Source: Podospora anserina (Eukaryota). From it: DNA of 64,000 bases. Both the position numbers and the translations under genes were made by a program. Location of the stretch: assembly GCA_017654855.1 (NCBI GenBank), contig CM030337.1, forward strand, positions 2,232,001 to 2,296,000. The letters run 5' to 3'. The first letter of the stretch is position 1. Each line of letters begins with the position of its first letter. Shown here piece after piece: positions 1-64,000 of this stretch. The notes beneath the pieces are model-generated. The model did not search any database, was not told where the DNA came from, and was given only the letters and a program-made list of their open reading frames with translations.

Positions 1-880
1 CAAGGGGCTTTCGGCTCCTGGGAACTAACACCTTTCTATTTGTTTGGATAAACTGAGTCCGATCCGTGGTAGCGAGCAAACCCAGTTCATATTGTAAGAT
101 AACGGGATTCGAACACGGTCGGTTTCTGAAAGGCTTTCTCAGGGCTTTCCTAGAGGAAACCCAGACACTCATCATGAGAGGAAATCCAGCAAGGATGACC
201 AAGGAGCCCGGAAAGGTATCGAATCTCTTGGTCACGGTCTGTTGAAGCATTCGTGCTTTCAATCTCATTCCGCTCAACGGTGGTGGCCCTAAAGATGTTG
301 TTTTAATCTTATCACAACTATCCTCCTTATATCCAGTCTGCAAAACAGAGGAGCGTTAGCATGGGTTATTTCAACTCATCCCTTCGGGATCTGCCAAGTG
401 ACTTGCAGAATGGCAATACTCAAAAAAGTCCTTCCTGGCCGTCCACTCCGCGAGGCTGACAGCTTTTCTACCATCTTCCATGGCGCGGATTGTTGACCAA
501 AGCGCTATGCAAGCGATGAGGAATCCTCCAAGTGCAAAGACCATGTTGCCACTTTTAGCGCAGCGTCTTCTATCCCGCTGTAGGACACAGGTCGAAAATT
601 GAAAATACCGAAACACGTTACAGACATATTTCGATTGTTTGACATAATGGAAGAGTGCTGAGGGTGATAGACAGGATGAGGCAGTACTGTGTTCCGATAC
701 GGTTGATATTCTGTCGAATGAGGTTGTAGCCGTTTGGGTTGGGGTCGGGGTTGTAATGGACGCAGATGGCGGGGGTGCCTGAAGTCCAGTCACCATCGGC
801 TGGACCACTTCTGGCATCCTCACTCCCTCACAACCTGATGCGATTGTTGCGGAGTATATAAAATGAGCGCTGGGCATAGA
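1..880 (-). CDS. TM/zinc-module family protein, paralogue 1 (3' end runs off the window; start uncertain)
   Basis: Exon 1 carries the hydrophobic motif FLIACIALWSTIRAMEDGRKAVSLAEWTARKDFFEYC. A predicted GC-AG intron at 406-338 (GCAAGT...GCTAAC...TTGCAG) follows. The next exon reads TGYKEDSCDKIKTTSLGPPP...LAGFP...ELGLLA, stays open to position 1 and aligns by eye with the paralogue at 52261-53901. Confidence 0.7.
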
Positions 881-1300
881 GAAAGTCGAGTTATTCAGCA
901 CGTTAACGAAGTCATCTGGCTCGAGGTGACATGCGGTTGCCTTGCTGGTGGCGGTGCATTTTTACAGCTTACCTGCATAACGTGCGCCTACCTAGGTAGG
1001 TACCTAAAGTGGCGTGGGGGCTTGATCCTTTTGTACGCCAAAAGCTCGGATAGGATACGTCTAAAGCTTAGATTATAAAGACTAAAAGTTTGGACATATA
1101 ACCTCCCGCATTGAACAAGCTATCGAGCTCATTCTATCCTATAGTCTGGCCGCTAAGGAGAAAGCCTGGCTCAGTTTCAAGCTCTGCTTCTGGCTCGGCT
1201 TGGAGCTCGGCTTGGATGTCTGCTTCTGCCCCCCGGCCTGTTTCTGTCTCTGTTCCGGTCCCGGCCTCTAGCTCTGTTCCTTGTTCTGTTCCTTGCTTGT

Positions 1301-3188
1301 TCATTGCTCTGTTTCTGCTCTGCTTCTGGCTCCCGCTGTTTCGGGTTTTGTTTTGACCTCTTCTTCAAGCTCTGCTTTAGGCTTGGTAAATAGACCCGAA
1401 TGGTGGCTAAATATAGAGCTGTAGGCAGTATCCAACACCCACCCGAATTCCTCCTGTTGATCTGTCATATGGTCCCTGACTCTGAACCGCTGGGCCTAGT
1501 GAGCCCTTCCCTCTTTCTCCACCCTCCTCCAGTAACACAGAATCCCACCAATCTCATCTATCCAAGGCTCAACCATGCGCTTTTTGGATACATCATCAGG
1601 ATAGGGCGGCCCCCCGTGCTTTTCATCACCATTGTAGACAAAGTACATCCGATAGAGGAGAGATTCGACAACTTGATTGAAGTTCCTTTGCCATGAGATC
1701 TGTGTCAGGACAGTGTCGACTTCACCACCATCATCTGTTGTTTCCGCATTGATTCTGAGAATATCATTGATATGTAGGACCATACCATGAGGAGGACTGT
1801 CTACGCGCTGGTGAGAAAGCCCATAAAGAGCTTCATCAATGCATGACAAGCACCAAGAAACAAAGTAACAATTATTGTGATCCCAGGGATGTTCTGGTGG
1901 CTCATCAAAACCTAATTTCAGTGTGGCCTTGCAGATACGACAAGAGAACCCCGGCAGAGGAGTTGATGCTTGGATTAACGGCAGGTCCGATGGCCAGATT
2001 GCCGCCGGGATTGACGGCAGAAGTCGTGGTCGAACAGGTGACGGAACTGAAGTTGGACTCTGTGAAGATAAGATTGACGACCCAGCCGGTAGTGAGCGGA
2101 AACGTATTTGAGCATCCGACTCTGTAGATATATTTTCCACCTGGTCTACCCTGTGGGTAGGATGTCCTTCTGATTCCACAGACTCCAGAGACAGTTTTGG
2201 TATGTCAGTGACGTAAAGATGTAACTGGTTCCGTTGACGTTTCCGGCCCCCCTCTCGTCTAGATACGTCGGCTTTTATGAGGGCCGAGGTCATTCCGGTG
2301 TCCATTCGGAGTAAAGGAAGAGTGGTTGCAGTGGGCTTGAAGTCAAAACTGGTTTCCAACCCACTGCCAAAAATCGCTCGGCGTGAAGTGCCTGTCATGG
2401 AAGAATGGTGAAAGTCAACACCCGAGCTGTTTGCTACTCCGGTGCCAGGTGACTGGGCAGGCAGGAGCTCTCCGGCTTCTCCAGCCAGTAGTCCATTTGT
2501 TGATTGTCTCCAAAGAACGTGTGTGGCGGTGGACCCAGGGGTGCTTTTGTTACTCTGTCACACCCGTCCTCCTGGTCTTCAATCTGTTTGAAGAATTAGC
2601 TTATGGTAACGACAAAGTGTGTCCTTGAAATTGACCTACTGTTTCACAGAACTCCCAGTAGTCTTTCCTAGCCGTCCACTCAGCTATTCTCACAGCCTTC
2701 CTACCATCCACCATAGCACCAATGGCTCACCATAAAGCCACACAAGCAATAATAAGTCCAGTTGTGGTAGTAAGAAGCTTACTTGCTTTGTTAACTGAGC
2801 CTCTGTACTTTCCCACAACGACCTTGGAGTTTTGAAAGAGGGCGTATCCTGCATCGGCTATACACCTACCCATGCTTGCTAACCTCGATCCGAAACTGTG
2901 AAAAAATAGATCAGGATGCGACTTTCTTTGAGGCGATGTTGCTGTCTTTGGCGGCCCTGGTCTTTGAGAAGCTCTAGATGGCAAAGGCTCGGATGCGGGG
3001 AGAGAGGAAACACAAGGGCTTGCGGCTGCTCCCTTCAACTGGTTAAGCTCCTGTTGCAAAACACTCGCCAGTCCAAAACCAGTTCCCAATTCGACGAAAT
3101 CTTTTATGAACATCTTGCAATCGGGAAGTTTGAGGCAACTAGTTGTTCGGCAGGCACAAGGGACTTGGGCAGCGTGGCTGTGCCACAT
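1301..3188 (-). pseudogene. TM/zinc-module family paralogue 2, disrupted
   Basis: Same motif, IIACVALW*AIGAMVDGRKAVRIAEWTARKDYWEFCET, with an in-frame TGA at 2729-2727. Intron 2639-2584 sits at the conserved position. A frameshift near 2500 precedes GLLA...FGSGLETSFDF...RKRQR (ORF 1496-2398). A TAG at 1498-1496 is followed by 64 further sense codons. Confidence 0.7.
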
Positions 3189-3289
3189 ATTGGCACAAGC
3201 CCACCATCACAGAGCTCGTGCATGAATGGCCCCGAAGCTCACGCTGCCATAGCAGGCCCGCTCGCTACACATTTGGTTGGTCCACATTC

Positions 3290-3370
3290 ACCCCTCACGT
3301 CACATCTCACCTCACCTTGACCCTTCACCTTCACCTCTCACCTTCACCTATCACTCACCACCCTCACCAC
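3290..3370. repeat. Low-complexity (CCTCA/CCTTCA)n tract at the 3' end of the TIM-like gene
   Basis: Imperfect repeats ctcacct/cttcacct are visible directly. Confidence 0.5.
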
Positions 3371-4238
3371 CACCCCCCGCAACCTCCCCAATCAACTTGA
3401 CAAACTCCCCAGCATCATGCCCAAACCTCCCCAAAAACAACCCATCCACCTCCCCCCCCAACCTCTCCCACAACCCCCGTCCCGCCGCCCCCCCATAAAT
3501 AACCCTCACCCTCTCCCCCCTTCCTTTCACCCCCTCCCACTCCCTCAACCCTCTCACAACCCCCTCAACATACTCCTCCCCAGCCGGCTCCCTCCCCCCG
3601 ATAGCCCAAACAGGCTCATAAGCCAGCACCACCTCCTCCCCCTCCCCAACCCCCTTTAGCACAACCTCAACCTGCCTCACCACCTCCCCAACCGCCCCTT
3701 CAATCCCCCCATCTTTCCTCATCTCACCAACACATATCACCGGAACCATCCCATTCCTCACCACCCCCCTAACCTTCTCCCCAACCCTCCCATCACTCTC
3801 CGCAAACAACCTCTTCCGTTCCGCATGCCCCAATTCCACAAACTCCACCCCAACCTCAGCCAAAACCGCAGGACTAACCTCCCCTGTATAAGCTCCAAAG
3901 TCCTCAGAGTAACAATCCTGCGCCCCTACTCTTATCCTTCTCGCCACCGACCCCTCAGGAGCAGATCGTATGATACTAATGACAGACGTGAGGGTGACAA
4001 AGTCGGGGATGATGAAGATGTCGACATCGTCATCACCCAGGGTTAGGGTATCCGTAGGGCTGGAAAGAAGCTCGACAACGGACCGGGTGAAGGCTTCCGT
4101 CCGGGAGGCGGAAAAATACATTTTGGTGGATACCCCGATCAGACGACGCCTTCTTCCTCGCTTGTTACTGCTATCAACCGGCGCCGTTGACGCCGCCGCC
4201 GTTGCTTCGGGGCCGGGAGAGGTGGGGTTGGCGGACAT
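3351..4238 (-). CDS. Triosephosphate isomerase-family protein, non-glycolytic subtype (tetrose-phosphate isomerase-like)
   Basis: TIM motifs GVSTKMY, GAQDC...GAYTGEVSP, GHAERK and AYEPVWAIG are present. Divergent YGGAAG and DGLFLGRF replace YGGSV/GFLVGGAS. Intronless, ATG at 4238. Confidence 0.88.
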   Translation of the reverse strand: MSANPTSPGPEATAAASTAPVDSSNKRGRRRRLIGVSTKMYFSASRTEAFTRSVVELLSSPTDTLTLGDDDVDIFIIPDFVTLTSVISIIRSAPEGSVARRIRVGAQDCYSEDFGAYTGEVSPAVLAEVGVEFVELGHAERKRLFAESDGRVGEKVRGVVRNGMVPVICVGEMRKDGGIEGAVGEVVRQVEVVLKGVGEGEEVVLAYEPVWAIGGREPAGEEYVEGVVRGLREWEGVKGRGERVRVIYGGAAGRGLWERLGGEVDGLFLGRFGHDAGEFVKLIGEVAGGGGEGGE

Positions 4239-4944
4239 CACTGAGGACAACAAACACGACCGAACAAAAAAGGGGTGTCCGATTTCGGTAGTCTAAAAGA
4301 TAAATGCTGTGTACACCAAAGTCTGGGTTACCGAGGAGATAACACTACATTTTAGTCAGTCCTCACCGTCACAAACAAACCGGATCATTCGCCCTGTCAT
4401 GACGCAGTCCATTTCATTCATTCACACACGGGAAAAGTCCCCCCCCACCCATCAAAGCAAGCAGCACTGTCGATCCCCGCGGCTCGGGAACTTTTTAGCT
4501 TAGTCCCATCCACCTGGTGCCACTGTAAAAACCCGCTGTAGCTCGTCCCACCAACGATTTACCCGCCCCCAGACATAGCGGGGGTCCCCATCTTGATATC
4601 CAATCAACGGGGTAACAATAGCAGCACCACAACAACAGCATGCTCCAAAACTCGCTGGAACTGGAGCTCCAACTGCCTGATAGGGTTCGCTGAGCCGACA
4701 AGTTCTTCTTGGCCCCCCCAGAATGTGGATAACCCGAACAATCAACAAAGTGGAAAAACGCAGGCAAAATGGAGCAAACTCGAAGCTTGTATTCCTCGCT
4801 GGATCCCACCACCCCAAGAAGATCTGTTCTGGACCAAAGTGGCGCCTTCAACACCAAACATCCTCGGATTACCCTTTTGGGAGCGCCACACTCACATGTA
4901 TCCTGTCTCGTCTCTTGGAATCCAACTCGCTATTCCCGCCCTCA

Positions 4945-5513
4945 TCAGCAACCCTTCACTTCCTCCGCCGCCCCAGAAAGACCATGTTCCCCTTCTTCGT
5001 ATTCATGAATGGCAGCCACCTTGGCAGCACTGGCGCTCTTCTCGTCAAAGACATATCCCAACCACTCCTTTGCGAGCCTCCTCGCAAGCTCCAGTCCCAC
5101 CACCCGCTCCCCCATGCACAACACCTGGGCATTGTTGCTGAGGACCGCTCTCTCGACCGAGAAGCTGTCGTGTGCGGTGACTGCCCTGATCCCCTTGATC
5201 TTATTGGCGGCAATGGCAACGCCGAGGCCAGTGCCGCAGATCAACAGAGCTCGGTCGACCTCTCCCGAGGCCACGAGTTTGGCCGCCGCCGCGGCGATGT
5301 GTGGGTATGCCGTCTTGTCCTCCTTGCCCGTGGCACCGACGTCGACGACTGAGATGACCCGGGGATCGGCCGCGAAGTCTTCTTTGATTTTGTTCTTGTA
5401 GCTCACGCCGGCGTCCTGTTTGTAAATCAAATCATTAGCCCGTGATATCAAATCTGTCCCAGGATTATACTCACATCGCAGCCAACGGCAATCTTCCACT
5501 GTGGTGAGCTCAT
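4945..5513 (-). CDS. Ribose-5-phosphate isomerase B (RpiB/LacAB family)
   Basis: Exon 1 [13 protein letters not shown], intron 5474-5416 (GTGAGT...CAG), exon 2 DAGVSYK...[20 protein letters not shown]...[15 protein letters not shown]. Confidence 0.92.
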
Positions 5514-6084
5514 GTTGAATGTGATGATGTTGCGATGTCGTTGACGAACTTCCAGACCAGCGGCTCCTTGCTGCTCGCCAAAGTAGTAATGTAATGTAGT
5601 CCCATAAAAACAACTTGACACTGCCTTCCCACTAGGGAACTCGGCAATCGCTATTTATCCAAGCCGCCTTTCCGTTCCGGGTATTCCGCCTGCGTCCTGG
5701 AAGCACCAGACTACCACCCGGTTCCAGGAGGCTGCATGGGGGGGAGGGGGAAGCCACTGCACGCTGCCCCTCTCCCCGTACGCCCCTAAACGCCCCGCAT
5801 ACCGGCAAGTGGCCCATCATGAGGCGATCATCGAGGGGGACATGTGTTACTCGCTCGGCAAGGTTCAAAGGGGGAGGGAGGGGGTGAATTATCCCGGTGG
5901 TGATTTCCATATCCGATCAGATGTGCAGGTTCTGGCTTCTGGACCGCATGCCGCGTCAGGCCTCCCCGGTGGTGTGTCCGGGAGTTGACTTGAAATATTG
6001 TGTCACTGGCTGTTGTTCGCTGCTCGACTTGGACTCACTCCCACTCCAACGTGAACTTTCACAAACCACATTCTGACAGCCAAC

Positions 6085-7866
6085 ATGTCCAAACGACACC
6101 TCTTTTCCTCACTCGAGGGGCTTGTCCCCAAGGCCCTTCGAGGCATTGTTGCCAGCAACCCAAGACTCAACCTCGACGAGACCAACCGCGTAGTCTTCGA
6201 CCCCGAATCCCCCAAGTCGATCGTCAGTATCATCAGCGGTGGCGGCTCCGGTCACGAGCCAGCATGGTCTGGCTATGTTGGCACCAACATGCTGGCCGCC
6301 GCCGTAGGCGGTGATGTCTTCGCCTCTCCAAGCACTAAACAGATCCTGGCTGCTGTCGAGGCCGTACCATCAGACAAGGGGACACTCCTGGTGATCACCA
6401 ACTACACCGGGGACTGCCTTCACTTCGGCCTGGCAGCCGAGAAGACAAAGGCAAAGGGGAACCCGTGTCGTATGCTCATCTGCGGCGACGATGTCTCGAT
6501 TGGAAAGCAGGGCTCACTAGTTGGTCGTCGAGGACTGGCTGCTCAAATAGGAGTGCTCAAGGTTCTCGGTGCTGCAGCTGCAGAGGGTCTCTCGCTGGGC
6601 GAGCTATTCGACCTCGGCACTGCCGTCAACGGCCAAATCGTCAGCATTGCCGCCACATTGGACCACTGCCATGTCCCCGGTCGAACAGAGCACGGTGCCC
6701 TTGACCCCGATGTGGTGGAGATTGGTACAGGACCACACAACGAACCCGGCTACAAGAAGCTCTCACCAGCTCCTTCAGCGGAAGGATTGGTGAAGGAGAT
6801 GCTCAGATACTGCCTGGACGAGACCGATCCTGTGAGAGGATACGTCAAGTTCAACCCCGGAGACGAGACGGTGCTGTTGGTCAGCAACTTCGGCGGCATG
6901 TCAAACCTGGAGATGGGAGGTCTTGTCGATGAGCTCCTTCAACAGCTCCTGGCCGACTGGAACATCGAGCCCGCGCGTGTGTACGCTGGCTCCATCGAGA
7001 CATCGCTCAACGCGCCCGCCTTCTCCGTTTCAGTCATCAACCTTTCAGGGGTAGCAGCGACCAGCCCCTATTCGCTCGACCAGATCAAAGGATTCTTCGA
7101 CCTTAAGACCGATACAGCATGGGAAGCTGTTGCTGGATCCCAGAGATACCGTCGTCCAAGAGCCGATCAGCTTGTTCAACCGCCAGTCGAAGAGCGTAAG
7201 GTCATTGATGAAGCGAGAGATATCAAGATTGACCCCGTGCTCCTGGAGAGAATGCTCCGCCGGGCCTGCAATGACCTCATCAAATCCGAACCAGACCTCA
7301 CACGGTGGGACACCATCATGGGAGACGGCGACTGTGGTTTGACACTCGAAACTGGTGCCAAGGCGTTGTTGGAGGCCATTGATGGGCCACACAAGATTGC
7401 TGCCAAGGGATCGGTAATCGAAGTTCTCACTGAGCTCGAGGAGATTCTTGAGGGCAAGATGGGAGGAACACTTGGTGGTATCCTGGGCATTTTCTTCGTG
7501 TCAATGAGAACCGCGCTGCAGGAGAACCTTGAATTAGCCAAGACAGAAGGTTTGGTATCGTTATGGTCAAAGGCCCTTTCACATGCCATCCATCATCTCG
7601 AGCAGTACACACCAGCCAAGGTTGGCGACCGAACTGTCATGGACACATTGATTCCGTTTGTCGAAGCTATGGCGGCGACCAAGAGTTTGGAGGAGGGTGT
7701 CGCTGCTGCGGTAGCGGGATCAGAGAACACCAAGAAGTTGAAGGCGAGATTGGGGAGAGCGACGTATGTTGGTACTGGGACAGACGGCAAGGAGCTGCCA
7801 CCAGATCCGGGTGCTTGGGGCGCGATGGTGGTGATTCAGGGACTGCTTGCTGCAATTTCAGAATAG
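6085..7866 (+). CDS. Dihydroxyacetone kinase family (Dak1+Dak2) sugar kinase
   Basis: Motifs SGGGSGHEP, NYTGD, GRRGLA, HNEPG, GDGDCG, MGGTLG, GDRTVMD, GRATY and DPGA; 593-aa intronless ORF. Confidence 0.93.
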   Translation: MSKRHLFSSLEGLVPKALRGIVASNPRLNLDETNRVVFDPESPKSIVSIISGGGSGHEPAWSGYVGTNMLAAAVGGDVFASPSTKQILAAVEAVPSDKGTLLVITNYTGDCLHFGLAAEKTKAKGNPCRMLICGDDVSIGKQGSLVGRRGLAAQIGVLKVLGAAAAEGLSLGELFDLGTAVNGQIVSIAATLDHCHVPGRTEHGALDPDVVEIGTGPHNEPGYKKLSPAPSAEGLVKEMLRYCLDETDPVRGYVKFNPGDETVLLVSNFGGMSNLEMGGLVDELLQQLLADWNIEPARVYAGSIETSLNAPAFSVSVINLSGVAATSPYSLDQIKGFFDLKTDTAWEAVAGSQRYRRPRADQLVQPPVEERKVIDEARDIKIDPVLLERMLRRACNDLIKSEPDLTRWDTIMGDGDCGLTLETGAKALLEAIDGPHKIAAKGSVIEVLTELEEILEGKMGGTLGGILGIFFVSMRTALQENLELAKTEGLVSLWSKALSHAIHHLEQYTPAKVGDRTVMDTLIPFVEAMAATKSLEEGVAAAVAGSENTKKLKARLGRATYVGTGTDGKELPPDPGAWGAMVVIQGLLAAISE

Positions 7867-8287
7867 GAAGCGATTGGGGATGAAGGGTTTGAATTTTCTC
7901 GTGGTTGGATTGATCAGATTTAGAGATCAGTAATTCGGAATAAATTTGGTTGTACTTTACTGTGAATTCATGGATTGTGTGTGGCTTGTATGTCCTGAGA
8001 CTTGGGCGCTCCTTCCTACTTCCTCCTCCAGGCACCCACACTCAACAAAGGGCTCTCTTCATTTGATCACCGAATCAACTGGAATCCGCGATGATGCCAA
8101 CGTCTTGATTACGTTTCCAGGATCCATGGGATCCAAATGAACTCCTGTGAGCTATTGAGCTTTTCAAAACCATACCCCGCATATAAACCGTCAAATAGCG
8201 AGGTGGTAGATAAAGGAGAAAGGATATCAATGCAGAAATACACATGATAATCGAATTCAACTATTCTAGGCAGGTCTAAGAGAATCC

Positions 8288-9157
8288 TCAAGCCTTCCCA
8301 GCACTCCCCAACCAATGCATATACCTCTCAATCGCCACCTGCATCGCCTCCGTCCCCTTCTCAATCACACTCGTCAACGGCTTCCCCCTCATCTTCTCCT
8401 GCGTCCACGCATAGTGATTATTCATCCCCTTGTTGATATTCACCTTCGTCACCCCCCCCGCCATGCACTTTCTAAAAATCTCCTCATCGAACGGATCAGC
8501 CCCATGCAGCACCAACCTGACCCTATCCCCGACCTTCTTGTTGATAGCATCAAGCCGGTCATACTCCAGCTGGATCCCCCTCGGTCCATACTCCCCATGC
8601 ACATTCCCAAACGCCGGCGCCAACATGTCAATCCCGGTGGCAACAAACTCCTCCGCTTCCTCGGGGGTAGTAAGCAGTCCCTCGAGGTCAGCAGTCTCAG
8701 CTACGCCGTCCTCGCCACCTTCGATACGCCCTGGCTCTGCCTCTGCGGCGATACCGCGCTCGTGGCAGTATTGAACCAGTTCGGCGGTGAGCTTGAGATT
8801 CTCCTCCTTTTCGTAGTGCGACATGTCGCACATGATGCTGTCAAAGGCGTCCGGGATGTCGGCTGCCCTGCGGACCAGCTCGGGTGTCTGGCAGTGGTCC
8901 AGGTGGAGGGAGACTGGGACCGAGGCCGAGTGAGCTGCCTCAGCGGCGGCTTTGACGAGAGCGTCACCGGCATATTGAATCGCCCACGGGAAGAGCAAGA
9001 CCATAGCTGGGGAGCGGGCGGCTTCGGCAGCTCTGACGGTGGCGATGATGGATTCGATGTTGTAGCAGCACATGGCTGGGACGGCGTACCCCCCAGCGAG
9101 GGCCTTGTTGAGAATGCTCATGGAGCGGTTCTCTGAAAGGGGGGGTCTAGGAGCCAT
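8288..9157 (-). CDS. Class II (metal-dependent) ketose-bisphosphate aldolase family protein
   Basis: Motifs HLDH, EAEPGRIEGGEDG, AFGNVHGEY, LVLHG and KVNIN; 289 aa. Confidence 0.92.
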   Translation of the reverse strand: MAPRPPLSENRSMSILNKALAGGYAVPAMCCYNIESIIATVRAAEAARSPAMVLLFPWAIQYAGDALVKAAAEAAHSASVPVSLHLDHCQTPELVRRAADIPDAFDSIMCDMSHYEKEENLKLTAELVQYCHERGIAAEAEPGRIEGGEDGVAETADLEGLLTTPEEAEEFVATGIDMLAPAFGNVHGEYGPRGIQLEYDRLDAINKKVGDRVRLVLHGADPFDEEIFRKCMAGGVTKVNINKGMNNHYAWTQEKMRGKPLTSVIEKGTEAMQVAIERYMHWLGSAGKA

Positions 9158-9518
9158 GGTGGGTGGTGGTGGGTTGACTGAGCTGTCAACGAATAGTGAT
9201 AGTGGTGATGGTGTTGAGTGAGTGACACAGTAAGTCTTGCCAAGACTGAGTGTGAGATGCTGTAAGTTCTCGACTTAATACCCCCCCTGGAAAGGCACTG
9301 GCTGAAAGCAGACTCACTCCTTTGCTCATCAATTCATCCTACGGGATATCATCGGCACCTCTTTCTCTGTCGTGCCCAGATAACCCGAGAGATTTGCCGC
9401 CCCCTCGGGTTCCTCAATACAGGAAGGTCGATGATTGACCTGCCAAGGCCGGCTGACGGGACCCGCGGTGATGCGCCGGTGCATGTAAGAATATTAGCCA
9501 AAATGCGGCAGTCCGCCT

Positions 9519-9668
9519 GCGGGGACAGGGAGTCACGTCATAATTAGTTCTGGAGGATTGAGGGGGTGAAATTGATGTTCAGAGTTGAGATGCAAAAGTT
9601 TACAAAGCGGGGAAGCTCGTTGGGACTGTGGGCTAAGAAGCGTGGGTCAGTGACCAACTCCCGCGGGG
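9519..9668. promoter_or_regulatory. Three CreA/CRE-1-type SYGGRG sites (GCGGGG) in the divergent aldolase/dehydrogenase promoter
   Basis: GCGGGG at 9519, 9607 and 9663. Further matches lie in the other cluster promoters at 4475, 4578 and 5793. Confidence 0.4.
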
Positions 9669-9971
9669 GACTTTGCGTGGGACTTGGACTTCATCCGGAC
9701 GGGTCTCGGCATAGCCCAGCGTGAGATGATATCCCAAGGGGCGACAAAATGATCAAAAAAAAAACATGTGTTTACGGGCAGGCCGGCTGGATTGCATGGC
9801 CGAGTGTCGGAGTTTCTGCTGTCGTGGTTTGCACTCAGCATCTTGACCACCCCCCTACTCATTGTTTCTCACTGATATTGCATGCAAAGTCTTGGCCGAG
9901 TTAGCAGTCACCAACACCAGTTAACCCCCCGAGTCCCTCAATTGTTGCACTTTGAACCAAACATCACCACC

Positions 9972-11288
9972 ATGGCCGACCAGAAACCACCTGTTGCCTT
10001 CATCGGGCTCGGAGCCATGGGCTTCGGCATGGCCACCCACCTCATCAAGCAAGGCTACCCAGTTACCGGATTTGATGTCTGGGCCCCAACTCTCAAACGG
10101 TTCGAGGAAGCAGGCGGCTCAACCGCCACAACACCAGCAGAAGCCGTCCTCAACAAGGAGCATGTCGTCGTAATGGTGGCCACCGCCCAGCAAGCCCAGA
10201 CTGTTCTGCTGGATGGCCCCAATGCTGCCGTCCCGAAGCTTCCCCAAGGAGCCGTGGTCCTTCTCTGCTCCACCGTCCCCTGTGACTACGTCCAGGCTCT
10301 CCAAGTCCAGCTCAACAGCATCGGCCGCAGTGACATCTTGCTGATCGACAGCCCAGTCTCCGGCGGAGCCGCCAGAGCAGCAGATGGCACTCTTTCCATC
10401 ATGGCAGGCATGTCTGCTGCTGCGTTGGAGAAAGGACGCCCGTTGCTCGCTGAGCTGTCAGATCCAGCAAAACTGTACATTGTCGAGGGTGGCATCGGTG
10501 CTGGCAGCAACATGAAGATGGTTCACCAAGTTCTCGCGGCAAACCAAATCCTGGGAGCAAGTGAGGTGATGGGTTTCGCTGAGAGACTAGGCCTAGATCT
10601 GGCCAAGGCTCAAAAAGCAGTGCTGGAGTCTGATGCTTGGAATTTCATGTTCGAGCACCGAACACCCAGAATATTCACCGAGTTCCAGCCTGTTGCCAGT
10701 GCGGTTCAGATTATCGTCAAGGATACCAGCATCATCACCTCAGAAGGGCGAAGAAGTTCTTTTGCCACGCCGATGACAAGCGCAGCGGAGCAGATCTACT
10801 TCACTGCTGTTGGGAGAGGGTGGGCGATGGACGACGATAGCAGTCTCGTGAGACTCTATACCGAAGGAAACGGAAAGGTTGGGCCAGTTTATGGCACTGC
10901 TGAGTCAGAGGAGGATAAGACGGCTTTGGTGTTGGCTTTGATGAGAGGTATCCTGCTTTGTGCTGCTGCAGAGTCTCTTGCTTTTGCGCACACTGTGAGT
11001 CTGGATTTGGATCAGGTCTTGGATCTTTGTGTCAACGCTGCTGGTGGTAGCAAAGTGCTGGAGAAGCTTGGGCCTGCCATTATCAAGGAGCTCGGGGGTG
11101 CCGGCGATGCTTCAAGTGGCGAGTCGAGCCTTGAGGATGTCTTTAGCGGACTGAGTGCGGCGGTCGAGGAGGCACAGAGGATAAAGACTCCGTTGTATCT
11201 TGGGACCCAGGCGTTGAGTATTCTCCAACGTGTGACACAATCCAAAGGGACAGGCTCTGCTGGTGTTGTCGTCAAGGCGTGGGTTTGA
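9972..11288 (+). CDS. 3-hydroxyisobutyrate/6-PGDH-family NAD(P)-dependent dehydrogenase, L-threonate dehydrogenase (LtnD/YgbJ)-like, with a duplicated C-terminal helical domain
   Basis: Motifs FIGLGAMGFGMA, DSPVSGGAARAADGTLSIM, GSNMKMVHQVLA, FMFEHR and SAVQIIVKD. A second AAAESLAFA...LDLDQV helical repeat follows. Kozak-like CACCATG at 9972. Confidence 0.88.
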   Translation: MADQKPPVAFIGLGAMGFGMATHLIKQGYPVTGFDVWAPTLKRFEEAGGSTATTPAEAVLNKEHVVVMVATAQQAQTVLLDGPNAAVPKLPQGAVVLLCSTVPCDYVQALQVQLNSIGRSDILLIDSPVSGGAARAADGTLSIMAGMSAAALEKGRPLLAELSDPAKLYIVEGGIGAGSNMKMVHQVLAANQILGASEVMGFAERLGLDLAKAQKAVLESDAWNFMFEHRTPRIFTEFQPVASAVQIIVKDTSIITSEGRRSSFATPMTSAAEQIYFTAVGRGWAMDDDSSLVRLYTEGNGKVGPVYGTAESEEDKTALVLALMRGILLCAAAESLAFAHTVSLDLDQVLDLCVNAAGGSKVLEKLGPAIIKELGGAGDASSGESSLEDVFSGLSAAVEEAQRIKTPLYLGTQALSILQRVTQSKGTGSAGVVVKAWV

Positions 11289-11579
11289 GATATTGATAGA
11301 GGTAGATAGGTATCTTTTAATGTTTGTCCTTGTTTTTGGGTATGCGTCTAGGGTGTCGTTTGCAGATAGAGATTAAAAATGTCACCGAATTTGCTGGATA
11401 CTATTCCGCCAGAAGGCTACTCACCCCACCAACAAAACAAACCCGCCTGCCCCACTTTATACTGCTCAATTCCAATCCCTGCTCCTAGTCGCGTCTTCTC
11501 ATCGCAACACGCGTCTCATGATCAAATATCACCCAGAGCATCATCAACCCCAGTCGAACAACCTCACCAACTACCCAAA

Positions 11580-12670
11580 ATGGAGGAGGCAATGAAACAG
11601 CACTTTTTCCACCACGGAAAACCAGACGTAAGCTCACGTTATCCCCTCAATCTCTCACATCATGTCCCTCTCATTGACCACTTCCCCAGACCGACCCCTC
11701 AGAAGCCGAAAAATGCCACTGGTGCCAGATTCGTAGTTTCAAAACCCACAAGAAACTTCCCATCACCATCGTCAACGAAGCCAAAGGAGACGAACGCAAG
11801 GAAGTCCTAAATCCAGACTTCAAATTCATCGACCACTCAATCCCAAGCGACGACGTCCCCATCGCCGGGGCCTCCTTCCGCACCGGCTGCAATTGCGCAG
11901 ACGACGAGCAGTGCATGTACTCAACATGCGAATGCCTCGACGAAATGGCCCCCGACTCCGACGAGGACATGTCCGACGCCCCCCCAGCTCGTGGCCGCAG
12001 GATACAAAAGTTCCAGTACTACCACTCCGGCACCAAAGCCGGCTTGCTCAAGTCTAGAATCCTCGACAGCCGTGAGCCAATCTACGAGTGTCACGATGGC
12101 TGCAGTTGCAGTAAAAACTGTCCGAACCGGGTGGTGGAACGAGGCAGGACGGTGCCGTTGCAGATCTTCCGGACAAAGAATAGAGGATGGGGGGTCAAGT
12201 GTCCGGTGGATATCAAGAAGGGGCAGTTTGTGGATAAGTACTTGGGGGAGATCATCACCAGCGAGGAGGCCAACCGCCGGCGAGCTGAGTCGACCGTCTC
12301 GGATAAGAAGGACGTTTATTTGTTTGCTTTGGACAAATTTTCTGACCCGGATTCACCTGACCCGTTGTTGAGGGCGCCGCCGTTCGAGGTGGATGGGGAG
12401 TGGATGAGTGGGCCGACGAGGTTTATCAACCACAGTTGCGACCCAAATATGCGGATTTTTGCTAGGGTGGGGGATGCGGTGGATAAGCATGTTCACGATT
12501 TGGCGCTGTTTGCCATCAGAGATATACCGGCGGGAGAGGAGTTGACGTTTGACTATGTGGATGGCGGGTTGGCGGAGGAGGACGCCGGGGGATTGGTACC
12601 GGATGACAAGAAGAAGGATATGACGAAGTGTTTGTGTGGGACGAAGAAGTGTAGGGGGTTCTTATGGTGA
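11580..12670 (+). CDS. dim-5: Histone H3K9 methyltransferase DIM-5/KMT1
   Basis: Exon 1 MEEAMKQHFFHHGKPD, intron 11628-11689, pre-SET Cys clusters, SET motifs RFINHSCDPN and ELTFDY, post-SET CLCGTKKCRGFLW; collinear with recalled Neurospora DIM-5. Confidence 0.97.
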
Positions 12671-13480
12671 GTGGATGAACAAGAGAAACAAACGAACAAA
12701 ACTGCTGGCTTGACAGGGCAATGATGCCGAAGCCTTCATATCATGATACGGAGTGGTGTACCTAATGACCAGCGTGCTGCTGGGGCTGCATGTGGCTGCT
12801 TGCTTGAGAATGCGGGGTGCTCCCCTGAAAAGATCGATCTCGTGGGGCCGCCGTCTCGTCCCGTCATGGATCATGGATGGTAGTGACACAAATCGGATTC
12901 CATCAAAGTTTGGATGTCCTGATTACGTATCATGAGTGCTCTGGACCGCATGGCAAGATTAGTAGCCTTGAGGCAATAGTGAACTGATAAGAGCATTGTA
13001 GAACCTATCACAATCTGTTGTCCTCGTCACCTTAAAACCTGGTTGATGTGATGCTCTGAGCAATGCTTGTGGAATTGGTTGTCCAATCAGGACCTAGCTT
13101 CCGATGAACAGCGATTTGCTGTTGATGTTCCGGATCCGTGCGCGTGCAGCTGTTCCAAAGTCGTCATGGCCTCGTGTCGACGGAAACACTGTTTTGGACA
13201 CGAATGCAAGACATGAGTCTATCTGGGGCATTGCTGCTTTCCGGAGCGTTGGAGTCTTGTTGTTGTGAGGTCTGAAATGGTGGAATATTCCGTGTCTTGT
13301 CATCGGCTGACAGGGAAAGGCGGTGCTCCGAGTCTGGGCTCGCCGCTAAGGTTCTAGCCCCGCAAAGCTAGGTCCACTGCGTGCAACCGAGTGGACCGTG
13401 CATCAGGCCGGAGATCGCTGATCTCAGTGGGGCCTTCCAGTTGGCTGGCAGTGACTGACTGGTGTGAGCTCACCACGATA

Positions 13481-13503
13481 ACACACACACACACACACAC
13501 ACA
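13481..13503. repeat. (AC)n microsatellite
   Basis: Run of about 11 AC units. Confidence 0.9.
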
Positions 13504-13923
13504 TCTGGGACCTTTCTTGACCGCATTAGGTCTTCATGCTCCCCATACTGTTGTTGTACATCGACTGGCTGCCCAGGACCTTGGCTTATGCTCCATGAGG
13601 AGGCTGGCAGTTGAGCATCTGTGATCCTACTTCTCTCCACCTCCCACCTCGGGGTCTACCTAGCCTTTCTCTTTTGCCTCAGCGATACCACGAGCCAATG
13701 TCGGCAGCCCATCGCATCGCAACAGCACACACTCATTTCTTCAGCCTTCTCTCTGCTTATTTTCTTAGCAAAGAGCTGACTCTTCGTTTCGGACGCCCAC
13801 TTTCGCTTTTCCCTCCTCGTCGTCATGAACTAGATATTCAAGCGGCTGGATCGAGCGGCCCACGAGTTGCGAAATCGAGTGCAGCGGAAACCCCCGCGCC
13901 GCCAGCAGCAGCAATCAGATACA

Positions 13924-15107
13924 ATGGTATGTGTTGGAGGAAGTTTGTGCTACTGACTTGCCCGTTTAATCCCCTTGTCTCATCAATTGTCCGAGCCGTG
14001 TTTGTTCTCTTTATTGCAACTGCAACTGCCAGACGGCCACCTGCTTGCTTTCACATGCCTGCTGATGTTGACCATACAACTAATGCGCAATAGGGTTGCT
14101 GTCTTTCCCGAGAGGGCGAATCGGGCTCGCCCTACACAACTGGCGGCGGCGCATCTAGTTCCGCGCGAGCAATCAATGAACAGCCCCAAACAACCCGAGC
14201 TCACGTCCACGGTGGACATGATGGGCACGCCTCTGGATCGCGCCGGCGGCATAGACACAGTCAGCAGCCTCTCGACCAACATATCAACAAGCCTTTACGA
14301 CTGCACGAGTGGACCAGCTACAATCGGACGTGGACCTCCAGGGAGCTGCGACAGGAGAGGATAGAGTTCTTCGATACTCGGGTGACTGGGCGACAGGAAA
14401 TCTGGCAAACGCTACACGCTGTGCTGGAGGTTTTGTGGACATCCGCAGAGGCTGTGCGCAATGGGCAGGTTGGGAGGAGAAGTGAAGATGATGGGCCTAG
14501 CGAAGAGGACCCGGCGATAGCACTGGCGACAGCCCAGAGCATTCTCGATGCTGCCGACATCACACTGCCGACAGGAGACTTGTACAATGGGGCCTACGAT
14601 GCGTTTGGAAACTACTACCAACTACCACATCACATCGTGACGGATCCGACGAATTTGGAATGGCGGCCAGGCTGGGAACATGAGGATTTGGATGACACCA
14701 AGGCAGACTTGACTGCCGGGGAGGAGACCACCGAGGAACGGGACGACATCGAAGACGAGGCCGAGAGGAGGCGTGAGGAAAAGGGCAAGGGGGTGGTTGA
14801 TGTTAAGGATCTCATCGCCATCAGAGCCAGGCTCAGTGATGGATCGAAAGATGTCAACGTCTCAGTTGGCAAGGGAGACTCTGTCAGAAGTCTGGCTAGA
14901 CAGATCGCAGAGGATGCAAATGTGAGCCAACATCTTTTACCACGGATTTAACCCACCAGACTCCCGCATACTAACAACAAACAGCTACCTCCCAGCAAGA
15001 AGATTCGCATCGCCTACATGGGCAGGGTTCTGAAGGAGAGTACGCCTCTGCTCGAGCAGGGCTACAAGCAGGGTCATGTTGTCAATGCTTTAGTGTTCAA
15101 CCGGTAG
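13924..15107 (+). CDS. Ubiquitin-domain-containing protein (UBTD/DC-UbP family)
   Basis: ATG-only exon, intron 13927-14093, then MGCCLSR..., ERIEFFDTRVTGRQEIW and DITLPTGDLYNGAYDAFGNYYQLP. Intron 14922-14984 precedes the C-terminal ubiquitin-like KIRIAYMGRVLKE...VNALVFNR*. Confidence 0.88.
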
Positions 15108-16473
15108 GACCGCTGTTCACCGGCGGACGACCAGACACCCCATCATTTGTTTTCCTCAGGCTCAGAGGTCACCTTACCTGTTCCGTTTACCGCTAATAGT
15201 CGGTACACTGAACCACTGCCGATCTCTGATTCGTCGCTCCGTCCAAACTGGAATAATCGGAGACGCACACGCACATCTTCGGCCATTCATGCTTTGCGTG
15301 ACCGCCTTCAGCGGTTCCAGGAGCGCCGCCAGGAACGTCTTGCCCGTTTGACCGAGGATATTCTGGATGACAGCCGGGCACCTCTGCTGTATACTGACGC
15401 GTCTGCATCTGGTAGAGTCGAGGTGTGGAATCCGTATGCTGGGCTGCTTCCTTATCACGTTGTGCTCTGCCCGACGTGATTTTGATGGGGAAACAAACCA
15501 TTGGCGCCGACATTTCAGCTTGTTTCAAGTCGCTGTAACATTAACGCTCCCATTTTCACCCTAATTCCGACGACCACACGCAAACCGACACTCGATCACA
15601 GAACGTTTCAGCCCGCACCCAACGCACCATTACAGCACCATTGACCGCCACACCACTTGCCGTCTTGTCACTAGTCTTATACCCCCCGAAGTTGAAGAGT
15701 AGCAGCATGAAACAGGGTGGAAAGCGCGTCAAAGTTTAAGTTTTTTTTTCTTTTTTTTTCCAGGAAAGGGGAGGTAGGAAGTGGGCAGTGGGGGAGGTAG
15801 CAAAGCGCAGGTTCTCTTAATTATTTCCATACCAGGAGCCTCGTTTTTCTTTCATTCTTCTCTTGTTGACTGAGTGTATGAAGGTGGGAAAGTTTGGCTT
15901 CATGTTTTCATGGGACTACCTACTCAACCCAGTCACTGTTTGTTTGATTCATTCTCGAAACGGCGTTTCGCATGGGGCGGGTAGGGTGCATCAGGGTTCG
16001 GGTCGGGTCGGGTCGGGGGGGATGGAAAGATAGTTTTTATTTATCTAGCGGAATACCCAAGTATGATATTGTTTTTTTTTTTTGTTTTTTTGTTTTCTTT
16101 CCTCAAATGGCTCCCTACCTTGCCCTACGGGGGTGTTTTATCGTGATGATAAGCCAAAGTGAAATGGAATGATAACAGAGTGAAAAGGTTTGATAGAGTC
16201 ACAAGATGATCTCACATCTTCATATCACCACATCAGAAAACCCAACAAGATAAAAACCACACCCTCTCTATTTTCCCCAACCCCTATCCCGTCCGACTGA
16301 CTGACTGATTGCTAACCCCTACCTAGACAAACAAACCCAACAAAGTACCTTTTTGCAAAGCGCTTCAACAAGCTGAACAAACAAACAAACAAACAAGCAA
16401 ACTGTTCATTACAGCCTTTTATCTCTCACTTCAAAAAATCCCCATTCCTGCTCTAATACTATCATTTCCACCC

Positions 16474-19406
16474 TTACGCAGCACTCCCAATCTTATTCAA
16501 CCCCTTCAAACTCCCCAAACTCAACGCCAGCCCCTGCGACCTACTTCGTATCCTCAAAAATCCCGTAATCGGCCCATCCTCACCCTCCTTCTCAATGCTC
16601 AAGTTGGCCAGGGCATCCTCACCTAATTTCCCCCATCGTCAGCATCATCATCTCACCCATGATCAAGAAACAAAAACTTACCAAACACACTCCTAGCATA
16701 CAAATTCGCGCTCAAAAACTGGCAATCCCCCTTCAAGCTCGCCTCGGGCGTCAGGCAGTTCATATTCGTGCACGCCATCAGCTGGTCCAAAAAGTCCCTC
16801 AGCGTCTTGGCCTTGCTGTTGATGTTGACCTTGTTCTCCCACTCAAACTCGGTCCACATGGTCCTGAACTGCGTCTCGCTGCACGTGGCAGGCTGGATGT
16901 AGTCCATAATGTCAACGTGCAGGTCATTCAGAATAACGACGTTCGTGTCGGTGGAGTGGGCGCCCTCGTAGACAACATTGCCGAAAATGACACCCGTGTC
17001 GGTGGACGAGACCTTGATGGTGCACTGCACGTTGTGGAAGTCGTGGGGGCCGAGGGACTGGCTTGTTGGTCTCTCAACCACCTTGAGGTCACCGAGAGTG
17101 GCAAACTCAACCGAGAGGTTCTGGAGCGTGTCGGTTGTCTGGTTGACGAGGAGGACGTCAAGAATGATGTCGAATTGGTGCACCTTGACATAGGCTTCCG
17201 CGTAGACAGGGTCGGAAAAACCGGTGAGCTGAACCACACGGCTGAGCTTCCCCGACAAATCCTCGCCCGCACCGCTGTCACCGCCAGCGGCGCGCTCAAG
17301 GTCAAGCTCAACTGTGTCCTCGCCACCGCCGGTGTTCTTCTTGGAGAGCTGACGGATAGAAACCACATCGTCAACCTGAATGGCCGACTTGGCCTTCTCG
17401 TGAGCAGCCTTGGCCTCGCGCTTCTTCTCCTCGACTTGGACCATGGCGCGGAAGGCCTTGCGGGTGTCCTCGAGGTAGACAGTTTCGAGCTCCTTGTGCT
17501 GCTTGAACTCGGCAAGCGAGCGCACACAGCTCATGATGCGGTCAACCGAGTCCTCATCAATGGGAGCCTTGACGAATTGGGATTGACCAACACGGATGAC
17601 GGAAATCATGATAAGCATAGCCTCTGCCTTGAGGGCATTGGTGCGAGACTCGGCCGAGCCAACTTCCGAGTAGCGCATGACCAACTTTGTGAGAGTCGAG
17701 GCAAGGACGCTGGCGAGATAGTAATCGCCATCGAGAATGAGCTGGCGAAGAGGTGGTTTTTGAGAGGCCTTGACAGCTTCGAGCTTGGCAGCAGCGGCAG
17801 ACTGGCTGGTAAGGGCAGTCTCAGTCGCATATGTGCCATCAGCGTTAACCTTGCGCGAAGTGGCGGCCGGCTTGGGGTGTCCATTGGTCTGCTCCTGTTC
17901 CTTGTTCTCCTCCTCGCTGTGCATGTTATCCAGCAACCGTTGCTCGGAAGCCAAGATGGGGATTTCACCCAAGCTAGCCCTGATGCCTTTCCAGGCATCA
18001 CGGATATCCTTCTCCTCAAGAGAGTACTCGCCAATGATCCACAGAATGCCCCGGTATACCTTGCCGGCACGGACCTCCTTCAGGGTGTCGACTAGCCTGG
18101 ACACAATGGTTGGGCGCAGCGCTGGGAATTTCTCCACGACCTCCTTGACAAAGTTGATGACATCGACGGCGGAGGCATTGTTGAAGTCGGCAATAAACTC
18201 CATCAAAAGCTCCACAACGCTGGCGGCCACCTCGGAGAACTTGACGGCGCACTGGTGAATAGAGTGGATAAGCAGTTGGCGATACTCGCTGTTCTTCTCG
18301 TATTCTTGGTCGACAGTCTTGGACAGCTCCTTCTTGAGGAGCAGGACAACCTCCTCAACATTCTTGCTGGAAACCATCTCCAGCGCAATCTCGAGGGCCT
18401 TCTTGCGCACATCAATATCCGGGCTGGAAAGAACGCGCAAAATCTCCATGATCAAGTCGTCCAAGATGCCCTCGTTTCTTTGGCGGAGCTGGTCGACGCG
18501 ATCCAGCACGATAAGCTTAACATTGTTGTCGGCCTCCTTGATGGCAAGCTCAATGAACTTGCTGGCGGCAGCCTTGACGGCCACAGGGTTGTTGGTAAGG
18601 GCCGTCAACGAAGAAGCAGCTTCGTAGACGACGGTGGATGTGTTGGACTCCAGCAGGTCAAAGATCAGGTGCAGATATTTGGTCTTGTTCTGAGAGTTCT
18701 GGATGGCGTCCTTCCTGATGAACTCGAGCTCAACCAACTGCAGGAGCTCCTCTGCGTTCGGGATGCCATCAAAGACAGAGCTAAGGTACGCCAGCGCCTT
18801 GCCGTGGTCGATGCTGGCAAGCGCAGCAAAACCGTTCCTCTTGCATGTGGGATCGCTCTCGCCTTCCAGGAATGTGGCAATGAGGTCTGCGGCATCGGGG
18901 ATCAGGGAGGGCGAGTGTTGGAAGATGGATGCGACGGCAAAGACGGCGTTCTTTCGTACGTAGGCATGGCGATGTTCGAGGCATGATCGGGCTGAGGAGA
19001 GGAGGGGCTCGAGAAGCTCTGGTTCGCGAAGTTTGCAGAGGAAACGTAATGTGTTACCGCGGATGTACTCGTTCGGGTGTTGCAAGTCGTTCCGGATACC
19101 GTTGCATACTAGAATGTACTCCTGCTTCAGCTTGCCTTGGGCGTCAAGCTTCGGGCAGATCTCGTAGTAGAAATAGAGGAGCTTCTTTAGAGGCTTCGAC
19201 TTGGACGGCATGACGAATCGGATGATGTGCATGAGCAATTGCGGCATAGGATCGCCATTGAGCATGATGGTCAAGATGCGCCTCATGGTATCGAGCTTGG
19301 ACTCATCGGTGCCCTTCTCGAGCTGTGTCTTGAGCTCCTGCAATGTCGGTGTGCCATCGATGGAATTGTCCTTCACTAACGTGTACGCATTTTCGAGAAA
19401 GGACAT
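16474..19406 (-). CDS. sec26: Coatomer subunit beta (beta-COP)
   Basis: Motifs [36 protein letters not shown] and [14 protein letters not shown]. Intron 16681-16623, final exon [11 protein letters not shown]...[14 protein letters not shown]. Confidence 0.97.
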
Positions 19407-20079
19407 GATGGGCGAACGGGGGCGGCAACGTGCCGTGGAAAACTCGGGAGAGTGTTGGATAGGTGGTTGTGTTTGCGAGTTAGGGTGGAATTATTGGTGT
19501 TGACCCCGTATGGGTAGTAATTATTGCTGAGGGGTGGAAAAGATAGGGGAGTTGTTTCGTGTCTCCTGAGCTCCTGCAGAATAACAGCCCAGTAACAAAC
19601 AAGTTGTTTGCCTAATACCGGCCTGTGCAAGTAGCCCCTGACGCCAAATGCTCGCTCGTAAAGAATTCGTTTGGTGGTTCAGAATGGACCTGCAGAGGCG
19701 AGGTGTCGTCGTGTAGGTGGCCGCTGGGGGTGAAATCGGGCAGCGGAGCTTCACCTTTCTCTGGGCGAATGTGGTCACAGTGGTGAGAGTCGGTCAATAT
19801 CAACGGCGGTGCCTGTCTTGGGAGATGTGGCATTTGGGGGACTGGGTAGCTGGCCTATCGTAGCTCTCAGCCAGCTGGCGCCAAGCGGCAGCCGGGCAGG
19901 GAGTTGCTCAATCACGTGAAGCTGCAACAAGCATTTGGTGGGGTCCCCAATGATGCCCCGCCGGTGCTCTTGTGCAAGTCGCGGCTTCGACGGCCACCAG
20001 GGTTCCCAATTAAAGATTCCCGCGTTGTCGCTGTCGTCAACTGAATCGTTGGAAAGCAAGTCAACACCCACCACCCAAC

Positions 20080-20831
20080 ATGTCTTCCACAAACGAGCCA
20101 TTCTATATTCGCTACTAGTACGGCAAACAGCATTTATTCAACATTTGGTCCTTTTGCTAACCTGGACATAGCTCTGGCCATCAAGGTCGTTTCGGGCACG
20201 AATTCTTGGGTACGTCTTGTCGCAATGATGATTTTCCGAACAGGGAAGACTGATATTTTCTATTTCCCAGAATTCGATTTCCGCGTGGTCGGAGATGGTC
20301 GCAGTGCCACAGCCCGCTATGCAAACAACTCGAACTACAGGAATGATAGCCTCATTCGCAAAGAAAGTACGGCGCATCCCATGACCTAAACCGCAACCCT
20401 GGGACGGACCGACTGACGAGATTGGGACGATAGTGTTTGTGAGCTCACTAGTTGTCGATGAGATCAAGCGCATTGTCAAGTCGAGCGAAATTATGAAGTA
20501 CGCAAACCAAGGCTGGAAGCATTGCATAAACCAGAGGCTGACAGTTACCTAGGGAAGATGACGGAAAGTGGCCTACCAAGAACAAGGACGGAAGGCAAGA
20601 GCTGGAGATTCGGCTTGGAAACGATCACATTTCCTTCGAGGTATGAAGTACCCCATTGGCAGTTTTGATGCCCAGCTAACGGTCCCCCAGACCGCCAAAA
20701 TTGGCTCGATCAACGACGTAACGGATTCTGCCGACCCAGAAGGCTTGCGAGTATTTTACTACCTCGTGCAAGATCTCAAGGCCCTCGTCTTCAGTCTCAT
20801 CGCCCTTCACTTCAAGATTAAACCAATCTGA
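20080..20831 (+). CDS. mago: Mago nashi, exon junction complex subunit (6 exons)
   Basis: Spliced translation [29 protein letters not shown]...[17 protein letters not shown]...GRQELEI...[24 protein letters not shown]; five short GT-AG introns. Confidence 0.96.
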
Positions 20832-22249
20832 TTTATTTACCGCCTGGTATTCGATGAACCTGGGGACGGAGATGGGACACGATGGCCAATTCGAGAGTTG
20901 TGCCTCTTGACGGGAAAACAGGGCAGCCCACAGGGTTGACTACCCTACCAAGCCTGGAATATGGATTTGAGAAAAATGGGTTACGGAGATATAAGGTTGT
21001 CTTGCATCATCAAAAGTAGAGATGTCTGGGAGCTGTCAATGAGGCCGGAGTTGGGTGCGAGCCAATCATGAATTCTTACCGGATGGAAGCTGGAGCTGGG
21101 AGATACCCCAATGAATAATAGAACGCTTACGACTGGCTGTTTGTCCCTTATAGATATCCAGCTCAGCAGCTAATGCTGAAGGCGAATGAAAGAAACCCAA
21201 TCATTCGTGAACAGCTGTGGTGAAATGCGGGTGTGAGCTCAGTCACCGCCACATTCGGTGGTGTCGACGTCCAGATTCGGATGCTGGCAGACCCTGTACA
21301 GACAGGTCTGTCAGACCTACAGATGTCAATAGGATGCACGATCTAGGGTCCGGGTGGGGAGAGGATGTGTCACAGCCATCTATGTCTTGGATACTTTGCC
21401 AACATCGTCTATAAAAGTAGACATACTGGAGCTGGTTGCTCAGTGGCGGGTAGTTTTGAAGGTCTCAGAAGACAATGACAATGGAACTGGGTTTGCCCTT
21501 TGACAAGTAAAAACCGGGGCCACCCTGCCAAGCCAGCCTCCCGCGACGCTCTGCAAGTGAGGTGTGGACAATTCCCTTGAAGACGTCTGTCTAACGTCTA
21601 ACCACCGGGAATTCCATCCGTTCCCTACCTACCTTTCCCAAGGTACCTGTTCCTAGGTCTATCAAGCCCTTGCCTCTCCCATCAGCATCCATCAGTGTTC
21701 TCGAATACTGTTCCCGAACTCTTCCTATCTAGCCCCTCCAAATTCTCAAGGTCTCAACCACAGCGCCCACTCCTTGGCTTGACCCCACGGAATCACAGCA
21801 CCGCGCGCCCGTGCCCTTCCCCGCGAAAGCAGCTCCGTGGCACTGAATTGAAGCTCCACCACTCCGCGATCCGCCCACGAGACCATCGGCAACTGTCATC
21901 CGTCGCCGCTTCAACCCGTTCGTTCACGCCCAACGACCACGGACGGCCCCCGGCCGTTTTGTTCATCGCGCCCGTCGCCGCGACAATCGCAAACTCTCTC
22001 TGGCAGTGTGCCAACACACAGCGCCGCTGGCTGGTGCATCCAGCAAATCCAGAATCTAGATTCTTGGCCTGCCTTTGCCCTGTTAGGCTAGTGCCTAGCC
22101 AAGGGTCCCTTTCCCTCCCAAGCTCGCGCGCCTATCTCCACAACCATAGTGTTCCCCCCGGTTGCGCATCGGCCATCAATACAACATCTCAACCTCCCCG
22201 TCGCCGATACCGTTCCTCTGTCTTTTAAACTCACGTAGCTGACAAGAAC

Positions 22250-23568
22250 ATGCCCACGCCCTCGTCGAGCGCGCCCGAACCCCAGTCGCCTCGTTCTTTC
22301 TCCTTCTCATCATGTCCTGATCCTGAGGAGCTGCTGTCTAACATGCCGTCCACATCCCACTCCCAACTGCCCCCAGCTCTGTCTCCGCAGTCGCCCGAGT
22401 CACCACAATCCCCCTCGAGCTGGCATCCCCGTCCCCCGGTTGCCTACGAAACAGATGTCACCATGACGAACGAACCGATTGCGGCGCAGTCTCCGCGATC
22501 AGCCACCATGTCACCGCAGCCTCTGTCGGAGAGACCCCTTCCGGAACCAGAGTTCGAAGTCGAAGGGATGGTGCCCGTGCCAGATCAGCCAGATGAATCA
22601 CAGAAGCAACCTGACCAGGATGAGGAGATGGCTAGGCCTGAGAATGATGCCAGTGGTGGTGGCAATACTGGCGAAGGAGCGGTCGCAAGACCACCAAACA
22701 CAACAATGGGGGAATCATCGAGTAGGAGGAGGTCAAGATGTGAAAAACAATCTCCGGTTGTCGGGGAGCTTTACGAGGTGGATATCTGGGGGCCAGTAGG
22801 GAACGGCCCTCGATGGGTTGAGGACAGAGGGTTAGTGGGACTGGGGCACGAGTTCTCTCTCATGAGGTCCATACCAACCACACCTTCGTCCTTCTTGCGG
22901 CCGGGAAGCAAGTTTGAGGGGTCTCAGGAATCGGAGCGACAACGGTACGATGTAGAGGTGGAAATCAAATACGTCGACATGCGCGAGTCGTTTTTGTGTG
23001 GTTATCTGAAGATTCAGGGTATGACAAGCTTTCCTTTCAAGAGACCACGGAGTGGGCCGCTAATACGGGTTCTACAGGTTTGACCGATGACCACCCAACA
23101 CTTACGACCTATTTTGAAGGCGAGATTATCGGCCCCAAGTACGGCTTCATCACACAACACCCAACCTGGGGCGCAACAGACAAGATTGATCTCTCCCACT
23201 GGGGAAAGTTTGCGCCTTTCCGTCCCTATGCTAAGCAAGCGCGTAAGGGCGGTCAGATCCTGGTCAAGGACATGGCCCAGCGGGAGAACATCTTCATGCG
23301 GTGGAAAGAGCACTTTCTTGTGCCCGACCACCGGGTGAGGACGATCAACGGGGCCAGTTTTGAGGGGTTCTATTACATTTGCTTTAATCAGGTGAAGGGG
23401 GAGGTCAGCGGGATCTACTTTCACAGCAAAAGTGAAAAGTGAGTTGCTCTAGACCAGACTGATACTTGTGATTCTGTCATATGCTGACACACACTATTCA
23501 GGTTTCAACGGCTAGAGCTGAGACATGTACCCAACAAGGGGTGTTATGGCGCCGTGGAGTTCAGATGA
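22250..23568 (+). CDS. gid4: GID/CTLH complex substrate receptor Gid4/Vid24 family
   Basis: Motifs FLRPGSKFEGSQ, FLCGYLKIQGLT...LTTYFEGEII and IFMRWKEHFLVPDHRVRTINGASFEGFYY. Introns 23019-23077 and 23439-23501; ends ...EFR*. Confidence 0.92.
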
Positions 23569-24195
23569 CGAAGTCATGATTTGGGAAGCAGGGGACACAC
23601 AACTGCAAAATACCTATGGGCGGCGTCACTTTTTGCGACACACACAAAACTGATACCAACATCAAAGGGATGATTGATTTTTTCACGAATTCAAGCAGGG
23701 AGGTTTCACGAGTGGGCGAGGTGAGGGGGCACAGCGTTGCCTGTTTGCATTGGTCGGATGAGTTTGGCTTTGTATCCTCTATTTGGTTGTCTTTTACTTT
23801 GCATCTTTTTTGATGGGGGCAAGGAGGCAGGAGGGAGGGGTGGGAACGAATATTACACCTACTACTAGCACATCTATATTGACAGAAGACGACACACACA
23901 CATGAAGGGCAGAACGACAGACACTTTGCAAGCGAGAGCATGGCCACTCCCAAGAGGGTGATGATGATAGGCGGGGGGACAGGCCGAGGACACACAAGCA
24001 CATATATAGCCAGGAATCTTTGCGCTCTATTATTTCTTCCCTCTTGAGCAGTTTTTCATTGTACATGCTTTATTTTTTATTATTTTTTATTATTTTTTAC
24101 AAAATGGGTATCTTTGATAAAGTCTTGTTTTTGACCTGAGAAGAAAACAAGAGACGAGAGATCACTCATTTTATCTATTTCATAACTTGTGTCAT

Positions 24196-25794
24196 TTAAT
24201 TTGGGGGTGGTGTCTCTGTTGCTGGTGCAGCAGGTGTTGATGTTCCAGTTGTTGCGGGGGGTGTTTGGAACCCTTCAAAGTAGGCTTTTCGGAAGGGGTT
24301 GAGCTCGTCGGCTGTTTTGCCGACTAGTTTGCGCTCCTCGCGGGCTTTGACGGCTGCTGAGTCGACGTCTTTGTCGGGGATGCGGCGGTAGCAGATTAGA
24401 CGGCGGGACCCTGGGGGGGGGTTAGCATTGGTAGGTTAATGAGGGGGAAAGACATACATTTGTTGAACACTTGGGTAGAAACTGAGAGTGTTTCCAGGTA
24501 AGGATGACTCGGCACAGGCATCTCCTGTTCTTCGTCGTTCGCAGTCGGCATCCAGAATGCCACTCTGCCATTGTCGACAAGCGTCTGAGCCGCAAATTGG
24601 AGGATGTCATCCAGCATCGCCAAAAACCCATATGGTTTCCTCGGCGGGATGAAATCCGCTTGTCTGTTCGTTCCCTCGTCAGCCTTTTCCCCTTTTTTAC
24701 CACCCCATCGTGCGCAGAATGAACGTACTTGTACATCTCCCTCCCCTTCCTCTCCACCCAAGGCGTCTTCTCCGGATCCCTCACCCCCAACACCATCAGC
24801 CCCTCCCTCACCCCATAAGGCGGATCACACACAATCCCATCAAACACCCTCCCCCTCACCCCATCCCCATCACTCCCTAGTTCTTGTTTCCTAATCGGAC
24901 TATTCGTCAAATCAGCCGTGAACGTCCCCCCCAACCTCCCCAAAAGCCCATACTGCTCAAAATTCCCCCTTAGCGTCTTTTCCCTCCCATCACCCCTGAT
25001 ACTCCTCCCATCAATATCACTCCCCAACGCCACCGCCCCAAACTCGGCAACCGCGATGGGAAACGACCCCGTCCCACAAAACGGATCATAAAATAACTTC
25101 CCCGGCCCGGCAAGCGCAATATTGGCTGTGATGAGCGCTAATTCGGCGTCCATGCTTGTGGTGGAGATATACCTCCTCTTTTTCAAATCCAGTTTCTTTG
25201 GTAGGTCACGGAGGGAGGAGCCGAGGTAGCGGGTGAAGTACAAGTGGTTAGGCTCTGGTATTCCCAAAGGGGTGGAGTTGAAGGGCCAGAGTTCGTGGAG
25301 GGTGAATTCTTGGTCGGGGTGGCGCATTTTGATTGGGCCCATGAAGCCGAGGTAGGAGAAGGAGTTGATGATGGAGACTTTTTGATCCGAGGTGCGGGAG
25401 CCTTGGTAGGAGTCGAGGGTGAATTTGAAGGAGCAGGAGAGATAGGAGGGCCAGAGGGGGGAGGTGGTGGATTTCACGGCGGCGTGGACCGAGGCGAGGT
25501 CGGGGCCGTGGCCCCAGAGCTCGTGGATGGACATTGCGAGGATGGAGCGGCGGATTAGACGGCGGGCGAGGGTGGTTGTGGTGATGGGAGGGGAGGAAGG
25601 GGGGAGGCGGATTATGCAGAAGGGGGACTGGGAGGGGGCGGTTAGTAGGGGTTTTTGAGTGGGGGACAGGATAGGCTTACGTCTAGGCTGTAGGATACGA
25701 CTTCCATGTCGATCCCTTCGAGAACGGCTAGGGCTTGCAGCTCAGGGAGACGGAAGGTCTCGTGAGACTGGGAGAAACGGATGAGATATTCCAT
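24196..25794 (-). CDS. trm11: tRNA (guanine-10-N2)-methyltransferase Trm11
   Basis: Motifs MEYLIRFSQSHETFRLPEL, LKKRRYISTTSMDAELAL, YDPFCGTGS, GSDIDGR and CDPPYGVREG; three introns (first 25680-25628). Confidence 0.94.
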
Positions 25795-26272
25795 TTTTTC
25801 GAGTGTGTGAGGGGTCGACAGGGAGTTTTGATCTTTGAGGAATTCCTCTTCTATATGGTGTAACAAGATAAGTTATCTTATGGCAGATGCATATTTCGAC
25901 CAACAGAATATGCCGAATTTGGCGTATAAATGTTTTCACTCTAAAAGTCAAATGCAAACAGTTTTGACTCACTTGAAGTTTTACACTCAAGTTTGAAGAG
26001 GACCCGAAGAAGTGGTCTTGGGCTGGTCTATAAACACACCGGGGTGCATCTAGCTTGCACACTCCACCAATGCCAATAGCTAGGCCCAATCAGCGTATGT
26101 AATGCATGAACTAAAGCCACCCCTCGTGCAGGCGTACCCATTCTCAAGATTTTGCCTAGGGCAGTTTCAACGCAACGACTGTCCAGCACCGTCTTGCAGG
26201 CAGATATCCGAATCCATCACAGCACATCCAAACATTCAGCATCGAGGATTCAGGTCAAAACAACCGCCCACG

Positions 26273-27559
26273 ATGCTTTCTTTTCAGCAGCCAGCCTTCT
26301 ACCAATCCTCAAAATGCTTCGTCACACACGGAGTCATGGGCCATGTAGACCCTAAACAGCCCCCATCCAAAGGCAAGCCGTGGACTGCCTTTGCAGCTCA
26401 GGATTTTGTCTACACAGTACGCAATCTACCTCATCACCTCACACCAAAGTCACCATGCTGACCAATTGACAAGGCCGATCTCATCTTGCCTCAGGAAGTT
26501 TTTGAGGTAGTCCAAGAAGAATTATTGAAGCATGACGCTGCTCCCCAGTACAAGCGGATTGTCATGTCGCTGCACGATATTCTATCTGGGGATTTTTACA
26601 GCAGTTACATCAAGCAAGGAAATATTTTGATGCTCTCGGAGGGAAGAAGAGGGATTGACAATGTTTTTGCTTTGAGGAGTGGTACGCATTGATAGAGGCC
26701 GGGTAGAGGTTGACAATTGACTAACAGTATGTAGGGCACTTGACAATGTTCCTCGACAAGGAGGCATATGAGCGAGCCGGCTTGGTGGGGAAGCCGCATG
26801 GCGTGAAAGGAAATCGTGGGATTAAGCCTCGTTGGAGTCAGTCATATCTAGCATACGCATTCTTTGACTATTGCTAACAATCCTTTGTAGTTGTCGAGAT
26901 CGATCTCAACAGCTCATCCATGGTCAAGGGAAAGAAGGGCTACGACAGACTGATCTATGCCAGCAAAAATGCCTTCAGTGGGGCTGTGACTTGGCTTTTC
27001 TGCAATATGACTTCCACAGGTGAGTTCTCTCAATTTTCCCATGACATTCTTCTGCTAATTCAGATTTGCAGTGCCTGACCCAGACCCATTGGCCACCCTC
27101 TCCCCAACCAGCTGCACGTCTAACCTATCCATCACACAAGACATCGATGCTCTCGTACCGATCCTTACTCCACCAACAGGCACATCTGAGCAAATCGCCA
27201 GGGATGAGCTCGAGGACTTCTCATCCGAACTGTATGAATGGCTTGCTCTGGTCAGACTACAGAGTCCTCGCATCCTACAAGGTGACAGCATCGACCCGTA
27301 CCTGTCATTATACCGCATCCCAAATGGGAGTAATCCGGCCAAAATCTGCAAGCTCAGTTGGCGAGGATTTTTCTCCCCATCATGGACCCGTCAGACCTTG
27401 ATCGGCCTCTTCACAGTCCTCCCCTCCAAGACGTGGTTCTCTTTCAGTACAACCACCTTTTCAAAAGGCATTGCCGGGGACAACACTGAGTGTACCTTTC
27501 TCCGACCGCCAAATCGGCTGGGGGAGTATCTCATGTGGGAAGTCAGGAGTCATGAGTGA
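26273..27559 (+). CDS. rpp40: Ribonuclease P/MRP 40 kDa subunit-like (multi-exon)
   Basis: Motifs YIKQGNILMLSEGR, LTMFLDKEAYERAGLVGKP and ELYEWLALVRLQSPRILQGDSIDPYLSLY; ends EYLMWEVRSHE*; several GT-AG introns. Confidence 0.8.
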
Positions 27560-27579
27560 CAATAAATCTCGGGTATCAA

Positions 27580-28206
27580 TTAGTCCTGTCTCGGGCGGAC
27601 ACTTCTCTCCTCAGCCAGGCCCTCTCCACCAATGGCTTCCTCAACAAGCTGGCGCAAAGCTGCTTGGCCCTCAGGTGTGTGGATATCGTCTCTGGCGGCC
27701 AGCTCCTCTATCCTTCTCCTGAACTCGGGGTCTGGTTGTTGTTCGCCCGCCTCGGCCTCATCCATTGTACCAACAGTAACCCTCAACCCTTGGGGCGCAG
27801 GCGGCAATTCTGTGCCATTAGCTACCCCGTTGGCGCCCTCTAAACCAGCGAGATACTCGGCAACCTCTGGGAATTCTTCTTCAGCCTCGATCTTTTCTCT
27901 GGCGGTTTGGCCTTCGTCGTTTGTGATCTTGGTGTCGAGCTTCAGCTCTTCGACTAGGATGCGAGCCGCTTCCACTGTCTCAACCACAAACAAGGCTGTT
28001 TCGCCATCTTCGTCTTTGATATCGACTGGGACCTTGAATTCGTTGATCAAGCTCCGGAGGAGGTCGAAATGGTTGTAGCTGGCGGCAGCGTGTACGAGAG
28101 AGTATCCGTGCTCGTCCTGGCACACGGCAATGGAGGGGTTCTCGCGGAGGAGCTCAAGGAGGGCCTGCGGGTTGTCGGCGGCGAGGAGGTAGGGGTTAGG
28201 GGACAT
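27580..28206 (-). CDS. Small ankyrin-repeat protein (YCR051W-like)
   Basis: Ankyrin repeats QDEHGYSLVHAAASYNH and KDEDGETALFVVE; 208 aa, intronless. Confidence 0.88.
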   Translation of the reverse strand: MSPNPYLLAADNPQALLELLRENPSIAVCQDEHGYSLVHAAASYNHFDLLRSLINEFKVPVDIKDEDGETALFVVETVEAARILVEELKLDTKITNDEGQTAREKIEAEEEFPEVAEYLAGLEGANGVANGTELPPAPQGLRVTVGTMDEAEAGEQQPDPEFRRRIEELAARDDIHTPEGQAALRQLVEEAIGGEGLAEERSVRPRQD

Positions 28207-29244
28207 GGTGGGCGTTAGTGAGTGGCAGTCAAGAAAATGGACAGATGGTTCTGGGTTGTTCGTATCGTATAGGGTAGGATGTCGCTGGGAGTGTTCCTTT
28301 GGTTCGTGATCAAGGCTTGGAGGGGCAGTGCTATCAACAAAATTTTGGTGGGGGTTTACACCACGCGGGGCACGACAGGGATGCCATGCTTAAAAACAGT
28401 CTGGCAGAGAACGGGTCTCCGCTGAAAATGCCGGTGCGCCACTTTGTCGGGAGTCGGCAGCTGGTGGGCAGACTTTCAGGCCCTAAACTTGGGCACACCA
28501 CAGAGAGAACTCTTCTCTATAGCGTCGTGATCTTTACCATTGTTCTTCATAGCTGGCTCTTAGTATTGATATAAAAGATGGGTAATGGTAAATTCAACAT
28601 CATCATGCTAGAGAATAATCTGCACGTTCTAGCCAGCACCAACAACGTATTACCGTGAGGCCTCGCGTGGTTGGTTCCGTCCTCAAAATTAAGCACTGCC
28701 TTTTTGTTCTCACCAACACGGTCGCCAATCCCCAAGGTGTGACTCTTATGCCGAATGGCTGCTTGTCGCTTACAGGGCCCCTTCAAAGCAGGCACAGTGC
28801 ACCATTGTCTGAAGCAACAGTCAAGCCTGTGTGTGTCTCTCTCTCTATCAATCCAGGGGTGACTGCTATAGGCCTACTGCTTTCGTGCTGCCCTAGGCGT
28901 CGGGTCGTTGATTCATTGGGCCGATTTGAGGCGTGACTGCCTTTGATCCGTCCCAGGTCCCTCTTCCCAGCCTTTACGAAGCCTCCAGCGAAAACAGATA
29001 TATGCTGTAAACTGCCGCCTTCCCACCTTGTCAAACTCTCGACGTTTTTTTACACTCTGCAACGAAAAAGGCTAACGCAGCTCTCTATAAATCCTCTCTC
29101 TCCCAACTCTCAGCCAGGAAAGCCTTCTGGTCACCGTATCCACCACAACTTCTTCACCCCTCATAATTCAACAAACCTCACCTTTCCCTTTCACCACCAC
29201 TTATCTGACTTGACCACCAACACAGCAACAAAATCACAGCCAAC

Positions 29245-31773
29245 ATGACGGATATGGTAGATAACCCACTTTCGCTCAAATACAAGGCTTCGACCGACTA
29301 CGCCAAAGATGCAGTCGACATGAAAGTCCCATACATCAGCCAAGATGCCCAGCAGATCGCTGGCCTTCTCCGCGGCCTCGATGACGGTGCCAAAAAGGGC
29401 AAGGGAAGGAGCGGCTTCCACGTCAAGAAGACAAAGTACGCCGTTGCCGCCTCGCCAACCAAGGCGACAGTAGACTCGTGGAGATTTCAGGAGTGGGACT
29501 ACAAGCGAAGAGATCTCCCAACCTACGCTCGCGGCCTGTTCACCACCAAACGACAGGACGGCACCCCGGAAATCGTCATTCGGGGGTACGACAAGTTTTT
29601 CAACTGCGGCGAGGTACGCGAGACGGATTGGGACAATATTCTGAGCAGAACCAAGGGCCCATATGAGCTCACGCTGAAAGAAAACGGATGCATCATCTTC
29701 ATCAGCGGGCTTGAGGACGACACACTTCTTGTCTGCAGCAAACACTCGACTGGAGACCGGCAGGATGCTGAGCACAGCCACGCCAGCGTTGGCGAGAAGC
29801 ATATCGAGAGACAGTTGCAGCGTATTGGAAAAACCAAGGAGGATTTGGCCAGGGAACTGAGAAGGAGGAACGCCACTGCTGTTGCTGAGCTTTGCGATGA
29901 CAACTTTGAGGAGCATATTTTGGCCTACGGGCCGGACAAGGCCGGTCTTTACCTTCACGGCATCAACCTCAACCTTCCTGAATTCTTCACCTACCCTTCG
30001 CAGCTTGTCCAGAAGTTCGCCGAGGACTGGGGCTTCGTCAAGACGGGGCTCATCATGATTGACGATATCAAGGAGGTCAAAGCTTTCCTTGAGGAGGTTG
30101 CGGAAACCGGAGCACATGATGGGCGTGACGTGGAGGGCTTTGTCATCCGCTGCAAGATGAGCCACGATCCTACGAAGCAACCTTTTATGGATTGGTTCTT
30201 CAAGTACAAGTTCGAGGAGCCCTATCTGATGTACCGCCAGTGGAGAGAGTGCACCAAGTCTCTGATCTCAGGGAAGCAGCCGAGGATCAAGAAGCACGTC
30301 AAGATCACTGAGGAGTATCTTTTGTACGCCCGCAAGAGGTTGGCCGCTGATCGAAACTTGGGCAAGCTCTACCAGCAGAACCATGGCATCATCAAGCTGA
30401 GAAACGACTTCCTCGAGTTCAAGCAGATGAAGGGGTCTGATGCCGCCAATTTTGAGGAATTGCACGGCAACGGAGGGCTCACCGAGGTGACACGAGATGT
30501 GATTGTTGTTCCGATTGCTACTATTGGATGCGGTAAGACGACTATCGGAGTTGCTCTCACCAAGCTCTTCGGCTGGGGTCACATCCAGAATGACAACATC
30601 ACCGGTCCCAAGCGCCCTCCGCGTTTCACCAAGGCTCTCCTTGACGAGCTTGACGAGGCCCCTGCCGTCTTTGCCGACCGCAACAACGCCCAGAAGCACG
30701 AACGCAAGCAGTTGATCACGGATGTCAAGCTTCAGCACACCAATGCCAGGCTTGTGGCTCTCCACTTTGTCCACAACGACGTCGAAAACATCCGAAAGAT
30801 CACCCAGGACCGCGTGCTCAGCCGTGGCGACAACCACCAGACCATCCAGGCTGCCACGGACATGGGCAAGGTAGTCGGTATCATGGAGGGATTCCTCCAC
30901 CGGTTTGAGCCTTGCGATCCAGAGAAGGAGCCAGATGCCGGCTTCGACGCCGTGATTGACCTCGACCCTACCGTCGGAAGCAGAGCCAACCTCGAGATTG
31001 TCATCAAGGAGCTTCACCGTCTCTACCCCAAGCTTGTCACTGAGGTTCCTTCTCCTGAGGCTATGGATGAGGCCATCAAGGCTGCTCTGGAGGGGCATAC
31101 TCCTGATCTGAGACACAACATCCCCGATCGCTCCAACAACAAGGGCAAGAAGCCTCACCAACAGATCAACCCTGTTACTGGCAGGCAGATCAAGAAGAAG
31201 CCTCTCGAGTACATGTCTGTCGACGTCCAGACCAAGGACGTGCTGGACGCGCTGGAGAAGGCTTTCGCCTCGGTGGGCAACAAGCAGGCAAAGTTTTACA
31301 AGATGCTTCAGGGCCAGAGGAGGATACAGGCCAAGTTCCACGTTACGTTGATGCACCGCGCTGGAGCCAAGGAGAATAAAGAACTTTGGGATCGGTATGT
31401 GGCTGTTCATGAGGCGGATGGGCAAATTCATGACGATGGGAGGCTGGGGGAGATGGAGGTTCAGCTTGAGAGGGTGGTGTTTGATGAGAGGGTTATGGCG
31501 ATTGTGGTTAGGCTGGTGCCTGGGGAGGGGGATGTGATTACTGTTATGGGGAAGGATGGGAAGGAGGACACGAAGCCGAAGTGGGAGTGTGTGAACAGGG
31601 TTGCGCATATTACTGTTGGCACGAGGAGCGATGGGATTAAGCCGAAGGAGTCGAATGATTTGTTGAAGAGGTGGTTGGAGGTGGGGAGCGGGGAGGGGAC
31701 GGGGATTGGGGAGCTGGTTTTGGAGGGGAGGCCGGGGTTGAAGGGTGTCGTGCGGGGGGTGCTTTCTAGGTAG
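29245..31773 (+). CDS. trl1: Fungal tRNA ligase Trl1 (ligase-kinase-cyclic phosphodiesterase)
   Basis: Ligase motifs LKENGCII and EGFVIR, kinase P-loop ATIGCGKTT and ADRNN, CPD 2H motifs FHVTL and AHITVGT; 842 aa. Confidence 0.96.
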   Translation: MTDMVDNPLSLKYKASTDYAKDAVDMKVPYISQDAQQIAGLLRGLDDGAKKGKGRSGFHVKKTKYAVAASPTKATVDSWRFQEWDYKRRDLPTYARGLFTTKRQDGTPEIVIRGYDKFFNCGEVRETDWDNILSRTKGPYELTLKENGCIIFISGLEDDTLLVCSKHSTGDRQDAEHSHASVGEKHIERQLQRIGKTKEDLARELRRRNATAVAELCDDNFEEHILAYGPDKAGLYLHGINLNLPEFFTYPSQLVQKFAEDWGFVKTGLIMIDDIKEVKAFLEEVAETGAHDGRDVEGFVIRCKMSHDPTKQPFMDWFFKYKFEEPYLMYRQWRECTKSLISGKQPRIKKHVKITEEYLLYARKRLAADRNLGKLYQQNHGIIKLRNDFLEFKQMKGSDAANFEELHGNGGLTEVTRDVIVVPIATIGCGKTTIGVALTKLFGWGHIQNDNITGPKRPPRFTKALLDELDEAPAVFADRNNAQKHERKQLITDVKLQHTNARLVALHFVHNDVENIRKITQDRVLSRGDNHQTIQAATDMGKVVGIMEGFLHRFEPCDPEKEPDAGFDAVIDLDPTVGSRANLEIVIKELHRLYPKLVTEVPSPEAMDEAIKAALEGHTPDLRHNIPDRSNNKGKKPHQQINPVTGRQIKKKPLEYMSVDVQTKDVLDALEKAFASVGNKQAKFYKMLQGQRRIQAKFHVTLMHRAGAKENKELWDRYVAVHEADGQIHDDGRLGEMEVQLERVVFDERVMAIVVRLVPGEGDVITVMGKDGKEDTKPKWECVNRVAHITVGTRSDGIKPKESNDLLKRWLEVGSGEGTGIGELVLEGRPGLKGVVRGVLSR

Positions 31774-32287
31774 GATGCTGGGGAGGCTGTTTCGTGGGGG
31801 CATGCCAATGGTGATGGTGGTGGTGGTGGTGGTGGTGGGAGGAATAGGAATCGGTGGTGGAGGTATGGGAGGGGGCAGAGGGATGCTCCGAGGGGTAGGA
31901 ATGGGAAGGTGAGGGGTGGGGGGCTAGATTATGGGGGTGGTGGTGCCAAGTTGTAGACATGGGTAGGAAAGATTTTGGGATTGTATTGTTTGATGCTTGT
32001 TGGGGTGGTGGAAAGCAGGTGGTTATTTTCTTGGGATGTATCACTAGAAAGAAAAGGGTCAGATTTGGTAGCGATGATCAAGTAGATTCATTCGGCCATT
32101 TCTAGCTAAAAAACTAAGACGATATCTCAGTTGCATCGGCTCTTGCTCAAAGCTGTAGGAGCATGCGTGAAACGTCACACATATTCACTCCAACCAAGTC
32201 ATATGCCTGAAACTTGGACTTTGATATTCACCCCTTCCCTTCCCGTTCCTTTTCCCTTTCCAGAATCGGTCAAAAGAGTTGACAACT

Positions 32288-33588
32288 CTACTCTTCGGGA
32301 AACGAGTTTGTAACCTCGACAAACCTCGCCCACTGCCTCGCCGCCTCCCCGCTCTTGACCGCCCACCTCGCCCTTCTAACTCCTTCCTTCCACCTCCCCC
32401 CTCCCGGCCCCCTTTCAGTAATGACCTTCCCGTCATCCCCATACCCCATATCACTCGTCTCCGCCTCGGTAACCCCCGCAACAACAAACAACGCCGCCGT
32501 GTTGATCAGCACAAAATGCAAAATCGGATCATCATCCGGCACCTCCCCGTTCAGAATCCTCGTCAGAATCGCCGCATTCTCCTGCGGTTCCTTGCCCGGA
32601 GAGACCTCACTAAGCGGGTGAGCTGGCAGCCCGAAGTCTCGCGGATGCAACCGGAAATTTTCCGTCTTCCCGTCCACAATCCTCCAGCAGAGCGTCTCCC
32701 CCGCACAAGAAATCTCATCTAGCTCCTCATCACCACAAACAACCATTGCCTTTTTTGCTCCGGCCATAACCAAGGCAGAGGCGAAGACAGGACCGATATC
32801 TTTACGCGCTACACCGATCATGCGTGCTTCGAGGAGGGGGGGGGAGGAGATGTCAGTTGGGTTTGCTAGGGGGCCGACAAGGTTGAAGATTGTTCTCCAG
32901 GGGAGCTGGCGGCGGATGGGGGCGACGTATTTCATTCCTGGGTGGAATACCGGGGCGAAGAGGAAGCCGTAGTTGGAACGGGAATACAGAAGAGAAATGG
33001 TGGAGGGGGTGATGAGGGAGATTTTGGGGGGGAGGGGAGTCATGCAGTTGAGGAGGTCGGCCGAGCCGGATTTGGAGGTGGAGGCTTTGTTGCCGTGTTT
33101 GGCGATGAGGAGGAGGGAGGAGGCGAGGATGGAAGAGGTGGTGGAGATGTTGAATGTGTTGTGGGAGTCGCCTCCTGTGCCGACTATGTCGACCTGGAGA
33201 AGGAGAGGGGGGTTAGTGAAGGAAAGGGAATAAGCGGGGGGGAGGGGGGACGAACAAGGCCTCCTTGGTAGTCGCCTTCTGGTCGCCGGCGGGAGTCGAC
33301 TACTTTGCGAAGCTCATCTACGTCGATTTTGGCGGCTGATTTCAACATGGCTTGCGCCGTCTTGGAGAGCACTTCTGCTTGGCGGTCGAGGCCGGTGAAG
33401 TGCAGGCACATGAGGAGGGAGCCGGCTTGGACATCGGAGACTTGGTTGGTGAAGAAGTAGGAGATGGCATTGGCGATCTCGTCGGAGGAGACGGTGTCTG
33501 GGTGGCCTACTGGCCAGAGTCGAGAGAGAAGAGGTTTAATGTCGACTGGGGGGAGCTCGGCGGGGGTTGTTGCTGTTTGCGACGACAT
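32288..33588 (-). CDS. trp4: Anthranilate phosphoribosyltransferase
   Basis: Motifs DIVGTGGD, FNISTT, KHGNKASTSKSGSADLL, RTIFNLVGPLANP and LDEIS; intron 33255-33194. Confidence 0.95.
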
Positions 33589-34092
33589 GGTGGGCAGTTT
33601 GAACTAAAGTCGCGGAGTTGGTCTGGAATAAGTGGGAAAGTGGCTTGGATTGAAACGGTTTCTATTTGATTGGGGAATGCCGAATTCCCAGCAGCAACTC
33701 CTGAAATACAATGGCAAGAAAACAAAAGTGAGAAGGTTGAGTCATCTTGAAAGGAAACATGGCCAGGAGCTTACAGGTCTGAGTTGAATGCTTTGTCGCG
33801 CACAGCTTCCGGCGACGGCCCCTCGATTACCAAGTTACAGCGGGGGAAGTTACAGGGGTAGGCAGCCTGTCACTTTTGGCAGAATTTAGGCGGTGAGACG
33901 CTATTGGGTCTGAATTGAAGGAAGCTTGGACCACCCTGCCGTTCCATTGGCGCTGCGGCCAAAATTTCTGGGTTGCCGGATTGGAAGCCGTAGAGGTTAT
34001 TGAACGAGAGGGAGGTCATTTGTTAGACCAGGTTGGTATACTGCGCCATGGGAAAGGGGTGAACACCAGACTGACCGGAAGAAGCAAACACC

Positions 34093-35124
34093 ATGCCACC
34101 AAGATTACGATGCACAGCGTCGGCCCGCGGCCTGACTGCTGCTGTCAAACCCTCCAGACCATCTGCTGCTCTCCTGCGCCCATCAACCCCAGCAGTGACC
34201 TCGGCCGCCAGACAATATGCGACGGTATCTAGAGGCCTGAGCCTACCCGACGACTATGTCCCTCCCACAAAACCGCCCACAGCCCGTCCCGGCGAGACCC
34301 GGAAGGCCCAGCTACTCCGAACATATACCTCCCTCCTCCGCACCACCCCCGTGGTTCTCCTGTTCCAACACAATAACCTGACTGCCGAGGAATGGATTGC
34401 TGTTAGACGGGAACTCAAGGCCGCTCTCGACGCTGTACCAGCTACGGGAGATGCGTCTGCCGATATTGCCTCCAAGGCTAAGATCCAGGTCGTCAGAACA
34501 AGTATCTTCGATGTCGCCATGAAGCTGGTCGAGTTCTTCGATCCCTCGAAAGTCGAGCCCACCTCTGCTCCTACTGCTAGCGGCAAGAGGGTAAAGGTCA
34601 CGTACAACCACGATCTTTCCAAGGCTGCCTGGAAGGCCGTCAAGAGTGTCACCATGGGTGAGACTAAGATTCCCGAAACCTCCACATACGCTCAGCTTTC
34701 GGCTCTTATGGTCGGTCCTGTGGCGGCGTTCACTCTCCCAGCTGTGTCGCCTCAACATCTTGCTGCTGCCCTCAGCATTCTCGCCCCCAGCCCTCCACAG
34801 TTCCCTGCGCCAACAAGAAAGAAGAACCCCGGTTATCATGAACCTATCACCCAGAGCGCCCTGCAGAAGCTGCTGCTCATTGGTGCCCGGATTGAGGACA
34901 AGGCGTTTGATATGGAGGGCGTCAAGTGGGTTGGTGGCATCGAGAATGGTCTGGATGGTCTGCGTGCCCAGCTTGTGCACATGCTCCAGAGCGCGGGCAT
35001 GGGTCTCACCTCGACGCTCGAGGGTGCGGGCAAGGCGCTCTGGCTCACGATGGAAAGCAGGAGAACTGTGTTGGAGGAGGAGCAGAACGGTGGGAAGACG
35101 GAGGAGAAGAAGGCCGATGCTTAA
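34093..35124 (+). CDS. Mitochondrial ribosomal protein uL10m (yeast MrpL11-like)
   Basis: Arg/Ala/Ser-rich presequence, then [17 protein letters not shown]...W..VRREL and [20 protein letters not shown]. Confidence 0.82.
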
Positions 35125-35843
35125 GCTTGAGCTGGTGGGTGTCTATCACATTTCATGTCTTGGCGGGCGTGGGGGAGCGTGCTGGTGTCATTACCCACGA
35201 TCTTGCACTGCAGTATATGCGAGATCTGGAGCTGTAAAATATACTGTAAAGATTCAATGCAAACAAGTTAAACATCATTTGATGATGTGTTTCTTTCATG
35301 TGTCAGTGAGTGCAAAACCCCACTAACATACCGTCCCTGCAGCTCAGGTGCCTACCCCGGTCGGCTTAACGGGATGCTTTCCTTGCGCGCGTCATCCCCC
35401 CCAGCTCAATGCGGCTCAGCAACGCAACACCAGCTTCTTGTGGTGCGAGGGTGATTTCCCTTGACACTTCAACTTCATATCACGGGTACTTCTCCCTCCC
35501 TCCCCGGTTTTGTTGAAGGAGATTCTAACCAAGAAATCTACCCACAGAGTCTAGACCATGCCGGCCAAGTATCAAGCTTTCTAAGCTCTTTCCCCCAACC
35601 AAGGCCCACCCAAGTCTTACACCCCTCCCCTCGTTCGCAACCCACCGTCCCGCTTTCCTGGTCGGCGGTCTCCCCCGCAACACCACCCGCAGACCACTGT
35701 TCACGATATTAATCGGACCACCGCTGCATATCGTCGACCTTCAACAGGCTCGCTCGCTGGTGGTATTTTGGTGTGTGTTGGCAAGCTTCAAACATAACAA
35801 GCTAGACAGTGTTAGCTCCCTTGTTAGACACACACACACAAAC

Positions 35844-36583
35844 ATGGACTTTGCACCCTATCAGTCCTCCCCACCAGAGCACACCCGCTCCCCATCCAAC
35901 AGCACCACCGCTGGGTCTCCGAGAACATCACTCGACACCACACGCAGGGGAGCGTTTTCCCCGTCCAACTACCAACACCGTCCACCAGCGAACTCACCCC
36001 CGCCGCTTCAACACCCGCAGCCGCAGAGGGCGTGGAGCGGGGATAATGTAGGGCGATATCAGAGTCCGCTGGCGGCAAACGTCTGGACGAGCGGGGATTC
36101 GTATCAGAACGAGACCGGGAACGGGGTGGCGTCGAGCGCGATGGGGGATTACTTTAGCAGTCTGGGGGCGAGGGAGGGGATGGTATCGGAGTTTGATACG
36201 AGCTTGGGGTTGAGGCTGGATTATGAGGCTTGTCTGGCGTATTTGGCGTTTCCGCCGCTGGGGGGGATATTACTGTTGATTTTGGAGAGGAAGAGTGATT
36301 ACGTCCGGTTTCATGCGTGGCAGTCGAGCTTGCTTTTCACGGGGCTGTTTGTCCTGCATTTGCTGTTTAGCTGGTCGAGTTTCTTGAGCTGGGTGATGTT
36401 TTTGGGGGATTTGGTGTTGATTGGGTGGTTGGTGTTGAATGCGTATCGGGATGCTGATACGCTGGATAGGTGGGTTTTTACTTTGGACGGGGCTCTGAGA
36501 AAGATGAAGATGACTGACTATGATATAGGTATGAGGTGCCGATTGTTGGACGGATAGCGAGCAGGATTCTCGATGATGAGTGA
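35844..36583 (+). CDS. Small multi-pass membrane protein (UPF0132/DUF4870-like)
   Basis: Motif EACLAYLAFPPLGGILLLILERKSDYVRFHAWQS. Intron near 36470-36528, last exon YEVPIVGRIASRILDDE*. Confidence 0.78.
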
Positions 36584-36981
36584 TGGAAATGGGAGGGTGG
36601 TGGGCCATGACAAGGGCTGTGAGGACTACGGAACGATGCCGGCATATGAGGACATGGAGAGTTTTAAGGCGGTGCTTCGGAGTTTGGGAGCGTTCCAATT
36701 ACACGGCGTACAGTACTTATTCGTTATGGGCCGTCTAATTTTACTCTATGTTTGGGAGGCATATGCTTTTGACGATTTCTGGTGCTGGGGGGGTGTTTTC
36801 AGCTAGCCATATCAGGCGTATAGGATTGGGAAGACTTGCAGATGATGGCTGCAGTGTCTAAGCCTCTGCAACAATACAATGCAATTATCCATGCCGCCTC
36901 ATATTTGTACACATCACGGTCCATTGTCCCATGAAAGTCGAACAGAAAGAATGATGTGCTCAGCCTTGCATGGTACCTTTG

Positions 36982-37195
36982 GGAGCTGGCGTTAGTCAGC
37001 GATCCCCGGGCTGTGGTTGGCTTCTGGGCAAAGTGGATCCCGCCGCCTTGCTGGTTACGTCGCGCTTTTGCCTGCTGCCGCCCAGCTCCTGGGCCATTTC
37101 GAGTGAGCTCCGGGCTTCCACAACCATTTCCGAACAACCACCAACAACAACCCCCATCACCACCCAGACAACGAAGCTTCTACCGACTCGGAGCT
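36982..37195. promoter_or_regulatory. Cluster of four GGAGCT elements (Rpn4-type proteasome regulon motif of filamentous ascomycetes)
   Basis: GGAGCT at 36982 and 37190, AGCTCC at 37084 and 37106, all within about 320 bp of the rpt5 ATG. Confidence 0.6.
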
Positions 37196-37300
37196 TGACC
37201 GCGAAACTCTGCATCTCTGCTGCGCATCTCTTCAAACTTTGGATTACTCCATTTCATCCGCATTCTCATCAACACCCCACCTCAGTCGCTACCCAGCACC

Positions 37301-38865
37301 ATGTCTACTCTCGAGGACCTTGCTGGTCTGACCAGCCGCCGCGATGACGACGACAAAAAGAAGGACGAGAAGAAGGACGACAAGAGCAAGAGACAAGGGG
37401 ATGGCGATGCCGAGATGAAGGATGCCGAGCCCGAGGAGGATGTGCTGGACGAGGAGATTCTGGCTCTTGCCACAGAGGACATCAACACTCGCCGCCGACT
37501 TCTCGACAACGACGCCAGAATCATGAGAAGCGAGTACCAGCGGTTAACGCACGAGAAGCAGACTATGCTGGAGAAGATCAAGGAGAACAAGGAGAAGATT
37601 GACAACAACAGGTAGGGAATGGCAATAGATCATGCTCCCTCCTCGGTAGTGCATCGCTGACACGGCTTTGCGCCATAGACAACTGCCCTATCTTGTTGGC
37701 AATGTCGTTGAGCTCTTAGACCTCGACCCCACCGCCGAATCATCCGAAGAGGGCGCCAACATCGACCTGGATGCTATCCGCGTTGGTAAATCGGCCGTGA
37801 TCAAGACATCGACTAGGCAAACGATCTTCCTACCCCTCATCGGTCTCGTCGACCCGGACAAGCTGCAGCCTGCCGATCTTATCGGTGTGAATAAGGACTC
37901 GTATCTTATTTTGGACACTCTGCCGGCTGAGTATGACAGCAGAGTCAAGGCGATGGAGGTTGACGAGAAGCCCACGGAGAAGTACAGCGATGTTGGTGGT
38001 TTGGACAAGCAGATCGATGAGATCATCGAGGCTATTGTCTGGCCGATGAAGGAGGCTGAGAGGTTCAAGAAGATTGGTATCAAGGCTCCAAAGGGTATGT
38101 TCAGCTGTATTCTAGGGATGTTGTATCAGGTATGCTGACCTATTACTCAGGATGCTTGATGTATGGCCCTCCAGGTACCGGCAAGACGCTCTTGGCCAGA
38201 GCGTGCGCTGCGCAGACTGATGCCACTTTCCTCAAGCTTGCCGGTCCCCAATTGGTGCAGATGTTCATTGGTGATGGTGCCAAGCTTGTGAGAGATTGCT
38301 TCGCTCTGGCGAAGGAGAAGGCCCCTGCGATTATCTTCATTGACGAGTTGGATGCCATTGGTACCAAGCGTTTCGACAGTGAGAAGAGTGGTGACCGTGA
38401 AGTCCAAAGAACCATGTTGGAGCTTCTCAATCAGCTGGATGGCTTCGCCTCGGACGACCGCATCAAGGTCATCGCCGCCACAAACAGAGTGGATGTCCTC
38501 GACCCTGCGCTGCTGCGTTCCGGCCGTCTTGATCGCAAGATTGAGTTCCCGTATCCCAACGAGGAGGCCCGGGCTCAGATTCTCAAGATCCACTCCCGCA
38601 AGATGAAGGTGGATGAGAACGTCAACTGGGGCGAACTGGCGCGCAGCACAGACGAGTTTGGTGGTGCCATGCTCAAGGCTGTTTGTGTTGAGGCTGGCAT
38701 GATTGCCCTGCGGATGGGGAAGAACAAGATTGGGCATGAGCACTATGTCGATGCCATTGCTGAAGTACAGTCCAAGAAGAAAGACGTGAGTACCCCCTTG
38801 CCCGGCACCTCGGTTTTCGGCCACATTACTAACGTTCCTTTCAGACGGTCAACTTTTATGCGTAA
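37301..38865 (+). CDS. rpt5: 26S proteasome regulatory ATPase Rpt5 (subunit 6A)
   Basis: Motifs [35 protein letters not shown] and [20 protein letters not shown]. Introns 37612-37678, 38095-38150 and 38786-38844; HbYX tail NFYA*. Confidence 0.97.
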
Positions 38866-39029
38866 TCTTGTTTTCGGTCTGGCTTTGTATTCAAGCGGAG
38901 GATGGGGCTGGGAAATGGCAATGGCACTGGATGGCTGGGGGCGCATGGTAGATTTGCATGTGCCGCGGTATCATAGAAGAAGTGGCGGAAGCCGGTCGTT
39001 GCGTAATACTATTCAGCAAAGCGACACGG

Positions 39030-39657
39030 TTTATGATGAACCAATCTTGTGTGTCTTTGTGATTTTCTTGTTCCTTGTGGTGTTTGTATGGTTGGGCTTT
39101 GACTCGACAGGTGAGTTCAGGTTTGCTTCATTCGAAGCCACTGCAGCCTTGGTTCGATATGATACAGCTGGCTCTTGTAGGATGCCTGACGGGGATCTGT
39201 TCCAGTTTGTACTCGACCTGGGATGCTCGCGTTATTTTGTCGAGGCTGGTCACTCTGGGGTTCTACTGCTTGAAAGGAAGCTTTTAAAGATAGTTAATAG
39301 GCCTCCATAATGGTCAAGAGGGTTATCAACAACCTAAGGTATCTTTTAACGAAAACGGCTGGGGCTGTCTTACTATAACACAGGCTTGGTTCTGGTATGG
39401 CTGTGCGATGGGGGTTTGACAGGGGCAGTCTGTCCACTTCTTCTGTTGATGTAAAGCTTTTAAGGGGGCTGAAGAATGATGAATTCCTGGCGGTCAACGG
39501 AGCTCTTATGATCATGGGTACGTTGATAACAAATATTATGAATAATGGGAGGTAATTGTTCAAGGGACTGGTAAGTTAGGGTTTTGGATTGTATGGATGG
39601 TTGAAGAGGAGGAGGAGAAGAGGAATAGTCAAGGTAAGAGTCGCTATAGGATAACAT
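39030..39657 (-). pseudogene. Possible RIP-degraded gene relic
   Basis: One minus frame reads protein-like (MLSYSDSY...) and is broken mainly by TAA/TAG stops (39462, 39375, 39372, 39348, 39336). No family recognised. Confidence 0.25.
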
Positions 39658-42600
39658 AAGATAGGTGATGTCGTCTGGCTGTCTTGGATGATTTTGAGCA
39701 AGTTGAGATTTAACGGATATTCCTCAGTATTCTCAGTCCTCTCCTCGACAGATATAGTCTTTACCAAGACACATAAAGTCTATCCATTCATCCTCTCAGT
39801 TCTTTTCCCAATACTGAAAGTCTTCTCCCCGATACTACGAGTCTTTTCCTGGGCCTAACAGTCGACAGACAATATCTTGCAGCTTATTCTCTCTTTGTCT
39901 CTACACTCCCTGAAACTCTCACCCATCAACACCTCGTTCCTCCATCACTCTGCCCCTTTTATTACCTTCACCATGGCTGAGTCGACCAGTCCGACATATC
40001 CCGCTCACCCGACTACCCGGCTCACCCAGCTCACCAGATACCGCGCAGCAAATTGAACAAAACACCACCACCAACTCTCCCCTCCTTCCCCGTCAGTATG
40101 CCCCCTCCAATTCCTCAGCTATCATCTCATCCCAGCGACCAGCCCTGGTATCATTTCACCTCCACCGCGGATAACAAGCAAATCTCGGGTTAGGAGAAGC
40201 CGCTGGCTTCAGGTGGGATGCATAAAGCAGAGACCAACTATTACCGAGCGCGTGCCAACTCAGCAGATGGGCCCACGGATGTACACATCAGTCCTCAAGC
40301 AAGCCAATAGGTAGGTGCTGTGCGAAGCCGATAAATAGGAGGAGTGAAGCTCCATGGACCTCCGACATGGAGCGCCCACTGGCGCCTGTCCTACTAGACC
40401 ATCCAGTCCGCATGGTGAATGGTAAATAACGCCCGCTGGGGGGGAGTATGGGGTCGAGGACCGGACGGAGGGGATGAGCGCAGAAATAGCTTGGTTGGGG
40501 AACACCACGGGCTGCTGGCTTGCAGGGTTGAGCGATACGGGGTGAGATACCTATACAGATCGAGGGAAAATATGACCTGGTGGCGTATCCGCGTTGATAG
40601 TAAATACAGAGTTGGGCAGGAGTGATTGATGGGCGGGTTGCGGACGGGTAAATGAATAGTAGAAGCTGGGGATGAGATTTGGTCTGAATATGGGACAAGG
40701 GCTGTACTAGCTTGTTGGATCCTTCATGGGGTTTTGTATGTTTATTACATGTCTGCAGGTGTTAATGGGGGTTTCCCTCGCGATACAAAGTGGAATGTTT
40801 AATTTGGATTACATATTCCAAGTCATCGTGCCCAGGTACCTAGTCTGTAGCATGGCTACCTACGTTTCCTCAAATCAATGGATATCAGGTGGAAAATCTA
40901 CAACAATACAGAGTATAGTATTCGTATTTCAAAACAACCTGACCCCGACGACAATCCCAAGTTCTTTACAATAGCAGCAATAAAGTTAAGCTTTCTTATG
41001 GGTTGATGAAAACGGTTAAAGTTTCCAGTGAGTGATCGTTTGCTTGGTATTCACTGATCTGTGGCCTGCGCAATACAGGAAATGTTGAAATAGGTCCGGA
41101 CAATAACAACTATGGATTTAACACCATCATCATTTGTGAAGTGTCTTTTGATGTAGTGTTGATCAGGTATAATTACTAGACGAGTTAGACATCCTCTGGA
41201 GAAGAACATGGTAATTTTTCGATATAAAGCAGAAGACTGCGCCCATTTTGGCTCAAAGGGGTACTATTCCGAGGCTGTTTCTCGTGTTTCAGGTGATTGG
41301 CCTACATACGACATGCTATGGTCCGCGCGCGCCTATATGGCACCATTTCGAGGTGTGTGCTACTTGCACAGGCAATATAGCATTCATTCTCACGATTCCA
41401 AGTCAGGTTTGCAATACGAACGAGCTGTGGTCTTCAACAGCCACTCATGAAGACTGGAGTCAGCGTTTCACTCGGCCTGATGACGTTGGAAGTCAAGCAT
41501 GGCATGTTCAGCCTCAGCTGTGGTGAGGTATACGACGAAGATTGAATGGTCGACGATGTTCATGATGGTTTTGTGGTATTCTCGTGATAGTATTTATATC
41601 TTCTCGGTCAACTTAGATAGGCATGTAGTTATATCCAGTACGAGCTTCGTAAGAAAGGAATCTGAGTGGTAGGATCAAAGTTTGTGAAACCAAAATGCAG
41701 TTGGGTAGACTGTAAAAATTCTCCTCACTGTTCATCTGCAAGGCCCTGCTTACGTGCTCACCAAATAATTCCGTGATTCGTCCTCCACGGCGCTTGTTCG
41801 TATTCTCCAAGTAGCAATGGTTACACAAGCCACCCCTCGAATCATATCCCCCTTTTGAGCATGGCGTTGGTGGAAGTAGGTACTTTCGTCCGGCAAGAAA
41901 CAGATTTGGAGAAAGAAAGGTGAAACACGGGAATCTACTTCCTCTCGGGATGTTTTCGGCCCTGTCAAGGTTGCAGTAGCTTCCTTCTCGGCCCTGCTGG
42001 CTTACTCGTGTGCTTCTTCTTTTGTTCTAGACGGTTGTGGCTGAGCAACAGCGGTTAATCGGGGCTGGGGAACCGTTAGCGAGCAAACCATCAACCACAG
42101 TCGACACACACCATTGGCTTTTTCGGCTTGAAAAGTAAAATGAGATAAATGTTCCCGAGTCGCGCTAGAAAAGGGCAAGGCAGAATGCCACGAGTCAAGT
42201 ATGGGGGGTTGCACAACAAGGTGGTTCTGCCGTACTCGTATACATCGTACAGGATTCGAGTGGTGGTTTTATGGCTCGGCATTGGTGTGACAACGTTTGG
42301 GTTGGTATACTAGTGCCATTTAGTCAGGTAGTAGTGTTTGGTCCTCATTTTAGCATGTTATTTCTTTCTTTGAGTACATAGGATACCCGGTGTGTGGGTA
42401 ATTGTTCGTCTTTGACGTGAGCATTGCATCAAGTCGTCAAATAGGGGAAGGCTAGGTATTGAAAATGATGCTCGGTCAAAAGTCGGGCTTGTGAGATGGA
42501 GAGGGTTTGAACATCATCTCTAGGTGCTGAGGCATGTGATATCAAACACCAGGGAAGACATACGTCAGACCGGCATGGCAAAACTGGGGTAAGTGGTTGA

Positions 42601-45600
42601 GTATGACTTCACCGCCGATCGGAGTGTTGATCTTGAAACGGAATATGCCAAATGAAAGAATTTATTTGATCAGCCATTTGCAAGCAGCTCTTGATGGATT
42701 CTGGGCCCTGCTAATTTTCCCTGAAAGGCGTTGACGATCCCCCACAATGTCTCTGCCGAACAACGTAGAATATGAACTAGAAAACAGCCGAGCATGGCCC
42801 AGCAAAAGCGGAACCTTGCAGAGTGGAATTAACGGGATGGCTTTCCTGCGACGATGATTTGAAACCGCCACGAAAGGCCTGTCGCATTTGGTGGTTGGGT
42901 TCGACCACATATGCAGCTACTCAGGGTACTTGTGTGCTATGTGGAGAGTGATGTTAATGTTGCGGGGGCTCAGGGGAGCAGAATGCACATCTGCAACTGA
43001 CGTCTTATCGTAGAGTCGTAGTCTCTTGGATGTATACCGGTCACAATGCGAAATACGGCGTACCGAGACGTGACAACAGCGAGCCGCGAGCCGCGGTCCC
43101 TGTCTAGTTTGCCAGTCCGGCAACTTTATTACTTTATCGGCGAGGTTATTAAGACATGTCAAGCTAAAACGCGATTAGTGCCCGATGAAAATGGTGATAG
43201 TCGAACGGGAAGTGGGGGCGCCCAAAGTGCAAAGCCACCATCCTTTTGTCTCCATTGAGCATAGCGTGTCGATGCCCACTTAGGATCCCCGTCTTCACCC
43301 AACAGCACATCTGCCGGACATCACGATATCTGATTCCCAACTTCATGGCTCCAGGCGCCTGTTTGCGACACGTAAGCAAGCCCTGCAGTAGACCAGAACG
43401 GGGTTAAGACCATGTGGTTGTCAGCATCGGGCTTAAGCTACCGGTGTGCTGGATTAGGTACTTGTATCATGTTGGACAAAAGTCCTCTGCTTAGCCGTCG
43501 TCCAATGATGCCAAGGGACGTTATGGCGGGTGTGAAATGAACGTGTCGTTCCCAGAGTGGGCTCCGGCTTGTTGGGGTGCAAGAGCATACAGGCCGAACA
43601 CCACCAGGCTCTGAGCATAGGTAGCCCTCGAGATGGTGCAGGGCCCTGATGCAGGTAAGCAGGCGGTATCCAACGGCATTTAGGCGGCCCGGGGAATGGA
43701 TAGCTAGACAACGTTGCATGAGACCGGAGATGGAACGGCAATAGGGACTAGGTGATCGCAGACGCGTGGAATGGTCGTTGATAGACTTCTTAATTCGTTG
43801 ACGACGAACTCTGTATGGTTGAATCTTAACCCAACTGTCCCGCCAAGAGGTTGTTGGTTTAAAGTTGAACAGCTCGGAATCAACAGCGCCGCATGTAAGT
43901 GCGAAGTTGACATAATCAGACATTTAAAGCTTGGTCGCAGTTGAAGGCCAGAGGGGTTAGTCGGTAGTCCTAGAAAGCAACTCCAGAGACTGTCTCTATG
44001 TGCATGGACGTGTATACGTCAACAAAAGCTCACAAAGCGTGATGCCGCGGCCTTGGCTGATGGTGACAGCCAGTAATAATTCTGATGCCTGAAGTGTGTT
44101 CGCGGCCTCTGTACAAGCGGTACGACCCTGTGTTGGATCTCTGTAGCTGATGATGTTCGAGACAATTTCTATGTTGTTGAATCATTAGACTTGGTCTAGG
44201 GGGTCTTCAAAACACTGGGTCCCATGACGAGTGCATTGAATCTGTGTTAGATATGGTTGGTATGGGTTGTGTCAGTATGACGGAGATTACCGTAGACAGC
44301 GACTTAGCTGAAAGAATGCTTCATCAAATTCGAGGTCCAAGTATCGTTGGTTCTTCCATAATTATCCGGACAAGTCATCGGCCTCAGGTACGTGATGCTA
44401 CTGGGAGCAACGGCCTGGAAGAGTCACTCTTGGTTGTTCCCACTACGTATCTAAACGCAGCAAATTTTGCAAGGTTGGGGGTTGTTGGTTGACATAAGGG
44501 CCGCGCATGTGGTGTTCTCCGTGGTGGAAATACCGACTTGAAGAACACTAGAAGACCATCAGTATGTGTTCATGATGATTTCCCCAACAATTCCAACACC
44601 TACAACGAAATGTGATAGGTAATCAGACGGAAATAGGAGGAAAGCATGGCGTAGAGGCGTTTCCGTGGCCTTGCCGTGATCCTTTCATGGTGGTGAACAA
44701 AACAAACAAAGAAGACACAAATTCCATGCGACTGAACAAGAAACCAACGAAGAATCCATCGATGCGGCAATAGGGCTGAGTAGTACTGGCATCTTGGGGC
44801 GCGATGATGGTGGTTGTCAGCTGTGCCGCAGGGGACTGCTCAAGTTGATACCGTGGTGTGAGATATATCGGCGGCCTGCATAAACAACCTCCCTTACCGG
44901 GACACGGGAGCGGTCTCGTGATGCGTTGACTCGACCATCATCACGAAGTGGTGGTGCGTGCGTCATCGTGGTGGACGATGCTGGGTTTGAGGAGAGTCAA
45001 GACTTTTGGTGCCTGGCGTGCCTGGCGTGCCTACCAAAAAATTTCGCTAGCGCTTGCGTAGTCCAAAATGCGCCAGGCATCCTCAGGCAAGTGCCCCGTA
45101 TTATGTCCTTCCTGCCCCTGTACTATTCAAACGGCCCACCGGGACGACACCCTGTGTGTCCATCGCGTCTGTCCTCACTTCCAAAGAAAACACATCTCAT
45201 CTTTGAATCCATCCTCCAACAAATCTATCGACCACGTTTTCGGGCCCCTTAGACCATCCGCAGCCGCTGCAATCCTCCGCCACAGACAGGCGCCACGCAT
45301 CCAATTGGGATAAGTGTGCATTTGCGCCCCTGCAAGTCCACGACCCAGCAATGCAACGACGCCAGTGCTGTCCCTGTCAGGTTCAAGCAGCATGGCAGCG
45401 GCATGTTGAAAACCTACGTCGGAATGGATATTTGGAGCTGACCAAGCACGCCCAACGAACACCACGGCATTGGTTCTCCAAATCCTTCAGAGAACAACCA
45501 CAACCGAATGCGCGAATCAAGCTTCAAATCCGCCTTGGAGATCGGTGGGGATCATTGGGATACACTAGGGGATATGAGCCGCCAATCGTCATGGACTCAA

Positions 45601-46270
45601 TCGTTCGATCAAGAGGTCGCCGACGAGGCAAAAAGAACACCACACCACCACAGCATCCAGACTGGCGATGTTCAAGTTTCCGAGATGCCTTCAACGCTGC
45701 GCCAAGCGGCGATGCTGCCTTGAGACAAGCACAGGTAAACCTTCTGGCTTTTTTTTTTGTCTCTTACGTTCTCTTGTCGTCACGTCAGTTGGCTCCTGCT
45801 TCTGTTCCGCACGGAGGGGGCATCACTTGTACCCTGCAAGGGCCTTGTGCACGCCAATTCCAGTGACGCTGTGGCCCCTATGCCTGGCTGGAGTCATCCC
45901 GCTTTGAAGGCGAGTCTAGTGACTCCACCTTCTCACTCATGAAATTTCAAGTGGGTTCGTAACTCAAAGTTATGGGGCACGGCCGGCGAGACACTTTCTC
46001 TCCCGGAACACCTCCGGGTCCGGCATTGCCTGCGGTACACCTTGGACTCTACTTGGATTCTGAGCCCCCCTACGGTACCCCTGTTCTGCCTGGCGGCACG
46101 TATTGCAAGGCTCCGCAGCATGCCATGCCACTCACTTGTCACTGTGGACATGGATACACACTACTTGGAGATGGTTGCCATCTGAAAATAATTTAAACAG
46201 CAGCTATTCCCACCTTTTGGATCATGATCATCAACAGCCCAACACCCACTTCCAGTTTTTAATAGCTTCA

Positions 46271-46324
46271 CATCAACATCAACATCAACATCAACATCAA
46301 CATCAACATCAACATCAACATCAA
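46271..46324 (+). repeat. (CATCAA)9 hexanucleotide repeat abutting a start codon
   Basis: Nine perfect CATCAA units followed by C-ATG at 46326. Confidence 0.95.
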
Positions 46325-46325
46325 C

Positions 46326-47013
46326 ATGTCTGGATACTACCACATGCCACTCCAGGGCCAGCATGACCAGCAACATGCTGAGCCGTCTGCCTTTCGACCT
46401 TCCCGAGCAGAGGACTGGGAACCATACCGAGACATCATTGCACATCTCTACAACACGATGAAGCTCAAGGATGTCATGACCGAGATGCAGATGACATACA
46501 ACTTCAAAGCAACGTAAGCTTCCACCTCTCCCCAACACCAAGACGTTGAACTGACATGTTTGATATTAGTGAGAAGCAGTACAAGACTCAGTTGAAGAAG
46601 TGGAACCTTGATACCAAGTACATCAAGGCATCCGAGTACATGGCCATGCTTCAGATCATGCGTGAGCGGGAGGCCCAGGACCCATCCAAGCAGACACGCT
46701 TCATTCTTCGCGGGAGACCAGTAGATCCCAAGGATATTGCTCGGTTTGAGAAGCGGCATCAGAAGAAAGGGACCCTGAAGGAAGGGGAGCTGGCAGAGCT
46801 TCAGGGTAGGCAAAATCTACCGTTCTTCACACATGACCATCAACTAATATATCAACCACAGAACCTGTCGAGGACCTCATCTATCACACTCCTTCTCCTG
46901 AGCCAACAGGATATGCATACACTGCAACCTCCGACTACGGGTCAACCTCTTCGTATGCAACCACTTCCGCATACGACACTTCCTCGCAATACGCCTATAG
47001 CTACGGCATGTGA
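46326..47013 (+). CDS. Small Clr5-domain protein (191 aa, 3 exons)
   Basis: Clr5 signature EDWEPYRDIIAHLY...LKDVM..M...YNFKATEKQYKTQLKKWNLDTKYIK. Introns 46514-46569 and 46806-46861; TPSP motif and Tyr/Ser/Thr-rich tail. Confidence 0.88.
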
Positions 47014-50000
47014 CCCGAGCAATGCATCTACGACCACGCAAGGTGGCTTTCTACCCGAATATTTTGACGACGAGGTGCAACCCGCAGATGGGGGCGCATC
47101 GTCGATTTCCTTTTTTCAGCAATAGTTCTTCCTTAAACTTAATGCACGCATATGGGACAACGGTAGGACATGATTTGGAGGCATCTCATCTTTCATTTGG
47201 TGGACTGGAGGAGTAATTGGATACCCATGGATTTGATTGGTTTGGACTTACACGGGCGTTTTTTGCTTGCAGCGGATAGACACATATAGACGTGACAGTG
47301 GTGCATCGATTATGATTACTCATCATGCATCATCGAATCTTGTATCACCTTCTGGAGGCCTCGTCTGATGTTTGAACAAGTATGGCTGCAAGTCTTTGGC
47401 TGGCCAGCCCTCGCCAGGCTCGATCACAGGCTGGTTTGACCTTCCAATCAGGGACACCCTTCCCCCAATCCCAACTCCCGACCGAGTGGCCATCGGGAAC
47501 AACATGAGGCGGCCCCGGCTCAGCTACCCGTGAGCCAAGGCCTTGCGCCTCGCAATATCTGGTCCCAACAGGACATAGCTTCAGCTCTCTGACAAAATCT
47601 GGATGCCTAGCGTTGTTCAACCATCTCGAAAATAAAAGAAGACTCCTTGATTCATGCGGATCTTGCTCGGCAAGGCGTACCGAGATCCGTCCGAAGCACT
47701 CCGGTCCTCTTTTTGTTTGCTTGCTTTAGGGTGAATCCATCACGAACGGGCTGCTTCATGGCTAAACAATGTTTCAACCAGCTTGTAGGAACAGCTGTGG
47801 CTGTGCAACCGGCCCCTTGACCATCGTCCGATAAATGGGCTCCCAAGAGGTAGGATTTAAGGTTCGTAGTGCTTATACCCCATACTGGTTCCCACATACT
47901 CAGCCGACCAAGCCAATAGACCCGGCTTGATTTGTTTCTTTGACGGGCGGTGGACCAAAAAAAACAAGCTTTTTTGTTTCTTTGTAGGGGCTGGGCTTGG
48001 TTTCTCTGTGGAATTCTTTCCCCATTCCCAAGCGATAAGAACCTTGCATGACCGCTTAAGTCCATTTTTGAAGTTTGAGCCAATGCCGGTGTGTGTTTCT
48101 GAAAGGCCTCGTGGCTTTGATGGCAAAAAGAGGGGGGAGGGAAGGTGATTTGTGGTTGTATTTTGCTTGTTGGTTCTGGCATCTCCAAGCCTCTCTGTAC
48201 TAATTTGCGCTGTGTAACCCGAGAAAAACTGGGTTTTCGTAAATGCTACTATCGTGATTGTAGACACGCGCGCGCATAGCCTTCTTGGACTTGTAGTACC
48301 CCCGCGACGGGAAAGATAGCGGTCCCTCCTTAATTCCGATATGTCACCGGCGTCCCCCCGCCCTAAAATAGGCGTATACTTCGTACCCCACACAGTTTGA
48401 GAACAACCTGAGGTACCAGCCCGGGTGACTCAGACATTTAATTCCAGGATCTCGAAATACAACTTTACCTTCTTTGACCGGTAAGTCACTCCCGTCATAT
48501 AAGCGCAAGTGTCATTGTCGTTGTTTTAATCAGATCCGATATGCAATCGGAGAGATATGGAGCGAATGCATCAGGGGTGGACTAGCCCTAGCCCCTCCAA
48601 GAGACCCTTACTGGATACATCCCCCAACCCCGTCCCCATTTCACGAAAAGCTGCTGCCTGGCCCGTCCGGGCGCAGGTACGGAGTCCACCAACATTATTC
48701 GGGATTTTTTTTTTATTTCCACTTTGGCGTTGTGCAGCGCCCCACGTTTTATTCCACAGGCTTGGTGGACACCACCATCAAGCTTTCGCGACTCAGTGAT
48801 GCAAGATTGCTACCCAATTTTCTGAATCAGTCACGACGGTAATATCGGAAGTAGGCAGATTTCATTTTGAGGGAGAGATAATACGCCTTTTCATGTTATC
48901 AATGATGTGATGGACACCAGGCAGCATTCCGCCTTGGCAATCATGAGAGAACCCCCGGTGGAGATTAACCATGCTGGGTAAGGTTACTCTTTGATATGGC
49001 CTGTGCGCTTGCATTCTTTTGAAACAAACTCCCGTGTGGCTTCGGAGTTTATTCTTGGTTGCCTCGTTAACGTTAGGTGCCTTCAACTTGAACAGTTCTT
49101 TTTGCTCCGCTGAATCGATATCACAGTTGGTTATGGACGCTTGGGCGGGATAGAGGGTTGGCACTTTCCTCTTCTGGTTGTTGCTCGTGAGTGAGTTTTA
49201 TTTCAGCTGAGGAAAAGGACACGAAGAACCTCGCGCTTCAAAGGTAAGGTTGAAGGGGCCTTGGCATGGTATACTAACTTCCGGAGTTGAGACGGGAATG
49301 AATATGTGCCTGGTCAGTACAGTAACACAGGCCCCGCGCAGGCGGGATGTAGCCTTGACAGCATATGTCGTGATCTGGCAAAGGGGGGATGGGGGTGGTT
49401 ACACGAGGACGGCGCGGAGGGACTCACGCTACGCCTGATCCGGGGGGTTACGTCTGACTCGGTGATACTGGGGGTACGTTTTATCAACTGGGGGGTTCGA
49501 TTGTGGTTCATATGTGCATAATGGTGGATGTGAAAGTGTGCCTGAAAGAAGGTGATGTCATGGGTTAGAAAACGAACAGTGTAACCGATGTAGCTGTCGG
49601 ATGGTTACGGGCCGAAGAGTTTATAAAAATGGAAAATGCTAGCTGACGTATGAGGTCCTACGTTCGTATCTCAGGCCGAGGTTCCGGGAACATGATTAGT
49701 GATGGCGTCCTTCAACGCCTTCAGCCATATCAGACTACCCGAGCCTCGTCCAACAAACATTGTCGCTTTCTGTTTTGTGTATCGTATTGACTATGAAAGG
49801 CAAAGCCAATCATATAGTGAAGTCGGTTTCACAGGAGTGTCTCGGCCCTAAGAGACTACAGATGTAGGCGGAAGTCCCGATAACATTACATCAAGATATC
49901 TGCGGGCTCCGGGATTCGGACATCACCAAGCTGCTTCATTATATCGTATGAGGCTTGACGCCAGACCCTGAGGCAAACCAACTGCATCCTATAGTCTGTT

Positions 50001-52260
50001 TCACCAGCCATTGAAGATTACTGATACAGATAATACCTCTACATTCGTCCGCCGAACTTCGGGTCTCGCCGAACAAACAGTGACCTTCCTAAGTTTGAGA
50101 AAGGCACAGCCAACATGAGCTTGAATCGTGTAGTCTAATCCAATCGGCGTAACCCGGCCCTAAGCACTTACGTATATAGAGGCTGGTATCTCATAGGCCA
50201 ATTAGTATGGAATGTTCTGTAACACAGGAAAGAACCATTGTGCCGCCGCCACAATCTTCTGTTGGAATAACAGATATTCCTCTGCCTCACACCGCACCAA
50301 CAGACAGCCACAACCTCCTACGCAGAATTCCAGGAACATTCCTCCGCGTTGCACAAACTTGAAGCCACCGCCAAGTAAAAGTCTCTGTGTAGCACGGGGT
50401 GTATTAGTTGCCCGTCTAGCTGGGTACCTTGGCTACAAATATCGTTGCCTGGCAGGAGTTGGAATCTGCGACAGCAATCGATAGCAAGGAAATTAAGTTG
50501 AGGAGCCAACACGAACACACAAGTCCAGGTAATGCGATAGCGAATTCTATCAAGTGCAACTTGCAGTCTGGGAGGAATTCGCTGCGAGAGCAACTCGGAT
50601 ACACGATCCTGGGGTAGCGCTTCCCACATGCAATGAGCTCTAAACCGGCCAAAGCTTTCATCCTGGAGAGGGCTGGAGAAGGGGTGGAATAGCGCAGTGG
50701 TCAAGCAGAGGGACGCCTTGAAACATCAGTTACCATGCACCAAACAGGTCACAAGCTCTTGATACTGATATTAACGAGATCTGGGGGTCAAGTCATTTTG
50801 GTGTTTTTATGGCTTAGTTTGATGGGTAATGTTGTTATCAAGTGTCAATGTGAGTGAGCTGTTAAGTTGTTCATGTTCTGTTTAATTTATAGTTCTTTTT
50901 CGCTTTCTTTCTTTGAGAGTAGGGCATTTATCAGCTCTGACCAGGTTGATATATAGACAAGTCTGGCTAAGTGCTACGCTGTATAATCAGCCTAATAAAA
51001 TCAGCTCCCCATTATCGTTAAATTAGTTAGCCCTAACCATGGGTACGGAGAAAACTTAGCAACTTGAAGAGATTTTTTAAGAGGTAGAGGAGAGAGCTGC
51101 TGAAGTATGTGTGTCGTTGAAGACTGTATTGCGAACAGAGAAATGCTGCTTCCGAGCCATAAAGATTACATCACATTGAAGCCAGACACATAACAATCCC
51201 TCTGTTAACAACGCCAATTTGAACTCAATAGAGTTGCCAAAGGATTCTCCCAATACTATCGGCCAAAAAAAATGAAGACAATCAAGCCAAAAACGCAGTC
51301 TGCTTTCACATCCACAGATGCTAGCACCAGGCCATCCACACAGCTGTCCCCCAAAAATACAACCCTTTACTAGGTTCGCTCCAAACAGCCAGCTGTTCTC
51401 ATGCCATAAATACACAAAATAACCAAAAAAAAAAAGAAAAAAGAGAAAAAAAAGGGAAAGGTCCCCGCCATGATGGCGCTCATCTCCTCCGTCTATCAAA
51501 GGCAGTCCCGTTGACTACCATTCCGCCTCCCGTTCGGCCATGGTAGAACTCGTCATGTTCAATTTAAGATACTCTTCCTTGGGAACCTCTCTGCTCTCTG
51601 GGCCCATTCCAGTTCGTCTTCAGCTCTTCTGAGTGCGGACTTGTTCCATGTGGCCAGCCTTTCCAACCTTGTGACTTCCCTTTTGAGATCGGACAATGTG
51701 GGGGGGTGAGTGAGTGTGGGCTTGTGTGGTTTGATGCGAGAGTGTGGATTCTTGGAAGATTTCGAGTGTTGGTGGAGGTGAGTTGGGAGTGTGTGCCTGC
51801 ATGTTCAACATGCTTCAAGAGGCCGAGGGAAGATATCTATTTGCAAGGGAAGGAATGTGCGGTTTGTGGCACGAGGGCATTTGGCAGGTTGAAATCAGCT
51901 GGGTGACTTGGAAGTTGTGTGAGCATGGAAAGCAGGAAAGTATAACTATGAAAGGGTCAGCCATCAGGGTTCCAGGTTACCTGCCCGGTCTTACTCAGGT
52001 TGCAAACAACAATACGGTTTCAGAATTCGAATATCTAGTACCGCCGTCCATTTTCTCTGACACTGTGCTATCTCGACAGGTCGCGGTGGCCTCCATCTTC
52101 ATACCAGACGGCCACCTTTAACTTGTGAGTCGCGACCCATATATCACTGCTCATTGACATCTGTGGGCTTGCAAAGGCGAACGTTGGCAGTTACCCAACC
52201 TTCCACATGGAAAGAATTCCGGCTTTTCTCGGCGTCTCGGTGTCATGTCCCCCGCCGGCA

Positions 52261-53901
52261 CTATTCGGCCACTTCCTCAAGATGTCGTTTCCAGAGCAAG
52301 TACGGTCGCCTTTTGCGCAAGTTGCTCCCGCCTGGGAATTCCACCCTTCCATCCTCCTTCACCAGTGCCGGAAGCTCATCGCCACACCCATAACATGAAA
52401 GCCCGCACCTGTTTGAAAATATCCTTTCAGAACCAGTGGCTGCAAATTTCCGAGACGAATTTGGTCCATTGACCTCACACTCCCAGCAATACACCTCAAT
52501 TTCATCCAATCGGTCAAAGCATTCCTCCATGACTTGGCGAAGATTGATAACCACAGGCTGGTGTGATTCTTCTTCGGAATCTTCCGTGTTCAACCATGGC
52601 GAAAGGGAGTCGCCACAGTCGTGACAGAATAAAGGACTTTCTCCAGGTGTCGAACTACATAACATGTCTTCAGCCAGATCTGGTATTATTAGCTTCCCAT
52701 CTTGGTCAGTGTGTTGCGGCTCGCACTTCCAGCAAAAGGCCAGATTATGAGTGTCCAAATCGCTCTTCAGCTCTTGTTCAATGAATCCCGTCACGTCCAC
52801 GGGGTACACCGAGTGTATTGCCTCGTCAAATTGATACTCGGCTGGAGATTGCGCGGTTCTCAATCTCTTGCGCCTGGCTGCTTCCGCTCTCGAATGTCTT
52901 TCCAATCCTGTCGACAATCCCAAGTCCAATTGCGGCGCTGATAAGGGAGAGCTGAAATCGAAATCGGCAGCCATTCCGGTACCAAAAGATATTGGCGGGG
53001 GAACAGGTGACCTTTCTTCCGGTGAAAGAATGGAATGAGACTCCTGTCGTGGCCTCTCCATTTTCATACTCTCGGCGAGTAACCCAAGTTCCCGGCTTTT
53101 CCTAGGGTGCCGGGAGAGGTATCGATGCTGCATGATCCTCCGCACCTTTCTGCTGAATACTGCCCACCAAAGAATAGTGAAGGGAAAGCCAGCAAGTACC
53201 GCGCCGAAATCCTGGGAGTACCCTACGCTGACACCAATTTCTCGTCGATACATGCGCGAAACAATCCACGGCGTTGGTGGCGGATCGAGAGAAGCCGTTT
53301 TGACTGTCTGGCAACTGGTCTGCTTGAAATTGCTCTGCAAAAATTGGATGTTAGAGGGTTTGCTTGGGATGAAAGTAAGTATCCGTGGCAATAAAAGGCT
53401 CACTGTCTGGCAGAACTCCAAGAACTCTTTCTTCGCCGTCCACTCAGCCAACCTTAAAGCCTTTCGGCTATCCTCCATCGCACAAATCGCCGTCCATAGT
53501 GCTACGCAGGTCACAGCAAAACCGGCCATTGCAGCCAGGATCCGACTGGATCTACCAACAATGCTCCCGCATCTTCCAAAGACAGATGCAGGTTTTAGAC
53601 TTCGGAAAAACGCGCTGAGAATTGCCACAAACTTGAAGGTATTCATGGAGTTTGCCAAACTCGCGAATGGGTTGGTTGAATGTGATTCTCTCAATTCCCT
53701 CTCCTTCGTAGGGCAAGAGAATGGTCCAGAATTCCTCGGCATTATCGTCGCTGCTGCATCAACATATGGACCAGGTGAAACAGGTCCTCCACTACCCATG
53801 GTTGAATGATCGTGATCGGCCATATCGACACCTGATGGATTCAGTTTGCCTAGGTAATTTACTGCTAAGATCATAAGATGGTACTTTTGAAGTCTCGACA
53901 C
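52261..53901 (-). CDS. TM/zinc-module family protein, paralogue 3 (apparently intact; start uncertain)
   Basis: Motif FAVTCVALWTAICAMEDSRKALRLAEWTAKKEFLEFCQT and in-frame 69-nt intron 53403-53335. A second hydrophobic segment LAGFPFTILWWAVF, a basic patch RRKRLR and two CWxCE...CxxCGD modules follow. Confidence 0.75.
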   Translation of the reverse strand: MSRLQKYHLMILAVNYLGKLNPSGVDMADHDHSTMGSGGPVSPGPYVDAAATIMPRNSGPFSCPTKERELRESHSTNPFASLANSMNTFKFVAILSAFFRSLKPASVFGRCGSIVGRSSRILAAMAGFAVTCVALWTAICAMEDSRKALRLAEWTAKKEFLEFCQTVSLLLPRILTFIPSKPSNIQFLQSNFKQTSCQTVKTASLDPPPTPWIVSRMYRREIGVSVGYSQDFGAVLAGFPFTILWWAVFSRKVRRIMQHRYLSRHPRKSRELGLLAESMKMERPRQESHSILSPEERSPVPPPISFGTGMAADFDFSSPLSAPQLDLGLSTGLERHSRAEAARRKRLRTAQSPAEYQFDEAIHSVYPVDVTGFIEQELKSDLDTHNLAFCWKCEPQHTDQDGKLIIPDLAEDMLCSSTPGESPLFCHDCGDSLSPWLNTEDSEEESHQPVVINLRQVMEECFDRLDEIEVYCWECEVNGPNSSRKFAATGSERIFSNRCGLSCYGCGDELPALVKEDGRVEFPGGSNLRKRRPYLLWKRHLEEVAE

Positions 53902-54197
53902 TTTGTTGAATGAGGGCGGGGGCCTCCATGTTCAGTGTGGCAGTGCATAAGCAGGTAAGGTAGCTCTGCATGTACCTTGAACAGCCCCCAAGCACTTCCC
54001 CCAAGCACTTTCAGCCTCGTCGCAAATGTGAGTTGGAACACATCGATCTCTATATCATCCGGTTTTGACTTTGAGTTAGAAATAATAAGCGAACTGGATA
54101 CATGAACCGAACCTCCCAGAAGTCAGAAACATAGCATGTATGGAAGGCCTTCCGCAGCTCGAGCGAGTGACCTTTTGGTCTTCGGTGCGGCCTAGAG

Positions 54198-54416
54198 ATG
54201 GCCAATCAGCAGGATATGGAAAGCCATTCAGATGTTTATTTTCCAGCTTACTGCGCTCCCTGTGATCTAAGAGGGTTCGATCGAGACAGAACGGTAATGG
54301 TCAACACCTCGGGCAGCGTTTCGTGTACGGGGAATCCTGTCTTTTGTCACTACTGCGGGACCATATTACACGGTGGACAAACGAGGAGGAAGAATCTGTC
54401 CGGAACTCGGAAATGA
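54198..54416 (+). CDS. Putative 72-aa stand-alone zinc-module protein
   Basis: ATG-initiated ORF with YCAPCD...PVFCHYCGTIL, resembling FCWKCE...PLFCHDCGDSL of the adjacent divergent gene. Confidence 0.35.
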   Translation: MANQQDMESHSDVYFPAYCAPCDLRGFDRDRTVMVNTSGSVSCTGNPVFCHYCGTILHGGQTRRKNLSGTRK

Positions 54417-54959
54417 CAAACGGAGTCAGGTTGCGCAAGAATTTGGATGCATCTCAGAGGACTTAGCGGGGGGTTAAAGACAGGTTGAGTCAACAGCAGG
54501 CCAGCATAGGGGGCGGAATCTCATGAACAGCATTCTAGTCAACATGATCTGGGGAGAATCTCAACCAAGTATATTTGGGAGCTGAAAAGTCGAAAAAAGA
54601 TGGAATTTGATGTCGCAGCCCGACCACTAGGTACCTACCGTATCTTGCATGGGCTTTGCGGGAACTTGCTTTTCTCAAACCACTGCAATTTCGGCGCACC
54701 ATCGACAACAATGTCTCGCGTGTGTTTGCACGGGAACAGCAGAGAGAAAGTCTGCTTTTCAGTGCCAAGCATTGATATATATAATCTGTATCTGGTACTA
54801 TCATGGTCAAGGCACTAGCCTCCACATCCTCCACCTCTCGCGTTGAGCTCGCGTCCTTTTTTGTTCTCCAAAAACACCTATCACCGCCTTTTCCATCGTC
54901 GTCAACACTCATTACAACTGGGTTTTGCCCCAACACCATGATGTCTCTCATCCATCAAT

Positions 54960-57423
54960 CAATGCCACAGAGCTGTCTTGCTTAAAAAAGACATCTTCAA
55001 TACATAACGGAGTATAAGCCCCACAGGCACCTTTGTCTCGAATCACCACAGCGCGCAGAATCCTCGCGAGCTGGACATACCGGAGGTCCAGTCCCTGGAG
55101 CTTCAAATCTTGAATCAAGCCTTGGGCCGTTGGTTGGCAACCGGGCAGATTTCCTGGCTTTTACCAGAAACTCGATCACGACTATGCAGAAGTTAACCTG
55201 TCACTCAAAGCCCTTGAACGAAGCGACCTTTGTCGAGTGCAGGCTCTTCTCACTGTCTCCAAGGATCTTCCCTTCGAGGTTTTTTTAGCACGTATCCGAC
55301 ATGAGCAGAGGGGCTCCAGTGACGCAGATTCTGAATTGGAAGAGATCAGCGATTATGGCGACGACCCCAATTGTCCGAGCAAATTCGAGACTCACAAACC
55401 AATCCCCATCAGAGGTCTCGCTGAGCAGAGTGATGTAGTTGACAAGCTGTACGATGTCGATGGTAATGAGGTTGTTGCCAACATCCCGGTTGAGGATGCC
55501 CGAATTTGTGGATCCCGATCCATTTGCCGGCGCCAAATGTACAGCTCGATACACTCGTGGCTCTGAGGATTGGGTAAGCTCCTCCGCCTTTGAAGAGATG
55601 GCTGGAGTTGATGCTAATACTCTTCTCGCACAGGCCCCTGTGGCAACCAACGAGTTCAAGGTTGCGGTATGACAACCTGGAAGCTTTATTCTCTGGTTGG
55701 GAATATTGTTGGGCGTTTAGGCTGATGACGGTCTAGGCCGTTGTCATCGTCCCTCACCCGCCTCTTCCGCCATATTTTATTCGTCTCAAATTCTGGAAAC
55801 CGCTATGGGCCATGAATTATAGCACGCGGTATTATGGTGACCATGTGGCAAAACGTTCTTTGCGATTGTGCCTACGCCCAAACGCACCCGAGTCAGCCTT
55901 GCATTCACTTAAGCAGCTCTGGGGAAGGGGCCGTGAGGTTGTCTGGGAACAGGAAGAGGCCATCAACAGCAAGAGATGATCCACCCGGGCGCTGGTGATG
56001 GATTTTGCGAAAGGCTCAGCATAGTTCAAAAAGGGTAAGTCATTTTGGGGAGAAGAGGATAACAACAACGCACCTTCTGTTGAGAGCAGTAAATCGAGCT
56101 GACATGGTGTTAGCCTTGATGCGTTTATCCACAAGCAGCCATCAATTCCCCACTAACTGTGGACGGTCTCAACTCTTGCCCCTTTCAGCACCAAGACTTC
56201 CACCCAGACGAGACCACTGTTTGACTGGGCGCAACGAACGATCATCGGTTGGTTCGAGTCTGGAAAGAGGGGGCAAGAATGGTCTCTTGATGAACTTCAG
56301 GGCGCCCCTTTAGCCGACGTTGGCCTCTATTATGCACCCATTCGAGGCACTAATGACTTTGTACCTTACCCCACCCCGTCCGGGTGCCTCTAACACCTGC
56401 TCGCAACTAATGCGCTCTCACGAAAGGGTTATCTCGCACCTCAAAATCGGAGTGGATCCTGGGCCAATCCTGGAGGCCAAAAACAAACTGGTCAAGTTCT
56501 GGGAATATGTAAACCCTGTGACTGTGACTGGCCGATTTCTACTCGAGTTTCTCTCTCGCCTCAGACAACACGGCAACAAAAGTCTCCACCCACCTTATGC
56601 CACGACTCGACTCTACCGAAGCATCGCAGCTTGGTTCCTCGCGTCGGGAAAGCTCAAGCACTTCGGCCAGTATTATCATTCGCGGGCCAGAACCACACCA
56701 CAGGAGGCAGATGATCTCTTCGATTTCTTCCAGGTTCTCGACCGCGAATTTCCCTCTCTCGTCTCACCTTGTTCGTCGAGGAACTCTCCAAGGCAGACCT
56801 TAATACGGGTGCCAGCTCCGAAGCCCACCGCTTCACTTGGATTCCCCTCCTCAATCACCTACTACCTACCCTTTGCCGCCGCCAAAATGGCTTCTTCCAA
56901 AGAGAATCCAAGCCTGGAGCATCGGCTCTGGCCGGCAATCTACAAGACACGCATCTCAGCTTATGTAGCTGACTTCCTCGGTGAGCGACCTAGCCGGCGT
57001 TCTCTCAAACGAAAGGGTCTCTACCGCGTTTGTATACTATGCGCCCCGGTGAGAAGGTTTTTGGAGGACGAGAAGAAACAGGTGTCTAGTGTGAGGGTCC
57101 TGAGCAAGGACATGAGGGCGCATTTGCATGACAAGATTGATGATGTGGCGCTTGGGGAGGATCTGCAGCATGTTACGAAGAAGCCGGAGAGGTTGGTGGT
57201 TGTGACGAAGACATTTAAGCTGGGTGACGGACATCTGAAGCGGTGGGTGGGGAAGGTGGAACAGGTCAGAGAGGTGATGAGGGGGTTTGATGCTCGGCTT
57301 CTTGAGGAGGTTGTTGGAGATGTTGATGTTTGGGGGGAGGTTGTTACGGGAGGTGGGGAGGTTGTTATCCCAGGGGGGGAGGGGGCTACGGAGAGGGTGG
57401 CGAAAAGGAGGAGACTTTATTGA
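54960..57423 (+). pseudogene. Decayed member of a fungal 2OG-Fe(II) oxygenase-associated family
   Basis: Fragments in shifting frames: SPTGTFVS, LNQALGRWL, KLDHDYAEVNLSLKALERSD..RVQAL, AVVIVP and C-terminal CILCAPVRRFL...RAHLH...LVVVTKT. Internal stops and frameshifts; family assignment from memory. Confidence 0.55.
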
Positions 57424-58570
57424 TTTTGGGTTCCAGAGAGGAAGGCAGGTTTCTTGGATAGGTGGATATGAAGATATTGTTGACTTTGAAATCAAGTCGA
57501 TAGCTGCGCGTCCGTCCATCTTGTTCCGAAAATAACAAGCGGCAAGAACTCAAGTTTCCGGCACCAGTCCGTTCTCTTTCCAACAGGCCCGTACTGGCTT
57601 TGCTCTGCGTGGGGCAGTTCGTGGCATTCATAGGGATTACGACCCCCGGGTTCATGATGGGAGGCATACATCTATACAGACTCGTGCCGCTACAGCTCCG
57701 GTACTCCTTCTACATACCCCCTTAATTTACAAAATTCTACTACAGTTCAAGCGGCGCAGAGAGCCAGAACAAACTACCGCCCCCCGTTGGGCATATCATT
57801 CGGAGCTGTATGTCTGGTAGACCTCTCTCAAAGGCTTTCCTCCCAGAACGACAAGCGCGTGTGGACTACGGGGTTCTGGATTCATTTACGAGCCGAAGCA
57901 CATATAAACAAGATGTCCCTCTGGTTTGCAACGTAAGCTCTACGCTGGTAGAGCCGTAGAGGCATTTTCGGGCTCTCTTTCAATGTCAATTTAGATCAGC
58001 GCTATAGCTAATGCGCCGTCAAGGCAAGTCAGAAGACTATATAATGCTTCTATACCGCGTGGCTATCATGAGTTGGAGATATCATTCGGGGAGAGTTGTG
58101 ATGCAAGTCATGAGGGGCATAATATGGTGCCTTGTACAGAACAGGAGGGTCGTTGTTACGCCCGTCCGATAAGTGGTAGTTCTATAAGATCGGTATGAAG
58201 AGCAAAAGGGCTTGGCAGGGTTTGGTAATAAAGAAGAATGTAATTTGTGCAATGTATTGTATAAAGACCTGCAATTTTAACGGACAGTTCTGGACCTCGC
58301 AGCGAAATATCAGGTGGTTGGCGGTGGCCGGAAATCTATTCGACTAGCGAGCATAGGAACTTGAATAGAGCCCTTCTTGTTTTGTGTGCAAAATGGCCTT
58401 TTCTAAAGCGTTCCTCACTATGGATTTAGCGGAAGAACTAAGGGTCAAGGGATGGCTGAAAGAGCTTGTGCCATTGAAGCTACTGATGCTTACTCACCTT
58501 CGAACAAACGCAGAGATATCAATCATATTTAAAATCATCGCTTGCCTTCCCTCCCGCAACTGATACCCCT

Positions 58571-59500
58571 TTATCGAGGAACCTGGTCAAGAAACCGGCC
58601 TATCACCCGTAGTATCCTCATCGCCATCTTTCGTTTTGATGTTCCTGGCACCACAGCCGCAAAGTCTCTGTATTCGATGTTATTCATCTTGAGATCTTCC
58701 TCATGCTCTTGCAGCATGCGGTTCCGTGAGTCAAAACTCTCCGTTTGAAAATCCCTAAAGGCTAGAGACTCGAGCCTTTGTGTCTCCCAAAAGTTTAATG
58801 GGGGAGATTCTGATGCTGAGGCTGCTGATTTCCATGGCGAAGTCGATGTTTGAGTGGGCTGAGGATTGCTGGCGGAGATGACACGCCGTATCGACTTGAT
58901 GGCTGCTTTGCCGTTTGCCGACATCCTGGTTCTGGCTATCAGCATGTTAGACAAACCACCCATGCTTGGGCATAGGCTAGTGGCTGTGACACACCTTGTA
59001 GCATTGAGATTATGTGTGCCCGATCGAGGACCGCTCGAGGTGATGCCAATGTCGGTGGTGGCTGATGGGTGGCCCTTTCCATCATCAAAAAAGCTTAAGC
59101 CGGCGCCCAGAGCAAAGATGGGACTAAAACTTCTTCGTGGCGGGTGGGTGAAATGAGATTGTTGAATTCGAGTTTTGGATGTTGCTTGTGGCTTCAACCT
59201 TCAGCGTGCAGCTTACTTAGAGGCATGAATGCTGCTCTGTTGGATCCCCTACCATTGTTGATGAGAAATGCCCCTGGGCCTACCACGTTTAGATTCGTTC
59301 AGCAACTTCATGAGGGTAGATTTTCTACAACCAGCCCTCCCGCTGATCCAGTAGACTCTTCCGGGGGTGTTCCACCACTCCACGAAGTAGGCCCAGGGAA
59401 CCGCGCCATCTTCAGGGCTCTCGTTGATTGTCCCCTCTTCCTCAGCTTTCATTTTCAGTTCAGAATATAGCTAAACTTCAAAGAAGCACACATATCTTTC
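58571..59500 (-). pseudogene. NACHT/STAND NTPase relic
   Basis: PWAYFVEWWNTPGRVYWISGRAGCRKSTLMKLL is a degenerate WIxGKAGSGKSTLMK P-loop. The ORF stops shortly after; the neighbouring fragment contains LESLAF. Confidence 0.55.
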
Positions 59501-60177
59501 TGTAGCTGTTCTTTGGCTTTGGTGGCACCGGAGTTCAATCCCCTCCAGCTCGTAGATCTGATAGGGCTGAGTGCCAAGGCACTGTGGTTGCCCCTGAACA
59601 ACAAGGGATGGGATTGTTTTCCTTTTGCCGTTTTTGAGGAGGTTGGTGTCAGCGACCCGACATGGTCTAGGGTGCGTTTCAGTCGGCTTGGCGATGCAGA
59701 CAGAGGCGGAAGAAGAGGTGGCCCAAGCTCGGGTTCAGCCTCAATTGGCTGCGGCGGTGGCCGATGGCGGACAGGGGAGAGGCCGGGGGAGCTGCATCAA
59801 CCAAGATTCGAGGTTGGCCATTGCGGGGTTTTAGAAGGTCGGAATCTGTAGCTATTCAGGGCCCATCCACTCGGTGACGCAATTCCCAGCCTTCTTTTGA
59901 GGGCAACAGAAGATTGTAGACGGTGGTTTTCTAGTTTTCTAGTTTTCTAGCTGCAAACAGGGAACGCGGTCTGGGTCATCAGCTGTGGGCTGGTGGACTC
60001 CCCATAAGCAGCTAAGGAGCAGAAGTGGCTCCTCGACCTGCATCTCGTCTGTGCAACCGCTGCGTCCCGTTTGCTGCTGCTCACATCATCAACGCCCTGC
60101 GCCGCGCTGCAGCAACATCCAAGGTCCAGCCAGCATCCTGCAGCCGCCCGTTTCCCTGCGAGCGCCGCCTCTCTGTT

Positions 60178-60277
60178 TACATACATACATACATACATAC
60201 TTGTGCATTTGCGCCCGACACCACCCCACCACTCACCACTCACCCGACTTGCCCGGCCGACCGACCGACCGACCGAC
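60178..60277. repeat. (TACA)n and (CCGA)n microsatellites upstream of the RhoGEF
   Basis: tacatacatacatacatac at about 60178-60200 and ccgaccgaccgaccgacc at about 60257-60277. Confidence 0.85.
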
Positions 60278-60437
60278 CCCAGCCTCCCCCGACCGACTTT
60301 GTCTATCTGTCTGTCCTCTCCACCGCCAATCTCAATCCATCTCCGGCCAAGAACGAACAGACTCGCTCGCGCTCCTTCACTCACTCCTCCCCTAGGCTGT
60401 CCTCAAACCGCCATGATCGCGACCAATTGAAACCACC

Positions 60438-63400
60438 ATGGTTCGTGTCACCGAGGAGCTGGCGCTGTCGCCAGAACATGTCACTCTTTACTATGCCAGC
60501 GACCCCTTGATGGGCCACCTGCCAGTCCTCATCTTCCACGGTCCCTCGACGACAGCCAATTACACGCTCAACAGCTCGCGAATCCAGATACACATCTACA
60601 GCCCGGCCGGCTTCGTATCTTTTCCGCGTATCACTGTCTCACCCAACTCTCCTTTCTACAGCGTAGTCGCGCACTTGCCACGGGAATTTCAGGGAGATGA
60701 GGTCTGCCGAGGACTGGCCTTTGGGTTGTACAAGTATTTCAGCGAGTTGCCCGAGGCGGTGAAGACATATCTGAAGAATGCGTACTCGACACGCGCTCGT
60801 CGGCCAGGTTCGGCGCCGGCAATGTTTGGAGAACAGCACGCGGCAGATCTGGCCAAGGCTGCTGTCCAAGCAGAAAATACGACCGAGGTGGTGGATATTC
60901 TAGGAGACGCGCTCCAGACGCAGCACATCGGCTGTGTGGATATGGACCTTGTTTTACCGCCTGGATCGATCGTGCCGCTAGGAAATGCCGACTTGGAAGA
61001 GGTACCAGAAGATGAAGACGATATTTTGGATCCGACGTTGAGACAATATGGCGGATACAACCAAATAGTCAAATTGTTTGGAGAGCCGGTGTTTTTGCCA
61101 ACATCGAAGCTGCGGCGCGCGCCATCACGACCAACCTCGTTGAACCGCAGCAAGTCGTTCTCCAAGAACCAAAAGGTGGAGCTGCGCATGAAGATGGGCG
61201 AGTTGGTGGACACGGAGGAGCGTTATGTTCTCAAGCTTAACGAGCTGGTCAACAACATCGCGGTCGACTTTTACAAAAAGGCCAAGGAAAGGTCGGCAGG
61301 GAGCATCAGTCCTTCGGAGGAGGAGGTAGAGAGGCTGTTCCCCAAGTCAGCACAGGCTATTCTCGAGGTCAACTCGGCATTCATGGAAGAGCTCCGCCGA
61401 GTCATGGACGAAAGTGAAGAGGAGGCCATGAAAGACATGGAGACACCATTTCCTCTGACGCGTCTCAACAGCCCAAACAAGGCCAAGGATCCAAGCGGTG
61501 CTCTGGCGATGGCGAGATTATTTCTCGACTGGTTTCCAAAGTTCACCGAGTGCTACCAGGACTACATCCGAGCCAGTCAAAACTTCCCCAAGCTCCTCAA
61601 CAATTTTCTCGACCAGCAGTCGAGTTTCCGGCAGAGGGTGGTGCAGACAGGTGAACAGACGATCCGGTCGCTGCTGATTGAACCCGTCCAGAGGCTTCCC
61701 CGGTACAACTTGTTCATCGATCAGATCGTTGCCTGCCTTCCAATAACACACCCGGCGCTGCAAGTTTTGCTGCGAGCAAGGGATATCATCACAAACATCT
61801 GCTCCATGGACGACCCATTACCAGACAAGCCACATGTCACGCATCGATTGCGCACAATGGTCGAGTGTTGGCCAGCAGACCTCGAGCCTCAAGGACGATT
61901 GATCCTGGCTGTCGACTTTGTGGAGCTGGCTGCCCCCTACATCGATGACGATATTCCCGACAGACCAGGCATTCTGCTGCTGTTTTCGGATTGTGTTGTC
62001 ATTCTGCAGAAGAAGGGGGATTCTGAGAGGACAGCTCGGGACTTCTTGAAGGAGATCGACAAGCCGTCACCTGCAGGGTTGTTGGCAGCCATGACCAATG
62101 CTGCTGGCGGACAGGGCTCCTGGGAGTTTGCCTTTACTGGATGGCACAGCCTGGCCGATGTCCGCTTCACCGAGTCCACAGATGGGCGGCTGATTTGGAT
62201 GACGTCGACCCAGGAAATGAAGGGTGCCCACGCCGGCGAGTATTTCACCAGCAAGGCCATCACGACCAGGTGTTTTCTCCTTCGCGAGCACTACGAAGGC
62301 AAGGCCAACAAGTGGACCGAGGACATTGTCAAGGCCAGAATCGAAGGAAGATTTTCGGAAAAGGAACGGGAGGACCCTGCATGGACCCTGCGTTCCGTCA
62401 AGATGCAGGATGCACAGTTCGGCCTGCATGCCGCAGTCTTTCAGGAGGGCGCGCATCAACTAATCGAGGGCCGCAGGGAGCCAGCGCCAATACGCGTCGT
62501 ACTTGACATCGAGAATGGCACCAAGGGAGCGCCTGTCGGCCATTACGGTGTGGAGATTGTGACCGAGGTCCGATGCGGCGACATGAAGAGGATATCGATG
62601 AACACCATTGGCCTCAATGGCAAAAGGTTTACCGACGACATTGCTCTGGAGGACTTCCTACCAACCCTGTCCCGAAGAATTGTCCAGTTGCTGAGCTCGC
62701 AATTCAGTGTAGCCAACCCCAGGCTTGTCCCCGCATTGGTGTCATATTACACCAAGGTAATACGGGCCATCAACATGGCACCGAAGGTGGAGAAGGCCAG
62801 TTCGAGATCATTCCTCTCGTCATCGCCGGTCAAGATGCTCTCCAGCTTCCTGTCTGGAAACAGCAGCGCGTCATCCAACGGTACCGACTCGACACCAGTC
62901 AATGGGTCGAAGCACAGAAGGACCAACTCTGCCAGGATGCGGTCCGAAAGAGAGAAGGAGCGGGAAAGGGAACGAGAAAGAGAACGTGACAGAGAACCTA
63001 CTGTACTGAACTCGTCTGTATCATCCAGAGAGCAGGGCATTCCTCGTATCACCATGGAGGAGGAGCGACCAGAAAACCCTCTTGTGCGCCTGGAGCAAAC
63101 ATTTACAGGATATGTGGCCAACATGCAGGCTCGGAAGGGCTACTTCATCGGCCGCACGTTGCTTAACAGATCAATGGCTGATGAGCTCGCTATCAACGAC
63201 CTCTACAACCGATTGATCGAATTTCCCTTTGACCTCGAAGCCGCCCAAGAGCTTGGCACCGAGGTGATCTTTTGCGCATTCGAGAAGTTTGTCCGCATCG
63301 CCTGGCGCGAGCAGATTGGGCCTATCATGACCATGCAGGCGCTTGAAGCTCTGCAGATCCGCGCCTCCAAGAAGGTTGTGGGGGATTTCGCAGATTTTGT

Positions 63401-64000
63401 TAGGTTTATTTTCAGCGACATGGCCCCTCAAAACCGACGAGCATTCACCGCTTTGATCAAGCTTCTGGCTGATCTCTTGGACGGCTGCTCCAATGACGGT
63501 GACAGAGGCGCCTTGACGCTTGCTTTTGCCGAACTGTTGGTTGACGACGACACCGCACCAAACTATATCAACCTCCTCGATAGAATGGTGGAGGATGTCG
63601 ATCGCATCTTTGAGGAGAACCACTTGAGTGTCACCATGCAGATGCTGATGAACAACAGATCTTTCGAGTCGCTGCACGCAACCGGCCGGAGCCACAAGTC
63701 TCAGTCGGGGTCTGTGACATCCAACACGTCGTCGCTGCGCAGGAAGTTTGGTTTCGACACACTGCTGCGCCAAAACAGCAAGAATGATGAGCGGCCTTCG
63801 GTGTGGAGGACGTTGAGCAAGCACGCCAGCAAGGCCCCTGTGCCCGGTGAGAGTGCCAGTCTTGGCAAGAACAGCAGGTCAAAGTCCATTGACATGAGCC
63901 TGAACTTCCCTACTCAGGGCAGGCTCCGGAGGCCAGCATCTAGGGACAGGCCACCTATTGCCGGGGCATTCGATGACATTGAGCACCGGCCGGGTAGCTC
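60438..64000 (+). CDS. bud3: Rho guanine nucleotide exchange factor, Bud3/Gef2-like (runs off the window)
   Basis: Continuous ORF from CACCATG: MVRVTEELALSPEH...LIFHGPSTT, DH domain ELVDTEERYV...LLIEPVQRLPRY, RE-rich stretch near 62950; no stop seen before the window end. Confidence 0.85.
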   Translation, partial: MVRVTEELALSPEHVTLYYASDPLMGHLPVLIFHGPSTTANYTLNSSRIQIHIYSPAGFVSFPRITVSPNSPFYSVVAHLPREFQGDEVCRGLAFGLYKYFSELPEAVKTYLKNAYSTRARRPGSAPAMFGEQHAADLAKAAVQAENTTEVVDILGDALQTQHIGCVDMDLVLPPGSIVPLGNADLEEVPEDEDDILDPTLRQYGGYNQIVKLFGEPVFLPTSKLRRAPSRPTSLNRSKSFSKNQKVELRMKMGELVDTEERYVLKLNELVNNIAVDFYKKAKERSAGSISPSEEEVERLFPKSAQAILEVNSAFMEELRRVMDESEEEAMKDMETPFPLTRLNSPNKAKDPSGALAMARLFLDWFPKFTECYQDYIRASQNFPKLLNNFLDQQSSFRQRVVQTGEQTIRSLLIEPVQRLPRYNLFIDQIVACLPITHPALQVLLRARDIITNICSMDDPLPDKPHVTHRLRTMVECWPADLEPQGRLILAVDFVELAAPYIDDDIPDRPGILLLFSDCVVILQKKGDSERTARDFLKEIDKPSPAGLLAAMTNAAGGQGSWEFAFTGWHSLADVRFTESTDGRLIWMTSTQEMKGAHAGEYFTSKAITTRCFLLREHYEGKANKWTEDIVKARIEGRFSEKEREDPAWTLRSVKMQDAQFGLHAAVFQEGAHQLIEGRREPAPIRVVLDIENGTKGAPVGHYGVEIVTEVRCGDMKRISMNTIGLNGKRFTDDIALEDFLPTLSRRIVQLLSSQFSVANPRLVPALVSYYTKVIRAINMAPKVEKASSRSFLSSSPVKMLSSFLSGNSSASSNGTDSTPVNGSKHRRTNSARMRSEREKERERERERERDREPTVLNSSVSSREQGIPRITMEEERPENPLVRLEQTFTGYVANMQARKGYFIGRTLLNRSMADELAINDLYNRLIEFPFDLEAAQELGTEVIFCAFEKFVRIAWREQIGPIMTMQALEALQIRASKKVVGDFADFVRFIFSDMAPQNRRAFTALIKLLADLLDGCSNDGDRGALTLAFAELLVDDDTAPNYINLLDRMVEDVDRIFEENHLSVTMQMLMNNRSFESLHATGRSHKSQSGSVTSNTSSLRRKFGFDTLLRQNSKNDERPSVWRTLSKHASKAPVPGESASLGKNSRSKSIDMSLNFPTQGRLRRPASRDRPPIAGAFDDIEHRPGS

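Follow-up and report, generated by a model that had tools for sequence, protein, structure and literature searches.

A five-gene cluster in Podospora anserina that may carry sugar acids to erythrose-4-phosphate

What do five contiguous genes, of kinds commonly annotated as extra copies of central sugar enzymes, do together in a wood- and dung-rotting fungus? In the window, the 64,000-nucleotide stretch of Podospora anserina DNA analysed here, they appear to make up a single pathway that has been overlooked and that plant hemicellulose induces, by which oxidised sugars probably enter central metabolism via a four-carbon intermediate.

Gene models and conserved order

An ORF and domain scan of the window finds all five reading frames intact where they had been predicted, arranged as two divergent gene pairs with the TIM gene behind RpiB. 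On the minus strand lie a TIM-family isomerase of the LerI/EryH/EYI2 type (3351..4238; 295 aa; PF00121) and, in two exons, an RpiB-family isomerase of the DerI/EYI1 type (join(4945-5415,5475-5513); 169 aa; PF02502), which is paired with a plus-strand DAK-family kinase carrying Dak1 and Dak2 (6085..7866; 593 aa; PF02733+PF02734). The second pair comprises a class II aldolase-fold enzyme (8288..9157, minus strand; 289 aa; PF01116, F_bP_aldolase) and an LtnD-like beta-hydroxyacid dehydrogenase with NAD_binding_2 and two NAD_binding_11 stretches (9972..11288, plus strand). For the dehydrogenase, 9972 is a likelier start than 9882, because orthologues begin there; the protein then has 438 aa. The original prediction allowed a single intron, in RpiB. 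That predicted 59-nt GT-AG intron (5416..5474, minus strand) is indeed spliced in 3/3 presumed-RNA runs and unspliced in a DNA-like run, but a 58-nt intron with GT-AG ends also lies in the aldolase 5' UTR (9260..9317, minus strand), its joint present in all three presumed-RNA runs.

The clustering of the five genes is not due to chance. Synteny bears out the predicted grouping: of 80 metagenome loci centred on the aldolase, 5 show all five genes in identical order and orientation, and the aldolases of these 5 form 3 distinct groups at 95% identity. Many loci in this sample are too short for neighbours to appear. A DAK gene lies near the aldolase in 9/80 of these loci and an LtnD-like dehydrogenase in 25/80 (17/51 groups). 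Among the named species common to both match lists, aldolase and DAK fall on same-sized contigs in 17 of 18 (counted by eye), and their locus tags are adjacent wherever given. The N. crassa counterparts NCU10106, NCU10107, NCU04400, NCU04401 and NCU10110 match in enzyme types, order, shared promoters and the dim-5 neighbour; the passages and tables consulted on N. crassa do not join them into a pathway but place them separately, as paralogues in glycolysis, the pentose phosphate pathway and glycerol metabolism.

The TIM-like, RpiB and DAK enzymes

The TIM-like enzyme scores 172 bits against PF00121 and falls under every TPI equivalog cut-off. It is 32% identical to TpiA, lies outside the TpiA clade in our tree, and carries the motifs GVSTKMY and DGLFLGRF of bacterial DAK-RpiB-TIM operons, where TpiA has GNWKLN and DGALVGGAS. 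RpiB scores above the cut-off of TIGR02133 and reaches 138 bits against NF051858 (DerI), versus 106 against the RpiB model; it is 63-68% identical to actinobacterial operon enzymes, groups with DerI-type enzymes, and retains Cys73 with Ser106 in place of the ring-opening His. By family, the TIM-like enzyme is predicted to convert L-erythrulose-1-P to D-erythrulose-4-P, and RpiB would take the latter to erythrose-4-P. Structural-genomics proteins of Coccidioides immitis are the best PDB matches of the TIM (3s6d), RpiB (3qd5/3sdw/3sgw) and the aldolase (3pm6, TM 0.91), and shorter substrates were suspected for RpiB alone.

These observations agree with the original prediction that the genes are not glycolytic duplicates, and the TIM and RpiB phylogenies point the same way. 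The current annotation, which makes them redundant isoenzymes of glycolysis, the pentose phosphate pathway and glycerol metabolism that raise pentose flux, is highly improbable. It has on its side a 2026 N. crassa sugar model, which lists tpi-2, rpi-1, fba-2, a second DAK and hpd-3; against it stand the TIM and aldolase scores under the TPI and FBA cut-offs, the lost RpiB His together with the crystallographers' suspicion, and housekeeping copies that are already strongly expressed, N. crassa having separate constitutive, highly expressed TPI, FBA and DAK genes.

The DAK matches TIGR02361 at 692 bits, above its cut-off, and is thus of the eukaryotic type; since it is only 25-28% identical to bacterial operon kinases, its predicted likeness to LerK/DerK holds as an analogy of role and fails as close kinship. 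The motif GTGPHNEPG is found in 120/120 closest homologues, where PDB 26vk has GMGIHNEPG. This DAK is a second, non-housekeeping fungal paralogue and, by analogy, a putative erythrulose kinase.

Taken together, and again by analogy, the three enzymes very probably form the predicted funnel from erythrulose to erythrose-4-phosphate. They match the bacterial funnel and EYI2, EYI1 and EYK1 of the Yarrowia lipolytica erythritol cluster (EUF1, EYI2, EYK1, EYI1, EYD1), which likewise clusters TIM-like, DAK and RpiB genes and has a promoter common to EYK1 and EYI1, as DAK and RpiB do here; this likeness is drawn by enzyme family and gene layout. The trio was already characterised in Yarrowia, and of the poorly characterised fungal pathway first proposed it is the five-gene whole that seems to have been overlooked. 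Unlike the Yarrowia cluster, the one described here adds the LtnD-like and aldolase-fold enzymes, neither an erythritol dehydrogenase nor a Euf1-like regulator is among the ORFs scanned, and XLR-1 regulates the N. crassa counterpart. The recorded inducer is xylan, via XLR-1, and not a tetritol.

The dehydrogenase and aldolase-fold pair

The dehydrogenase combines a Rossmann fold with two helical domains, and its best NCBIfam match is NF043037 (261 bits; cut-off 350). In the tree it nests, on a long stem, with domain 1 of fungal DH-DH-DUF1537 fusions, and its substrate-side motifs read SAVQIIVKD and relatives versus SAVDIFVKD. From these features we infer an aldonate dehydrogenase. The closest fold to its model is YgbJ (3g0o), and the model also aligns over its full length to long-chain 6-phosphogluconate dehydrogenase (TM 0.72-0.74). 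Such a match, with the published ready decarboxylation of 3-oxo acids, could mean that the dehydrogenase alone oxidises a pentonate at C3 and decarboxylates it to erythrulose, the aldolase being otherwise employed. We consider this very unlikely, since identity to 6-phosphogluconate dehydrogenase is just 17-19%, YgbJ/LtnD is nearest by both fold and sequence, and the promoter common with the aldolase would be unexplained.

The aldolase-fold enzyme falls under every NCBIfam aldolase cut-off despite its PF01116 match and is 25% identical to FbaA. Its zinc/metal site is intact (D87, H88, H187 and H218), and D221 and K243 occupy the positions of KbaY S211 and T233, which we take to be the phosphate-binding site; a literature search found no paper for that role, which counts against a sugar-acid reading. 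The pattern HG-ADP/NK occurs in 116/120 homologues and 23/25 dehydrogenase-linked loci, whereas plant LTD reads HG-ASG in 33/33 and NT in 31/33, and Ser/Thr plus Thr are retained in 6/6 bacterial references. These residues suggest a 2-oxo-aldonate decarboxylase or aldolase.

The same pairing of LtnD-type dehydrogenase and F_bP_aldolase fold is known from the three-step L-threonate pathway (LtnD, 2-OtnK, 2-OtnC), whose decarboxylase 2-OtnC has the aldolase fold, and from Arabidopsis LTD (AT1G18270), which joins both domains to a DUF1537 kinase in one protein and is needed for L-threonate turnover. In those systems the route ends at DHAP, whereas the window pair is joined to the erythrulose funnel, has the presumed phosphate-site residues replaced, and is accompanied by no DUF1537 gene in the window or in the 80 loci. 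The pair looks like a kinase-less offshoot of the L-threonate route, and we count the missing kinase and the residue changes in favour of unphosphorylated sugar acids; the tree counts against, as it groups the aldolase neither with plant LTD nor with an Arthrobacter 2-OtnC-like protein.

The replaced residues also bear on ketose-1-phosphate cleavage, in which DAK would add a C1 phosphate to D-xylulose or erythrulose, the aldolase would release DHAP and glycolaldehyde or formaldehyde, and the dehydrogenase would remove the aldehyde. Class II aldolases are usually paired with a kinase, xylan induction is consistent with this reading, and a lichen preprint cites a proposed cleavage of erythrulose-phosphate to DHAP and formaldehyde in Lipomyces. 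This reading is nevertheless quite unlikely: the DHAP phosphate-site Ser/Thr is replaced across the whole fungal clade, the aldolase accompanies acid dehydrogenases more often than DAK (25/80 versus 9/80), and N. crassa lacking xylulokinase fails to grow on xylose.

We further note that four unrelated kinds of 2-hydroxy-acid dehydrogenase adjoin fungal relatives of the aldolase. Where an LtnD-like gene is absent (55 loci), the aldolase lies in 8 cases near a DenD-like (NF043036, 322.8 bits; cut-off 325), FMN-dependent or D-2-hydroxyacid dehydrogenase, and three of these eight also contain an anion:cation-type transporter or a lactonase. This company argues for a sugar acid as entry substrate, as does the dehydrogenase/aldolase pair itself. 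On the other side, no alternative dehydrogenase is seen in the other 47/55 loci (28/55 have <2.5 kb upstream), and the P. anserina cluster contains no transporter or lactonase.

Xylan induction and a candidate sugar-acid route

Co-induction of the five genes, as predicted, is evident in N. crassa, where published data show all five counterparts to be XLR-1-bound and xylan-induced. In the published tables they are near-silent on sucrose, with a median FPKM of 1, and rise to 40-228 on xylan, where they stand 8-72-fold over the xlr-1 deletion. One XLR-1 peak is common to NCU04400 and NCU10107, another (rows 3-4, xylan sheet) lies in the interval matching the aldolase/dehydrogenase promoter, and peak spacing is 4.25/5.77 kb versus 3.77/4.97 kb between the window promoters. 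The shared RpiB/DAK promoter carries an XLR-1-type site, GGATAAA (GGNTAAA; 5654..5660, minus strand), in the same column of 4/4 promoters aligned, a fifth (L010) being too long to align; the shared aldolase/dehydrogenase promoter carries an XlnR/XLR-1-type GGCTAA (9494..9499, minus strand) in a column invariant in 7/7. Both the N. crassa response and the conserved footprints favour the sugar-acid reading. Against it, the window aldolase promoter lacks a strict GGNTAAA (it reads GGCTAAT), constitutive XLR-1 significantly raised just 2/5 genes (aldolase and dehydrogenase), starvation partly derepresses all five, and NCU10106 also belongs to the rhamnose/PDR-1 regulon.

The set of genes and its conservation, the altered residues and the promoter footprints lead us to propose, tentatively, a single hemicellulose-induced side pathway from sugar acids to erythrose-4-phosphate. 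Entry of a sugar acid through the pair is in itself rather probable; that a pentonate is the main substrate is plausible but short of probable. The LtnD-like enzyme would oxidise an aldonate of L-threonate configuration at C2/C3 to a 2-oxo acid; D-xylonate and/or L-arabinonate, which share the C2(R),C3(S) configuration of L-threonate, are the likeliest substrates. In the least certain step, the zinc aldolase-fold enzyme would act on the unphosphorylated 2-oxo acid, with loss of CO2 yielding erythrulose, either by a 2-OtnC-like enediolate shift and decarboxylation or by retro-aldol cleavage to hydroxypyruvate and glycolaldehyde, which transketolase would join to L-erythrulose. By analogy to EYK1/LerK, DAK would phosphorylate erythrulose, and the TIM-like enzyme and RpiB, by family and analogy, would deliver erythrose-4-phosphate to the pentose phosphate pathway.

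This logic has bacterial parallels. The D-ribonate route (Rib2D, OrnI, DerK, DerI) also leads from a C5 acid through CO2 loss, erythrulose, a DAK-family kinase and isomerases to erythrose-4-phosphate, as does, in outline, apionate route 3 (ApnO, OiaC, LerK, EryH, EryI); here the place of the bacterial isomerase or decarboxylase of the AP-endonuclease-2 family is taken by an aldolase-fold protein, the kinase is eukaryotic-type and a permease is absent. The closest plasmid-borne RpiB (68%) sits in a Streptomyces operon with an isomerase, DAK, GntP permease and LtnD-like dehydrogenase, a layout corresponding to a D-ribonate-to-erythrulose route and counted in favour of our model. Apiose or apionate catabolism, with the dehydrogenase and aldolase in place of ApnO and OiaC yielding L-erythrulose for LerK-, LerI- and DerI-like steps, would give all five genes a role; apionate operons of Erwinia (L083) and Rhizobium (L084, oiaX) do include bacterial TIM and RpiB relatives, and NCU10106 lies within the pectin/rhamnose regulon. 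It is unlikely, however, as ApnO is KARI-like and of a different family from the LtnD-like window enzyme, recorded induction is by xylan via XLR-1, and a literature search turned up no paper describing an apiose pathway in fungi.

The most serious competitor, though doubtful, is a pair of co-regulated C4 salvage modules with one common kinase, in which the dehydrogenase and aldolase make dihydroxyacetone and CO2 from L-threonate (or D-erythronate), the trio salvages, as its Yarrowia counterpart does, erythrulose formed from erythritol or threitol, and XLR-1 control reflects four-carbon overflow in pentose growth. The dehydrogenase derives from an LTD-type fusion, L-threonate is the substrate of the members characterised so far, Yarrowia uses the same trio for erythritol, and DenD-like neighbours indicate tetronates. 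Moreover, the pair occurs without the trio in 16/25 dehydrogenase-linked loci, several too short to tell, so the modules can exist separately. What this leaves unexplained is their stable merger into one cluster; the lack of an erythritol dehydrogenase in the cluster and the scanned ORFs, the LtnD-like dehydrogenase's long stem and changed motifs, and an XLR-1 response strongest in the pair also speak against it, xylan presumably being no obvious threonate source. The full set of five genes is better accounted for by a C5 acid than by the C4 entry compounds originally proposed.

Evidence on the pentonate itself is divided. PMC12994016 ties xylonate use through such a route to LerI/DerI, and in Myceliophthora thermophila, a relative with a xylose dehydrogenase of its own, xylonate is produced but does not accumulate. 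Bacterial Ltn2D, on the other hand, is strictly L-threonate-specific, simple decarboxylation of D-xylonate would give D-erythrulose and leave the TIM-like enzyme unneeded, and M. thermophila extracts formed no NADH from 10 mM D-xylonate, although Arabidopsis LTD, too, escaped detection in an assay of this kind. Deletion of the M. thermophila xylose reductase raised the aldolase model ~2.3-fold and the dehydrogenase model ~3.1-fold, a response confounded by starvation. Growth data from N. crassa count against the model: xylose does not support the xylulokinase deletion, so any bypass carries too little flux, and the NCU10107 deletion still reached 0.54-0.62 of its glucose biomass (n=3) versus 0.67-1.18 for wild type (n=18), with other deletions in that growth sheet about as low.

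Gene order and conservation of the cluster

The original prediction described the arrangement correctly, and all five open reading frames were found intact, namely a TIM-like isomerase (3351-4238, minus strand), an RpiB-type isomerase (4945-5513, minus), a DAK-family kinase (6085-7866, plus), a class II aldolase-fold enzyme (8288-9157, minus) and an LtnD-like dehydrogenase (9972-11288, plus). The accompanying claim that only RpiB has an intron is right about the RpiB intron, which is spliced, but misses a second intron in the 5′ UTR of the aldolase gene. Both introns are seen in contigs of three runs that we presume to be RNA, none of which carries RNA in its record; neither splice is visible in a DNA-like run. 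Next to the cluster lie beta-COP and a gene with a SET domain, which in Neurospora is dim-5, and the best named match of the aldolase is in Triangularia setosa (98%).

A synteny survey, one of the checks proposed with the original prediction, shows that the same five-gene order recurs in L002-L005 and L010, out of 80 metagenome loci centred on the aldolase. The dehydrogenase adjoins the aldolase in 25 of the 80, and DAK, RpiB and TIM are found in nine, six and five, respectively. With the aldolases grouped at 95% identity, the dehydrogenase is present in 17 out of 51 groups and DAK in six. Aldolase and DAK also lie on equal-sized contigs in 17 of the 18 named species found in both match lists, which belong to the Sordariales, Xylariales and other groups. 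These locus and species counts show a widespread dehydrogenase/aldolase pair that is joined to the DAK/RpiB/TIM trio in many Sordariomycetes.

We further note that RpiB, a 706-bp gap and TIM lie on the same strand under single contigs in all three presumed-RNA runs (3450-5602), a possible common or read-through transcript. Some 290 bp separate the end of the dehydrogenase from the dim-5-like SET gene, which has the same orientation (11288-12670), and contigs cross this gap in 3/3 presumed-RNA runs, so that transcription of an inducible metabolic gene may continue into a gene for a histone methyltransferase. Ten database proteins (P0121-P0130) are dehydrogenase-SET fusions, which we reject as real proteins and regard as probable gene-calling artefacts.

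The two isomerases and the kinase

The TIM-like protein had been predicted not to be a housekeeping enzyme, and it indeed falls in a clade apart from TpiA (SH-aLRT 99), scores below all TPI cut-offs and carries the motifs STKMY (GVSTKMY) and LGRF (DGLFLGRF), where housekeeping enzymes are recognised by NWK and GGAS. In the tree it groups with the TIMs of bacterial DAK-RpiB-TIM operons, in an actinobacterial/enteric subgroup outside the rhizobial LerI clade. It shares with LerI, EryH and EYI2 the fold, the catalytic Lys, His and Glu (K39, H138 and E208), the replacement of GGAS by GR and the DAK/RpiB context; its GRF is common to the operon TIMs, while PDB 11ef and the LerI of R. etli read GRS. 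Family and context point to a putative L-erythrulose-1-phosphate isomerase.

The RpiB protein likewise has the fold, the catalytic C73 and the Ser in place of the ring-opening His that mark DerI, EryI and EYI1, and it reads SNNAQ like R. etli DerI, compared with HND in E. coli RpiB. Its exon 2 scores 138 bits on the rhizobial DerI family NF051858, below the cut-off of 240, as does an RpiB-type enzyme of an Arthrobacter operon (143.5), and its identity to actinobacterial enzymes is 63-68%. On the same grounds of family and context it would be a putative D-erythrulose-4-phosphate isomerase. The authors of the crystal structure of the Coccidioides orthologue suspected that its substrates are shorter, noted a separate RpiA and discussed the His-to-Ser exchange (PMC3212906).

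The kinase scores 376 bits on the bacterial subfamily PRK14479, whose cut-off is 492, exceeds the cut-off of the eukaryotic-type TIGR02361 and is 25-28% identical to the bacterial operon kinases; the subfamily motif GTGPHNEPG occurs in 120/120 DAK homologues. One database protein, P0293, is a Dak2-TIM fusion. The relationships of RpiB and TIM, taken like those of the dehydrogenase and the aldolase from quick SH-aLRT trees with long branches, suggest horizontal transfer, and GC3 gives no sign of a recent one.

Yarrowia has these three enzyme types in one erythritol-induced cluster, and strains deleted for EYI1 use erythritol poorly (PMC5992420, PMC10935855). Yarrowia EYK1 agrees with the window DAK in family and promoter-sharing. 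Judged by sequence family and context, the TIM/RpiB/DAK module would thus be of the same kind as the erythrulose funnels of Yarrowia and bacteria. Even this weaker reading would show which genes of filamentous fungi correspond to those for erythritol in Yarrowia. A lichen preprint describes fungal erythritol catabolism as not fully understood (10.64898/2026.07.28.741190).

Among the bacterial operons compared, we read L081 as tetritol-type, L083 and L084 as apionate operons and L086 as ribonate-like; L087 is a DAK-RpiB-MFS-TIM stretch and L085 an unrelated context. The unannotated Streptomyces operon L082 (9083-15833) holds an AP-endonuclease-2 isomerase, DAK, RpiB, GntP permease, LtnD-like dehydrogenase and GntR, and is probably a pentonate pathway.

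The dehydrogenase and the aldolase-fold enzyme

LtnD family NF043037 is the best-scoring family for the dehydrogenase, at 261 bits against a cut-off of 350; an Arthrobacter dehydrogenase of the three-step type scores 244. The LtnD catalytic motifs (Lys, K-x-x-H/N-Q and MFE-x-R) are present, with KMVHQ and MFEHR kept, and the GVH and DIF positions are altered. Its longer relatives comprise DH-DH-DUF1537 fusions in fungi and, in plants, proteins of the layout DH-DH-DUF1537-aldolase. Within the group of first fusion domains (SH-aLRT 99) the window dehydrogenase forms its own clade on a long stem (100). Locus L008 was left out of the dehydrogenase alignment for a stop at codon 412. The third, helical domain is kept, and the overall shape resembles that of long-chain 6-phosphogluconate dehydrogenase. 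Neither the window nor the 80 loci contain a DUF1537 kinase (2-OtnK), of which a copy elsewhere in the genome is possible. The Penicillium protein P0196 has the three-domain layout of the window dehydrogenase and is still fused to DUF1537. An Arthrobacter operon (L094, 3949-8882) with DUF1537 kinase, LtnD, GntP and F_bP_aldolase looks like a three-step threonate route.

The aldolase-fold enzyme is not a housekeeping FBA, in line with the expectation that the cluster holds no glycolytic duplicates: it scores 71 bits against a class IIA cut-off of 348 and is 25% identical to FbaA. It keeps the metal ligands D87, H88, H187 and H218, and has D221 and K243 at the positions of S211 and T233 in KbaY, Ser/Thr positions that we take to bind the phosphate of DHAP. 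Nearly all members of the dehydrogenase-linked clade have this change, which is seen neither in plant LTD (the L-threonate enzyme with dehydrogenase, DUF1537 and aldolase domains) nor in six bacterial references. The fold and metal ligands agree with the aldolase domains of 2-OtnC and LTD, but HGASG and N-x-N-T are missing; the window enzyme has HGADP and NINK and lies outside the LTD group in the tree. We infer that the fungal aldolase family takes 2-oxo sugar acids in unphosphorylated form, with DAK acting afterwards. DAK is placed after the aldolase by the order in apionate route 3, where LerK follows OiaC, and in the ribonate route, where DerK is likewise late (PMC13753588). PMC8532513 and PMC3123459 yielded no assignment of function.

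Eight of the 55 loci that lack an LtnD-like gene have another 2-hydroxy-acid dehydrogenase near the aldolase (DenD-like in four and FMN-dependent in four, one locus having both, and D-specific in one, which also has a lactonase), according to tblastn searches of the full set of 80 loci and to Pfam scans that covered 20 plus 104 ORFs from a chosen subset. The aldolases beside them fall in sister subgroups with other motifs. In L049, L056, L058 and L071 a fungal DenD-like D-erythronate dehydrogenase stands beside a paralogous aldolase, with an anion:cation-type transporter in two and a fungal transcription factor in one, making these loci a candidate separate fungal erythronate cluster. A prokaryote scan that requires the exact fungal aldolase motifs returned 148 stretches, three of them relatives, with identities of 27-29% for two and 62% for the third, and gave no close bacterial source. 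The 62% match comes from a cyanobacterial genome bin, of Stigonema (L095, 1,036 bases for 258 residues), and its contig is probably a contaminant of fungal origin.

Probable XLR-1 control and a candidate oxidative pentose route

Predicted XLR-1/XlnR-type GGNTAA(A) sites are conserved in 7/7 and 4/4 aligned promoters, as an invariant GGCTAA (9494-9499) and as GGATAAA (5654-5660), respectively. At least one GGCTAA is found in 9/9 promoters of the closest loci, which are related to each other and for which shuffles predict 0.3-0.7 per region, and in 3/7 distant ones. Neither an XLR-1 nor a PDR-1 site is conserved in the TIM promoter. Further conserved blocks in 9158-9971 and 5514-6084, namely CCAAT then TGACGT, GGAACCCGA, GCCGA..CCGGNTGAA and CGGAATAC..GGAAA, the last directly upstream of GGATAAA, may bind a second, pathway-specific regulator.

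The evidence on XLR-1 binding and induction comes from the N. crassa counterparts, which were mapped by annotation, by the order of the genes and their position next to dim-5, by the spacing of the peaks and by the N. tetrasperma locus tags 121214/121216, and of which NCU04400 is a second DAK (PMC13158570). There an XLR-1 binding peak near the top of the list (xylan sheet, rows 3-4; MACS 2879) is common to the aldolase NCU04401 and the dehydrogenase NCU10110, with another common to NCU04400 and the RpiB gene NCU10107 and one at the TIM gene NCU10106 (PMC4620465); their spacing resembles that of the window promoters. The anticipated co-induction is borne out in these counterparts, whose median FPKM is 1 on sucrose versus 40-228 on xylan, and all five are 8-72-fold lower in columns taken as the xlr-1 deletion on xylan, with one replicate high (PMC4620465). 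Constitutive XLR-1 gives a significant rise for aldolase and dehydrogenase alone (PMC4620465). NCU10106 and NCU10107 have been placed among xylose genes (PMC3948607), and NCU10106 in the PDR-1 core regulon (PMC5469009).

An LtnD-type dehydrogenase would oxidise a five-carbon acid of L-threonate configuration, which D-xylonate and L-arabinonate fit. A five-carbon acid best explains the combination of an LtnD-type enzyme, xylan control and a position upstream of the erythrulose funnel. Failure to grow on xylonate has been linked to missing LerI/DerI (PMC12994016), and M. thermophila, which has aldolase and dehydrogenase orthologues, makes xylonate by a native dehydrogenase without accumulating it (PMC9869559). 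The original prediction of four-carbon substrates survives as a strong rival, in which the cluster would comprise two salvage modules for tetronates and tetritols; bacterial Ltn2D is threonate-specific (PMC12994016) and xylonate yielded no NADH with M. thermophila extracts (PMC9869559), both of which speak against pentonates. We tentatively propose, giving it appreciable but minority credence, an unrecognised XLR-1-run oxidative pentose route in filamentous ascomycetes that takes D-xylonate/L-arabinonate to erythrose-4-phosphate and CO2 through a novel aldolase-fold activity without a phosphate site, decarboxylating or cleaving free 2-oxo sugar acids, and that was built by combining a dehydrogenase of the LTD type, now truncated, with a recruited eukaryotic DAK and two probably actinobacterial isomerases. 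Two findings count against this pentose route: xylulokinase deletion leaves no growth on xylose, and strains without RpiB show a modest defect at best (68% of the wild-type ratio with n=3, which may be a batch effect). This weak phenotype and the counter-evidence make the route at most a side or salvage branch. An NCU10107 deletion strain exists (PMC13158570).

In the open-access literature we found no paper treating the five genes as one filamentous-fungal pathway; a 2026 metabolic model distributes them over glycolysis, the pentose phosphate pathway and glycerol as redundant core enzymes (PMC13158570). Each module has a known relative, and the union, kinase swap, altered aldolase and XLR-1 link appear not to have been combined before. 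If true, the pentose route would give a destination to xylonate from fungal xylose dehydrogenase, whose role has been called unclear (PMC9869559), and a carbon-loss or salvage branch bearing on fungal engineering for xylonate, erythritol and xylose use. Three Coccidioides structures that are still orphans would also receive functions, and class II aldolases would gain a new reaction type.

Left of the cluster (371-3206) lie three or four ORFs without a Pfam match, partly alike by eye, which may represent lineage-specific repeats or a fast-evolving family. The Pfam-matched ORFs in 14094-63998 are of housekeeping types only: a ubiquitin-binding protein, beta-COP, a Vid24-like protein, a methyltransferase, Rpp40, an ankyrin protein, a tRNA ligase, a glycosyltransferase of family 3, a proteasome ATPase and a Bud3-like RhoGEF.
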